From contig CAWDOY010000016.1 of the NCBI GenBank assembly GCA_963803975.1, positions 1 to 64,000 of the forward strand: a stretch of DNA of 64,000 bases. The letters are read 5' to 3'. The notes below the pieces were generated by a model. That model was not told the DNA's origin, did no database searches, and was given only the letters and a program-made list of their open reading frames with translations. This document shows, one piece after another, positions 1 through 64,000 of the stretch (position 1 is the stretch's first letter; each line of letters begins with the position of its first letter). The position numbers and the translations under genes are program-made. This stretch comes from an uncultured delta proteobacterium. Its GTDB lineage: Bacteria > Desulfobacterota > WTBG01 > CAIYCZ01.

Positions 1-1895
1 TTGCTTCAACGGCGCACACTTCTTTACAAGCGCCGCACTTGATGCATTTTTTCATGTCAAGAGAAGGCGTGCTGCCCGGCTCCCCGCTGATGGCGCTGAC
101 CGGACAGGCCCTGAAACAGGCGCCGCAGGCGGTGCAGACTGATGCGTCTATTGAATAGAGAATCAGGTCCTTGCACACCCCAGCCGGACACTGCCCCTGC
201 ATATGGGCTTCAAACTCATCCTTGAAATATTTGATTGCGTACTGCACCACACTCGGCGCGGTTTTCCCAGATCGCACAGCGATGCCTTTTCCATGGCAAA
301 CGCCAGCTCTTTTATGAGCGCCAGGTGCTCTTCAGTGCCGATGCCGATGGTAAAATTATTTATGAGCTGCAGCAGCCGTTTCACCCCTTCACGGCAGGGC
401 ACGCATTTGCCGCAGGACTCCTCCAGCAGGAACTGGGTAAAGTAGCGCGCCATATCAACCATGCAGGCGCAGTTATCTATGGCGATGAATCCGCCCGAGC
501 CCAGGTTGCCGGTGCCGGCCTTGTCCATTTCCTCATAATCAAGGTTCAAGCTGAGCATGCGCGCGGGCAGCACACCGCCGGATGGACCGCCGGTCTGAAA
601 AGCTTTCAGCTTGCGCTTTGCCGGGACCCCGCCGCCCAGCTCATTAAATATCTCCTTGAACGGCGTGCCCATGGGCACTTCGACCAGGCAGGGGGTATTC
701 ACGCTGCCGCTGATGCCGATGACCTTGGTGCCCTTGCTTGAGCCGGTGCCGATGCCGGAGAACCAGTCAGCGCCCTTGTTGATAATGACCGGCACATTGG
801 CCCAGGTCTCCACATTGTTCAGGTTGCTGGGGCTGTCCCAGAGGCCTTTCACCGCGGTGTGGATATGCTTGGCCGCGGCTCGCCGATCCGTCCCTCAAGT
901 CCCGCCATGAGCGCGGTTGACTCGCCGCACACGTACGCGCCGCCGCCCTCTTTTATCGTGACGGAGAAGTTAAAGCCTGAGCCGAGGATGTTAGTGCCGA
1001 GGAGCCCGTATGCTGCTGCCTGCTCGATTGCTTTCTGCAGGCGCTTCAGGCCGAGGGGATAACCGCTGGAAATATAGATGTAACCGTGGCCCGCGCCGAT
1101 GGCGTAGCCGCCGATGATCAGGCCTTCAAGCACGGTATGGGGGTCGCTCTCAAGGAGGCTTTTGTGCATGCCGATGCCGGGGTCGCCTTCGCTCACGTTG
1201 CACAGCACATAGCGCTCCCCGCCGGGGGCTTTCCGGCATTCAGTCCACTTTTTACCGGTGGAAAAACCGCCGCCGCCCCGGCCCCGCAGGTCTGATTTGG
1301 TCACTTCATGGATGACCTGCTCGGGGGTCATCTGCGTCACTGCTTTCATGAGCGCAGCATACCCGCCCATGGCAATGTATTCTTCAATGCTCTCGGGGTT
1401 TATGGTGCCGGCATTGCGCAGGCAGAGCTTGACCTGCTTTTTATAAAAGGGGACATCGCCGTATGCTGGTGATCTCCTTGAACTCTTCAGAGACTGCTCC
1501 CTTGGTGTAGGATACGGTTCCGCCGCTCAGAGGCAGTTCTCCTTCTCGCTCCGGATAAGAGCGCGCTTTGTATCCACGCCGCCCGCAGCCAGCGCAGTGA
1601 AGGACTCGTGCCCGGCGTCATCGGTCACCGGGCCGTAGGCTATCCTCGGCTTGCCGGGCTGAATTACTTCAATGGTCGGCTCCTGGTGGCACAGGCCGAT
1701 GCAGCCCACCGGCACGATGGTGCAGGCAAATTTCTGCGCAGCCGCTTCCCGCTCAAGGGCCTTTATAACCTTCTCCGCCCCCCTGGCAAGACAGCAGGTG
1801 GCAGTGCCAACCATGATTCTCACGGTGTCCGGGTGAAGCTGCTTGTGCCCTTCCTGTTTCAGTCTCTCAAGGTCTGCCGCAGTGCTTATTCTCAT
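1..1895 (-). CDS. NuoF/HydB-like NAD(P)H-binding flavo-iron-sulfur subunit (3' end runs off the window; split by apparent indels)
   Basis: ORF pieces 1527-1895, 849-1370, 163-852 and the frame to base 1 join into one protein. It has an N-terminal thioredoxin-like 2Fe-2S domain (GTATCC...GCIGLC), RGRGGGGF, EGDPG, GAYVCGESTAL, GGPSGG, ESCGKCVPCREG and C-terminal CTACGAC...CP / CIKCGAC...C motifs. Indels near 1530/1470, 871 and 263. Confidence 0.9.
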
Positions 1896-2415
1896 TTGTC
1901 TTCCCTGTATTTTTTTATAACGGTTGTGGCTTTATGGTGGGTCATTTCGCCAATAATTTCCTGTTTGGGCAAATCCGGCAATTTACCGGCGCTGACATCT
2001 TCGCAGATCTGCTCGTCGATGGACATGACCGGCCCGGCATTGCAGCAGCCCATGCAGCGCACTTTTTCCACGGAAAACTCTCCGTTATCGCTGACCCCTT
2101 CGCCGCTAATGCTCAGTTCCCTGCCGATGCGCTCAAAAATCTTCTCGCTCGCTCGCAGGTAGCAGGAGGTGCCGGTGCACACCTTGATGTGGTGCTTTCC
2201 CGCGGCTCTGTGCTGAACGCCTTGTAAAAGGTTGCCGCGCTGAACACCTGGCTGACAGGAATGTCGAGCTTGCTGCTCAGGTAGCGCGCGGTGTCCTCTG
2301 AAATGCTGCCCTGCGCTTTCTGGATTTCATGCATGATGGACAGCAGGGCTTCTTTTTTGCCGCCGTATTTTTCAACGGCGCTGTCGAGGGTTTTTGTTGC
2401 GGGATTGTTATCCAT
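1892..2415 (-). CDS. NuoE/HydC-like 2Fe-2S subunit (one frameshift near 2200)
   Basis: N-terminus ALLSIMHEIQ...VFSAATFY joins GKHHIKVCTGTSC...VRCMGCC after a 1-nt shift. Its stop overlaps the nuoF-like start (ATGA). Confidence 0.9.
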
Positions 2416-3148
2416 GCTGTTTGTCTCCCTGCTTGGTACTGGATGAGAGCCGCGCGTAGGCATTCGTCACCATCTTTTGCAGCTCTTCTAAATCGGCATC
2501 GGTTACGTTTTTAAACCGTCCCTGAAATTTCAGGTAGTCTTTTACTGGCCGCGGCTTTGCAACTGTTACGCTCATCAGGCAGATGCCCTGCGCTACTTCA
2601 TACAAGGGGAAGATGCAGGTATCGACGGCGATTTTCCCGATGGTTATTGCCAGGCTTGCGTCAAATTCCCAGCCAACCGGGCAGGGACAGAGGATGTGGA
2701 TGTAGGCGTTTCCCGGCGCGGCAAAGGCCCTTTTTACTTTTTCCATAAGATCAAAGGGGTAGCCCGGCGACGCGGTGGCGACATAGGAAACCCCTTCGGC
2801 TACGGCAACCGCCGGCATGTTCTTTTTCCAGAACTCTGTGCCGCAGGTTTCCGGGCCGACGCAGGCCTCATTATCAAAACAGATGGAGAGCACCTGCTTG
2901 TCAGCCTTGGGCACGCGCAGCAGCGACGGCGAAAACCGGTCAGCCGCATCCGGTCCCTTTAATTCCGGCACGGACTGTTTCCAGGGAACCTTCCAGGACC
3001 CCTTCCTGATCAGCCCTGCACCGAGAGCTTTGTATACGAGGCGCACTGCCAGCGACTCGCCGCAGCCTTTGCAGCTTATTGGCGCGTCAGGCAAAAAACA
3101 TTCTTCCCGCGGCAGCAGCCGGGGCACAAATACAGCATAGCGATCCAT
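2408..3148 (-). CDS. 2-oxoacid:ferredoxin oxidoreductase beta-subunit (PorB)-like protein lacking the TPP-binding motif
   Basis: Retains CKGCGESLAVRLV, WKVPW, CFDNEA, WKKNMPAVA, YVATASPGYPFDL, YIHILCPCPVGW, FPLYEV and YLKFQGRF. No GDG or YMNTG segment. Confidence 0.85.
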   Translation of the reverse strand: MDRYAVFVPRLLPREECFLPDAPISCKGCGESLAVRLVYKALGAGLIRKGSWKVPWKQSVPELKGPDAADRFSPSLLRVPKADKQVLSICFDNEACVGPETCGTEFWKKNMPAVAVAEGVSYVATASPGYPFDLMEKVKRAFAAPGNAYIHILCPCPVGWEFDASLAITIGKIAVDTCIFPLYEVAQGICLMSVTVAKPRPVKDYLKFQGRFKNVTDADLEELQKMVTNAYARLSSSTKQGDKQHG

Positions 3149-3420
3149 TAGCCCTCCTCCACCATGGTGATGGCACCAAACCAGCATTCACGGGCGCAGA
3201 TCCCGCAGCCCTTGCAGTAGTCGGCATCCGAAGTGAAATAGCCGTCGGTTTTCTCTTTTATTGCCGCATCAGGGCAATACAGGTAGCAAAGCCCGCACTT
3301 CGTGCATTTCAACTCATCCCATGCAGGTTTGTGCGTGCGTTTGTCGCCTTTGTTAAATGGCCGGGCCAGCTTTTTATCCAGCAGTATGCAGCCGACCTTG
3401 TTTTTATCCCACATGCTCAT
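3148..3420 (-). CDS. PorD-like 2[4Fe-4S] ferredoxin (oxidoreductase delta subunit)
   Basis: CTKCGLCYLYCPD and DYCKGCGICAREC...AITM motifs; 90 aa. Confidence 0.9.
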   Translation of the reverse strand: MSMWDKNKVGCILLDKKLARPFNKGDKRTHKPAWDELKCTKCGLCYLYCPDAAIKEKTDGYFTSDADYCKGCGICARECWFGAITMVEEG

Positions 3421-3438
3421 GGCCTTGCTTCCTTTCAG

Positions 3439-3876
3439 TTATGAGATTTTCCCGAGTATTTTACACACCGTATCAAGGGAGCCTAACAACTGCTGCTTAT
3501 CATTGTCGGTGAGGTGAGAAAATATGGACTTTGCGACTTTCCTGCGGTGGGCCAGAAACGCGGCACGGATTTTTTCACCTTTGGCGGTCAGGCGCACCAT
3601 CACCTTGCGGCGGTCGGTTTCATCACGGTCGCGCTCGGCAATGCCTTCTTTTATGAGGCTGTCAATCATCATGGTCATGTTGGAGAGCTTTACCCCGACA
3701 TTGTCCGCAAGTTCCTTCATGGAGAGACAGCTTGCCTCCTTAAAGGCAAAGAGCGCCTTGATCTGGGACACCCGCAGATCCGACTTGATATTGCCGGAAC
3801 CGTTGGCAATCTTCTGGGTGTAGATGCGCCCGAAATTGCGCAGGGTGCGCATGTATTGATTCAGTTCTTCTTCCAT
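3439..3876 (-). CDS. MarR family transcriptional regulator
   Basis: SMKELAD...MIDSLIKEG...DRRKVMVRLTAKG winged-HTH signature. Confidence 0.93.
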   Translation of the reverse strand: MEEELNQYMRTLRNFGRIYTQKIANGSGNIKSDLRVSQIKALFAFKEASCLSMKELADNVGVKLSNMTMMIDSLIKEGIAERDRDETDRRKVMVRLTAKGEKIRAAFLAHRRKVAKSIFSHLTDNDKQQLLGSLDTVCKILGKIS

Positions 3877-3892
3877 AGACCCTATCCCCCTT

Positions 3893-3922
3893 TTGAAATA
3901 GTTCTAATTTGTAACTATTCAA
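3893..3922. promoter_or_regulatory. Putative MarR operator (AATAGTT-N9-AACTATT)
   Basis: Inverted repeat at 3897-3903 and 3913-3919 just upstream of the marR start. A minus-strand TTGACA lies at 3950-3955. Confidence 0.55.
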
Positions 3923-4030
3923 CTTTAAAATGTACTAAGAGAAATATTTTGTCAAGAAGTTTTTGCGGCTGGTTTAAAAATTTTATCCGCGGCTGTAGCG
4001 CCCGGACCAGCAGGGTACTATGGGGTTGAC

Positions 4031-4137
4031 CGGTTTCATGCCTCGCAAGCCCCGCTTTGTAAGCGGGGTCAAGAGGCATGTATCTGTAAAGAATAATTAA
4101 ACTCCGGGAAGCCCCGCCTTGTAGCGGGGAGCTTCAC
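4031..4137 (+). mobile_element. Non-autonomous IS200/IS605-family miniature element (PATE-like)
   Basis: Two related hairpins, AAGCCCCGCTTTGTAAGCGGGG and AAGCCCCGCCTTGTAGCGGGG. It ends in TTCAC, is preceded by TTGAC, and contains no transposase. Confidence 0.65.
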
Positions 4138-4254
4138 TTGCCTGGCGTGTTTGGGCTATGTTTTATAAGCGTACGCGGATTGTCGCAGATCTTTGCAGAT
4201 ATTTATTAATATCCTGCTCATCCGCTTAATCAGCGTCCCCATAAACAGGAGGAA

Positions 4255-4491
4255 ATGGTCTTGAAGTGTTATATATGTGCAAAGGAAGGGGCTGATACAC
4301 CGGCTGTCGCCATCTGCATTGTCTGCGGCATGGGGGTGTGCATGGTGCATTCAAAGCGAGAAGAGCTGCCAATCGAGGATATTGTGGACTGGGGCCTGGG
4401 CAGGGAAAAATTGAGTTATCCAAAAACGCTTCCCCCTATTCTCTGCGCCTGGTGTTATGAAGCCCTGGCCCAGCGAAAGAAAAAGCCGTAA
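4255..4491 (+). CDS. Small Cys/His-rich putative zinc-binding protein (DUF2180-like)
   Basis: KCYIC...AVAICIVCGMGVCMVH...LCAWC, with AGGAGG RBS. Confidence 0.75.
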   Translation: MVLKCYICAKEGADTPAVAICIVCGMGVCMVHSKREELPIEDIVDWGLGREKLSYPKTLPPILCAWCYEALAQRKKKP

Positions 4492-4528
4492 CCGGCCGGC
4501 TGCCGCCGGTATTGAGGCCCTGGCTTGT

Positions 4529-4840
4529 TTACCGGGCCCGGCCGCAGTACGGGCAGAAGGAAAATTCTTTTTCCAGGTCTTTGCCGCACGAGGCACATCG
4601 CACCACGCCTCTTTGATATCCCGCCTCATGCGACTGTGGCTCATACTGCAGCCGCTCACAATTTTCACACGCCCAAAACGGCTCGCCGCGCTTGACCGGA
4701 AACACTGGAATAAAAAAAATGCTCAGATAGTGGTCTGTGCGCTTGAGCCAGGCCTGCCCGCGTCCGCATCCGGGGCAGAGCCGGGGGCTGTTATCGATGA
4801 CTTTTGTTCTCGGCTGAATTCCCGCGATTAAGAAAAACAT
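4529..4840 (-). CDS. Zinc-ribbon domain protein
   Basis: MFFLIAG start, CPGC, LSIFFIPVFPV, CENC, CASC, FCPYCG. Confidence 0.8.
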   Translation of the reverse strand: MFFLIAGIQPRTKVIDNSPRLCPGCGRGQAWLKRTDHYLSIFFIPVFPVKRGEPFWACENCERLQYEPQSHEAGYQRGVVRCASCGKDLEKEFSFCPYCGRAR

Positions 4841-4897
4841 AAATTAGGGGTTCGGGATTCGGAGTTAGCCCCTTAAAAGTTTTTGCAAAACTGGAAC

Positions 4898-6064
4898 TCA
4901 AGAAATCAGGTTTTTTATTTTACCCCCGAGAAGCCACGGCACTTTTTGCGCTATCGCCGCGAGCACTTTCCCTGAAGCGCTGCGGGTGGCAATGGGTTTA
5001 CTGTCCGCTGTAAAAGCGGGAATCGCAGTATCCCAGCCTGATGGCAAATCGCCCCGCAGTGCCGCAAGAAATTGTTCGGCAAGTTCAGGAGAGGCTTTTT
5101 TATACGAATCAAAAAGGCTGTTCCAGTCAGCTTCACGCTGTGCTCCCCGCTCTCCGGCCTCTCGCATATGCCGGAGCACGTTTTCCGTCACCAGAAACTG
5201 CGCGTCTTCAGGCCAGCCGAGGATTTCTTGGTGAGCCGCACTTCTTCTTCACCGAGAGGAGCGCCATGGGCTTCTTTAGTGTCCTGGAAGTGCGGGGACC
5301 CGTAGCCGATATGCGATCTGACCATAATGAGCGATGGCCGGTCTGTTTCCTGCCGTGCGGCAGCAAAAGCTGCTGACAGGGTCGCAAGGTCGTTTGCCGC
5401 GTCCCTATGTTCTGCAGCTGCCAGTGATGCTCTCAAAGCGCTTGCAGACATCATCTGAATAGGTGAGAGCCGTCTCCCCTTCAATGGTGATCCGGTTATC
5501 ATCATAGACGAAAATCAGTTTGCCCAGGCCGAAATGGGCGGCAAGAGATGCAGCCTCATGGGAGGCACCTTCCATCAGGTCTCCATCACTGCAGAAGCCA
5601 TAGGTGTAGTGATCAACGAGGGGATATCCTTCCCGGTTGAAGAGTGCCGCAAGGCGCGCCTCAGCCATCGCCATGCCCACCGCATTCATAAAGCCCTGGC
5701 CCAGCGGGCCGGTGGTTGTTTCAATGCCCGGGGTGAGACCGTGCTCGGGATGACCGGGCGCCCTGCTTCCCCACTGGCGAAAATTTTTGATATCGTCAAG
5801 GGTCAGGTCATAGCCGGTTAAAAAGAGCATGGCATAGTGCAGCATCGAGGCATGACCGCATGACAGCACAAAGCGGTCACGGTTAAACCACGAGGGGTTG
5901 CGCGGGTTGAAACAAAGAAATTGTGTCCACAGAACATAGGCAAGCGGGGCGAGCGCCATGGGTGTGCCGGGATGACCGGAGTTTGCCTTCTGCACGGCAT
6001 CCATGGAAAGAGTACGGATAGTGTTTATACAGAGCTGGTCTAACTGATCGGGCTGTTTATTCAT
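4898..6064 (-). pseudogene. tkt: Transketolase, 3'-truncated (N-terminal TPP domain only) and frameshifted
   Basis: [48 protein letters not shown] and ATRSASG are present. Similarity stops at WLLGG, just before the expected SADL. Confidence 0.85.
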
Positions 6065-6287
6065 GGTTTTACTCCTTAGAGGTTCTTTGGCAGTGGTATG
6101 CAGCAAATCTATCGCAAATCAGGCCTGCAGACAACCACTAAAACTGGCGGAAGGGTAAAATGTACCAGCCTGTAATCTTTCCTTGAATTGCCATGAGCGG
6201 GTATGCTACATGTATACACAAGAGTAATGATTTTGACTTACATGTAGAGGGTGGCCATATTTCTTAACAGAAGGGAGGGGATACCAT

Positions 6288-6578
6288 ATGCCAGTTTATG
6301 TCACGCTTTGGAAATACACCAGAGACGGCCTCATGGATATTCGCAACACTGCCGGGCGCTTTGAGGCGGTCAAAAAGATTATTGAATCTCATGGAGGAAA
6401 GCTGCTTACTATTTACGGCCTGGTTGGTGAGTATGATGTAATGACCATCATAGAAATGCCGGATAAGATCGCCTTCAGCGCAGCAATACTTAAGATTTGC
6501 TCCTCAGGACGGATATCTGCGCAATCCATGAACGCTATACCAATTGAAGAATTCCTGAAAATCACCAGGGAAGTTTAG
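6288..6578 (+). CDS. GYD domain protein
   Basis: 96 aa with GGKL...GEYDV pattern; strong RBS. Confidence 0.8.
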   Translation: MPVYVTLWKYTRDGLMDIRNTAGRFEAVKKIIESHGGKLLTIYGLVGEYDVMTIIEMPDKIAFSAAILKICSSGRISAQSMNAIPIEEFLKITREV

Positions 6579-6707
6579 CCCTGACTGAGATGCAACACGT
6601 TATACACCCTATGGCTGCCCCCAAATTTTCATTACCCTGGCAGAAGAAAAGAAGCGCATAGCGCAGGTTCAAACACCAGTACCAGCATGTCTTCGATAGC
6701 AGTACGT

Positions 6708-6752
6708 AACCCAAATCCAGAAACCGGAAGCACTTAGTGGATTTGGGTTTTT
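6708..6752 (+). terminator. 12-bp perfect inverted repeat followed by a T run (terminator-like)
   Basis: AACCCAAATCCA (6708-6719) and TGGATTTGGGTT (6738-6749) with an 18-nt loop. Confidence 0.45.
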
Positions 6753-6781
6753 CATTATACGCCAGCATTGAGAAAACGCCC

Positions 6782-6967
6782 GTGAACGATACGCAGTCTT
6801 TCTCTCCGCTTGAAAAGCGCATTCAGGAATTAATAGACCAGTGCCGGGGAATCCCTGCCGGCGAGGTTATGCAGCTTCTCCGGAAGGCAGAACACAATCC
6901 CGCGCTTGATGTTGAACAGGAACTGGAAAAGCTGTTCGGGAAATATAAAACAGAGAACAGTGAATAG
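6782..6967 (+). CDS. Small hypothetical protein
   Basis: Helical-looking ORF (LEKRIQELIDQ...VEQELEKLFGKY); start uncertain. Confidence 0.45.
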   Translation: MNDTQSFSPLEKRIQELIDQCRGIPAGEVMQLLRKAEHNPALDVEQELEKLFGKYKTENSE

Positions 6968-7051
6968 TGAACAGCAACTCAGGTAAAAGACAATAGTTAA
7001 CAGTATGAATACTATTCACTAACGACTATTCACTCAATACTGTCTTGTACT

Positions 7052-7654
7052 ATGAGCATTAACATTCGTATTTTCTCCGACTACATCTGACCGTTCTGTT
7101 ACGTCGGCAAAGGTATTGTCGAAACGCTGAAGAAAGAGTTCCCCCTTGTTGATGAGTGGGTGAGCAGTGAGATCCACCCGGAAACACCTCCCGAAGGGGT
7201 GCTGCTTTCGGTGCGCCTGCCGGGTATTGACTGGGATGGCATGTATCAGAACCTGCGCCGCAGCGGAGCCCAATACGGCATTAGCTTCGGCGACGTGAAG
7301 CTTCTTTCCAATTCCCGCCTCTCCCTGGAAGCAGGCGAATATGCCCGTGACCACGGCAGGTTTAATGAATACCACGAAGAAATCTTTCGCGCCTATTTTA
7401 CCGAGGTAAAAGATATCGGCAGGATGGATGTCATACTGGATGCTGCCCGCTCCGCCGGTCTCGATGCGGAGGCATTGCAGTCCGCCCTGAAGAAGGGCCT
7501 TTACCGGGACAGGCTGCAGGCAGCGCAGCAGGAAAGCGAGCGCTACGGTGTTACCGGCGTGCCGGCATTTATAATTGAGGATCAATATAAGATTGTGGGA
7601 GCACAGCCCCTGGAGGTTTTCAGGGACACCCTGCGCAGCCTGGGAAAGAAGTAA
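7052..7654 (+). CDS. DsbA/FrnE-family thiol oxidoreductase with in-frame TGA (selenocysteine, UxxC)
   Basis: ATG at 7052 reads MSINIRIFSDYI-TGA(7088-7090)-PFCYVGK in frame with ORF 7160-7654 (EIHPETP, GVTGVPAFII, IVGAQP). A SECIS-like hairpin lies at 7104-7122. Confidence 0.88.
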
Positions 7655-7828
7655 AAAGGCACAAAGGTAAAGTGCTGAGTAACGAGTGCTGAGTTGATGG
7701 TTATGGCTCTCAGCGATCAGCAGTCAGCTTTCAGCTTCCACGTTTCACTTTTCCCGTTTCACATTTTTCAATCTGCAATCCGCAATTTAGGGCCATGACC
7801 CCTCTGACACATGCTCCTTTCTTTTCTC

Positions 7829-7857
7829 TTGTACTATTATAAATTTACTGATATATT
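7829..7857 (+). promoter_or_regulatory. Sigma70-type promoter for rpoZ
   Basis: TTGTAC-N17-TATATT with an extended -10 TG. Confidence 0.55.
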
Positions 7858-7926
7858 GAAATAACCACAGAGCCAGTATGTCCTGTGGTTTAATTTTGAT
7901 GGATATAAAGGAGCAGCAGAAAGACT

Positions 7927-8166
7927 ATGGCTCGTATAACGATTGAAGATTGTTTAAAAAGGGTAAACAACCGCTTTTTAGTTGTACAGATGGCTAACCT
8001 GAGGATAAAGCAGCACCTCAGAGGTTCAAAGCCGCTGGTAAACGCTCCGGAAAATAAAACCGTGGTTGTTGCGCTGCGGGAGATTGCCGCCGGAAAGGTC
8101 CGCCTGGATGAGAAGACCAAGCACCGGCTGAATGAAGAACAAGAAAACACCCTGGATGCCGATTAA
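7927..8166 (+). CDS. rpoZ: RNA polymerase omega subunit
   Basis: [10 protein letters not shown]...NRFLVV...ALREIAAG. Confidence 0.97.
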
Positions 8167-8387
8167 GCATAGTATATATTATATAGTACGTATGGTGAAT
8201 CGGCATCCGCGCACCTGCCTTTTAGTACCCTTACATTATTAAATACTTCCTTTCCCTGCAATGTGCCGCGATGGATAAGCCGCGGCCTTTTACGACCTGC
8301 TCACATAAATTCATTCTGTCATCAGTCTCAATAAAAGATAGCCTGAATATATATCCGGCTGCCGGAACTGTGCCGGGATAAATCTTC

Positions 8388-8416
8388 TTGACACAGCAGG
8401 GGGTGCTTAATAAGAT
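8388..8416 (+). promoter_or_regulatory. Sigma70-type promoter for the gmhA operon
   Basis: TTGACA-N17-TAAGAT. Confidence 0.6.
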
Positions 8417-8445
8417 GGGCTATACTTTTTTAGCGGAGAGATGCA

Positions 8446-9021
8446 GTGGAAGAAAAAATTGTCAAGCTCTTTGAAGAAGCTTCTTCTTTGGCGCTGGAAT
8501 GCGGCCGCAAAAACGCCGCACTCATCCTGCAGATGGCGCGGGAACTTATCCGCTGTTTTGAGCAGGGTAATAAGCTGCTTCTTTTTGGCAATGGCGGCAG
8601 CGCTTCACAGGCGCAGCACTTTGCCGCAGAGCTGGTGAATAAGCTTGCCGTATACCGCGTGCCGCTGCCGGCAATTGCCCTCACCACCGACACCTCGGTA
8701 ATCACCAGCATTGGCAATGATCTTCAATTCAGCGATATATTTTCCCGCCCGATCGAGGCCCTCGGCAGGCCCGGCGATGTGGCCTGGGGCTTGAGCACCA
8801 GCGGTACATCGCCCAACGTGCTCAAAGGGCTGGCAAAGGCTCGTGAGCTCGGCTTGCGGACCATTGCCTTTGCCGGCAGGGATGGCAGCGCCATGGCACA
8901 GCATGCGGATTTTTGCCTGACCGTAGCCGCGGACAACACGGCCCGGATTCAGGAGGTGCACCTGTGTGCAGGGCATGCAGTATGCACAATAGTAGAAGAA
9001 CATTTTCTCTCCAAAAAATGA
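8446..9021 (+). CDS. gmhA: Phosphoheptose (sedoheptulose-7-phosphate) isomerase
   Basis: FGNGGSA, QHFAAE, LSTSGTSPN, TARIQEVH. Confidence 0.93.
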   Translation: MEEKIVKLFEEASSLALECGRKNAALILQMARELIRCFEQGNKLLLFGNGGSASQAQHFAAELVNKLAVYRVPLPAIALTTDTSVITSIGNDLQFSDIFSRPIEALGRPGDVAWGLSTSGTSPNVLKGLAKARELGLRTIAFAGRDGSAMAQHADFCLTVAADNTARIQEVHLCAGHAVCTIVEEHFLSKK

Positions 9022-9041
9022 ACCGCCCTGATCCGTATAGC

Positions 9042-9986
9042 ATGAAAAAAACATTTAAACCGGCAGACTTGAACAAAATAAGGACCGGCTCCCTAAAACA
9101 GAGAAAGAGCCTGGTGAAGAGAGACAAACTCGGCTCTCCCTGCACAGCTGTCCGCTTCCTTCCAGGGAATTTATTGACAGCCTCCCGGAAATCCTTGCGG
9201 CAAAAGATTTCCGGGAGATTGTGCAGCGGCTTGCCAGGGCCCGTCGGGGCAAGCGGGTCATTATCTGGGGCATGGGCGCGCATGTTATTAAAGTGGGCCT
9301 GTCAGCCTATCCTCATAGACCTTATGGAGCAGGGATTTATCACCTGCCTTGCCTTGAACGGTGCCGGAGTGATTCATGATGTGGAGATGGCCCTGATGGG
9401 CAGTACCTCGGAAGATGTGGCTGCCGAACTTGACAGCGGTGACTTCGGCATGTCCGGAGAGACTGCTTCGTTTATCAACGGTGCGGTCGCGCGGGGAGTG
9501 AAGGCCGGGTACGGCTTCGGGGAATCAGTCGGCCGGGCGCTTCTGGCGAGCAAATTTCCCTATGTAAAAGAGAGCATTATCGCGGCAGCCTGTTCCCGCA
9601 ATATCCCGGTGACCGTGCATGTGGCAATGGGAACCGACATCATTCACATGCACCCGTCCTGCGATGGAGCAGCGTTCGGGGAGGGAAGCCACCGGGACTT
9701 TAGATTGCTCACCGATGTGGTCGGCAGCCTTCAGGGCGGCGCATATCTGAACGTGGGCTCCTCGGTCATCCTGCCGGAAGTTTTTTTGAAGGCATTGAAT
9801 GTGGCGCGAAACCTCGGCAATACGGTGAACAACTTTACCACGGTGACCATGGATTTTATCCGGCACTACCGGCCCATGACCAATGTCGTGCAGCGGCCGG
9901 TTATGAAAGGCGGAAAAGGTTTTGTGCTGGTCGGTCATCACGAAATTATGGTGCCGCTGCTGGCCGCGGCCCTGAAGCAGGGATAA
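9042..9986 (+). CDS. Conserved hypothetical protein, possibly deoxyhypusine-synthase-like fold (two compensating indels, about 9150-9300)
   Basis: The alternative frame gives IIWGMGAHVIKVG, which joins NGAGVIHD, TSEDV, GTDIIH, GSSVILPEVFLKA and GHHEIM. Confidence 0.7.
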   Translation: MKKTFKPADLNKIRTGSLKQRKSLVKRDKLGSPCTAVRFLPGNLLTASRKSLRQKISGRLCSGLPGPVGASGSLSGAWARMLLKWACQPILIDLMEQGFITCLALNGAGVIHDVEMALMGSTSEDVAAELDSGDFGMSGETASFINGAVARGVKAGYGFGESVGRALLASKFPYVKESIIAAACSRNIPVTVHVAMGTDIIHMHPSCDGAAFGEGSHRDFRLLTDVVGSLQGGAYLNVGSSVILPEVFLKALNVARNLGNTVNNFTTVTMDFIRHYRPMTNVVQRPVMKGGKGFVLVGHHEIMVPLLAAALKQG

Positions 9987-9989
9987 GCG

Positions 9990-10371
9990 ATGGAACGAAC
10001 CATTAAAATAACTGCCGGAACTGTTGAAGTATTCGCGGCGCTTGCCGCGTGCGCCACGGCTGATGCCATCTGGAACGCGCTGCCGCTCAAGAGCACGGCG
10101 CAGACCTGGGGAGATGAAATCTATTTTGACGTCCCGGTGCACGCGGGCCTTGATGACACGGCGCGGGAGGTGGTGGATAAGGGCGATCTCGGCTACTGGC
10201 CGAGCGGCCCTGCCTTCTGTATATTTTTCGGCCCCACGCCCATGAGCACGGGGTGAGGAAATCCGGCCCGCGAGCGCGGTCAATGTGTTCGGTAAAGTTG
10301 CCGGTGACCTGTCAGTTCTGAAAAAAGTCCGTTCCGGAAGCGCCATCGTCGTGGAAAAGGCCGGCGCATGA
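9990..10371 (+). CDS. Cyclophilin-like fold protein (frameshift near 10253)
   Basis: TWGDEIYF, GDLGYWP, AFCIFFGPTP, then EEIRPASAVNVFG in the next frame. Confidence 0.8.
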
Positions 10372-10830
10372 GCAATGCGGGCAGGCGGCTGATTCTTTTC
10401 TGCGCGACCGGCTGCGGCAGCGGCTACGTGCCGGTCGCACCGGGCACGGCGGGAACTGCTGTCGCAGTGGTTCTTTTTTTTATACTCTCACCGCTTTCTC
10501 TATCCCTTTACCTGCTGACCACTGTAGCCTTCATCTTCATCGCCATCTGGAACGCTCATCAAGCTGCGCTTTATTTAGCAGGTGAAGGATCCTCCGCAGG
10601 TTGTCATAGATGAAATTGCCGGATATCTCGTGACCATGGCCTCGTTTCCTTTCACCTGGCCGTATGTTGCCGCAGGTTTTATTATATTCCGGGTTTTTGA
10701 CATTATAAAACCGTATCCCGCCGGATGGATTGACCGGAAGGTAGCGGGCGGGTACGGCATTGTGCTCGATGATGTCGCGGCAGGGATATATGCGAACATC
10801 GTATTACAGATTATCCGCCTGATGATGTAG
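10368..10830 (+). CDS. pgpA: Phosphatidylglycerophosphatase A (frameshift near 10580)
   Basis: GSGYVPVAPGTAGT, KDPPQVVIDEIAG, FRVFDIIKPYP, LDDVAAG. Confidence 0.92.
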
Positions 10831-11034
10831 AACAATAGGCAATAGGCAACAGGCATAGAAATCAGGCACATAGGCAGAAAGTGCTACAGAGGTACGAGGC
10901 TGCAGCGTAAATTCGAAAGTGAGTTCAAGCTGAAACGTGGAAGGTGAAAAGTGAAATGGCAAATCAAACTCGAGCTGCGAACTACATTTCTAGTGCCCTG
11001 AGGCTGATAGTTTTTAAACATGGAGAACCCGCAG

Positions 11035-12277
11035 ATGTCGGTTGAAATCATCACCATCGGCAATGAGCTGCTCTCCGGCTCTACCATTGACACCAACGCT
11101 CGCTTATATCGCCGCAAGCGTTATTGAGATAGGGCTTACTGTGTCGCGCATGAGCTCGGTGGGCGATGCGCCGGAGGATATAATAAACGCCCTGAAGAGC
11201 ATCCTGCCGGGAACAAAGTATATCATAGTCACCGGCGGCCTCGGCCCCACTGACGATGACCGGACGGCCGCGGCTGCGGCCAGCGCGTTCGGAAGAACTG
11301 TCGAGCTTAATCAGGAGGCGCTCGCCGCCATTGAGAAAAGATTTGCGGGCTACGCGGCGAAGATGCCGTTTCCCAACCAGCGCCAGGCAATGCTTCCAAG
11401 CGGAGTGAAGATTATCCCCAACCCGCGGGGAACAGCGAGCGGCTTTATTATCGAAGACGCGGGCCGGGAGTTCATGTTTATGCCCGGCGTGCCTGCTGAA
11501 GTTGAGGCCATGACCGAGTCATTCATCATCCCGCGCCTGAAAGAGCAGAGCGGCTTCAAACAGGTAATACTCAGCAGGACCATGCGCGTGTTCGGGCTCT
11601 GGGAGTCTGCCGTCCAGGAGCGGCTTGACGGGCAGATACAGGAAGGCCCCGGTCTCTCTCTTGCCTATCTGCCCCATTTCCCGGAAGTGCGGCTGAAGAT
11701 TACCGGCATGGGTGCAGACCCGGAGAAGGTGCGGCAGGAGATAGCGCGGGCAGCGGCAGTCATACAGGAAAAGGTCGGCGAGTATATTTATTCGGTGAAC
11801 GATGAGCCGCTTGAGCTGGTGGCGGGACAGCTGCTGAAAGAGAAAAAGGCGACCGTTGCCATAGCCGAGTCATGCACCGGCGGCCTCATCAGCCACCGCC
11901 TGACCAATATTTCCGGAAGCTCTGATTATCTGCAGATGGGCGTGGTGGTGTACAGCAACCGCGCAAAAGTTGAGCTGCTTAAAATACCGCAGGCAGTGCT
12001 TGATGAGCACGGTGCGGTGAGCGAGCCGTGCGCCCGGCTCATGGCAAAGAATGTGCGGGAGCTTGCAGGTTCAACCTATGGCCTCGCGGTGACGGGCATT
12101 GCCGGCCCCACCGGGGGAAGCGCTGAGAAGCCGGTGGGCACGGTCTTTATCGGCGTGGCATCTGCTGAGGCAGAGAGCGTGACGCAGCACCGCTTTTACG
12201 GCGGCCGCGAGCAGATAAAGCTCATGAGCTCCCACATGGCGCTTAACAACCTGCGTAAGTTTATTTTGCAGCAGTAA
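11035..12277 (+). CDS. cinA: CinA family protein (molybdopterin-binding-like plus PncC NMN deamidase; frameshift near 11100)
   Basis: IITIGNELLSG...DTN, TGGLGPTDDD, PGVP, AESCTGG, GAVS, TGIAGPTGG. Confidence 0.93.
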
Positions 12278-12321
12278 TTCATGATCGTGACCCGTGCCAC
12301 GTGACCTGTGACCCGTGAACG

Positions 12322-12368
12322 GTCATTGCGAGGAGCCCTGAGCGAGCGAATGGGCGACGCGGCAATCT
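12322..12368. repeat. Dispersed palindromic REP-like element
   Basis: GTCATTGCGAGGAGC...GCGACGCGGCAATCT, flanked by heptamer-like GTGACCC repeats. Confidence 0.55.
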
Positions 12369-12415
12369 TACCATACAGCCTCTGTGCCGTCTATTGTCTG
12401 TCCTCTGCCTGTCGG

Positions 12416-12466
12416 TGGAAAAAGAGTTGCTGGGATAAATAGTTGATAGTTGAGGTTTGACCTCAT
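12416..12466 (+). repeat. 51-bp direct repeat, copy 1 (copy 2 at 15939-15989)
   Basis: TGGAAAAAGAGTTGCtGGGATAAATAGTTGATAGTTGaGGTTTGACCtCAT; 3 mismatches to copy 2. Confidence 0.9.
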
Positions 12467-12476
12467 GCACCCTGTA

Positions 12477-15011
12477 TCAGCCATCCTGGAAAACAAACTT
12501 GATTCCCAGTTTTTCAAACATTTTATGTTGGCTGAGATCCTGTTTCAGCCTGAGAATGGTCACTTTCAGTTCGAAACTTGCCGCTGTGTTGATTGCATCC
12601 AATAAAGATTCAATTCTATGCATCATGGCGGGTGTAATATGCATTTCTTTAGTTTCAATCGATGATTTAATGTGAGGGAATATGCTGCTGAGAACTTCTC
12701 TGGCTTGAGATGTTATGTCAGGGTTCTTAAGCAGAATCGAGGTCAGTTCCAGCGAGTGCCTATAAAATAGCCGCACATATCCTCTTCCCGCATGGCTCTT
12801 GAGTAAAATCGTATCCCTGAAATCCCTCAGCTCATCAATCCTTTCTGGTTGATCATCTGAAAGCAAAACTATTGGGCATTGTTTTGCAGTCGTTGTCGTT
12901 GATGAAGATGCTGCCGTTGTAGTAACTTTTACACTGGTTGTTGTGGAACTGCTCACCAGCATGGTCGAGGTAGTTACCGGTGGTGGTGTTGAAGATGTAG
13001 AGGGCTGGGATAGTGAGCTGGTTGTGGTTTTTTTAGACCCACCTCCTCCATGTCCTCCGCTTGAAGGTATGGTGGTGGTTGCCGGCAGGATACTGGTTGT
13101 GTTTATTAAACTTGAAGTGGTACTTGCCTGGCTTGATGTTGTGCTGAACTCGCTGGTCGTTGTTGTGCCGGGCTGACTCGTAGTGGTCGGTTGAATTGAG
13201 GTAGTAGCTGCCGCGCTTGTTGTAGTAGTAGTAAGTTGAATGCTCGTTGTAATCGGCTGAGCAGTTGTAGTGCTAGTGCTCAGCTGGATAGTTGTGGTAC
13301 TCGGCTGACTGGTTGTGGTGCTTGATGAAGATGTTGAAGTGCCTGGTTGGCTCGTGGTGGTAGCGGGCAGAGTGGTCGTTACTGGCGTCCCGTCAGTCGA
13401 CAGCGTGGCGGTCATAATCGATCCGGAACTGCTTATATCGGTAATGCTGACATTGCTTGCGCCTTCATTCCACAAGTTACTGTTAGGTGAAGAATTATTG
13501 GTGAAGGAGGTGTTATTGGTGCTGCCCGGATACGGATCCCCCTGGTTACCTCTGTTTTTTTTCTTCTCTAAATCCCAGAGGTTATCAGCCTGCATAAGGG
13601 ATAGATGGTAATGATTTACCGCACAATCCGGCCCGCCTGGATAGCATTCATTCCTGTTTGAAGAAACACTCTCATCGATATGCCATACGAGGAGCCCGGC
13701 GCCGGGTAAGCCGGTATCAAAGCCGCTCTTCTGCCTGTTTTCTACTAAAAAGTACTCTCCGCCACTTGATGGACTGCCAGGTAACAGTTGATACACATCA
13801 GCATTGGTAGCGGCCGCGCTTATCGGTTCATTGGTTAAGGTGCCCGATACGATTGCGGGCGTAATCCAGCCAAGTGCATATTTGCACCAGGCATCCATAT
13901 GTGCTGGACGATCTCCCGGCCTTGAGACAGAGTTCCAGGCTCCTCCTGCCATGATACTCCAGTTGCCAATACCTTCAGATGAATAATCCGTATCATAGAA
14001 ATCGGGTAGTCCAAGGGCATGCCCGTACTCGTGCGCAAACACACCAATAGTTTGCATACCTCCCGAGAGTGATTCAGGCTGGATGATATATTTATTTACC
14101 TTTATATAGCCTCCCTGGGGATGTGGGTCGTTTGTCGTATATTCTCCCCCATCACTATATCCGTAGTAATAGGCACCATTGAGGCTCCAGCTATGCGACC
14201 AGATATCTGTTGATGTGCCTCCTGCTTCCGCGCCTGATCCCTGGTGAACAATTGCCACCACATCAACATAGCCGTCTCCATCCTGATCATAGGGGGCAAA
14301 ATTGAATCCTGCCGCATCGGCAGCCATGACCGCCTCTCGCACCAGGGTGCCCGGCCATCGGTCATGCACCGCTGGCGTCATTTTGCCCGTAGTAGTCATG
14401 ATTATTTGCTGCTGTGTACCATCCCGCTACTCCGCCCGGGCCTGCAGTGACGGTGAACGACCCGTACGACACCTCAGTGAAGTATTCTTGCAGGCTGTAA
14501 TTGCCGCTGCCGAACAGCAGCGTATTGAAATCTGTCCCGGTAAAAGTGGCTGACCGGTCTTTGAAGTTTATGAGGATGACAGGGATATTCGCTGTCCCTG
14601 ATAATGGAATCTGCTCTTGAGCAAGTTCGGGTGATAGCTCAGCCGGAAATGCATTTTGCGCAATCAAGGACCGCAGCTCTTTTTCTGGCAGGAGATGTTT
14701 GGAAATGTTAGGCGGAAGCTGGTCAATGCCTACTCTATTGAACGAACTTACCAGTCTGCCGCTCCAATCAAGTTCAGCATATGTCCAGGTCTTTACATGC
14801 TCATCGAAGACAATGGAATAACCCTCTGCTGTCTCCCATCCGTGTGAGACCACTCATCACCCCACTGCCGTGCACGAAAGGCTGTGCCATCCGGCTGGGT
14901 TAAGGTGCGAAAAGCAGGTGCTGCAGGCACGGCATGCAACTCATGAGAGAAAGTCAACATGATGATAGTGAGCAGCACAATATAAATTAGATAACTTGTT
15001 CTGTTGAACAT
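12477..15011 (-). CDS. Secreted M6-family (immune inhibitor A-like) metalloprotease with Thr/Ser-rich linker and CFI-box-like C-terminal domain (indels near 14846 and 14367)
   Basis: Signal peptide, QPDG...GDE propeptide, YFTEVSYG, IWSH, HEYGHALGLPDFYD (about 14019-14033), YFLVENRQ, GLLVWHIDE, a T/S run, and CP...LRDFRD...GRGYVRLFY. Confidence 0.9.
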
Positions 15012-15021
15012 AAAGCCTTTT

Positions 15022-15519
15022 TTATTTTATTACGAGCACCACATCCTTTATCCACCACAAGCCGCCTCTTTCATCTCCCGCATATTCTATGACAGCCGTA
15101 ATCTTCCGCCCCGTAATGTCTTCGGGTTGTTTCTCCTTTGAATAAAGAATAATAGATTGTCTCTTTGGACCTTTGAGAAAATTTGAAAAGCTATTCACAG
15201 CTTCTACTTCTTCTACCGCAACTATCAGTCGGTATAGTGTTTGATCTGGCTCTATGCCTAACAGTTTAGAGGAAGTGATAGCGTACTCCACAACCGTTCC
15301 TCGTATGATCGTCTGATTAGGGGCTATTGGAACAGCATTGGCATATTTAAAAAATGCAGCCACTATGATTAGAAAAAATATACTACTCCCTAATGTCCTG
15401 ACAAAAAAGTTGCTTTCAGGGAAACGGGTAAAAACTAATGCAGGGGGGTTATTCTCTATCAATGTTCTGAAAATTCTCTCATTTTTCATAGGCTTGCATG
15501 GTCTCAATACTGAAATCAC
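15022..15519 (-). CDS. Hypothetical exported protein upstream of the protease
   Basis: Hydrophobic segment ending YANA and a C-terminal YAGDERGG; 10 nt from the protease start; start uncertain. Confidence 0.6.
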   Translation of the reverse strand: MISVLRPCKPMKNERIFRTLIENNPPALVFTRFPESNFFVRTLGSSIFFLIIVAAFFKYANAVPIAPNQTIIRGTVVEYAITSSKLLGIEPDQTLYRLIVAVEEVEAVNSFSNFLKGPKRQSIILYSKEKQPEDITGRKITAVIEYAGDERGGLWWIKDVVLVIK

Positions 15520-15620
15520 CGATGGCAGAGGGCATGCTATAAAAAAACAGAATCCCTGACGTTAATAAATTAAGCAAAAGCAATACCATTAATTATTAAA
15601 GCAACAAAGGTATCCCGTCA

Positions 15621-15867
15621 AAAACAGGGCTTGCTGTTTATTTTGCTGATCCCTATGCTGCCTGGCAACGAGGCACCAACGAAAATACGAATGGTTTGCT
15701 CAGAGGGTATTTCCCCAAAGGCACAGATTTTACTGCCGTTACAGAAAAACAAATTGCTTTAGTTGCCAATAAGCTCAATAATCGACCACGTAAATGCCTC
15801 GGCTATCGGGCTCCGCGCGAACTCTACCTTGAGGCTCGTACTGGTGCTCTTGCTACTTGAATTCACC
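15621..15867 (+). mobile_element. IS30-family transposase 3' remnant with terminal repeat
   Basis: Translates KTGLAVYFADPYAAWQRGTNENTNGLLRGYFPKGTDF...LNNRPRKCLGY...GALAT* and ends TTGAATTCACC. Not in the ORF track. Confidence 0.9.
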
Positions 15868-15938
15868 ATGGATAAACAGAAAGCGCCTTGAAGAAGCAAT
15901 GAAACAGCATAAAGGATTGCTGCAGCAGTTTGAGTCGT

Positions 15939-15989
15939 TGGAAAAAGAGTTGCAGGGATAAATAGTTGATAGTTGGGGTTTGACCCCAT
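15939..15989 (+). repeat. 51-bp direct repeat, copy 2
   Basis: TGGAAAAAGAGTTGCaGGGATAAATAGTTGATAGTTGgGGTTTGACCcCAT. Confidence 0.9.
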
Positions 15990-16256
15990 TGCATTGCCAA
16001 GCAGCTCCGGATTATTCCGGGCAAAAGGCTTCTGAAGGGGAACCATGCCATTATCACCCCATAGTTTTATATAAATAAGGGCAAGATAATAAGTTTATGA
16101 TCACTGATAGGCAACTCACTTTTTATAATTGATTACCCGTGGCATTGTTTATATGTTACTATACTTATCACCCCATGAGCAGTACCACTGGTTGGTATCA
16201 CGTGATAGCCACGCAATAGAGAGCCTGCTTCACATTCGAAAAGGAGCCATGTATAC

Positions 16257-16886
16257 ATGTACACCAGGCACAGCGCGATCCTGCAATGCAATAAATGCGA
16301 AAACATCTTTGAGCGAGAGCTCTGGACTGAAATCACCACCGGTGAAGACCATAATCTTGATAATAAAATTTTTAATGACGAGGTAAACTTTTTTCCCTGC
16401 GAAGCGTGCGGCAATGTCGGCTTTGCCCTGTACCCGGTAAAAATTACCGACAAAGAGTCCGGTGAAAAGGCTCTGGTGATGCCATTCATGGAACCCCTTG
16501 ATATGACAGAATATGAAGAAGTATCAGCCATGGGGTTTTCAGTTCTTGAGGTCACCGACAAAGAACCGTGCAGGGTTTTTTACAGCCTGGAAGATTTGAA
16601 GTGGCAGATTCACCGCTGGCAGGGTGGCGATGACACGGTTTTTGACCCTCCGCCGGAGGGGAAAAATATTGATGAAGGCCTGCAGCGCGGCATTATCAAT
16701 GAAGAAGAAGCAGCAATCTTAAGAAACGCAGACTGGGATGCAATTCTTACTGAAATGCTTGAGCAGGGCGTTGACAATGACGGGGAATATGCTTTCGGCG
16801 ATGAGCGGGATGAAGCCGTGGAACTGTATATGAAGCTTATGTCAGAATTGCATAATTCAAGAAAGGTTGTGCAATTAAGACTTTGA
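16257..16886 (+). CDS. CpXC-like zinc-ribbon protein with acidic C-terminal domain
   Basis: CNKC...NFFPCEACG spacing; AAGGAG RBS. Confidence 0.7.
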   Translation: MYTRHSAILQCNKCENIFERELWTEITTGEDHNLDNKIFNDEVNFFPCEACGNVGFALYPVKITDKESGEKALVMPFMEPLDMTEYEEVSAMGFSVLEVTDKEPCRVFYSLEDLKWQIHRWQGGDDTVFDPPPEGKNIDEGLQRGIINEEEAAILRNADWDAILTEMLEQGVDNDGEYAFGDERDEAVELYMKLMSELHNSRKVVQLRL

Positions 16887-16953
16887 GCAGGATTATTGAT
16901 AGAGTCGATTCGATAACAACGGTTATTGGCATACGGAGGAGGGATCTGTTATT

Positions 16954-17757
16954 GTGGCACTTTATTTTAAGACACTGCGCTCGAGCAGCAGCGGCAACTG
17001 TCTTGTGTTGTGGTCAGGGCAAACCTCTATTTTAATAGATTGCGGATTGAATTCGCAGAAACTCTGCCGAGCCCTTCTTTCTCAGCACGCCGGAGAAATA
17101 GGGAGCATCAGCGCGGTGCTTGTTTCGCATCTGCACCAGGACCATATAAATTATTCAACCCTGCGTGTTCTGGAAGAGCACGGAATTTCCGTCCGCATAC
17201 ACGAAGGGCTTGTTAATCAATTCCAGGACAAATTCTTTCAGGATGACCGCTTCGAAAATCTTAACCTGAAGCCTTTTTCCAGCATTGCCTTCAATTTAGG
17301 CGAATTCACCGTTAAGCCGGTAAAAATCCCCCACAGCCCGCAGCACGATAATTATGGTTTTGTGATTCAGTATATACATCGGGGGCGCTTGCTCAAGATT
17401 GTTATTATGACGGATTTCCATAATTGGGATGGCCTGCTTGACCATTTTATTGATGCAGACTTTATCTATGTGGAAGCAAACCATAATCCGGGGCTGCTGA
17501 GAAAACATCCCAATCCCAACAGTCACTATCACATGAAAAACGAAAACGTTGCAGACCTGCTCTGTAATGCGCGCCAGCTGAGCAAGTGCCCGCCGGCCGC
17601 GGTTATGCTCGGCCACCTCAGCAAAGAGCGCAATACCCGGGAGCTGGCCATAGAGGCAATAAACCAAGCGTTCAGTAATAATAATATAAAGCGGGATTTT
17701 GAGCTCTATGTGGCTCCGGCTGATTGCGTTTCTCCGACAATCAGGCTGGCAGGATAA
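16954..17757 (+). CDS. MBL-fold metallo-hydrolase (YycJ/WalJ-like)
   Basis: SSSSGNC, LIDCG, SHLHQDH, EANHN, LGHLSKERN. Confidence 0.88.
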   Translation: MALYFKTLRSSSSGNCLVLWSGQTSILIDCGLNSQKLCRALLSQHAGEIGSISAVLVSHLHQDHINYSTLRVLEEHGISVRIHEGLVNQFQDKFFQDDRFENLNLKPFSSIAFNLGEFTVKPVKIPHSPQHDNYGFVIQYIHRGRLLKIVIMTDFHNWDGLLDHFIDADFIYVEANHNPGLLRKHPNPNSHYHMKNENVADLLCNARQLSKCPPAAVMLGHLSKERNTRELAIEAINQAFSNNNIKRDFELYVAPADCVSPTIRLAG

Positions 17758-17766
17758 GGATACCTG

Positions 17767-18345
17767 TTATAAGCCCAGCTCGTCGCTCACCGTGCACATG
17801 GCCGCAAGGCTTAATGCCGCAAATTCTTCCAGAGGAATGCCGATCTTTTCACACTCCCGTATGTAATCGCGGTTGACGCTGCGGGCAAACTCCTGCTGCT
17901 TCATCCGCTTGATGATTGACTGCGGCTTAACGCTGGCAAGCTTCTTGTCAGGATAGACCAGGGCGGTGGCTACAATGAGGCCGGTGATACATTCGGCAGC
18001 AGTGAGCGCATGTTCAAAGGCGGTCTTTCGCTGGAACCCGAGGTTGTCAGCGTTGTGGCCTTTGATGGCATCAATAACTTCCCGGCTGACACCGATGCCC
18101 TGCAGGATTTTTTCCGTTTGCAGGGTGTGCTGCGCCATCTGGTCTTTAGTCTCAGTATAATCAAGGTCATGAAGCAGTCCGGCGATTCCCCACACCGCCT
18201 CATCGCAGCCCAGCTTTCCGGCCAGCACCCGCATGATCGCCTCAGTCGCCAGACAGTGTTTTACCAGGTTATCCTGCGGCAGATATTTCTTTATCAACTC
18301 AAGAGCCTGCTGTCTGGTGATGCCGGTGCTTCCTTGTTCATCCAT
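17767..18345 (-). CDS. HD/HDIG domain hydrolase
   Basis: KHCLATEAIM, GLLHDLD, TGLIVATALV, FARSVNR. Confidence 0.9.
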   Translation of the reverse strand: MDEQGSTGITRQQALELIKKYLPQDNLVKHCLATEAIMRVLAGKLGCDEAVWGIAGLLHDLDYTETKDQMAQHTLQTEKILQGIGVSREVIDAIKGHNADNLGFQRKTAFEHALTAAECITGLIVATALVYPDKKLASVKPQSIIKRMKQQEFARSVNRDYIRECEKIGIPLEEFAALSLAAMCTVSDELGL

Positions 18346-18408
18346 GAGGTGACCTGATAAACTGTTAGTGGATATTCGTGTTCATTGGTGGCTTGGAAAA
18401 TAAAAAAT

Positions 18409-18794
18409 GCTGGAGCAGCCCGTAAGCCGAGTTCTGTTCCTGAATCCGCTGAGGAATCAGGCAATGGCCATTCATCTGGGACGCCTGTTGCCAGACGCCT
18501 CAAGCAACCTACCCGGAAGCATCAGGCGGGCCGCCCTCAAACGCTTCCCTATTTGGTCTTGCACCGGGTGGGGTTTGCCAAGCTCCCGATGTCGCCACCG
18601 GGACTGGTGAGCTCTTACCTCGCCGTTTCACCCTTACCCTGAAAAGTTTTTTTCAACTTTCCAGGGCGGTCTGCTTTCTGTTGCACTTTCCCTGGGGTCG
18701 CCCCCGGTCGCTGTTAGCGACCACCCTGCCCTGTGGTGCCCGGACTTTCCTCCGGGGAACGATGTCCCCCGGCGGCCATTTAGTCTGCTCCAGC
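18409..18794 (-). ncRNA. rnpB: RNase P RNA (type A)
   Basis: Minus strand has GAGGAAAGTCCGGGC...AGTGCAACAGAAAG...ACAGAACTCGGCTTAC, and the GCTGGAGCAG/CTGCTCCAGC ends pair as P1. Confidence 0.97.
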
Positions 18795-18972
18795 AAAATG
18801 AATTGACTCAATACTACTATTCTCTTCTCATATTTTTCAGGTAAAGTCAAAATCCCGAAAAAAACTAATTACGTCAATGAGCTATTTTTTATATTGAATA
18901 GCGAGCTGTATAAATGATATGTATATAGATATAAGATACTATCAAGCGGGTAACGGTTAAAGGTCTACTGCA

Positions 18973-20064
18973 ATGGATTTGATCCTGATGCTTCAAAATA
19001 TGGTGAAAAGCAGCGCCTCTGATCTGCATATCCGGGCCGGGGCTCCTCCTCTCTTGCGCATTGACGGGGTTTTGAAGCCGGTCGAGCACCCCGCGATTAC
19101 GCGCCAGGAGACTGATGAGATTTTTAACGCCCTGCTCACCGATATCCAGAAGGAACGCTTTTACAGGGAATTTTCCCTTGACATGTCCTATGTTATAGAA
19201 AATTTCCGACGCTTCCGGGTCAATGTTTTTCAGCAGCGGGGCAGCGTTGCCTTTGCCTTCCGGAATATTTCGTCGGATGTTCCCAGCATAGAGTCGCTTG
19301 GACTGCCGCAGGTTTTGAAAACACTCTGCGATAAGCCGTATGGCCTGGTGCTGGTTGCAGGACCTACGGGATGCGGCAAATCAACTACCCTTGCTGCCAT
19401 GATAAACTACATCAATCAGACCGCCACCAAGCATATCATTACCATTGAGGACCCGATTGAATTTTCCTTTAAGGATAACCACTCATTTATAACCCAGCGC
19501 GAAGTGGGGCTGGATACCCCGACATTTGAAGTGGCTTTAAAAGATGCCCTGCGCCAGGACCCGGATGCGATTCTGCTGGGAGAAATGAGAAGCATTGATA
19601 CTATGAGCATAACCCTGAGCGCTACTGAAACCGGTCACCTGGTGTTCAGCACCATTCACGCCAATAGTGCCTACGATGCCATTGCCCGGGTCGTCGATGT
19701 ATACCCGGCCGAGATGCGGCACCAGATCCGCATTCAGCTCTCAAATGCACTGCTGGGGATCATATCGCAGCGGCTCCTGCCCTGCAGAGACGAAAAGGGG
19801 CGGATAGCAGCAGTTGATATTTTAATCGCCAGTCACCGGATAAAAGAGCTGATTGTCAAGAACCAGCTCCGGGAAATTCGGGAGGAAATGGAAAAATCGG
19901 TTTCTCTCTATGGCATGCAAAGTCTTGAACAGTCGCTTATCGCGCTCATTGCAAATAAGATGATAACCCGCGAGGATGCCCTGATGGTGACGCTTCTGCC
20001 GGAAGAATTGAAGCTCACCATGGATCAGCTGGGCATTACCGCATCAGGGGAATTACGGCAATAA
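18973..20064 (+). CDS. PilT/PilU family type IV pilus ATPase
   Basis: ASDLH, RFRVN, GPTGCGKST, TIEDPIE, ALRQDPD, GEMR, ETGHLVFSTIH. Confidence 0.93.
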   Translation: MDLILMLQNMVKSSASDLHIRAGAPPLLRIDGVLKPVEHPAITRQETDEIFNALLTDIQKERFYREFSLDMSYVIENFRRFRVNVFQQRGSVAFAFRNISSDVPSIESLGLPQVLKTLCDKPYGLVLVAGPTGCGKSTTLAAMINYINQTATKHIITIEDPIEFSFKDNHSFITQREVGLDTPTFEVALKDALRQDPDAILLGEMRSIDTMSITLSATETGHLVFSTIHANSAYDAIARVVDVYPAEMRHQIRIQLSNALLGIISQRLLPCRDEKGRIAAVDILIASHRIKELIVKNQLREIREEMEKSVSLYGMQSLEQSLIALIANKMITREDALMVTLLPEELKLTMDQLGITASGELRQ

Positions 20065-20088
20065 GAAAAAATAATAGGGGGTGGTGCT

Positions 20089-20433
20089 ATGGCACAGGAA
20101 TCATATGCTGATTTTTCAATTATCAAGGCGTATTTTGAAATAAAAAACAGATATGAGATTGATATCCAAAGTTATAAAGACAGGATTGCGGCGCTTGAGG
20201 AGCAGTATAACCTGCAGATGGAAAAGTTCCGGGATGGACTTGCCGCCAGGGAAGTGCAACTGCAGGCCGGGAAGCAAAAAATTCAGGAACTCAACGATAA
20301 ACTGAAGGAAAAAGAAGAACAGCTGAAGAATATGGGGCTGCAGGCCTATAAAATGAAGACAGAGCTGGAAGAAATACGGAACAGGCCGCCGGCGGAAGAG
20401 GAAAAAAAAGGGAAATTTTCAATTTTTAAATAG
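20089..20433 (+). CDS. Coiled-coil hypothetical protein
   Basis: Heptad-like E/K/Q/L-rich ORF directly after the PilT-like gene; ends KKGKFSIFK. Confidence 0.7.
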   Translation: MAQESYADFSIIKAYFEIKNRYEIDIQSYKDRIAALEEQYNLQMEKFRDGLAAREVQLQAGKQKIQELNDKLKEKEEQLKNMGLQAYKMKTELEEIRNRPPAEEEKKGKFSIFK

Positions 20434-20560
20434 CCAGCCCCTGAAAAATCCTTTAACAGCCGGTATTTTGCCTATTACAAGAGGGTTGTTTAAAAAAACA
20501 AAAGAAATTAATTTTTGTGCTTGCAATTAGCTTTTTTTTGTATTAAACATTAAAGTTTAC

Positions 20561-20635
20561 GGGCGATTAACTCAGCGGGAGAGTGCTACCTTCACACGGT
20601 AGAAGTCACTGGTTCAAATCCAGTATCGCCCACCA
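20561..20635 (+). tRNA. tRNA-Val(CAC)
   Basis: Cloverleaf with anticodon arm CTACC-TTCACAC-GGTAG and CCA end. Confidence 0.96.
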
Positions 20636-20860
20636 TTGCGCGCGATACGTGCTTTTAAATGAGTGCACGGGAAAACCGTTTCCTGCTTAAAGAACCTACC
20701 AGCACAAGTAAGTTATTATAATCTTTCTTCTATAGATAATGGCATCGGAAAAAAATAAAACACCGGCACTTCACAGCATGCCATATCGTTTAGTGAATCA
20801 TTATAGAGCGCTGTTTATTGATTTAACCAGAATATAAGCCAACGTCAATAAGCACTATTT

Positions 20861-20935
20861 GCTGGCGTAGCTCAATGGTAGAGCAGCTGATTTGTAATCA
20901 GCAGGTTGCGGGTTCGAATCCCATCGCCAGCTCCA
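20861..20935 (+). tRNA. tRNA-Thr(TGT)
   Basis: CTGAT-TTGTAA-TCAG anticodon arm, GGTTCGAATCC, CCA end. Confidence 0.96.
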
Positions 20936-20957
20936 TACAGGACCGGATAGCATATTA

Positions 20958-21042
20958 GGAGAGGTTCCCGAGCGGCCAAAGGGGGCAGACTGTAAATCTG
21001 TTGGCGAAGCCTTCGGAGGTTCGAATCCTCCCCTCTCCACCA
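20958..21042 (+). tRNA. tRNA-Tyr(GTA)
   Basis: CAGA-CTGTAAA-TCTG, long variable arm, CCA end. Confidence 0.96.
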
Positions 21043-21091
21043 CACGCGCTATAGAAGTATAGAAGTAATTAGATGATAACCCCCGTACCGT

Positions 21092-21168
21092 GCGGGAGTA
21101 GCTCAGCTGGCCAGAGCGTCAGCCTTCCAAGCTGAGGGTCGCGGGTTCGAATCCCGTTTCCCGCTCCA
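21092..21168 (+). tRNA. tRNA-Gly(TCC)
   Basis: TCAGC-CTTCCAA-GCTGA, CCA end. Confidence 0.96.
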
Positions 21169-21187
21169 TACGTTTCGTGTAGAGAAA

Positions 21188-21263
<76 letters not shown>

Positions 21264-21331
21264 GCACCCCTTTATAAATAGTAACGTTAACCGTTATACA
21301 CAACTTTTTTATTAGGCAACAGGAGGCAGCG

Positions 21332-22532
<1,201 letters not shown>

Positions 22533-22595
22533 ATGAGGAAGCCGCAGTTTTTCTTAGCAGGTGACACGGCAGTTGCTGAAAGAGGATGAAGCCAG

Positions 22596-22745
22596 ATGAG
22601 AGACATTATAACGCTTGCCTGTACGCAGTGCAAGCAGCGAAATTATAGTACGACAAAAAACAAGAAGAAAACGACAAGTAAACTGGAGCTAAAGAAATAC
22701 TGCAGGTTCTGCCATAGCCATACTCTTCACCGGGAAACAAAATAG
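22596..22745 (+). CDS. rpmG: 50S ribosomal protein L33 (zinc-binding type)
   Basis: [17 protein letters not shown]...LKKYCRFC...HRETK; too short for the ORF track. Confidence 0.96.
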
Positions 22746-22822
22746 CATCTTGATGAAGAGGGTTTTCGTCCATTCCTTAGCTCGCTTCAAAGCTCCACGC
22801 CTTTTATATATACAACTTAAAA

Positions 22823-22899
22823 AGGCCAGTAGCTCTAACGGATAGAGCACCGGACTCCAAATCCGGGTGATGGGGGTTCGAATCCCTCCTGGCCTGCCA
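22823..22899 (+). tRNA. tRNA-Trp(CCA)
   Basis: CCGGA-CTCCAAA-TCCGG; canonical position between rpmG and secE. Confidence 0.94.
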
Positions 22900-23027
22900 C
22901 ATGACATTCAGGCCAGGCCTGAAGAGCGTTTGCCGGACGCTTGACAACTGCTGTTCTGACAGCACGGGTACTGGTTACGCAGCATGATACGCTGCAGCAG
23001 AAGCTGCATGAAGAGGATGCACGGTCA

Positions 23028-23256
23028 ATGGATATTAAAAATATTAATTACAAAGGCATTATCAAAGGCATTATCGACAGGGTCGTTCTGTTCTTTCGCG
23101 AAGTGAAGGTCGAGATAAAAAAAATATCATGGCCGCAGCGCAATGAAACCATTGCGTCAACCTCCATCGTGATCATTATTGTGCTTGATTATCGGCATAT
23201 TCCTGGGGATTGTGGATGTAGGCCTTGCACGCCTTGTTAAGCTAATTCTGAGTTGA
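23028..23256 (+). CDS. secE: Preprotein translocase SecE (frameshift near 23188)
   Basis: FFREVKVEIKKISWP followed by a TM segment, continuing IGIFLGIVDVGL in the next frame. Confidence 0.9.
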
Positions 23257-23263
23257 GATGCAT

Positions 23264-23815
23264 ATGGCAAAACAGTGGTACGTTGTCCATACCTATTCCG
23301 GATACGAAAACAAAGTGAAGGAGCTGCTCGAGGAACGGGTGAAGGCCTATACGTTTGAAGAGGCTTTCGGCGATATACTGGTGCCTGCTGAAGACGTGGA
23401 AGAGATCATAAAGATAAAGGGCATCAAAGGTGAAAAGAAGGTAAAAACCAGCTCGCGCAAGTTTTTCCCCGGTTATCTCCTGGTGCAGATGGATCTCAAC
23501 AATGAGACCTGGCACCTGGTGCGCAACACGCCCAAAGTGACCGGCTTTATCGGGGGCAAGAATAAGCCCATTGCCATTCCTGATGAAGCGGTCAATGATA
23601 TCATCCAGAAAATAAAAGAGGGCAAGCTCCGCCCCAAACCAAAGGTATCCTTCGAGAAGGGGGACAGCGTTCTTATTGTCGAAGGCCCCTTTGCCAATTT
23701 TAACGGGACGGTGGAGGATGTAAAGCCGGAGAAGGCCCGCCTCAAAGTGCTGGTCAGTATTTTCGGCCGGCCAACCCCCATCGAGCTTGAATTTGCCCAG
23801 GTGAAGAAGAACTGA
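23264..23815 (+). CDS. nusG: Transcription factor NusG
   Basis: WYVVHTYSGYE, FFPGY, KOW domain, IFGRPTP. Confidence 0.98.
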   Translation: MAKQWYVVHTYSGYENKVKELLEERVKAYTFEEAFGDILVPAEDVEEIIKIKGIKGEKKVKTSSRKFFPGYLLVQMDLNNETWHLVRNTPKVTGFIGGKNKPIAIPDEAVNDIIQKIKEGKLRPKPKVSFEKGDSVLIVEGPFANFNGTVEDVKPEKARLKVLVSIFGRPTPIELEFAQVKKN

Positions 23816-23891
23816 CGGGGTGGTGCAGAGCAGTCATACCCAGAGCGCCAGGCCCGTGTCTCGCGAACATTAAGAAAAGGAACTAGAGTGT

Positions 23892-24314
23892 ATGGCAAAA
23901 AAGGTCATTACCCAGATTAAGTTGCAAATTACCGCGGGGAAGGCAAACCCGTCCCCGCCGGTTGGTCCGGCCTTGGGACAGCACGGCGTCAATATCATGG
24001 AATTTTGCAAGGCGTTCAATGCCAAGACCCAGCAGCAGGAGGGGCTCATTATACCGGTGGTTATTACGGTGTATGCGGATCGCTCGTTTACCTTTATCAC
24101 CAAAACACCGCCCGCAGCCGTGCTGTTAAAAAAAGCAGCCGGTATCATCAAGGGTTCCGGTGAGCCCAATAAAACCAAGGTGGGCACGGTTACGCCCGCA
24201 CAGGTGCGGGAGATCGCCCAGACAAAAATGCCGGATATTAATGCCAATGATATTGATGCAGCGATCAAGATCATCGAGGGCACGGCCCGCAGCATGGGTA
24301 TCGAGATACGATAA
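23892..24314 (+). CDS. rplK: 50S ribosomal protein L11
   Basis: [19 protein letters not shown]. Confidence 0.98.
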
Positions 24315-24363
24315 AAAACGGGAACAGTCTAACGGTAACTACTAATCAAGTAAGGTGGCAGCG

Positions 24364-25062
24364 ATGCGTACACAAGGAAAAAAATACCTTCAGGTAAAAG
24401 ACAAGGTTCAAGCTGCGACGCCGTATCCGCTCAAGGATGCCATCAGCCTGTTACAGGAAACGTGCTATGTAAAGTTTGATGAAACGGTTGATGTGGCCAT
24501 TCGCCTGGGGGTAGACCCCCGGAAGGCTGACCAGATGGTGCGCGGCACCGTGCTTCTCCCGCATGGGACGGGCAAGGAGATAAAGGTGCTGGTTTTTGCC
24601 AAAGGGGAAAAAGAGAAAGAAGCTCGTGATGCCGGGGCTGATTACGTCGGAGCAGATGACCTGGTGGAAAAAATTCAGAACGGATGGCTGGAGTTTGACA
24701 AGGCAGTGGCCACGCCTGATTTGATGGGACTGGTCGGCAAAATTGGAAAGATTCTCGGGCCGCGCGGTCTCATGCCGAATCCCAAGCTGGGCACGGTCAC
24801 GTTTAATGTGCGCGAGAGCATCGATGAGCTGAGAAAAGGCAAGGTGGAGTTCCGGACTGACAAGGCGGGCATTGTGCACGTGCCAGTGGGCAAGCGGTCC
24901 TTTGATATCCAGAAGCTCTATGAGAATATTCTTGCCCTGATGGACACCATCGTCAGGATGAAGCCGTCTTCAAGCAAGGGAGTTTACCTGAAAAATATTG
25001 TGCTCTCTTCCACCATGGGACTGGGGATCAAGGTTGACCCGGCAACGGTCAAGACCCAGTAA
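24364..25062 (+). CDS. rplA: 50S ribosomal protein L1
   Basis: [24 protein letters not shown]. Confidence 0.98.
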
Positions 25063-25105
25063 GCGTGGCTTGCGACATAGAGAGCTTTAAACAGAGGTGA
25101 TTGCC

Positions 25106-25636
25106 GTGAACAAAAAACAGCGAGAGGAAGCAGTAACAACCCTATCACAAAAGATTGCAGCGTCAAGCGCGGGGTTTGTGATTGATTTTCAGGGCCTCAG
25201 TGTCGAGGCGAGTAATGATTTGCGCAGGCAGATCCGGAAAGCAGGCTCTGAGCTCAAGGTAGCAAAAAATACGCTGCTGCGCAGAGCAGCCCGCGAGACT
25301 GATTTTGCAACGATGGCAGATTCATTTGTCGGACCAACGGCGGTTCTCTTTGTGCAGGACAACCCGGTTCCGGTAGTGAAGGTTCTTAAGAAATTTATTA
25401 AGGACAACCCCGCAGCGCCGCTTAAAGTTAAGGGGGGCGTGCTCAATAAGACACTCCTCAGCCACCAGGACATTGACCTGCTGGCCGAACTGCCAAGCCG
25501 TGAAGTGCTGGTGGCGCAGCTGCTTGGCGTGCTCACCGCGCCCATGCGCAACCTGGTATCAGTACTCGCCGAAGTGCCGCGAAAATTTCTGCGCGGGCTG
25601 AACGCGGTAGCAGAGACAAAACAGGGGCAACAATAG
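25106..25636 (+). CDS. rplJ: 50S ribosomal protein L10
   Basis: KVAKNTL, GPTA, LPSREVL; synteny. Confidence 0.96.
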   Translation: MNKKQREEAVTTLSQKIAASSAGFVIDFQGLSVEASNDLRRQIRKAGSELKVAKNTLLRRAARETDFATMADSFVGPTAVLFVQDNPVPVVKVLKKFIKDNPAAPLKVKGGVLNKTLLSHQDIDLLAELPSREVLVAQLLGVLTAPMRNLVSVLAEVPRKFLRGLNAVAETKQGQQ

Positions 25637-25704
25637 GATATACCTAACATCAGGAATACATTCACCGTAGCTACAATAATTTTACATTTAGCAGGAGGTT
25701 TGCC

Positions 25705-26097
25705 ATGGCAGAAGTAACAAAGCAGGATGTGGTTAAGTTTATTGAGAATATGTCGGTACTTGAGCTGTCAAGTCTGGTCAAGGAGCTGGAAGAGAAGTTT
25801 GGTGTTTCCGCCGCCGCTGTGGCGATGGCCGCGCCAATGGCCGCCGCAGGCGCTTCGGGAGCAGCCGAAGCAAAGGCAGAGGAGAAGACCGAGTTTGACG
25901 TTGTCCTCAAGGAAGCCGGCGCACAGAAGATTCAGGTCATCAAAGTGGTCCGCGCCATCACCAGTCTCGGGCTGAAAGAGGCCAAGGACTTTGTCGACGG
26001 CGCACCGAAAACGGTCAAGGAAGGAATACCTAAAGCTGAAGCTGAAGACATCGTAAAGCAGCTGCAGGAAGTCGGCGCAGTATGTGAAATAAAATAA
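25705..26097 (+). CDS. rplL: 50S ribosomal protein L7/L12
   Basis: [22 protein letters not shown]. Confidence 0.98.
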
Positions 26098-26232
26098 GCT
26101 GCGGCAGGTTCTCCCCCCGCGTGCCGGATAGCCTGCGACCGCGGTGTATACAGGTATCCGGGCAGTCGACAAGGGGTCCGGGGACGCCGGTTCCCTGGTA
26201 TATCGTAATTAATTTGTATTGAGGGCATTTAG

Positions 26233-29200
26233 ATGGGAACTCTGTCACCATACAAGCTGCGTTTTCGCAAAAGCTTTGCAAAAATCCCCACCATCATGGA
26301 CGTGCCGAATCTCATTGAGATTCAGCAGGGCTCCTATGAGAAATTTCTGCAGGCTGATGTTGTGCCTGACAAGCGCGAAGAAACCGGCCTGCAGGGGGTT
26401 TTTAAAAGTGTTTTCCCCATAAAAAATTATAATGAAACCTCCTCGCTTGAATTTATCAGCTATACCCTGGGGTCTCCCAAGTATGATATTCAGGAGTGCC
26501 GGCAAAAGGAGCTGACCTATGCGGCCCCGCTGAAGGTGCTCACCCGCCTGGTCGTCTGGGACGTTAACCATGAGACCGGCACGAAAAATATCCGGGACGT
26601 AAAGGAGCAGGAGGTTTTTTTCGGCGAGATACCGCTGATGACCGACACCGGCACCTTTATTATTAACGGCACGGAGCGGGTGGTGGTGAGTCAGCTGCAT
26701 CGCTCACCGGGCATATTTTTTGACCACGACAAGGGGAAAACCCTGTCCAGCGGCAATTTTATCTACTCGGCCCGCATCATTCCCAACCGCGGCTCCTGGA
26801 TTGATATCGAGTTTGACCCCAAGGATATAATCTACGTGCGCATCGATCGCCGCAGAAAATTCCCCGTGACGGTGCTGTTAAAGGCCCTCAACTACACCAT
26901 CAAAGATCTGCTCACCTATTTTTATACCGTTGAAGATGTGCTCCTGGAAAAAGGCGGGCTGCGCAAAAGCATCAACTCACCGTTTGTTGCCGGTGAACTG
27001 GCCCATGAAGACATTGTTGATGAAAAGCGTGATGAAATTATCGTGCGCAAGGGCAAAAAAATAAATAAAGCGGCACTCAAGCGGATGCATGACGTGCGCA
27101 TCAAGCATATCGCCACGACCAAAGAAGAGCTGGAGGGGAAAATTATCGCTGCAGATGTTATTGATCCCGGCAGCGGCGAAGTGATACTCAAGTGCAACGA
27201 GGTGCTGACGGCGGATAGCTTTCCCAGTCTCTATGCGCGCGGGGTCAAACAGCTCAAAATACTCTATATTGATAATTTAAATGTTGATTCATCGCTGCGG
27301 GATACCCTGACCGTTGACAAGGTGCAGACCACCGAGGATGCCGTGGTTGAAATCTATAAGCGCCTGCGGCCCAATGACCCGCCGACACAGGAAAGCGCCA
27401 ACCTGTTTTTTCAGCGGCTGTTTTTTGTTGCCGAGCACTATGACCTGTCAAAAGTGGGCCGCCTGAAAATCAATTTCCGGCTCAACCGAGACACCCCGCT
27501 CGAGGTCCAGACCCTCACCAAGGAAGATATTCTGGATACCATTAAAACACTCATCGAGATAAAGAACGGCCGCGGCGATGTGGATGACATTGACCATCTG
27601 GGGAACCGCCGGGTGCGCTCCGTGGGTGAACTGCTTGAGAACCACTACCGGATCGGCCTGGTACGAATGGAACGGGCCATCAAGGAGCGCATGAGCCTGC
27701 AGGAGATTGAAACGCTCATGCCCAATGACCTGGTAAATTCAAAACTGGTGTCTGCGGTGGTGAAAGAATTTTTCGGCTCAAGCCAGCTCTCCCAGTTCAT
27801 GGATCAAACCAACCCCCTCTCGGAGATAACTCACAAGCGGCGGTTGAGTGCGCTCGGGCCCGGCGGACTCACCCGGGAACGCGCCGGCTTTGAAGTGCGC
27901 GACGTTCACCCGACCCACTACGGCCGCATTTGTCCCATTGAAACCCCTGAAGGCCCTAACATCGGACTCATTGCATCGCTTTCCACCTATGCCCGGGTCA
28001 ACGAATACGGCTTTATTGAAACCCCCTACCGCAAGGTTGAAAAGGGAACCGTAACCAGCAGCATAGAGTTTCTGTCCGCTCTGGAAGAAGAGAAATATAC
28101 CATCGCCCAGGCCAATGCTGCTATCGGGCCCCAGGGCAAATTTGAGGCAAAGCTTATTTCCGCGCGGCGCGGCGGAGAGTTCATCATGGTGATCCCGGAA
28201 GACATTGATTTTATGGACGTCTCGCCCAAGCAGCTGGTGAGCGTTGCTGCATCGCTGATACCGTTTCTGGAAAATGACGACGCCAACCGGGCGCTCATGG
28301 GCTCCAATATGCAGCGCCAGGCCGTGTCGCTGATGAAGACCGAAGCACCTCTGATCGGCACCGGGATGGAGAGTATCGCTGCCCGGGATTCCGGGGTCAC
28401 GGTCATTGCCCGGGAGAACGGCGTGGTGAAAAGCGTTGATGCCAGCCGCATTGTGATCAAGCGCAACCGCTCCGAAGGCGGCATCGGCACGGATGTGGAT
28501 ATTTACAACCTGACCAAGTATAAACGTTCCAACCAGAACACCTGCATCAATCAGCGGCCCATTGTGCAGGCGGGGGATGCGGTAAAAAAGGGCGATATCA
28601 TTGCTGACGGACCGGCTACCGAGATGGGTGAACTTGCCCTGGGCCGCAATGTGTTTGTGGCATTCATGCCGTGGGGCGGTTACAATTTTGAGGATTCGAT
28701 CCTGGTCAGCGAGCGGCTGATAAAGGAGGATGTCTTTACCTCCATTCATATCGAAGAATTTGAAATACTGGCCCGTGATACCAAGCTGGGCAAGGAAGAA
28801 ATCACCCGCGATATCCCGGGCCTGGGCGAAGACATGCTCCGGGACCTGGATGAGAGCGGCATTATCCGCATCGGCACGGAGGTAAAGCAGGGCGACATCA
28901 TGGTGGGGAAAATTACCCCCAAGGGAGAGACGCAGCTTTCTCCGGAAGAGAAACTGCTGCGCGCCATTTTTGGAGAAAAGGCGCGCGATGTTCAGGACAC
29001 GTCGCTGCGCGTTCCGCCGGGAATTGACGGAACGGTCATCAGTGTCAATATTTTTTCCCGCAGGGGCGCTGATAAGGATGAACGCACCCGCTCCATTGAA
29101 GATGAAGAGACCGCGAAGATCCTCAAGGACCAGGAAGATGAGATAAAAATTCTGAAAGAAAATGTTGAGCGCAAGCTGAAACACCTGCTGGTCGGGTAAA

Positions 29201-30352
29201 ACCTGTGCCAAGCGTATTATTGATGAGAAGAAGGGCAAACTGGTCTTCAATAAAAATCAGGAGATTACCGCGGAGGACGTGGAGCGGCTGTCGCTGGAAA
29301 AGTGGCTCAGCATTCCCATTGCTGAAGATGAAAATCTGGCGGAAAAGCTCGATACGATCAAAGAAGCCCGCGATGAGCAGCTCAACCTCATCAAGGTTGT
29401 GTTCGGCGAAAAAATTGAAAAAATCAAGCGCGGTGATGATCTCCCGCCGGGCGTCATCAAGATGGTCAAAGTGAATCTGGCGGTAAAGAGACGGCTCGCC
29501 GTCGGCGATAAAATGGCCGGCCGCCACGGCAACAAGGGTGTGCTCTCCCGGATTTTACCTGAGGAGGATATGCCCTACATGGAAGACGGGACGCCGGTTG
29601 ACATAGTGCTCAATCCCCTGGGGGTTCCGTCCCGGATGAACGTGGGACAGATTCTGGAGACCCATCTGGGGTGGGCGGCAAAGGGGCTGGGAGAACAGCT
29701 GCAGGACATGGTGGATAAGAGCTCCAAGCCGGCAGCCCTCAGGAAACGCCTGAAAGAAATCTATGCCGAACAGAAGGACGTGCTGCGTCTGGTAGACGGG
29801 CTTGATGATGAGGAAGTGCTGGCAGTGGCGAAGAAGCTTGCCAGCGGCGTGCACATGGCATCGTCGGTGTTTGACGGTGCGCACGAAAGTGAGATCAGCT
29901 CCTGTCTGGAATCTCTGGGAATGCCCGCCACCGGCCAGACCACCCTCTTTGACGGCAGAAGCGGTGAGCCGTTTGATAAAATGGTGACCATCGGTATCAT
30001 CTATATGATGAAGCTGCACCATTTGGTGGATGACAAGATTCATGCCCGCTCCATCGGTACCTATTCGCTGGTAACCCAGCAGCCGCTCGGCGGTAAAGCC
30101 CAGTTCGGCGGCCAGCGCCTCGGAGAAATGGAGGTATGGGCGCTGATGGCCTACGGCGCTGCCCATACCCTGCAGGAGTTTCTCACCATCAAATCTGATG
30201 ACGTTCAGGGCCGAACCAAACTGTATGAAAATATTGTCAAGGGAGAGCGGGAATTAGTCCCGTCCATTCCTGAATCATTTAATGTTCTGGTTAAAGAACT
30301 GCAGAGCCTGTGCCTCGATGTGCAGTTTGTTGAACGCGACAAAAAGAATTAA
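26233..30352 (+). CDS. rpoB: RNA polymerase beta subunit (extra G at 29194-29196)
   Basis: ORFs 26233-29199 and 29279-30352 join as LVGKTCAKR...; motifs [31 protein letters not shown]. Confidence 0.98.
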
Positions 30353-30397
30353 CGAAAGCAGGCACAACCACCCCGATTGACAAAGGGAGGTAGTTTC

Positions 30398-33300
30398 ATG
30401 GAAGGATCAGCATTTCCCGCAATGCAAGAGCGCTCGCGCCATGTGCACAGTTTTGATGCACTGAAAATATCGATCGCGTCCCCGGAAACGATCCGGGCGT
30501 GGTCAAACGGAGAAGTTAAAAAGCCGGAGACCATAAATTACCGGACCTTCAAACCGGAGCGTGACGGGCTGTTCTGTGCAAAAATTTTCGGCCCGACTAA
30601 AGACTATGAATGCAACTGCGGTAAATACAAGCGCCTTAAGCATCGCGGCATAGTGTGCGAAAAATGCGGGGTGGAAGTCATCCCGTCCTATGTCCGCAGA
30701 GAACGGCTGGGACATATTGAGCTGGCATCGCCGGTGGCCCACATCTGGTTTTTGCGGAGCCTGCCCAGCCGTATCGGGACGCTCCTTGACATGACCCTGC
30801 GGGAGCTGGAAAAGGTGCTCTACTTCGAATCCTTTGTGGTTATTGACCCGAAAAAGACCACGCTGGATGGCGGCGATCTGCTGGATGATGCGAAATACCG
30901 CAAGGCCCTCCAGGAATTTCCCGACGGCTTTGTCGCGGGTATCGGTGCCGAGGCAATCCGCGAGCTGCTGCGCCGGATTGATCTGGAAAAACTGTCCGGA
31001 CAGCTCCGGGACGAGATCAAGCTCACGTCCTCTGAAGCCAAGAAAAAGAAACTGGCTAAACGGCTGCGCATTGTTGAGGCTTTCAGGAATTCGGGGAACA
31101 AGCCGGAATGGATGATTCTTGAAGTCATACCGGTGCTGCCGCCGGATCTCAGGCCCCTGGTGCCTCTTGATGGCGGCAGGTTTGCCACCTCAGATCTTAA
31201 TGATCTGTATCGCCGGGTGATAAACCGCAACAACCGGCTGAAAAAACTCCAGGAGCTTGATGCCCCGGGCATCATTATCCGCAACGAGAAACGGATGCTG
31301 CAGGAAGCAGTGGATGTGCTCTTTGATAATGGCCGGCGGGGCAAAGTCATTACCGGCCGCAATAAACGTCCGCTCAAGTCATTGAGCGATATGCTGAAAG
31401 GCAAACAGGGACGCTTTCGCCAGAACCTGCTCGGCAAGCGCGTTGACTATTCGGGCCGCACGGTTATTGTCATCGGCCCGGAGCTGCGGCTGCACCAGTG
31501 CGGCCTGCCCAAGAAAATGGCCCTCGAGCTGTTCAAGCCGTTTGTCTATAACCTGCTCATCTCCAAAGGTCACGCCCAGACCATTAAGAGCGCTAAGAAG
31601 ATGGTAGAGCGGGAAATTTCCGACGTGTGGGACTGCCTTGATGAGGTGGTGAAGGAATTTCCGGTGCTGTTAAACCGCGCGCCGACGCTGCACCGGCTGG
31701 GCATCCAGGCCTTTGAGCCGGTGCTGATTGACGGCAAGGCCATACAGCTGCATCCGCTGGTTTGCGCCGCCTTCAATGCTGATTTTGACGGAGACCAGAT
31801 GGCGGTGCATGTGCCGGTGACCCTCGAAGCCCAGGTTGAAGCACGGGTGCTGCTCATGGCCACCAACAACATCCTCTCCCCGGCCCACGGAAAGCCCATT
31901 ATCGTTCCCACCCAGGACATGGTGCTGGGAATTTATTACATGACCAGGGAACGGGATAATATGCAAGGCGCAGGCAGGCTTTTCTCCGGTCCCGCAGAGG
32001 TCCGTATTGCCTACGATCATAATGAGGCCAGTCTCCATGCAGTCATCCGGGTGCGCATGAACGGCGAACTGATTGAGACCACCGTCGGACGAGTGCTGCT
32101 GCGGGAAATTATTCCGGAAGAGATTCCGTTCAGCGTTATTAACACGGTCATGAATAAGAAGGAGCTGGCAAACCTGATTGACTACTCCTACCGGGTGTGC
32201 GGCGACAAAAAGACCGTGATCCTTGCTGACCGCCTCAAGGACCTGGGCTATAAATATGCAACCCAGTCAGGGCTCTCAATTTCCATCAGGGATATGGTAA
32301 TCCCCACCAAAAAAGAGCGCATGATTGAAGATACCGATCGCGAGATCCGGGACATTGGCAAGCAGTATAAAGAGGGTCTGATTACTGATGGTGAACGCTA
32401 CAACAAGGTTATTGATATCTGGGCGCGGGTCACTGAAGAGGTGGCAGCGGCCATGCTCCAGGAACTGCGGGTGGAAGAGGTCAAGAACAAGGATGGCAGC
32501 AAGAAAAAGGTTGAGAGCTTTAACCCCATCTATATGATGGCCGACTCCGGCTCCCGCGGCAGTGCCCAGCAGATCCGCCAGCTGGCCGGCATGCGCGGTC
32601 TCATGGCCAAGCCGTCCGGGGAAATCATCGAAACACCGATAACGGCTAATTTTCGCGAGGGCCTCACGGTGCTGCAGTATTTTATTTCAACGCACGGCGC
32701 GCGCAAAGGCCTTGCCGATACCGCTCTCAAGACGGCCAACTCAGGCTACCTGACACGCCGCCTGGTGGACGTGGCTCAGGACTGCACCATCATGGAGTAT
32801 GACTGCAAGACCATTGACGGCATCTATATGACCTCCCTGGTGGAGGGCGGCGAAATCATCGAGCGTATCGGTGACCGCGTTTTGGGGCGGGTCAGCCTGG
32901 AAGATATTATCGATCCGCAGACCGGGGAGATTATCGTTCACCGCGACCAGGAGATAAATGAGACCGCTGTGGACAAAATTAATGATACCGGTATTGATCG
33001 GGTAAAAATCCGCTCCGTGCTTACCTGCCAGTCCCGGCGCGGCGTCTGTGTCAAGTGCTACGGCCGTGACCTGGCGCGGGGAAAGATGGTAAACATCGGC
33101 GAAGCCATCGGGGTTATTGCCGCCCAGTCCATCGGCGAGCCGGGAACACAGCTCACCATGCGTACCTTTCACATCGGCGGTACGGCCAGCGGCCGTGTGG
33201 CCCAGACCACCCTGCAGGCGCTGCATGACGGAACCGTCAGTTTTATCCAGCTCAAACATGTAAAGAACCGCGATGGCGACCTGGTGGTTATGAACCGCAA

Positions 33301-34537
33301 CGCCCAGATTGCCATTCTGGATGAGAATGGGCGGGAGCGTGAAAAATATTCCATCATTTACGGTGCTAAGCTCAAGGTAGAGGATGGACAGCGGGTTAAG
33401 TCGAGCGATCTTATTGCTGAATGGGATCCGTTTTCCACGCCGATTTTAACCGAGGCGGCCGGCAGGGTTAAATTCGGCGACCTGATTGATGGCATGACGG
33501 TGCGTGAGCAGGTTGATGAGGTGACGGGCATGTCTACCAAGGTGGTGGTGGAGACCAAGAATCCGGACAGCAGGCCGCGCATTTCCATCAAAGATGAATC
33601 AGGTAAAACTACCAAGCTGCCAGCAGAGTCAGGGCGCTATGCCCGCTATTTCATGCCGGTAGGCGCCAACATCGTGGTCAGCGAAGGCAGCATGATGTAC
33701 CCCGGAGATGCAATGGCTAAGATTCCCCGGGAGACCACCAAGACCAAAGATATTACCGGAGGACTACCCCGCGTTGCCGAACTGTTCGAAGCCCGCAAGC
33801 CCAAAGAGGTGACGGTTATCAGTGAAATCGATGGCCTCGTGGCCTTCGGCAAAGACGTCAAAGGCAAGCGCAAGGTGATTATAACCCCGGATGCAGCGGA
33901 AACGGGCAATAAAACACTGAGCCCCAAGGAGTATTTGATCCCGCGCGGCAAGCACATCAGCGTGCATGAGGGAGACCGGGTCAGGGCCGGAGAGCCGATC
34001 ATGGACGGGCTGGCAAATCCCCATGATATTTTAAGCATTCTCGGAGAAAAAGAGCTGGCCAAATTTCTGGTTGACGAGGTGCAGGAGGTATACCGGCTGC
34101 AGGGCGTAAAAATCAATGATAAGCATATAGAGGCCATAGTGCGGCAGATGCTGCAGCGCGTGCGGATCCAGGAGGTGGGCGATTCAGATTTTCTCCTCGG
34201 GGAGCAGGTGGAGAAATACAAGTTTGAGGAAGAGAATGAAAAAATCCGCCAGCGGGGCGGGCAGGTAGCGGTTGCAGAACCGCTGCTGCTGGGCATTACC
34301 AAGGCATCCCTGAGCACCGAGAGTTTTATTTCTGCGGCATCATTCCAGGAGACGACCCGCGTGCTCACGCAGGCTGCCATCGAGGGGAAAATCGACTACC
34401 TGCGCGGTCTGAAAGAGAATGCGGCCCTGGGCCGTTTGATCCCCGCCGGCACGGGATACCCGCGCTATAGACGGATCGGGATTCAGGTCGAGAGTGAAGA
34501 GGCAATCCCGGAGCCCGGCACTGCGTCTGCAGAATGA
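30398..34537 (+). CDS. rpoC: RNA polymerase beta' subunit
   Basis: [24 protein letters not shown]. Confidence 0.99.
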
Positions 34538-34588
34538 AGCACCCGGGAAAAAATTACATAGAAATATCAAGAAAATTAAAATTATTAA

Positions 34589-34617
34589 TTGACAAATAAG
34601 CATTCATTTGTTACATA
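34589..34617 (+). promoter_or_regulatory. Putative str operon promoter
   Basis: TTGACA-N17-TACATA with an AT-rich upstream element. Confidence 0.5.
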
Positions 34618-34663
34618 ATACGTTTTTTATCTAAACGTATAATAAGCCGCTAAGGAATCGTCT

Positions 34664-35035
34664 ATGCCAACTATAAACCAACTCTGTGTACACGGCCGTC
34701 AGCAGGTCAAGAAGAAGACCAAGGCGCCGGCGCTGAAGGAGTCACCGCAGAAGCGCGGCGTCTGCGTCCGCGTCTATACGACGACCCCTAAAAAACCGAA
34801 TTCAGCATTGCGCAAAGTGGCCCGTGTGCGCCTGACCAATGGCATTGAGATCACCACCTACATACCAGGCGTGGGACATAATTTACAGGAACACTCAGTG
34901 GTGCTGGTGAGAGGAGGCCGTGTTAAAGATTTGCCCGGCGTCCGCTATCATATCATCAGAGGAGCGCTTGATTCAACCGGTGTTCAGGACCGGAAAAAAA
35001 GTCGCTCCAAATACGGTACCAAAAGGCCCAAGTAG
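34664..35035 (+). CDS. rpsL: 30S ribosomal protein S12
   Basis: [18 protein letters not shown]. Confidence 0.99.
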
Positions 35036-35072
35036 CGGTCTTGTGGGTTGATTTTAATCTGGTGGAGAATGT

Positions 35073-35543
35073 ATGCCCAGACGAAGGGAAATTGCCAAGA
35101 GAGATACACTGCCCGATCCTAAGTTCCATGACAAGACGGTAAGCAGGTTCGTTAACAGGCTCATGGTGCAGGGCAAAAAGAGCACCGCACAGCAGATATT
35201 CTATGGCAGCATGGGGCTGATCGAGAAACGAGCTGAAAAGCCGCCGCTGGAAGTTTTTAAGCAGGCGCTGGAGAATGTAAAACCCGCGGTGGAAACAAAA
35301 TCACGGCGCGTGGGCGGCTCAAACTACCAGATCCCCATCGAGGTCCGGCCGGAACGCCGGGCCAGCCTCGCTATGAGCTGGCTGATCAGTTTTGCCCGCG
35401 AGCGGAGCGAAAAATCGATGCGGGAAAAGCTGGCTGCTGAGCTTATGGACGCAGCCAACAACCGCGGAAATGCAGTAAAGAAAAAGGAAGATACTCATCG
35501 GATGGCAGCAGCAAACAAAGCGTTTGCCCACTATAAGTGGTAG
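35073..35543 (+). CDS. rpsG: 30S ribosomal protein S7
   Basis: [22 protein letters not shown]. Confidence 0.99.
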
Positions 35544-35693
35544 CTCAAACCAGGGCTTCTTACCCCGATAGCTTCACGTTGGGAGGGTAACCTCCTTTTT
35601 CTAGTACCGCATCAACCCTTCACTATACAGTGCACAGATTACAGACAGGTTCTCTACAGCAGCAGAGATGATGGTTGAGAGCAGAGGAAGTGT

Positions 35694-37790
35694 GTGAGTC
35701 GGATAACGCCTTTAGAAAAGACCAGAAATATAGGAATCATGGCCCATATTGACGCCGGTAAAACAACCACCACCGAGCGGATACTGTACTATACCGGCGT
35801 GTCATATAAGCTGGGTGAGGTGCATGACGGCACAGCGGTCATGGACTGGATGGAGCAGGAGCAGGAGCGGGGCATTACCATAACCTCTGCGGCAACAACC
35901 TGTTTTTGGAATGATCACCGCATCAATGTTATTGATACGCCCGGCCATGTGGATTTTACCATCGAGGTAGAGCGGTCCCTGCGGGTTCTTGACGGAGCCA
36001 TAGCAGTGTTCTGCGCGGTTGCCGGGGTTGAGCCTCAATCTGAAACCGTGTGGCGTCAGGCCGACCGCTACGGCGTGCCGCGCATCGCGTTTATTAATAA
36101 AATGGACCGGACCGGGGCTGATTTTTTCAGAGTGGTGGAAATGATTGAAAACCGGCTTGCCGTCAAACCGCTGGTGCTGCAGCTCCCTCTGGGAAAAGAG
36201 GAGCAGTTCCGGGGAGTCATAGACTTGATCGAGATGGAAGCAGTGGTGTTTGACGAGGACGACTTGGGAAGTTCCTTTCACACGGAAGCGATTCCAGCGG
36301 AATTTATGGAGGCAGCACGGGAGTACCGGGATAAGATAGTGGAGTTTGCCGCTGACGTCGAGGAGCGGCTCATGGAAAAATACCTTGAGGGGGCGCCCGT
36401 CTCCAAGGACGAGCTGTATGCAGCGTTGCGAAAAGCAACGGTTACCTTTCAGGCAGTGCCGGTGTTGTGCGGTTCAGCGTTTAAAAACAAGGGGGTTCAG
36501 CCGCTGCTTGACGCGGTGATAAATTTTCTGCCGTCACCCCTTGATGTGCTGCCGGTAAAGGGCCTGCTGCCGTCAGGTGAGGAAGGCTATCGCAATGCTG
36601 ATGACCGGGAGCCGTTTTCCGCCCTGTGCTTTAAGATCATGACCGATCCCTTTGTCGGCCATCTCACCTTCTGCAGGGTCTATTCAGGATCGCTGAAAAA
36701 GGGCGGCTACGTATTTAATACAACCAAAGAGAAGCGGGAGCGGGTTTCCCATATTCTTAAAATGCATGCCAACAAGCGGGAAGAGGTTGACGAGACGCTT
36801 ACCGGCGATATCGTGGCGCTCACCATAAAGAACACCCAGACCGGGGACACGCTGTGCGATCAGGACCACCCGATAGTGCTGGAGAAAATGGAATTTCCCG
36901 CGACCGTTATATCAATTGCCGTTGAAACAAAAAGCCAGGCTGACCAGGGAAAGCTCATTGAAGCATTGCAGAAGATTGCCCTTGAAGACCCGTCATTTCG
37001 GGTGCACACGGATTCCGAAACCGGGCAGACGATCATTTCCGGCATGGGGGAGCTGCACCTGGAGATCATTGTGGACCGTATGCTGCGGGAATTTAAGGTG
37101 GCAGCACAGGTAGGGAAAACCCAGGTAGCCTATAGATCTACGGTAACCAAAGCCACCAGCGGAGAGGGCAAATTTGTCCGGCAGTCAGGGGGCCGAGGTC
37201 AATACGGCCATGTGCTGCTTGAGCTTGAGCCGCTGGGGCGGGGTGCCGGCGTGGAGTTTGTGGATAAGACCGTCGGGGGCAGCATTCCCCGGGAATATTT
37301 GTCGGCGATCGAAAAGGGAATCTATGAAGCAGCAGAAACCGGCATCTGGGGGGGCATTCCGCTCATCGACCTGCAGGTGAAGGTGGTGGACGGCTCCTAT
37401 CATGAAGTTGATTCCTCAGAGCGGGCTTTTAAAATTGCTGCTTCAATGGGCTTTAAAGATGCGGTGCAGCGAGCCAAGCCGGTGGTGCTGGAGCCGATCA
37501 TGAAAACAGAAATCGTCGTGCCCGAAGAGTACATGGGCGATGTCCTGGGCGATGTATCCTCCCGCCGCGGAAAAATTATCGGCATGGAAAACCGCAAGAG
37601 CATCGTGGCGATAGAAGCCCATGTGCCGCTGGCCGAGATGTTCGGTTATGCCACGGATATTCGCTCGATGACCCAGGGAAGGGCCACCTATACCATGCAG
37701 TTTCTGCACTATGAGCCTCTCGCTGCTGGCCTGGCTCAGGAAATAATGGCAAAAGATGCCAAATATCAGCTGCAGGGTGTTGGCGAGTAA
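35694..37790 (+). CDS. fusA: Elongation factor G
   Basis: [36 protein letters not shown]. Confidence 0.98.
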
Positions 37791-37823
37791 CAGTTCTGTT
37801 CCATATAATTAAAGGAGGCAGCG

Positions 37824-39023
<1,200 letters not shown>

Positions 39024-39030
39024 ATGAGGC

Positions 39031-39366
39031 ATGGTAATGAAAAAGGTTGAGGAAGTAACAGAAACACAAAAGATTCGCATTCGCCTCAAAGCCTACGACC
39101 ACCGGCTGCTGGACCAGTCAGCGGCAGAGATCGTGGATACGGCAAAGCGGACCGGAGCGAAAGTGGTTGGCCCGATCCCGCTGCCAACCAGTATCAATAA
39201 GTTCTGTGTGCTGCGCTCTCCTCATGTGGATAAAAAATCGCGCGAGCAGTTTGAAATCAGAACCCATAAGCGACTCATGGATATACTTGAGCCCACCCAG
39301 CAGACCATTGATGCCCTGATGAAACTGGATCTTTCAGCAGGTGTGGATGTGGAAATAAAGCTGTAA
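39031..39366 (+). CDS. rpsJ: 30S ribosomal protein S10
   Basis: [17 protein letters not shown]. Confidence 0.98.
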
Positions 39367-39426
39367 CGCCTGCTGCTTGCAGGCATTGACGGCTCAAGCT
39401 ACTAGACCATTGATGGAGAAGGACAC

Positions 39427-40056
39427 GTGGTACTCGGATTAATAGGAAAAAAGTTAGGCATAACACAAATATTTTCCCCGGACGGGCAGATGGTTCCGAT
39501 AACGCTCATCCAGGCCGGGCCCTGCTGTGTGGTGCAGAAGAAAACCCCTGAGAAAGACGGGTACAGCGCCCTGCAGATCGGCTTTGGCGATAAAAAGCTG
39601 AAAAAAACTGCAAAGCCCATCCTGGGCCATTGCAAGGCAGCGGGCGGCAGAGCCTTTGCGGTGCTGCAGGAACTGCGCATTGATGACACCGATGCCTATC
39701 AGGTCGGCCAGGATATAACCCTGTCAATATTTAAGGTCGGGGACAAGGTGAAAGTCTCCGGCATCAGCAAGGGCAAGGGGTTTGCCGGCGTCATGAAACG
39801 GTGGAACTTTAAGGGCGGCCAGGCTACCCATGGGTCAATGTTTCACCGGGCGCCGGGCTCCATCGGAGCAAGCGCCGATCCGTCACGGGTGCTGAAAGGG
39901 ATGCGGGGGCCCGGGCACATGGGGTCACAGAAGGTCACCATGAAAAATCTTGAAATTATAGAGATACGGGAAAAGGAGAATCTGCTCCTGCTCAAAGGCT
40001 CAGTGCCAGGAGCACGCAACAGCATCGTAACGCTCTATCAGCAGAAGACAGTCTGA
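39427..40056 (+). CDS. rplC: 50S ribosomal protein L3
   Basis: [20 protein letters not shown]. Confidence 0.98.
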
Positions 40057-40117
40057 CCGGGCGGGGCCTGGTGAGACCAGCGTCGTGCGGTCAACGATAA
40101 CGTAAAGCGGGTGAGAA

Positions 40118-40738
40118 ATGACAGCAGTAGATGTATTTGATACCAGCCGGAATAAAATATCACAGATCGATGTGAGCGATACGGTGTTTAAGGCACCGCT
40201 CAGGAAGCAGCTCTTCTACGATGTGGTGCTTTCGCAGCTGGCCAAGAGAAGAAGCGGCACGGCAGCCACCAAAAACAGAACCGCGGTGAGCGGTGGCGGT
40301 AAAAAGCCCTGGAAGCAGAAGGGGACCGGCCGCGCGCGCGCCGGCTCTTCGCGTTCACCGCTGTGGCGCGGCGGCGGCATTGTGTTTGGTCCTACGCCCC
40401 GCTCCTATGAAATCGCGGTGCCTAAAAAAGTTCGCAAGCTGGCGCTGTGCTCAGCGCTGAGCATGAAACTTAAAGAAAATAAAATGCTCATCATCGACAA
40501 GCTGGAGTTCCCGGTAATTAAAACCAAAGCAGTGGTTTCGATCCTGAAGCAGTTAGGGCTCAGCAATGTGCTCATCATTGAGCAGGAAAACCTGAACCTG
40601 GAGATGAGCGCCCGGAATGTGCCGCATGTTAAAGTGCTGCGACCGGAAGGTCTTAACGTCTATGATGTGCTGAAGTATGAACACATCGTTATTACGCAAC
40701 CCTGCGTGGAGAAACTTCAGGGGAGGCTTGCTGTATGA
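40118..40738 (+). CDS. rplD: 50S ribosomal protein L4
   Basis: [12 protein letters not shown]. Confidence 0.98.
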
Positions 40739-41025
40739 AAGAGCTGCATCAGATTATCCGCCGCCCGCTGGTAACGGAAAAAAGCACGGTCCAGAAAGAA
40801 AGTGCTCATCAGGTAAGCTTTGAGGTTGACCGGAGGGCAAATAAAGTTGAAATTCGCACTGCCGTTGAGAAACTTTTTAAAGTAAAGGTCTTAAGCGTCA
40901 ATACCATTAACCTGGAAGGAAAGCATAAGCGCCTCGGGCGCACCATCGGCAAGAAGTCTGACTGGAAGAAAGCGATCGTTACCCTGAAGGAAGGTGAATC
41001 GATCGACTTCTTTGAGGGAGTGTAA
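40735..41025 (+). CDS. rplW: 50S ribosomal protein L23
   Basis: [15 protein letters not shown]. Confidence 0.98.
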
Positions 41026-41087
41026 CCAAAAGCAGCGCAGCCCTTGCAATCTGCCTGCTGCATATTCTGGCAAACGGAGCATAGACT

Positions 41088-41915
41088 ATGGCGGTCAAGT
41101 CTTTTAAACCAACATCACCGGGAAGGCGTTTTCAGACGGTATCCAGCTTCGAAGAGATTACCACTGATAAACCGGAAAAAAGCCTTCTGCTGCCCCTGAA
41201 AAGGTCCGGTGGGAGAAATTGTTACGGCAGAGTAACCGCCCGCTACATTGGCGGCGGCCACAAAAAGATGTACCGCATTATTGACTTGAAGCGGGATAAA
41301 CGGGATATACCGGCAACGGTTGCCACCATTGAATATGACCCGAACCGGTCGAGCCGGATAGCGCTCCTCAACTATAAAGACGGGGAAAAAAGATATATTC
41401 TGGCGCCCAAGGATCTTGCGGTGGGCGATGTGGTTATGGCCGGGGAAGAGGCCGAGTTTCGGACGGGGAACGCGCTTCCCATACGGCGGATTCCCATTGG
41501 CACGCTCATTCACAATGTGGAACTGAAGCAGGGAAAAGGCGGACAGATTGTGCGCAGCGCCGGCTCTTTTGCTCAAATCATGGCAAAAGAAGGCAGCTAT
41601 GCGCAACTCAGACTGCCGTCAGGTGAAGTACGGCTGGTGCATCAGGAGTGCTATGCAACCATCGGTCAGGTGGGAAACCTCGATCATGAAAAGATTTCCA
41701 TCGGCAAAGCAGGCCGCAACCGCTGGCTGGGCAAGAAGCCGCGGGTGCGCGGCGTTGCCATGAACCCGGTTGATCATCCCATGGGAGGCGGTGAAGGCCG
41801 CTCTTCAGGCGGACGTCATCCCTGTACGCCGTGGGGTGTTCCAACCAAAGGATATAAGACCCGCAAGAACAAACGCACTGACCAGTATGTTATAAAGAAA
41901 AGGGGCAAAAAATAA
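41088..41915 (+). CDS. rplB: 50S ribosomal protein L2
   Basis: [24 protein letters not shown]. Confidence 0.99.
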
Positions 41916-42205
41916 TGCCACGCTCACTTAAAAAAGGGCCTTTCATCGACGAAAGTGTGTCGCGCAAGGTACAGAAGGCCATCGAGACAAACGACAAAAA
42001 GGTGATCAAGACCTGGTCGCGCCGTTCAACCATAATCCCCGATATGGTGGGAATGACCTTTGCCGTGCACAACGGGAAAAAGTTTATCCCGGTGTTTGTG
42101 ACGGAAAACATGGTCGGGCACAAGCTGGGAGAATTTTCCCCGACCAGGATCTTCCATGGCCACTCCGGAGACCGCAAGGCGCAGAAGAAGGAAAAACAGG
42201 CATAA
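41915..42205 (+). CDS. rpsS: 30S ribosomal protein S19
   Basis: [19 protein letters not shown]. Confidence 0.99.
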
Positions 42206-42236
42206 CAAGGGTACATACAGAGGGAAGCAGACCCAT

Positions 42237-42569
42237 ATGGAAGTGAATGCTATTGCAAAATATATCCGCGTTTCACCGCAAAAAGCGCGGCTGGTTGCCA
42301 ACCTGATAAAGGGCAAAAAGGTGAGCGACGCTTTGAGTGTGCTGGATTTTACGTCCAAGGCCTCATGCCCGTATATTTCCAAGCTCATCCATTCTGCAGT
42401 GGCCAGTGCGGAAAAGAGGGAAGGGATCGACATTGACACGCTGGTCGTGAAGAACATCTATGTGAATGCGGGGCCCATGCTCAAGCGCTTCAGACCTGCG
42501 TCCATGGGCAGAGGCGTGCGCATCCGCAGACGCAGCAGCCATATAACCGTCATTCTTGATGAAGCATAA
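42237..42569 (+). CDS. rplV: 50S ribosomal protein L22
   Basis: SPQKARLV, SHITV. Confidence 0.97.
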   Translation: MEVNAIAKYIRVSPQKARLVANLIKGKKVSDALSVLDFTSKASCPYISKLIHSAVASAEKREGIDIDTLVVKNIYVNAGPMLKRFRPASMGRGVRIRRRSSHITVILDEA

Positions 42570-42588
42570 ATAAACAGGAGGTACAGCC

Positions 42589-43242
42589 GTGGGTCAAAAA
42601 ACTCATCCCACAGGATTTCGACTGGGAATAATAAAAACCTGGAGTTCCCGGTGGTATGCAGAAAAAGATTTCAGCCGGTATCTGCATGAAGATCTGCGCA
42701 TACGAAAGTACATCAAGGCAAAACTCTATCATGCGGGTATTGCACGCATTGACATAGAACGGGCGGCTAACAAGAGCAGGATTAATATTTTCACCGCCCG
42801 GCCCGGCATCATCATCGGCAAAAAAGGCTCGGAAATAGAGAAGCTGAAGGGCGAGCTGCAGCGGATGACGGATAAGGAAGTGTATATCAATATTTCCGAA
42901 GTCCAGCGGCCCGAAACCGACTCGCAGCTGATTGCAGAAAACGTCTGCATGCAGCTGGAGCGACGCGTTGCGTTCCGGCGGGCCATGAAGAAGGCGGTTA
43001 CCTCGACACTAAAGTGCGGAGCGCTGGGGATCAAAATTACCTGTGCCGGCCGCCTGGGCGGCGCTGAGATGGCGCGGACCGAATGGTACCGCGAAGGCCG
43101 GGTGCCCCTGCATACGCTGCGGGCGGATATTGATTACGGTTTTGCCGAAGCCAAAACCACCTATGGTATTATCGGCGTCAAGGTCTGGGTTTTTCACGGA
43201 GAAACGTTAACCAGAGGAAAGGGTGCACATGTTAGCGCCTAA
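42589..43242 (+). CDS. rpsC: 30S ribosomal protein S3
   Basis: [22 protein letters not shown]. Confidence 0.98.
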
Positions 43243-43642
43243 AAAGATCAAGTACCGGAAACGGCAGAAGGGGAGAACCAGGGGGGCGGCCTACCGCGGC
43301 AGCGACTTGAGCTTCGGTGATTATGGACTGAAAGCACTGGCCTGCGGGTGGCTGACATCGCGTCAGATAGAGGCGGGCAGAGTGGCGCTCATGCGCCATA
43401 TTAAACGCGGAGGAAAGCTGTGGATCAGGATCTTCCCGGATAAGCCGGTCACTAAAAAGCCGGCTGAAACCAGAATGGGAAAAGGTAAAGGCGCCCCGGA
43501 GGACTGGGTTGCGGTCATAAAGCCGGGCCGGATTCTGTATGAAATGGAAGGGGTCCCGGAAACGATAGCGCGCGAAGCTTTTCGCCTGGCATCACATAAG
43601 CTGCCGCTTGAAACGAAATTCATTACCCGGGAGGCGCTGTGA
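43229..43642 (+). CDS. rplP: 50S ribosomal protein L16
   Basis: [16 protein letters not shown]. Confidence 0.98.
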
Positions 43643-43836
43643 AAGCAAAAGAATTGCGTGAGCTGAATGTTGATGAGCTCAGACAGAAAGAAAAAGATTT
43701 TGCCGGCGAACTGTTTAACTTGAAGTTTCAGCTGGCAACCAATCAGCTCTCCAATACCATGAAAGTAGTCCAGGTAAAACGGGACATTGCCCGCGTTAAA
43801 ACAATGATCCGTGAAAAAGAACTTCACCGTCAGTAA
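43639..43836 (+). CDS. rpmC: 50S ribosomal protein L29
   Basis: [16 protein letters not shown]. Confidence 0.97.
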
Positions 43837-43857
43837 GGGGTTAAAAGGAAACGGTAT

Positions 43858-44109
43858 ATGAGAGGACTCAGTAAGACACGCACCGGAGTGATCGTGAGCA
43901 ATAAAATGGACAAAACGGTTGTGGTTGCCACTGTCCGTATCACCAAGCACTCCCTGTATAAAAAGTATATTAAAAAGCGGGTTCGCTTTAAAGCCCACGA
44001 TCAGGGCAATACCTGCCAGATCGGCGATACCGTATTAATCAAGGAATGCCGTCCGCTCAGTAAAGATAAACGGTGGAAGGTTGTCGAAATTGTCAAACGA
44101 GCAGTGTAG
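43858..44109 (+). CDS. rpsQ: 30S ribosomal protein S17
   Basis: [15 protein letters not shown]. Confidence 0.98.
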
Positions 44110-44154
44110 GGTGTCAGCAATACCGGAGACCCGTATTCCTATGGAGATGCAGAG

Positions 44155-44523
44155 ATGATCCAGATGCAGACAACGCTGGTTGCAGCTGATAACTCTGGAG
44201 CAAAAAAGCTGCAGTGTATAAAGGTGCTGGGAGGCTCCCGGCGGCGCTATGCCACCCTGGGGGACGTGATTGTGGTGTCCATTAAAGAATCCATTCCCAA
44301 TGCGAAAGTTAAAAAGGGAGAGGTGATGAAAGCGGTTATTGTGCGTACCGCCAAGGAGGTGCGCAGGCCGGATGGCTCCTACATCAGATTTGATGATAAC
44401 TCCGCAGTACTGATTAATAACGCGAATGAGCCGATTGGCACCAGAATTTTTGGCCCGGTAGCGCGAGAGCTGCGGGCTAAAAACTTCATGAAAATAATAT
44501 CGCTGGCTCCGGAAGTGCTGTAG
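44155..44523 (+). CDS. rplN: 50S ribosomal protein L14
   Basis: [19 protein letters not shown]. Confidence 0.99.
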
Positions 44524-44556
44524 GAGCCGGCACCGTCAGTGTGCAGGAGAATGAGC

Positions 44557-44886
44557 ATGGAGCGCTCCAAGTTTCATGTTAAAAAAGGTGATACGGTTAA
44601 GGTATCAGCCGGAAAAGAGAAAGGCAAGACGGGAAAAATCCTCAAGGTCAATCATAAAAAGGACACCGTCATTGTCGAAAAAATAAATTTCATCAAGCGG
44701 CATGCGCGTCCGGGAGGAAAGACCCGGCAGGGCGGCATTATCGAGCGGGAAGGCCCGCTCAATGTGACCAATGTCAATATTGTGTGCCCCCGCTGCAATG
44801 ATGCAGTGCGTATCAAGAAAATCGTTCTTGAAGACAAAAAGACCGCGCGGGCATGCACTGCCTGCGGTGAGATCTTAGATCGATAA
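44557..44886 (+). CDS. rplX: 50S ribosomal protein L24
   Basis: KKGDTV...[17 protein letters not shown]. Confidence 0.97.
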
Positions 44887-44897
44887 GAGAGGTGTGG

Positions 44898-45437
44898 ATG
44901 GCTCGGCTTAAGACGCTCTATAAGGACAAAGTTGTTCCGGCCCTGATGAAGGAGTTCAGCTACAAGAATGTAATGCAGGTTCCCAAGCTGGACAAGATAG
45001 TTATCAACATGGGGCTGGGAGAGGCGATTCAGAATGCAAAGGTTTTAGATTCAGCGCAGGCTGAGATGACTGCCATTGCCGGGCAGAAGCCGGTTGTTAC
45101 CCGGGCAAAAAAATCGATTGCGAATTTTAAGCTCCGGGAGGGGATGCCCATCGGCTGCAAGGTAACGCTGCGCGGCGACCGGATGTATGAGTTCTTTGAC
45201 CGCCTGGTGAACATTGCGCTGGCCCGGATCAGGGATTTTCGCGGCGTATCCGGCAAATCATTTGACGGCAGAGGAACCTATGCGCTGGGTATCCGCGAGC
45301 AGATTATTTTCCCCGAGATCGACTATGACAAGATTGATAAAATCAGGGGCATGAGTATTGTGGTTTCGACAACGGCAAAAACTGATGAAGAGGGTAAAGC
45401 CCTCCTGAAGATGATGGGAATGCCATTCAGGGATTAG
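44898..45437 (+). CDS. rplE: 50S ribosomal protein L5
   Basis: [22 protein letters not shown]. Confidence 0.98.
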
Positions 45438-45461
45438 TCTATTTCAGCAAGGAGAAGCCTC

Positions 45462-45647
45462 GTGGCCAAGAAATCATTAATTGCCAAGGCAAAACGGCCT
45501 AATAAATTTAAAGTACGAAACTACCTGCGCTGTCCGCTGTGCGGTCGCCCCCGGGCATATATACGGAAATTTGACATGTGCAGGATCTGCTTCCGGAACT
45601 TAGCCCTCAAGGGAGAAATACCCGGGGTCATAAAATCAAGCTGGTAA
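45462..45647 (+). CDS. rpsN: 30S ribosomal protein S14 (short zinc-binding type)
   Basis: RCPLCGRP...CRICFR, 61 aa. Confidence 0.97.
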
Positions 45648-45677
45648 CAGGAATCATACGATAAGGGGATAGCAACC

Positions 45678-46073
45678 ATGATGACCGATCCAATTGCCGA
45701 CATGCTGACGCGGATCAGAAACGGCTATAAAGCACGCTTTGAAAAGGTGGATATGCCATCTTCCCGGATGAAGGTGAGCATTCTCCAGGCGCTCAAGAAT
45801 GAAGGCTATATTAAAAATTATAAGGTGCTGACTGAGGGACATAAATCGCTGCTGCAGGTCTATTTGAAATATGATGCACGCAAACAGCCGGCGGTGTCAG
45901 ATCTGCGCCGCCTGTCAAAACCGGGCCGGCGCGTCTATGTCGCTAAAGATGAAATTCCCCCGATAAAAAGCGGGCTGGGGCTGGCTATCCTGTCAACCTC
46001 AAAAGGAATTGTAACTGACAAGCAAGCACGCAAAGAAGGTATCGGGGGCGAGCTTATCTGCTCCTGCTGTTAG
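45678..46073 (+). CDS. rpsH: 30S ribosomal protein S8
   Basis: [20 protein letters not shown]. Confidence 0.98.
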
Positions 46074-46084
46074 AGGAAATAACC

Positions 46085-46621
46085 ATGAGTCGAGTTGGGA
46101 AAATGCCCATTGTTGTGCCCCAGGGGGTTCGTATAAACCTGCAGGGGGCAGTTCTTCAGGTGGAAGGCCCCAAGGGCACAATGCAGCATGCCATACCTGA
46201 AGGCCTGAAGATAGACGTTGCAGACAACAGCATCACCGTAACACGATTGTCTGAACAGAATAAAATCCGCGCCCTGCACGGCCTTACCCGCAGCCTTGTT
46301 GCCAATATGGTGTCAGGGGTCACCCAGGGATTTAAAAAAGAGCTGGAGATTGTCGGCGTCGGCTATCGTGCCGACATGAGCAATAATATGCTCAATTTAA
46401 CGCTGGGATATTCTCATCCGATCAATTTCCCCCTGCCCGAAGGCATTAAGGGCAAGGTTGAAAAGCAGGTCATTACCATCGAGGGAATTGACAAGGGGCT
46501 GGTGGGCCAGATCGCAGCCAAAATTAAAAGCCTGAGAAAGCCTGATGTCTACAAGGGAAAGGGCATCCGCTATCTTGGTGAAGTGATAAAAACCAAGGTT
46601 GGCAAAAGCGGGGCAAAATAA
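46085..46621 (+). CDS. rplF: 50S ribosomal protein L6
   Basis: MSRVGK, GVGYRA, YKGKGIRY. Confidence 0.98.
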   Translation: MSRVGKMPIVVPQGVRINLQGAVLQVEGPKGTMQHAIPEGLKIDVADNSITVTRLSEQNKIRALHGLTRSLVANMVSGVTQGFKKELEIVGVGYRADMSNNMLNLTLGYSHPINFPLPEGIKGKVEKQVITIEGIDKGLVGQIAAKIKSLRKPDVYKGKGIRYLGEVIKTKVGKSGAK

Positions 46622-46658
46622 ATACCATAAACGCTCTCTATAGGGTAGGTGAAGATTC

Positions 46659-47027
46659 GTGAGTGCACGGGAAGAAAAAAACAGAAAACACCTGAGAAGA
46701 AAAAAAAGGATTCGCAAGAACATTGCCGGTACTGCTGAACGGCCCCGGCTTACTGTTTACCGGAGTCTTCATCATATCTACGCACAGTTGATTGATGATG
46801 CGCAGGGAAGCACGGTCCTGGGGGTGTCAACCCGGAGTAAAGAGCTGCAGGGAAAACTAAAGACAGCAGATACCATTGCAGCGGCACAGCAGGTCGGAGC
46901 CCTGGTGGCTGAAAAAGCGCTGGCGCTGAAGGTGGAGCGCGTGGTGTTTGATCGCAACGGCTATTTGTATCATGGCCGTATCAAGGCACTGGCTGATGCT
47001 GCACGAGCAAAAGGTTTAAAATTTTAA
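46659..47027 (+). CDS. rplR: 50S ribosomal protein L18
   Basis: [20 protein letters not shown]. Confidence 0.98.
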
Positions 47028-47039
47028 GGAGGTCATGGT

Positions 47040-47495
47040 TTGGCATTTGATAGCGCAGACGAACTCACATTTATTGATAAAATCGTTCATATAAGCCGTG
47101 TAGCAAAAGTAGTAAAGGGCGGCCGGCGCTTCAGCTTTAGCGCGCTGGTGGTGGTGGGCGACGGGAAAGGCCATGTGGGATCAGGCCTGGGAAAGGCAAA
47201 GGAAGTGCCGGAGGCTATCAGAAAGGCAATTGAGCATGCGCGCAGAGAACTCATCACCGTACCCATTATGAACGGCACCATTCCCCATGAAACCATCGGC
47301 CACTTTGGCGCCGGCAAGGTATTTATGAAGCCCGCAGCTGAAGGTACCGGTGTTATTGCCGGTGGAGCGGTCCGGGCCATTATGGAAGTGGTGGGGGTGA
47401 AAAACATTCTCACCAAATGCATCAGGTCGCGCAACCCCCATAACGTGATTAAAGCAACGCTGGAAGGACTGAGCAGGCTCACGGCACCAGCCTGA
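47040..47495 (+). CDS. rpsE: 30S ribosomal protein S5
   Basis: [20 protein letters not shown]. Confidence 0.97.
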
Positions 47496-47551
47496 GCAAG
47501 CGCGCGCGGGCATTTTTAATCAACGCAACCTACGTATGAAGAGAACGGACA

Positions 47552-47737
47552 ATGGCAGCTAAACTGAAAGTAACCCTGGTACGAAGTAAAATCGGCAGGC
47601 CGGAAAAGCAGAGACGCGTTCTGCAGAGCCTGGGACTGCATAAACTGAACAAGACTAAAATATTTTATAATACTCCCCAGATTCGGGGGATGATTGTCAA
47701 GGTGCACCATCTCCTGAAAGTGGAGGAGGCGGTCTAA
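47552..47737 (+). CDS. rpmD: 50S ribosomal protein L30
   Basis: [17 protein letters not shown]. Confidence 0.96.
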
Positions 47738-47756
47738 CGCATAGAGGAAAACGGTG

Positions 47757-48200
47757 ATGGATTTAAGTACGCTTACCCCCCCCCGGGGGTCGCGCAAGAA
47801 CAGAAAGCGGGTCGGCCGCGGCGAGGGCTCAGGTCACGGAGGGACGGCCTGTAAAGGGCATAAAGGGCAGAAAGCACGCTCCGGAGGAACGACCGCGGTT
47901 GGCTTTGAAGGCGGCCAGATGCCTCTCAAAAGACGGCTGCCCAAACGGGGCTTCGCCAATATATTCAAAAAACAGTACGCACTGGTGGATGTGCAGCAGC
48001 TCTGCGTTTTTGAAGCACAGAGCACGGTAGACCCTGCAGCGCTGCTGAAAGCCGGCCTGGTCACCAAGATCTACGATGGCATAAAGGTTCTGGGGGATGG
48101 GGAGATAGACCGCCCCCTGGTGGTGAAGGTCCATAGATACAGTCAGTCTGCCTCTAATAAAATAACGGCCGCAGGCGGGCGGGTCGAGGAGCTTAAGTGA
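47757..48200 (+). CDS. rplO: 50S ribosomal protein L15
   Basis: [18 protein letters not shown]. Confidence 0.98.
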
Positions 48201-49522
48201 TCGGCGGATTCCAAAACATACCCAAGATTCCTGAGCTGCGCAAGCGCATTATTATAAGCTTTCTGCTGCTCGCTGTGTACCGGGTCGGGGTGCATATTCC
48301 GACTCCCGGGATTGACGGCAATGCCCTGGCAGCGTTTTTTGCCCGGGCCAAGGGCACGCTGTTCGGGTTCATGGACATGTTTTCCGGCGGCGCCCTTGAG
48401 CACATGTCGGTGTTTGCCCTGGGAATCATGCCCTATATCAGCTCTTCCATTATTCTGCAGCTGCTCACCATGGTCATCCCCTACCTGGAAAAGCTGCAAA
48501 AGGAGGGGGAGGCGGGCAGAAAAAAAATTACCCAGTACACCCGCTACGGCACGGTAATCCTGAGTATCATTCAGGGGTTTGGCATCAGCGTGGGCCTGGA
48601 GAAAATGGCCGGGCCCGCAGGCGAGCCGGTGGTGCTTGCGGCAGGATGGGGGTTCCGCCTGATGACCATTATCACCCTCACCTCCGGCACCGCGTTTATT
48701 ATGTGGCTCGGTGAACAGATAACTGAGCGGGGCATTGGTAACGGTATTTCGCTCATCATCTTTGCCGGTATTGTTGCCCGGATGCCCTCGGCCATCATCA
48801 ATACGGTCAGGCTGATGCAGACCGGTGAAATGGGCCCGCTGCTCATTCTGCTGGTTCTTGCCGTAATGGTTCTGGTGGTGGGCGGCATTATTTACATGGA
48901 GCGGTCGCAGCGAAAGATACCGGTCCAGTATGCCAAGCGCGTTATCGGCAGAAAGATTTACGGGGGCCAGAGTACCCACCTGCCGCTGAAGATCAACACC
49001 GCGGGCGTTATACCGCCTATTTTTGCGTCATCGATTCTCATGTTTCCGCTCACCATTGCCCAATTCCTGCCCAAGGAAGTGCTGGAGAAATATCCCTGGG
49101 CCAACGCCATTATTGACAGCCTCAATAGCGGGCAGCTGGTTTATAATATTCTGTATGTGACCTTTATCATCTTCTTCTGCTATTTCTATACGGCGGTAGT
49201 CTTTAATCCCATGGATGTGGCAGACAATATGAAAAAATACGGCGGGTATATCCCGGGCATACGGCCGGGCAAAAAGACCGCCGAATATATTGACTGGGTG
49301 CTGACCAGGATCACCTTTGTCGGAGCACTGTATGTATCTGCCGTCTGCGTGCTGCCGACTATTTTAATCGGCCGTTTTAATATTCCGTTCTATTTTGGCG
49401 GGACGGCGCTTCTTATTGTGGTGGGGGTTGCGCTTGATACGGTAGCCCAGATGGAATCCCACCTGCTCACCAGGCATTATGATGGATTCCTGAAGCGGGG
49501 GCAGTTCAAAGGCAGGCGATAG
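48197..49522 (+). CDS. secY: Preprotein translocase SecY
   Basis: [35 protein letters not shown]. Confidence 0.99.
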
Positions 49523-49567
49523 CTTACGAGCGCACAGCGGTAACAGCAGGGAAGAGAAGTCGAACGC

Positions 49568-50215
49568 ATGAATATTATACTGTTAGGACCTCCCGGCAGC
49601 GGAAAAGGTACCCAGGCCAAGATGCTGATGGAGATATATACCATTCCCCAGATTTCTACCGGCGATATACTGCGGGCTGCCGTTGCCAATCAGACAGCGC
49701 TCGGCAAGCAGGCCAAGGAGTGTATGAATAAGGGGGCGCTGGTTCCCGATGAGCTGGTGGTCAAGATCGTGGAAGAACGGCTCAAGGAGCGCGACTGCGG
49801 CCGTGGTTTCATCCTTGATGGATTTCCCCGGACCGTAGCTCAGGCAGAGGCGCTGGACCGGCTCAATATAAAAATAGAAGCAGCGGTTAATGTCGAGGTG
49901 GGCAATGATGAGCTCATGAAGCGCTTAACCGGGCGGCGCACCTGCAGGACCTGCGGAGCCATGTACCATATCTATTTCAATGCCCCGCGCCGTGACGGGG
50001 TATGCGATACATGCAACGGCGAGCTCTATCAGCGCGATGACGACAAGGAAGAAACCATACAGACCCGGCTGGTGGTCTATGAGCAGCAGACCAACCCGCT
50101 CATCAGCTGGTATCAGAAGAAGAATATCGTATACAGTGTTGACGGGATCGGCACGGTGCAGGAAATTTTTGGCCGGATAACCGGGGCATTAAAAAAAGCA
50201 GGGCTCTCTGCGTAA
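49568..50215 (+). CDS. adk: Adenylate kinase (zinc-type LID)
   Basis: [22 protein letters not shown]...CDTC. Confidence 0.98.
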
Positions 50216-50238
50216 CGGTACATCTGGCGTGTAGGCGT

Positions 50239-50457
50239 ATGTCAAAAGAAGATTGCATAGAATTTGAGGGAACGGTTTTGGAGACATTGCCCAACGCAGT
50301 GTTCCGGGTGGCACTTGATAATGGGCATAAAATCCTTGCCCACATATCCGGCAAGATGCGCATGCACTATATAAAGATTCTGCCCGGCGACCGGGTGATG
50401 GTACAGGTTTCACCCTATGATCTGAACAAGGGCCGGATTATCTATCGCTCCAAGTAA
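50239..50457 (+). CDS. infA: Translation initiation factor IF-1
   Basis: [16 protein letters not shown]. Confidence 0.98.
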
Positions 50458-50482
50458 ATATAACCAGGTTGAGTGAGTTGTC

Positions 50483-50596
50483 ATGAAGGTCAGAGCTTCG
50501 GTAAAAAAGATTTGTGCTAAATGCACGATTATCAAGCGCAAGGGGGTAGTGCGCGTGATTTGCGAAAATCCGAAACATAAACAGCGCCAGGGATAG
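50483..50596 (+). CDS. rpmJ: 50S ribosomal protein L36
   Basis: [14 protein letters not shown]...[13 protein letters not shown]; too short for the ORF track. Confidence 0.97.
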
Positions 50597-50647
50597 GGCG
50601 CTCACGCACTAACGTTGTAACCTAACCGGAAACACAAGGAGAATGGT

Positions 50648-51028
50648 GTGCCAAGAATAGCTGGTGTGGATTTACCAAAATCCAAAAGAATCGTCATCGC
50701 CTTAACCTATATTTATGGCATCAGCAGGACCAGCGCGGAGCAGATTCTGCAGCAGACGGGAGTTGATGTCTCGCGGAAGGCCAGCGCGCTCACCGACCAG
50801 GAGGTTGCCAAAATTGCGGAGCTCATTAATCAGTCGTATAAGGTTGAAGGCGACCTGCGCAAAGAAAACTCCATGAACATCAAGCGGCTGATGGATATCG
50901 GCTCCTACCGCGGGCTGCGCCACCGGAAAGGGCTTCCGGTGAGAGGCCAGCGCACCCATACCAACGCCCGCACCCGCAAGGGACCGCGGCGTGCAACGGT
51001 CGGCAAGAAAAAAGAAGTTAAAAAATAA
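50648..51028 (+). CDS. rpsM: 30S ribosomal protein S13
   Basis: [23 protein letters not shown]. Confidence 0.98.
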
Positions 51029-51066
51029 GGTTTCCATAACACCAGTCTGAACACTAGAGGGAATGC

Positions 51067-51456
51067 ATGGCAGAGCAGAAAAAAACCCGCAAGAAAAAAG
51101 AGAAAAAGAATATTCCCAATGGTATTGCGCACATTCAATCGACCTTCAACAATACCGTTATTACGATAACGGATATGGTGGGCAACACCATCGCCTGGTC
51201 AAGTGCCGGCGTGATGGGCTTTAAAGGTTCGCGGAAAAATACCCCGTATGCGGCAACTCAGGCTGCAGAGGATGTGGCCAAGAAGGCACGAGAGCACGGC
51301 GTAAAAAACCTCGAAGTCTATATCAAGGGTCCCGGTGCGGGACGCGAGGCAGCTCTGAGATCTCTCCAGGCCATGGGGTTCAGCATTAAACTCATACGGG
51401 ATGTAACCCCCATCCCCCATAATGGGTGCCGGCAGCCAAAGCGCAGACGCGTCTAG
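51067..51456 (+). CDS. rpsK: 30S ribosomal protein S11
   Basis: [17 protein letters not shown]. Confidence 0.98.
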
Positions 51457-51527
51457 GCTCAGGTCCCAGGCATCCAGGAGAATTTCAACCAGAGAACGGA
51501 TGGTAATGTAAGAAAGGAGATAGTACG

Positions 51528-52154
51528 TTGGCACGTTATAACGGTGCAGTTTGTCGGCTTTGCCGAAGAGAAAACACAAAACTATTTCTAAAGGGGGAGC
51601 GCTGTTATACTGATAAATGTGCAGTTGACCGGCGTCAATATGCTCCCGGCCAGCACGGACAGCGGCGCTCCAAGCTTACTGACTATGGCGATCAGTTGCG
51701 CGAAAAGCAGAGACTGAAACGCATCTACGGCGTTCTGGAAAAGCAGTTTAAAAACTATTTTCAGAAAGCAGCGCAACAGAAGGGCATTACCGGTGAAAAC
51801 CTGCTGCTTTTTCTGGAGCGGCGGCTTGATAATGTGGTGTATCGCCTGGGATTTGCTGCCTCCCGCAATGAGGCGCGCCAGCTGGTGCGCCACGGCCATT
51901 TCTCGATCAATGGCAGAAGGGCCACGATTTCGTCAATACTGGTCAAGCCGGGTGATATCATCAAGCTCTGCGAAAAAAGCCAGAGCATGGGAAAAATTAA
52001 AGAGTCATTGGAAGTCGCGAGCCGCCGGGGTATTTCCCGCTGGCTTGAATTGGATGCGGCTGCCTTTACCGGCAAACTGGTATCGCTTCCTGCACGGGAA
52101 GAGCTTACCATGCCAATCAGGGAACAGCTCATTGTAGAGCTCTACAGCCGTTAA
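51528..52154 (+). CDS. rpsD: 30S ribosomal protein S4
   Basis: [20 protein letters not shown]. Confidence 0.98.
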
Positions 52155-52196
52155 CAGCCCCGTTCAGGGCAGAATTACAAGGTAAGGTGAGGGACT

Positions 52197-53222
52197 ATGC
52201 AACGACCGTGGCATACTATTATTAAGCCGAAATGCCTTGAAGTTGAGGAAGAAACACTAACGCCATCGTATGGCCGATTTACTGCAGAGCCGTTTGAGCG
52301 AGGCTTCGGCATAACGCTGGGCAACTCATTGCGACGCATCATGATCGCCTCTCTGCAGGGAGCCGCCATAACTGCCGTGCGGATTGATGGGATACTGCAC
52401 GAATTTTCGACGGTTCCGGGTGTTCGCGAGGATGTGACCGAGATCGTGCTCAATTTAAAGGAAGCGCGTCTGAAACTGCATTCAGACGGACCGGAGACTG
52501 TTTACATTAAAGCCAAGGGAGAAGGCGCGGTTACCGCCCGTGATATCATCGTGAACAGCAATGTGGAGGTGCTCAATCCCGACCTGCACATTGCAACCCT
52601 GTCCGCTGATGCTACGCTGCACATGGAATTGACCGTTAACCGGGGACGGGGATACTGCCCGGCGGAAAAGAACCGCCATCCCAATCAGCCGATCGGCACC
52701 ATCCCCATTGATTCGATTTTCAGCCCGATACGCAAGGTTAACTATAATGTTACCCACGCGCGGGTTGGTCAGATAACCGATTATGATAAACTGAGCCTGG
52801 AAATATGGACTGACGGCAGTATCTCACCGGAGGATGCCGTTGCCTATGCGGCAAAAATTATCCAGACCCAGCTCAAGCTGTTCATCAATTTTGAAGATGT
52901 GCCAGACGAGCCAGACGACAAGGGATCTGGGCCAATAGTTACAACGTGGCCGCCAGGTCTGTACTGCAGCATCGATGAGCTTGAACTTTCGGTGCGCTCT
53001 TCCAACTGCTTGAGGAATGCCAATATCAGGTACATCTGGGAGCTGGTGCAGCGGTCCGAGCCGGAAATGCTTAAAACGAAAAATTTCGGCCGGAAGTCGC
53101 TCAACGAGATCAAGGAAATTTTAGCTGACAAGAATTTAACCCTGGGCATGAAACTCGACGGATTTGAACCGCCTGAAGAACCTGTGGCAGCAAAGAAGGA
53201 TGACGACAACGACGAGGAATAA
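52197..53222 (+). CDS. rpoA: RNA polymerase alpha subunit
   Basis: GFGITLGNSLRR, LSVRSSNCL, NFGRKSL. Confidence 0.99.
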   Translation: MQRPWHTIIKPKCLEVEEETLTPSYGRFTAEPFERGFGITLGNSLRRIMIASLQGAAITAVRIDGILHEFSTVPGVREDVTEIVLNLKEARLKLHSDGPETVYIKAKGEGAVTARDIIVNSNVEVLNPDLHIATLSADATLHMELTVNRGRGYCPAEKNRHPNQPIGTIPIDSIFSPIRKVNYNVTHARVGQITDYDKLSLEIWTDGSISPEDAVAYAAKIIQTQLKLFINFEDVPDEPDDKGSGPIVTTWPPGLYCSIDELELSVRSSNCLRNANIRYIWELVQRSEPEMLKTKNFGRKSLNEIKEILADKNLTLGMKLDGFEPPEEPVAAKKDDDNDEE

Positions 53223-53230
53223 TGTTCTGA

Positions 53231-53386
53231 CAGGATGTTGAAAAAATAAAAAGTTTTTTTTCAGGCTGGTCAAAAACATCCGGATGCAAGGCGCGCGAAA
53301 TCAAGAGGAATGAGTCGTACTTTATAGTACGTCGCAATGACGAAGGATGAGCGCAACGAAGCAGAGGGGTGTTTTTCAACGGCCTG
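53231..53386. mobile_element. MITE-like element between rpoA and rplQ
   Basis: Imperfect terminal inverted repeats CAGGATGTTGAAAAA and TTTTTCAACGGCCTG, an inner copy CAGGCTGGTCAAAAA, and an internal palindrome CGTAC-N5-GTACG. Confidence 0.65.
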
Positions 53387-53415
53387 CTAAGAACATAGAC
53401 GCAGGAATGTGAATC

Positions 53416-53916
53416 ATGAGACACCTAAAGGCTGGAAGAAAACTGGGAAGAGAAACAAGCCACCGTCTGGCAATGTTCCGCAATATGGTAACGTCTCTGC
53501 TGGAACATGAGCGGATCGAGACGACCGAACAGAAGGCCAAGGAGCTGAAGCGCCTGGCGGATAAAATGGTGACCCTCGGCAAGCGCGGCGACCTGCACGC
53601 GCGGCGCCAGGCCATGAAAGTAATCCGCACCGAGACGGTCGGCAAAAAGCTGTTTGATGAAATCGCCCCCCGCTTTAAAGACCGCTCCGGCGGGTATACG
53701 CGTATTATAAAGATCGGGCGGCGGGTGGGAGACAATGCCCTGGTCGTTCTTATTGAGCTGGTGGAGCAGGGCAAAAAGGAGCTGGAGAAGAAGGAGAAAG
53801 AAAAGAAGCCCGCCAAGGGGAAAAAGCCGGCTAAAGAAAAAGCCGCCGCGGAAAAGCCGTGGAAAGAGAAGTTTAAAAAAGAGAAAGAGAAGAAAGCTGA
53901 GAAAGAGAAAAAATAA
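53416..53916 (+). CDS. rplQ: 50S ribosomal protein L17 with Lys/Glu-rich tail
   Basis: MRH...[19 protein letters not shown]. Confidence 0.98.
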
Positions 53917-53947
53917 TTTTTTAACAGCAGAAGGTTGAGCATATACT

Positions 53948-53987
53948 ACGCCTGAAGGGGCGAGACGCCCTTTCAGGCGTTTTTTTT
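53948..53987 (+). terminator. Rho-independent terminator of the alpha operon
   Basis: ACGCCTGAAGGGGCG-AGA-CGCCCTTTCAGGCGT followed by a T run. Confidence 0.9.
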
Positions 53988-54129
53988 AAGTATTGATGCA
54001 GCTGGTGCACGCTATTGATCACGGTTTTGTTTCGGCAAATTCTTGCGCGGACCGGGGCTTTGTTCTTGAAAATAAGCGGGATATATTTTATAAGGAAATA
54101 TAGCAGCATGCTAAGGACGGGCACATCGT

Positions 54130-54531
54130 ATGGGAACACGGCAGATCGAGCGACTCTATAAAAAAATGATCACGTTTGAAGACGCCTCAGGCGGCCAGGG
54201 AAATATTGATCCGCGGATCAGGTCTGAAATATTTCAAACCATCATGAATGAGATGGAAGGCCTCCTGAAAAAGCTGAAGCGCAGCAAACACGGCTCCCGG
54301 CAAGCAGAAGAGCTCGGGCTGCAGATCCGCCGGCTTCTGCTCAAAGAGGTGCAGGTCATTATTGATGAGTATGTTCTTTCGCAGCAGAACGGCACGGTCG
54401 AGCGCTGGAAAGAGATGTATGGCGACATCCATTATTACATTAAGAATTTCTACTCCTACCGCACGGAGAGCCGGTTCAGGGGAAACGGCTCCATTGGAAC
54501 TGCCTGCGGGTTTTACGAAACAGACGAGTAA
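54130..54531 (+). CDS. Hypothetical protein
   Basis: 133-aa ORF with RBS and host-like codon use; no family recognised. Confidence 0.65.
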   Translation: MGTRQIERLYKKMITFEDASGGQGNIDPRIRSEIFQTIMNEMEGLLKKLKRSKHGSRQAEELGLQIRRLLLKEVQVIIDEYVLSQQNGTVERWKEMYGDIHYYIKNFYSYRTESRFRGNGSIGTACGFYETDE

Positions 54532-54581
54532 CCGGAGGCCGGCAGAGATCCGGGTCCAGATGAATTGAAAGGGAGGACGCT

Positions 54582-55341
54582 ATGTCATTTGATGAAGAGA
54601 TCACCACCCTGGCGCATGATATCGTGCGCTCGAAAAAAATTGTTGCCCTGAGCGGTGCCGGCATGTCTGTTGAGAGCGATATTGCCTCGTTTCGCGGAAA
54701 AGGCGGGCTGTGGGAGAAATATGACCCTGAAGAGTATGCCCACATTTCAACCCTGAAACACCATCCGGAAAAAGCCTGGATACTGCTTGGTGCCATGCAG
54801 AAGGAGATAGCCAGGGCAAAGCCGAACCAGGGGCACTATGCACTGGCAGAGCTTGAGCAGCTGGGGTTCCTGAAAACCATCATCACGCAGAATGTTGACG
54901 GCCTGCACCACCTGGCAGGAAACAGGGATGTCATCGAGTTCCACGGCAACCTGCAGACGGTCACCTGCATGGATTGCGGCCATCACCTGTCAAGCTCAGA
55001 GATTTCACTTGACGATATTCCGCCGCGCTGCAGCAAATGTAAAGGGCGTGTTTAAACCGGACTGCATATTCTTCGGCGAGGCCATCCCGGTCGAGGCGCT
55101 TACCCGCGCGCATCAGGAATCGCGCACCTGTGACCTGATGCTGGTGCTCGGGACCTCAGCGGTGGTGTATCCCGCGGCAAGCATGCCCGAGATCGCCAAG
55201 AGCGCCGGTGCCCGGGTGGTGGAGATCAACCCCTCAGAAACACCGCTCACCCGGTTTGTCTCTGATTATATTATTCTCGGCAAGACCGGGGACGTATTAC
55301 CCAAGGTTGTAGAGAAAATCAAGACGCTGAAAAACGCTTAG
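54582..55341 (+). CDS. cobB: NAD-dependent protein deacylase, Sir2 family (extra G near 55045)
   Basis: GAGMSVES...FRG, TQNVDGLH, EFHGN, CMDC...CSKC, FGE, GTSAVVYPA. Confidence 0.92.
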
Positions 55342-56624
55342 AATTCTATCTGGGTCTGCAGATAGAAATAATCCACATCTTTATTCTTACCCGTCGCCTG
55401 TCTGAATATATCCGCGGTGAAAAAGCGGTTGGCGCTTGCCAGAATATTCACCTTTTCAGACAGCTCATAGGATAAAAATAAATCAGTTTCACAGCCAATG
55501 GTTTTGGAATAGCCGTCGGGTGTTTTGTCAGCCGTAAAGTGATGCCAGTCAAGACAGAGTGAAAGCTTCGGGCTGAGCTTTACTGATGATGCCACCGTGA
55601 CCACCTTCATGCCGCTTGCGCGGATGTCTCCGATATCAATCCCGCTCACATCAGGAACCAGGCTTATATCACCGACCACCAGGGTGTCATTGTAGATATT
55701 GCCGTGAAATTCACGCATGTCACCGTCCTGCGGATTTCCGTCACCGGTGCCAAAGGCATAGCCTACCCGCAGCGACGGCTCAAACGGCAGATTAAAGTCA
55801 TAGGTCAGGTCGGCGTGGCCGCCGTAGGCGCGGATCTGGCCATCGTCTCCCCGGTTATTGTAGCGAACCTTGCCGAACTGGTACATCGGCTCAAACTCAA
55901 AGCCGAGCCGTTCCATTAGTTTTACGTCAAGCCTGGTCCCGGCAGTAAACCACAGCGGGCTTTCATGGAACAGATGATCATACAAATTCTGGAATCCATG
56001 CCGGTTATAAAAGAAGTAAAAGTCCCAGGCAGTATTTTTAATGCCGCTGTAGGTTGAATAAAATCCGTACAGGCCCGGATTTCCCGCCTTGTTATTGGTA
56101 AAGCTCACCAGGCGTGCCGCGATCAGATCAACGGAGAGGTTGCAGAGCGGCTGAACGTTAATCTTTGCCCCGTCCCAGGTCAGGCCGCGATAGAAGTCGT
56201 CATTGCCGAGAAAGAATGCCGAGCCGTAGACAAAATCCTGGCGCCCGATTTTCAGGTTTATAGGAAGCTGTCCGAGTTTCGGGAATTCAATATAACCCTG
56301 GTACACGGAAAGCCGGTCCTCATTGTCATAGCCGCCCCAGCGGCCGTAAAACTGCGGCTCAAAGTAGAGCCGCACCCAGTCGGCGGGATTTGCCTCGAGG
56401 TGAATGCGGGTTCTGTTCAGGAGTTGTGTTTCGCTTTTGCCCGGATTATAGCTGAAATCATCCAGGGACTGGTTCTGGGTTGCATCATAGCGCAAGCGCA
56501 CCTGACCGCCGATGTTTATCAGACCATATTTTTCTTCTTCTTTTTCTGCTTGTGCCAGTACCTTATCCGACATTAAAACACAGAGCAATAAAACTACCAG
56601 CAACCCGATCATTGCTTTCTTCAT
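55338..56624 (-). CDS. Outer-membrane beta-barrel, alginate-export (AlgE)-like family
   Basis: Signal peptide, GQVRLRY, KIGRQDF, GTGDGNP, C-terminal YLQTQIEF. Confidence 0.8.
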   Translation of the reverse strand: MKKAMIGLLVVLLLCVLMSDKVLAQAEKEEEKYGLINIGGQVRLRYDATQNQSLDDFSYNPGKSETQLLNRTRIHLEANPADWVRLYFEPQFYGRWGGYDNEDRLSVYQGYIEFPKLGQLPINLKIGRQDFVYGSAFFLGNDDFYRGLTWDGAKINVQPLCNLSVDLIAARLVSFTNNKAGNPGLYGFYSTYSGIKNTAWDFYFFYNRHGFQNLYDHLFHESPLWFTAGTRLDVKLMERLGFEFEPMYQFGKVRYNNRGDDGQIRAYGGHADLTYDFNLPFEPSLRVGYAFGTGDGNPQDGDMREFHGNIYNDTLVVGDISLVPDVSGIDIGDIRASGMKVVTVASSVKLSPKLSLCLDWHHFTADKTPDGYSKTIGCETDLFLSYELSEKVNILASANRFFTADIFRQATGKNKDVDYFYLQTQIEF

Positions 56625-56966
56625 TGGCAAGTCTCCACTAACATTGTATTGATGAAAGACTCATAAAATTCAAATTGAAAAAATATATATTGATGGAATA
56701 ATGCTGTCAAGTGCCAAGATATTTTATGGCCTTTTTCTGATCGTTAATGAGAAACAAAAGAAAATTTGAGCTTTATTGCGAGATATTTTATGACAAGAAG
56801 CTGGATTGGCGAGAATAACTAATTGTGGTTGAAGTGGTGATTAACCCAAGATGACATGCGTTATGATGCTCTGTTCATTTTAAACTATGTAGCCAAACAG
56901 CCTATGCATAAATCCCTGCTGCCAAACAGAGATTTAAGTATGCACAAAAGTATGCCTCAATTGTTA

Positions 56967-57578
56967 TCAGGATTTTCTATTCCAAACAACCATGAACTTC
57001 CCATCCAGAAATACATTATAACCTGCAATGGTACATAAAAAAGTGGTGGCATGTTGTTTATGATGCTTGTAAAAAGGTTTAAATTCTAAAACATGGCATC
57101 TGTCTGCCTTTAATACAATTTCCATCTTAGTCGCAAGTTTTTCTGCAGGCAGTTTAAGAATTATTGAGTGTGAGCCTCCTGCAAGCCTTATTTTTTTATC
57201 AAGGATATATTTTATTCCCAACCCCGCTTCAAAATTTTTATTACCCTGTTCATCATAAGGAGGAATATCTTCCTTTTTCCCATCAACTTTCCAGGTGAGA
57301 ACCTGACCATCGATGTTTAATATGAAGGGATATTCTGATTTCCCATGCATTGACTTCTTTGGTTCAAACCAGTAAAACCCCTCCTCATGGGTCTTGATGG
57401 ACGCTTTAATTATTACATCAGTAAACCCGATTGGTATCTGTTTTTCTTCTTTGACTTCGCTGAAAACCACTGCTCTATCTTTTTGCGATTCCGTTTTTAT
57501 CTTTTTCGGTTGGATTGCACATCCTATGAACGGCAAGGCAAAAGAGATCAGCATTACAACTATCAATAATCTTTTCAT
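56967..57578 (-). CDS. Hypothetical lipoprotein
   Basis: MKR followed by a hydrophobic stretch and FIGC lipobox; His-rich YKHHKQH near the C-terminus. Confidence 0.7.
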   Translation of the reverse strand: MKRLLIVVMLISFALPFIGCAIQPKKIKTESQKDRAVVFSEVKEEKQIPIGFTDVIIKASIKTHEEGFYWFEPKKSMHGKSEYPFILNIDGQVLTWKVDGKKEDIPPYDEQGNKNFEAGLGIKYILDKKIRLAGGSHSIILKLPAEKLATKMEIVLKADRCHVLEFKPFYKHHKQHATTFLCTIAGYNVFLDGKFMVVWNRKS

Positions 57579-57616
57579 TGCAATCCCCTTCTATATCGGG
57601 TGATTTAATAGTTTGT

Positions 57617-57958
57617 TCAGACAGCAGTTTCACCACGCTCGCCGGTACTGATACGTACGGCTGTTTGAACTTCAGACACATAGATCTTTCCGTCACCGCG
57701 CAGCCCCGTATGTGCGTTATGTTGAATAATGGAGATGATGCTGTCTGTTAATTCATCTTGACAGAAAATCTCAATTTTCATATGGGGTACATACTCAACA
57801 AGGTCTTCCACTATGCGATTGCGAGCCCCCTTTGCCCTGCTGCGGCCAAAGCCCTGTACACTGGAGACAGTCAGTCCAGTGAGGCCTTCCAGAGTATTGA
57901 GAGCCATGGCCACCTTCGAAAGCATGTGAGGCTTTATATAAGCTATGATCTGTTTCAT
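57617..57958 (-). CDS. P-II family protein linked to heavy-metal efflux
   Basis: AYIKP, GLTVSSVQGFGR, KIEI, HTGLRGDGKIYV, RISTGERG. Confidence 0.92.
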   Translation of the reverse strand: MKQIIAYIKPHMLSKVAMALNTLEGLTGLTVSSVQGFGRSRAKGARNRIVEDLVEYVPHMKIEIFCQDELTDSIISIIQHNAHTGLRGDGKIYVSEVQTAVRISTGERGETAV

Positions 57959-57994
57959 GTTGTTTCCTCCTTTATTGTTCGAAAGCAGTTAGAG

Positions 57995-60900
57995 TTATAA
58001 TGTATCCTTGAGAACCTCTTCTTTTTCGATGCGAGCGTCTGCTCTGGTTTCAAACCAATCATAAAGAGTTGGTAACACGATCAAGGTGAGCAGGGTCGAG
58101 GTTATGAGACCACCCATCACAACCACCGCAAGAGGTTTCTGGATGTCTGCTCCTGACCCGGTGGCGTAGAGCATCGGGAAGTGACCGATGAAGCTAACCA
58201 GAGCGGTCATCAGAAGAGGACGAAACCGGAGGTTACAGCCGGTCGTGACTGTTTCATCCACGCTTTTACCCTCGGCACGAAGCTGACGGAAGAAAGCAAC
58301 CAGCACCACGCCATTCTGGACTGCAATGCCAAGGAGAACGATGAACGCTACTGCTGATGAAACAGATAGATTCATACGGAAGACCCACACGGCGATAATA
58401 CCCCCTACTAAGGCAAACGGCAGGTTGAGCACCACCAGCAAGGAGTCTCGCAATGACCCGAGGGCAAGATAGAGGAACAAAAGAATCAGGAGCAGGGCAA
58501 TGGGAACCACGATCGAGAGGCGCTGCATCGCCCGCTGCTGGTTTTCAAACTGTCCTCCGAACTCAAGAAAGTACCCCGGGGGTAACTCAGATTCAATGCG
58601 TGCCAGGGCCTGTTTCGCCTCAGCGACGAAACCGCCCAGGTCTCTTCCGCGGATGTTAGCTTCGGCTGCCACGCGACGCATGCTTTTTTCCCGGCTGATC
58701 TGGGCCGGTCCCTCCACGGTGGAGATTTTGGCAACCCGGCTCAGTGGTACCCTCTCCCCGGCAGCCCCGCGCAATATAAGCCGTTCCAGGGATGAAATAT
58801 CAGATCGTTCCGCGTCAGGGAAGCGAACCACGGTCGCGATACGCTGCTGACCGTCAACTACCCTGGTAGCCTCCTTTCCAGCTATTGCGGTTTCAATCAA
58901 TTCGTTAACATCAGAAACATTAATGCCATAGCGGGCCAGTTCCTGTCGGTTGAGAGTAATTTCGACCTGTTCCATGCCGGAAACCTGTTCCACCCTAACA
59001 TCCTGTGCGCCTCGAAGTCCTGTGAGTACTCCTGCTATACGGTCTGCATAGTCCTTGAGCTTTTTAATGTCTGATCCATAGACCTTTACCGCCAGATCAC
59101 TTTTCACCCCGGAGATAAGCTCGTTCACACGCAGGGCAATAGGCTGAGAAAATGATAGGCGAAGCCCTGGAACGACAGATAGCTCCTTTTGCAAAGCTTC
59201 CACAAGTTCCGCTTTGTTTCGACCAGTTTTCCACTCTTTCCGAGGCTTCAACATGATAAATATATCAGTTTGCTCCGGTCCCATCGGATCCTCGGAGATT
59301 TCCGCACGTCCTGTCTTGCTCACCACGGTGGTAACCTCAGGGAAACCAGCAAGTATTCTCTTTTCCATGAAAGTTCCAACGTCCTTGGATCCATCAAGTG
59401 AAGCATTCGGCAGCCGCACGGCATTAATTGCTATGGCTCCCTCATCGAGGTCCGGCATAAACTCTGTTCCGATCCTTGTTGCTATCAACCCGGCTGCGAT
59501 AAGGGTAATAAGAGATATTGATAAGGTAACGCTCTTTCGTCTTCTGGCAGCCGCAAGAAAATTCAGATAACCTTCATGAAAGCGACGCACAAGCCGGAAC
59601 TGTTTTTCATGTGACTGTTTCAGGATTATCTCAGACAGAACCGGCACGATGGTTAAAGCCACAATCAGAGAGATGAACATGCAAATTATCATTGTCAACG
59701 CAAGCGGCATGAACATCTTTCCCTCGATTCCCTGCAGCGTAAATAGGGGCACCAGCACGACCATAATAATCATGATTGAGAATGTTACGGGACCTGCCAC
59801 TTCCAACACCGATTGTATGGTTACCTGCCGGCGAAGAGCCGGGTCACGGTGCTCTGCGAAGTGGCGGCGGATGTTCTCCGTAATGACGATCGAGGCGTCC
59901 ACAACCATGCCCACTGAAAAGGCAAGACCCCCAAGGCTCATTAAATTTGATGTGAGTCCTATCCCTCCCATTATTGGAAATGTTAAAAGGTAGGTAAGCG
60001 GCAGGGAAACAACCACTATAAGAGCTGTGCGGAGCTCGGCCAGGAAGAGGAAGAGTACCAGAATCACGAAAATTCCTCCTTCCAGCAGTGCATCAACCAC
60101 GGTCTTAATACATGCCTCTATCAAAAATGTGCGGTCATAGAATACGTTGATGCGGGCGCCTTGGGGGAGGCTCTTCTGGATCTTTGGTATAGCTTCCTTC
60201 ACGCGTGAGACAACATCTCTGGAATTCTCATCGCGCAGCATGATGACCATGCCGGCCACAGCTTCCCCTTTGCCATCGCGGGTGACTGCACCCTGACGGG
60301 GCTGAGGACCTATGACAACATCAGCAACGTCTCTAACATATACGGGTGATCCATTCTGAGCCTTGAGGACGATACTGTCAATATCCTCTGTGCTCGTAAG
60401 CAGGCCCAATCCTCTGATGTATGTCTGCTCCCACCCACGGACGATGAAGCCACCAGCCGCATTGGCATTGTTTTTCTCAATCGCCTCTACTACATCCCGG
60501 AGCGTCAGGTCATACTTCAGCAGAGCGTCTGGCCTGACCAGAACCTGATATTGTTTGACGAATCCGCCGAAGCTGTTAACCTCGTTTACTCCAGGGATTG
60601 GTTTTAGTTGGGGAGTTACTATAAAGTTCTGAATGGTTCTCAGTTCCAGGGGAGAGAGAGTCTCGCTCTCCAGGGTGTATTGAAATATCTCTCCAAGTCC
60701 GGTGCTGGTAGGCCCCAGCTCTGGTTCTGCAAAAGAGGGCAAACTCTCCTTTGCTGTCTGGAGCCGCTCAAACACCTGCTGCCGTGCAAAATAGATGTTC
60801 GTATTATCTTCAAAAACCACAATGACCTGCGACAGGCCGGCTTTTGAAAGGGAACGGACCTGATTGACCTTGGGTACGCCGCCCATCTGCTGCTCAATCG

Positions 60901-61099
60901 GATAGGTTACCTGTTGCTCCACGTCCACAGATGAAAGACCGGGTGCCTCGGTCAAAATCATGACCTGAACATTGGTCACGTCCGGGAAAGCATCGATGGG
61001 AAGCTTCGTCCACGCGATTGCACCTGCGACAATAAGAATACCGGTAAGGGCCAGTACCAGCACCCGCCGATGAAGAAGAAACTCGATAAATTTATGCAT
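57995..61099 (-). CDS. czcA: CzcA/CusA-family heavy-metal RND efflux pump
   Basis: LPIDAFPDVTNVQV, STGLGEI, GGFVKQY, EDPMG, SQPI, RFRPLLMTA, QKPLAVVVMGG. Confidence 0.93.
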   Translation of the reverse strand: MHKFIEFLLHRRVLVLALTGILIVAGAIAWTKLPIDAFPDVTNVQVMILTEAPGLSSVDVEQQVTYPIEQQMGGVPKVNQVRSLSKAGLSQVIVVFEDNTNIYFARQQVFERLQTAKESLPSFAEPELGPTSTGLGEIFQYTLESETLSPLELRTIQNFIVTPQLKPIPGVNEVNSFGGFVKQYQVLVRPDALLKYDLTLRDVVEAIEKNNANAAGGFIVRGWEQTYIRGLGLLTSTEDIDSIVLKAQNGSPVYVRDVADVVIGPQPRQGAVTRDGKGEAVAGMVIMLRDENSRDVVSRVKEAIPKIQKSLPQGARINVFYDRTFLIEACIKTVVDALLEGGIFVILVLFLFLAELRTALIVVVSLPLTYLLTFPIMGGIGLTSNLMSLGGLAFSVGMVVDASIVITENIRRHFAEHRDPALRRQVTIQSVLEVAGPVTFSIMIIMVVLVPLFTLQGIEGKMFMPLALTMIICMFISLIVALTIVPVLSEIILKQSHEKQFRLVRRFHEGYLNFLAAARRRKSVTLSISLITLIAAGLIATRIGTEFMPDLDEGAIAINAVRLPNASLDGSKDVGTFMEKRILAGFPEVTTVVSKTGRAEISEDPMGPEQTDIFIMLKPRKEWKTGRNKAELVEALQKELSVVPGLRLSFSQPIALRVNELISGVKSDLAVKVYGSDIKKLKDYADRIAGVLTGLRGAQDVRVEQVSGMEQVEITLNRQELARYGINVSDVNELIETAIAGKEATRVVDGQQRIATVVRFPDAERSDISSLERLILRGAAGERVPLSRVAKISTVEGPAQISREKSMRRVAAEANIRGRDLGGFVAEAKQALARIESELPPGYFLEFGGQFENQQRAMQRLSIVVPIALLLILLFLYLALGSLRDSLLVVLNLPFALVGGIIAVWVFRMNLSVSSAVAFIVLLGIAVQNGVVLVAFFRQLRAEGKSVDETVTTGCNLRFRPLLMTALVSFIGHFPMLYATGSGADIQKPLAVVVMGGLITSTLLTLIVLPTLYDWFETRADARIEKEEVLKDTL

Positions 61100-61107
61100 A
61101 GGACCTC

Positions 61108-62466
61108 CTAATCTGCGCAGCCTGCGCCCATCTTTTTGCGCAGAACGTCTGATTTGAGAAGAAACGAGCCGTCAGCAATGATCTTCTGTCCGGAGGTAAG
61201 CCCGTTGCGGATTATTACCTGATCCCCGAAGGTCTCTCCAAGCGTAACCGGACGGCGAATCCAATAGTCACCCTCTTTATGCACAAACACGAAAGTTCGT
61301 CCTTCGTCGGCAAGAACTGCAACTTTTGGCACGGTGACAACATTTTCTCCACCAGGCAGCAGCAGTTTAACATTCACAAACATTCCGGGTCTCAGTAAAC
61401 CTTCAGCGTTGGAGACCGTAATCCGTGCTCTGACAGTGCGAGTCTGCTCGTGCATCATCCCCGAGATAACGTCCAATGTACCTTGATACTTTTTGCCTCC
61501 TGTACCTTGTGCGCTGACCTCAGCAGGGATTTTGCTGCCACTTGGGTTAAGGGTAAGGGCATCAGACTCTTTTAGATTTGCCCACACCCAGACTTCAGAA
61601 AGATCGGATAAAACAAACAGCTCTTTCCCGGATTCCACATACTCGCCGCTATTTACATGCCCTTCGAGCACGGTGCCATTTTGCGAGGCTCTGACAGCGA
61701 TAATTCCGGTCATAGTATTCGTTGCAGAGTTTCCCAGAAGTTCAATCTCTTTACTGGAAAGCCCTGACCGTGTAAGCCGTGTGCGTGTATTAGCCAGCTC
61801 AATCTCAGCTTCAGCTTGCCGTGTCTTGGCTTCCTGCATCTCAACTTCCGCAGAAATTTTCTTGGCAAAAAGGTTTGCCTCTCGTTCTGCGGTCTTTCGC
61901 GCAAGCTGTAAAACGGCCATCTTTTTCAGGTAGTCTGCTTTGGCTTCTGCAACTTCAGGGCTGTCTATCTCGAAGAGAATATCGCCTGCCGAAACCTTTT
62001 GGCCAATGTTGACCATCGTCCTGCGCACAATGCCCGGGAGTGGGCTGGAAACATGGACAGTTTTTGTATCATTAACCTGAACTTCACCGGTGAGGGGGAG
62101 AACCTTTGAAAAGGGCTGGGTTCCAACAAGGGTAGTATTAATAAGACCGGGTTTCTCGTTTTCAGCAATTACTGTTGGGCTGAGCTTGACTGCTCCGAGT
62201 TCATACCGGCATTCATCGCAGGTATAGTGGAGAATATCGTGCTCACATTTTGCGGTCCACATCTCGTCAACCGATCGGTCAAGATCGGATTTTTCCTCGC
62301 CATGTTCAGTTGCTTCAGCCCTGCTGCCGGTTTGTTCTTCAGTGTCCGCCGCCGCAGCTTTTGTAGAAGTTACCTCAGATGTTCCCTGGTTCCTGAAGCC
62401 AATTATCGCAACAACTACTACAAACAAGATGGCTGTAATTATTATCAAATTTTTTCTTTTTTTCAT
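61108..62466 (-). CDS. czcB: CzcB-like periplasmic adaptor (membrane fusion protein)
   Basis: N-terminal TM anchor, VSSPLPG, DLSEVWV, LRPGMFV, GSFLLKS. Confidence 0.9.
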   Translation of the reverse strand: MKKRKNLIIITAILFVVVVAIIGFRNQGTSEVTSTKAAAADTEEQTGSRAEATEHGEEKSDLDRSVDEMWTAKCEHDILHYTCDECRYELGAVKLSPTVIAENEKPGLINTTLVGTQPFSKVLPLTGEVQVNDTKTVHVSSPLPGIVRRTMVNIGQKVSAGDILFEIDSPEVAEAKADYLKKMAVLQLARKTAEREANLFAKKISAEVEMQEAKTRQAEAEIELANTRTRLTRSGLSSKEIELLGNSATNTMTGIIAVRASQNGTVLEGHVNSGEYVESGKELFVLSDLSEVWVWANLKESDALTLNPSGSKIPAEVSAQGTGGKKYQGTLDVISGMMHEQTRTVRARITVSNAEGLLRPGMFVNVKLLLPGGENVVTVPKVAVLADEGRTFVFVHKEGDYWIRRPVTLGETFGDQVIIRNGLTSGQKIIADGSFLLKSDVLRKKMGAGCAD

Positions 62467-62478
62467 TGTAACCTCCCG

Positions 62479-63834
62479 TTATGATTTTATATAGTCACCG
62501 ATAAGCCGTTCTATATTGGCTTTTGCTTTATGGTAATCTGCCAGAGCAGTAACGTATTGTCGTTTTATTTCAAAAAACGTCCGCTGCGCATCTATTACCT
62601 GCAAATAACTGAATTTACCCTCTCGATAACCTTCCTGTGCAGCATTAAATGCGCTCTGTGCTCCTGGTAACGCATTCTCTTTCAGTGCTGCTGCTGATAA
62701 GTAGGCAGAGGAGAGTTCTTGATATGCCTGAGCAAGATCGGTGAGGACTTTTATCTGTGCTGCTTTACGTTGTTCCTCTGCTTTGCTTAAATTGTGTCGT
62801 GCTTCCAATCTTTCACCCTGATTGCGGTTAAAAAGGGGAATTGGCATAGAGATCCCCATAACAAATGCCGTGTTATTTGTTTCATTAAAGTATCGCGGTC
62901 CCGCGCCTATGGTAACGTCAGGGATGGCATTGGCATCCTTGAGCTTGATGTCAGCACGGCCTTTTGCAATTTCAGTATCCCAGCGTGCAATATCAGGGTT
63001 CCGGGAAACCAACTTATTTATCTGCTCCTGTTGAGGGATTGGCTCTACCGTATCAAACTCTCCAATAACCTTTTCAAACGCAGGTGAAGAACTTCCCCAG
63101 GTAGCAGCAAGCCTTTTCCGGGCTGTTTCCATTTCCCGTTTAGCCTGTTCCAGTTCGATGCGTATGGTAGTTAAAGCAACCTTAGCCTGGATTTCCTCTA
63201 AAGGAGCGACCTTTCCCGCTTTGACCCTTTCGACAACAGTCGTGTAGACCTGTTCAGATAGTTGAACTAAATCCCTGGTGATTGAAAGACGTTCCTGTGC
63301 TGCAAGGACGTCCCAAAAAGCCTTTGTTATGTCAGTAAACACATCCAGCCGTTTAGCCTCAAAATCCCATCCAGAGAGATCCTTTTCAAGTTCAGAAAGT
63401 TTCTTACGCTTAGAGCGCTTCCCGCCCAGTTCAAACAACTGATTGATTTGTATCGTGTTTTCAGACCCATTAAATCCTTTAAGCTCTCTGGTACCGCCAA
63501 AGTTTTCGACTTCTGCTGAAATCTCTGGGTTAGGTAAAAGTCCTGCCTGAAGTGTTCGGGCTTCTGCGGAACGCACTTCCCAGGAAAACATTATGAGCTC
63601 AGGGTTTTGCATCAAACCGAAGGAGAGGGCCTGATTTAATGTTAGAGCGCCGGTTGGTTCTTCGATCTCAGGAGATTGCCCTATAGAGCCGGATAGCTGT
63701 TGTGGCGGGTGAAAGGTTTTGAACTCATTTCCCAAATGACGCTGCTCTTGCCAGTCTGCTTCTTTGGAATAAGCTTCAGAGCAAAAAAAACTAATAACTA
63801 ATAGTAGTCCAAAGGATAAATACCTTAAGTACAT
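62479..63834 (-). CDS. czcC: CzcC/TolC-family outer membrane factor
   Basis: QAGLLPNPE, ELGGKR, PIPLFNRNQG, GYREGKFSYLQVIDAQR. Confidence 0.9.
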   Translation of the reverse strand: MYLRYLSFGLLLVISFFCSEAYSKEADWQEQRHLGNEFKTFHPPQQLSGSIGQSPEIEEPTGALTLNQALSFGLMQNPELIMFSWEVRSAEARTLQAGLLPNPEISAEVENFGGTRELKGFNGSENTIQINQLFELGGKRSKRKKLSELEKDLSGWDFEAKRLDVFTDITKAFWDVLAAQERLSITRDLVQLSEQVYTTVVERVKAGKVAPLEEIQAKVALTTIRIELEQAKREMETARKRLAATWGSSSPAFEKVIGEFDTVEPIPQQEQINKLVSRNPDIARWDTEIAKGRADIKLKDANAIPDVTIGAGPRYFNETNNTAFVMGISMPIPLFNRNQGERLEARHNLSKAEEQRKAAQIKVLTDLAQAYQELSSAYLSAAALKENALPGAQSAFNAAQEGYREGKFSYLQVIDAQRTFFEIKRQYVTALADYHKAKANIERLIGDYIKS

Positions 63835-63962
63835 AAAAATCCTCCACATGACACCTTGCAGGTCTTTGATTTTTTACAAAAGAGATCGTATGCAGACAGC
63901 ACAATAATATGCTGACCAGCACGTTTAAAAGGGATAGTTACTTGACGGTGCCAGGGGAAGCT

Positions 63963-64000
63963 TTAAATGATTAGAATAACGGAGGTAATTGAAAGAAGGT
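63963..64000 (-). CDS. Possible 3' end of a small gene upstream of czcC
   Basis: Minus strand reads ...LLSITSVILII*; only 12 codons are visible. Confidence 0.3.
   Translation of the reverse strand, partial: LLSITSVILII

Follow-up and report, generated by a model that had tools for sequence, protein, structure and literature searches.

A short PorB homolog lacking the thiamine-binding motifs in Bfu operons of an uncultured delta proteobacterium: a possible iron-sulfur arm of a BfuABC complex

Results

The window analysed in this study comprises the first 64,000 nucleotides of contig CAWDOY010000016.1 (contig C16) from assembly GCA_963803975.1 of an uncultured delta proteobacterium. The operon under study is cut because the window coincides with the start of the contig. 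The following features were recognised:

1..1895, minus strand: bfuB (NuoF/HydB-like; FMN domain, B1, B2 site and B3/B4 domain), running past the contig end
near 1510, 1467, 870 and 265, minus strand: frameshifts by which the assembly breaks bfuB
1892..2415, minus strand: bfuC (NuoE/HydC-like, 2Fe-2S), interrupted near 2198 by a single-base error of the assembly
3148..2408, minus strand: porB* (246 aa), thiamine-free homolog of PorB (OFOR domain VI), type A, clade I
2681..2689, minus strand: C154-P-C156; C156 invariant (97/97), C154 new in type A (74/97)
2828..2863, minus strand: remnant of deletion 3, 12 residues, net 21 shorter; YMNTG loop gone; contains the non-conserved C96 and C102
2882..2980, minus strand: remnant of deletion 2, 33 residues replacing 65; FEN segment, GDG and the next helix gone
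2996..3019, minus strand: remnant of deletion 1, 8 residues replacing 23; ATGC cysteine gone
3062..3073, minus strand: C26-x-x-C29, proximal-cluster motif kept in 97/97 short homologs
3113..3148, minus strand: N-terminal extension (residues 1-12), common to Por-Bfu-type beta subunits, low-confidence in the monomer model, candidate docking segment
3148..3420, minus strand: porD* (90 aa), two 4Fe-4S motifs; its stop overlaps the porB* start
3388-3390, minus strand: Cys11 of PorD*, fixed in 44/44 short loci
3439..3876, minus strand: marR-family regulator, first gene of the clade I operon
3897..3919, no strand: palindrome with 7-bp arms and a 9-bp spacer, candidate MarR operator

The porB* frame is open throughout and carries CKGC, WKVPW, CFDNEA, WKKNMPA, YPFDL, LCPCPVGW and QGRF, all seven motifs named in an earlier sequence-only reading of this DNA. 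That reading had described the ATGC, GDG and YMNTG segments as missing or shortened, which a comparison with the genome's intact PorB (G000, contig C18) bore out. The stretch from KALG to W has 8 residues instead of 23 (net 15 lost), that from VPW to CFDNE 33 instead of 65 (net 32 lost) and the D92-T125 span 33 instead of 54 (net 21 lost), a total shortening of 68 residues. As had been claimed for the other frames, a GDG motif was found in none of the six frames of the porB* region. N93, the Asn of the DNE motif and second Mg ligand, is present. Three of the four canonical proximal-cluster cysteines remain; the lost one is that of TGC, one of the canonical ligands of the proximal 4Fe-4S cluster. 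In the profile searches that the reading had proposed, no Pfam family matched PorB*, TPP_enzyme_C included, and the best NCBIfam match, PorB (PRK11865), covered only residues 98-236 at 155 bits against a cut-off of 405, so that the curated PorB family score was not reached.

Single-base sequencing errors had been held unable to produce these deletions, and the short reads agreed. Contigs of 4 of the 24 listed runs, taken as DNA, were compared with the window; one (X2 record 22, 2723-3056) bridged all three deletion junctions with 1 difference and no gap, and gap-free pieces from two further runs covered parts of porB*. The missing segments were thus not restored by short-read data, and the alignment with the same-genus ortholog L001 contained no indel in porB*. 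The single-base frameshifts in bfuC and bfuB (265, 870, 1467/1510, 2198), in contrast, were missing from both the short-read contigs and L001. Since the short-read contigs carry the deletions and lack the frameshifts, the latter are assembly errors and the porB* deletions are real. Contig pieces of four RNA-listed runs fell on porD*, bfuC and bfuB, but contigs cannot show transcription. Elsewhere in the window, a transketolase gene lies in pieces (4898-6106); this break is likely another assembly error, because the gene is intact (685 aa) in the relative L117. At 12477-14399 on the minus strand lies an ORF resembling a secreted metalloprotease (HEYGH), with an extended low-complexity region rich in Thr and Ser; frameshifts apparently split it.

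The homolog set contained the query and the best 120 of 2130 matches, of which 97 proteins had 215-260 aa (short homologs) and 21 had more than 290 aa (full-length); 3 fragments were left out. The same deletions recurred in the 97 short homologs. YxNTG was found in 0/97 of them and in 21/21 full-length proteins, and GDG was absent at the motif position in 97/97, the four GDG strings present all lying elsewhere. C26, C29 and C156 were present in all 97 and also in the 13 type B/C copies (described below) with a visible N-terminus, while the ATGC cysteine is gone. D92, E94 and K109 were invariant and H151 nearly so; C90 was kept in 96/97, N93 in 93/97, and C127 and C154 each in 74/97, with Ser or Thr at position 154 in many copies. 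Some copies have lost N93 and C154.

The earlier reading had suggested that the cysteines of EAC, ETC and CPC replace the lost ligand. EAC and ETC are ruled out, given that C96 occurs in 8/97 and C102 in fewer than 5/97 short homologs. CPC still stands as a candidate, but it is not universal (74/97; absent in types B and C). As judged from conservation, C154 (74/97) or the PorD cysteine (44/44) would be better candidates than EAC or ETC. Mutual compensation between C127 and C154 was also considered: the two are never both Ser in the 97 proteins, but L044 has Asn/Ser, and related proteins are not independent, so this was not retained.

Against L001, porB* has a dN/dS of 0.25 and porD* one of 0.095; for the opening part of bfuB the value is 0.28. 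PorB* is carried by 33 of the 42 genomes of the class (all genomes of four families, 0/8 in f3 and 0/1 in f102), with one to three copies per genome and 67 intact copies in total. The deletions are therefore common to a conserved family under purifying selection, and not the mark of the lone decayed allele that would have counted against the earlier reading. In a sample of 301 genomes of the phylum, full-length matches were confined to the window's order. The window's own genome contains three type A copies, one frameshifted longer copy (contig C25) and one intact Por operon. In an atlas search, PorB* was grouped with two unnamed clusters and then with TPP_enzyme_C clusters. No description of a thiamine-free PorB was found in the literature searched, with subscription literature mostly outside its reach.

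The AlphaFold model built from the 97-row alignment (pLDDT 79) kept the PorB fold (Z 19), as structure prediction had been proposed to check; the single-sequence fold (pLDDT 38) was discarded. The model matched the beta subunit of the four-subunit PFOR of M. acetivorans (9bt4_C; Z 19.1, rmsd 3.0, 193 residues), which indicates that the domain VI fold is kept, and that of oxalate oxidoreductase (5c4i_C; Z 18.8), with 193-196 residues aligned across both references. PorB* shares with these proteins the fold, CxxC, DNE and CP..W, whereas it lacks GDG, YxNTG and TGC and has no alpha or gamma gene beside it. The remnant of deletion 2 was modelled as a new beta-hairpin (strands 75-80 and 86-92), and the N-terminal extension was poorly predicted in the monomer.

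The gene neighbourhood was compared in 80 GTDB loci plus the own-genome copies (44 short, 40 full-length) with reference-based gene labels, all-against-all ORF clustering being too noisy. In the window's clade the order is marR-porD-porB*-bfuC-bfuB-bfuA-ferredoxin-GGR-type flavoprotein, the last three genes lying beyond the window; all five clade I loci of sufficient length run bfuC-bfuB (634 aa)-bfuA (251 aa)-ferredoxin-GGR-type flavoprotein. Among the short loci, porD adjoins porB* in 44/44 and porA and porG occur in 0/44; bfuC is next to porB* in 42/42 loci with room for it, and bfuB is present in 26/26. The full-length loci have porA in 40/40 and bfuC next in 28/34, which is the arrangement of the Por-Bfu predicted by Schut et al. 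(PMC9304861). A GGR-type gene lies within 5.5 kb in 11/26 short loci versus 0/17 full-length loci; it is thus missing within that distance in 15/26 short loci, and bfuA is missing in 9/26. Fifteen more short loci among 80 metagenome loci showed the same gene order where visible. One operon, L217, runs bfuC-bfuB-bfuA-ferredoxin-GGR with neither porD nor porB* beside it, and the pair is therefore not always encoded in cis. Orphan bfuA genes occur in the window's genome at G000:C12:1856-2794, C45:4738-5679 and C30:35575-36336, one immediately before a GGR-type gene, and may complete clade III operons without bfuA. In the intact Por operon (G000:C18:21669-23983), bfuC and the start of bfuB lie in one frame with no adjacent bfuA, by frameshift or fusion.

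Both 4Fe-4S motifs of PorD* are kept in all aligned copies, and by eye the conserved GxWR tryptophan is lost. The N-terminal cysteine of PorD was found in 44/44 short loci versus 10/35 full-length loci, and none was seen in type B PorD. When the frameshifts were read through with the intact ortholog L001, BfuC with 2Fe-2S and BfuB with an FMN domain and B1 were present. The B2 ligands (Cys, Thr, His, Cys, Cys) and the two 4Fe-4S motifs of B3/B4 are present in both L001 and the window, but missing in 31 of the 32 short-locus BfuB shown (one cut by a contig end), and are kept only in the window's clade. Moreover, the flavin/NAD-pocket motif reads SEG[DE]PxI[GA][ML]H[RK] in 32/32 short-locus BfuB (SEGDPGIGMHK in the window, instead of DEGDPGAFMDR) and DEGDPGA[FY]MDR in 18/19 full-locus BfuB. 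NAD use and bifurcation are uncertain, since most short-locus BfuB lack B2 and B3/B4 and all 32 have the altered pocket motif; deletion of the B2 ligands and B3/B4 in T. kivui HydABC has been reported to abolish bifurcation (PMC11829005). Clades II and IV have a 2x4Fe-4S domain fused to BfuA and have dropped B3/B4; this domain may come from B3/B4 or from the free ferredoxin. Some clade II-IV BfuC (L019:1468-2169, L017:7202-8104, L034:11776-13767) have one or two N-terminal helical repeats with a weak DUF2621 match, and this repeat heads BfuB too in some loci.

The 33 genomes of the class with PorB* are the same 33 that carry 2-20 GGR-type paralogs, a co-occurrence that reflects essentially one clade. 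The GGR family TIGR02032 was the best match for 7/7 proteins or fragments, with 29-75 bits against a cut-off of 159, so the downstream flavoprotein resembles GGR at superfamily level only. The window's genome encodes about 20 such FAD proteins (e.g. C25:27695-30410, C39:23073-25811 and C47:171085-173897; further cases in L218 and L219), often in tandem arrays or beside small ferredoxins. ComA was found in 28/33 genomes with PorB* and in 0/9 without it; at G000:C37:14948-17174, comA has neighbours resembling further coenzyme M biosynthesis genes. The traits of the host genomes appear to fit those given for Ca. Anaeropigmentia (bioRxiv 10.1101/2021.03.22.436540).

The perfect palindrome has three sites in 4.25 Mb, before the window's operon, before the contig C25 operon and before an operon on contig C50 with marR and a nitrogenase-like reductase (G000:C50:21350-26772), where the genes behind it are marR, two nitrogenase-iron-protein-like genes and an N/B-like pair. 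Among 140 controls with permuted arms, 136 had no site and 3 had one. The window's palindrome is perfect in 4 of 6 relatives inspected, and the C50-type palindrome recurs with one mismatch in G301 and G035. Only perfect palindromes were used, since one-mismatch sites were no commoner than the control in 5 relatives. Sites with 6-bp arms numbered three with an 8-bp spacer and two with a 3-bp spacer, and no sigma-70 consensus promoter was found in window positions 3400-4300. The sharing with the nitrogenase-like reductase operon hints at tetrapyrrole reduction. Paralogous self-regulation would be an alternative to one regulon, because two of these sites each lie in front of a marR of their own. 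The window's MarR itself (3439-3876) has BilQ, a bilirubin-utilisation regulator, as best NCBIfam match, a weak hint at 47 bits against a cut-off of 125.

Two more types of thiamine-free PorB (B and C) were seen in porD-porB-bfuCBA-ferredoxin-GGR operons (G000:C25:34117-35015, minus strand, and L211-L224). Among 14 regions chosen from the best matches to the C25 region and to P0161, a thiamine-free PorB-like gene, bfuC and a GGR-type gene were found in 14/14 and porA or porG in none; porD was visible in 12. These proteins have 275-320 aa where complete, with the motifs replaced and not deleted, and 12 of their BfuB keep the canonical flavin-pocket motif. Two quick trees were built. In the one with 82 rows, a branch with an SH-aLRT of 90 sets types A, B and C apart together, and their neighbours are beta subunits of the Por-Bfu type. 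A single loss of the thiamine motifs is possible on this topology, in which long branches may attract. The N-terminal motif was found in 68/69 full-length PorB with adjacent Bfu, 9/14 without it, 1/33 distant PorB and, by a strict pattern, 48/54 short PorB*. This extension marks the Por-Bfu clade. Other degenerate PorB-like proteins without GDG (P0200, P0225, P0246 and P0163, one from Ca. Aenigmatarchaeota) lie apart from types A-C in the tree, which suggests an independent loss of the thiamine motifs.

Discussion

In this study, uncultured sediment bacteria were found to carry a PorB homolog that has kept its fold and three cluster cysteines and lost the segments on which thiamine chemistry depends. 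The Mg-diphosphate is bound by GDG together with the Asn that comes after it, the proximal cluster has CXGC among its ligands, and thiamine lies at the boundary of alpha and beta (PMC5020499); domains I, II, III and VI are described as essential in PFORs (PMC13768988). For these reasons PorB* is incapable of 2-oxoacid chemistry, and the automatic annotation of porB* genes as pyruvate oxidoreductase beta subunits is wrong. The sequence-only reading had called the protein a pseudoenzyme; this stands in so far as no thiamine enzyme of the OFOR kind is possible, and falls where it counted on EAC and ETC as replacement ligands.

The most likely ancestor of porB* is the predicted Por-Bfu bifurcating enzyme (Por-BfuABCDEFG, Type 2 Bfu; Schut et al. 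2022, PMC9304861). In both systems, bfuC-bfuB-bfuA directly follow porD and a porB homolog, and BfuA is short and of Type 2. It is in Por-Bfu operons that the closest full-length PorB homologs are found, and these share the N-terminal extension. The window's system differs in lacking porA, porG, the thiamine motifs and one cluster cysteine, in its altered BfuB flavin-pocket motif and in the added ferredoxin and GGR-type gene, and most of its paralogs lack B2 and B3/B4. Por-Bfu is defined by four POR subunits and a thiamine site, whereas only a delta and a thiamine-free beta subunit are found here; PorB* is therefore a member neither of the functional PorB family nor of Por-Bfu as defined. The closest solved relatives of BfuB are WorABCSL (9mqx; PMC12318220) and NiFe-BfuABCSL (7t2r), in which accessory Fe-S subunits wire a partner into BfuA, much as in the arm proposed below. 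Their accessory module has a known catalytic site (tungsten or NiFe), whereas that of the PorB* module is gone. In M. acetivorans, too, the gene for a GGR-superfamily FAD protein is directly preceded by that for a small ferredoxin; this GGR needs its cognate ferredoxin, and the preceding gene encodes the donor (PMC4244643; for context see PMC10821996). The flavoproteins here differ in their scores (63-75 versus 159 bits, the GG-red-SF cut-off) and in occurring in 2-20 copies per genome.

The explanation that we favour, with slightly more confidence than doubt, is that PorB* is a thiamine-free Fe-S arm on a BfuABC complex serving GGR-superfamily flavoenzymes. A Por-Bfu operon would have lost alpha and gamma, leaving a PorB*-PorD* pair. 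An Fe-S cluster would remain bound to C26, C29 and C156; it would be a [3Fe-4S] cluster, or a [4Fe-4S] cluster whose fourth ligand is C154, Cys11 of PorD* or a non-Cys group. The N-terminal extension of Por-Bfu type, to which we assign this role by inference, would keep the arm attached to BfuA(BC), and the face once covered by alpha and thiamine would have become a port for a new redox partner. By analogy with WorABCSL, in which cluster A4 of BfuA is fed by a chain of accessory Fe-S clusters (PMC12318220; nomenclature as in PMC12337175), PorD* and PorB* likely form a cluster chain on BfuA with the far end free for the partner. The HydABC-type FMN/Fe-S complex BfuABC is predicted to exchange electrons with NAD(H), the co-encoded ferredoxin and the GGR-superfamily flavoenzymes. 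In the window's clade, where B2 and B3/B4 are kept, the complex would divide electrons arriving through the arm between NAD+ and the cognate ferredoxin, which in its reduced form would power the flavoenzyme; no bifurcation would take place in copies that lack B2 and B3/B4. As substrate, a tetrapyrrole or a compound of isoprenoid type is the most likely, and this is the weakest step of the explanation.

Several observations speak against an Fe-S arm. Three fixed cysteines would fit Zn as well, and no single replacement ligand is universal, as C154 is Ser or Thr in many copies and type B PorD shows no N-terminal cysteine. The armless L217 operon seems to count against it, as do the short loci without bfuA (9/26) or without a GGR-type gene within 5.5 kb (15/26) and the presence of the N-terminal motif in 9/14 full-length PorB without adjacent Bfu; Por-Bfu itself is a prediction only (PMC9304861). 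A modest probability goes to the view that PorB* has Zn or lacks a redox cluster, and that it and PorD* only stabilise or assemble the Bfu complex, while electrons pass from NAD(P)H through FMN and BfuA to ferredoxin and the flavoenzyme and bypass PorB*. With a universal cysteine number of only three, this view agrees with the replacement of clusters by Zn at Bfu sites B2 and B5 (PMC11829005), with the L217 operon and with clades II and IV, in which the 2x4Fe-4S domain on BfuA and the absence of B3/B4 would provide a direct path. It does not explain why PorD* retains both 4Fe-4S motifs in all aligned copies, or why new cysteines are fixed in PorD* (44/44) and common in PorB* (74/97) where a ligand was lost.

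It is less probable still that PorB* is a new enzyme that provides the third-substrate site of a new Bfu type: its three-Cys cluster would leave one iron site open in the former thiamine pocket and bind a substrate there, either a pigment or a thiol or disulfide, for instance coenzyme M. The invariant D92, E94 and K109, the nearly invariant H151, the extra cysteines close to the site (C90, 96/97; C127, 74/97; C154, 74/97) and the distribution of ComA (28/33 versus 0/9) speak for this view. In ferredoxin:thioredoxin reductase, CPC ligation occurs beside a redox-active thiol, which is counted on the same side. However, D92, E94, K109, C90 and C127 are equally conserved in full-length relatives, so that no new function is called for; paralogs differ widely in the rebuilt segments, unlike a substrate pocket, and N93 and C154 are lost in some copies. 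Pairing in trans of PorB*-PorD* with PorA/PorG of the intact Por-Bfu or of another OFOR, so that an inactive half would couple or regulate an active enzyme, is very unlikely. The genome does offer one intact porG-D-A-B-bfuC-bfuB operon (contig C18) and four other PorA-like genes, but thiamine sits at the alpha/beta interface (PMC5020499) and the segments that bind it are lost, the GxWR tryptophan is gone from PorD*, and only one close porA stands against three to four short or degenerate copies. The possibility of gene decay or of an error in assembly was considered because the assembly is rich in frameshifts, including four or five in the adjacent bfuC and bfuB; its probability is virtually nil, as it is refuted by the short-read contigs that carry the deletions and not those frameshifts, by the dN/dS of 0.25 and by the 67 intact copies in 33 genomes.

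Conclusions

All described PFORs, in the account of PMC13768988, depend on thiamine and on domains I, II, III and VI, whereas here domain VI alone persists. Its survival without the thiamine motifs, under selection and in several paralogous versions, makes PorB* a clean case of an enzyme reduced to a redox or docking part. The finding adds a Bfu type that the available part of the 2022 classification (PMC9304861) does not hold, and within one genome Bfu cores are found that have been remodelled to different degrees. As a small unit, the PorB*-PorD* pair would also offer an easy test of the docking model predicted for Por-Bfu. Moreover, the finding points to 2-20 flavoenzymes per genome from a family without a known substrate. 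In a bolder version of the Fe-S arm, which we put forward tentatively and think unlikely in its full form, a new Bfu type would use a thiamine enzyme scaffold, stripped to a three-Cys cluster, as the port for the third substrate of a bifurcating complex; Cys11 of PorD would complete this cluster in trans, or the cluster would stay open to a substrate. This complex would belong to one MarR regulon with a nitrogenase-like reductase and a large flavoenzyme family, and may supply low-potential ferredoxin for an undescribed anaerobic pathway for the reduction and breakdown of chlorophyll-type tetrapyrroles in sediments.
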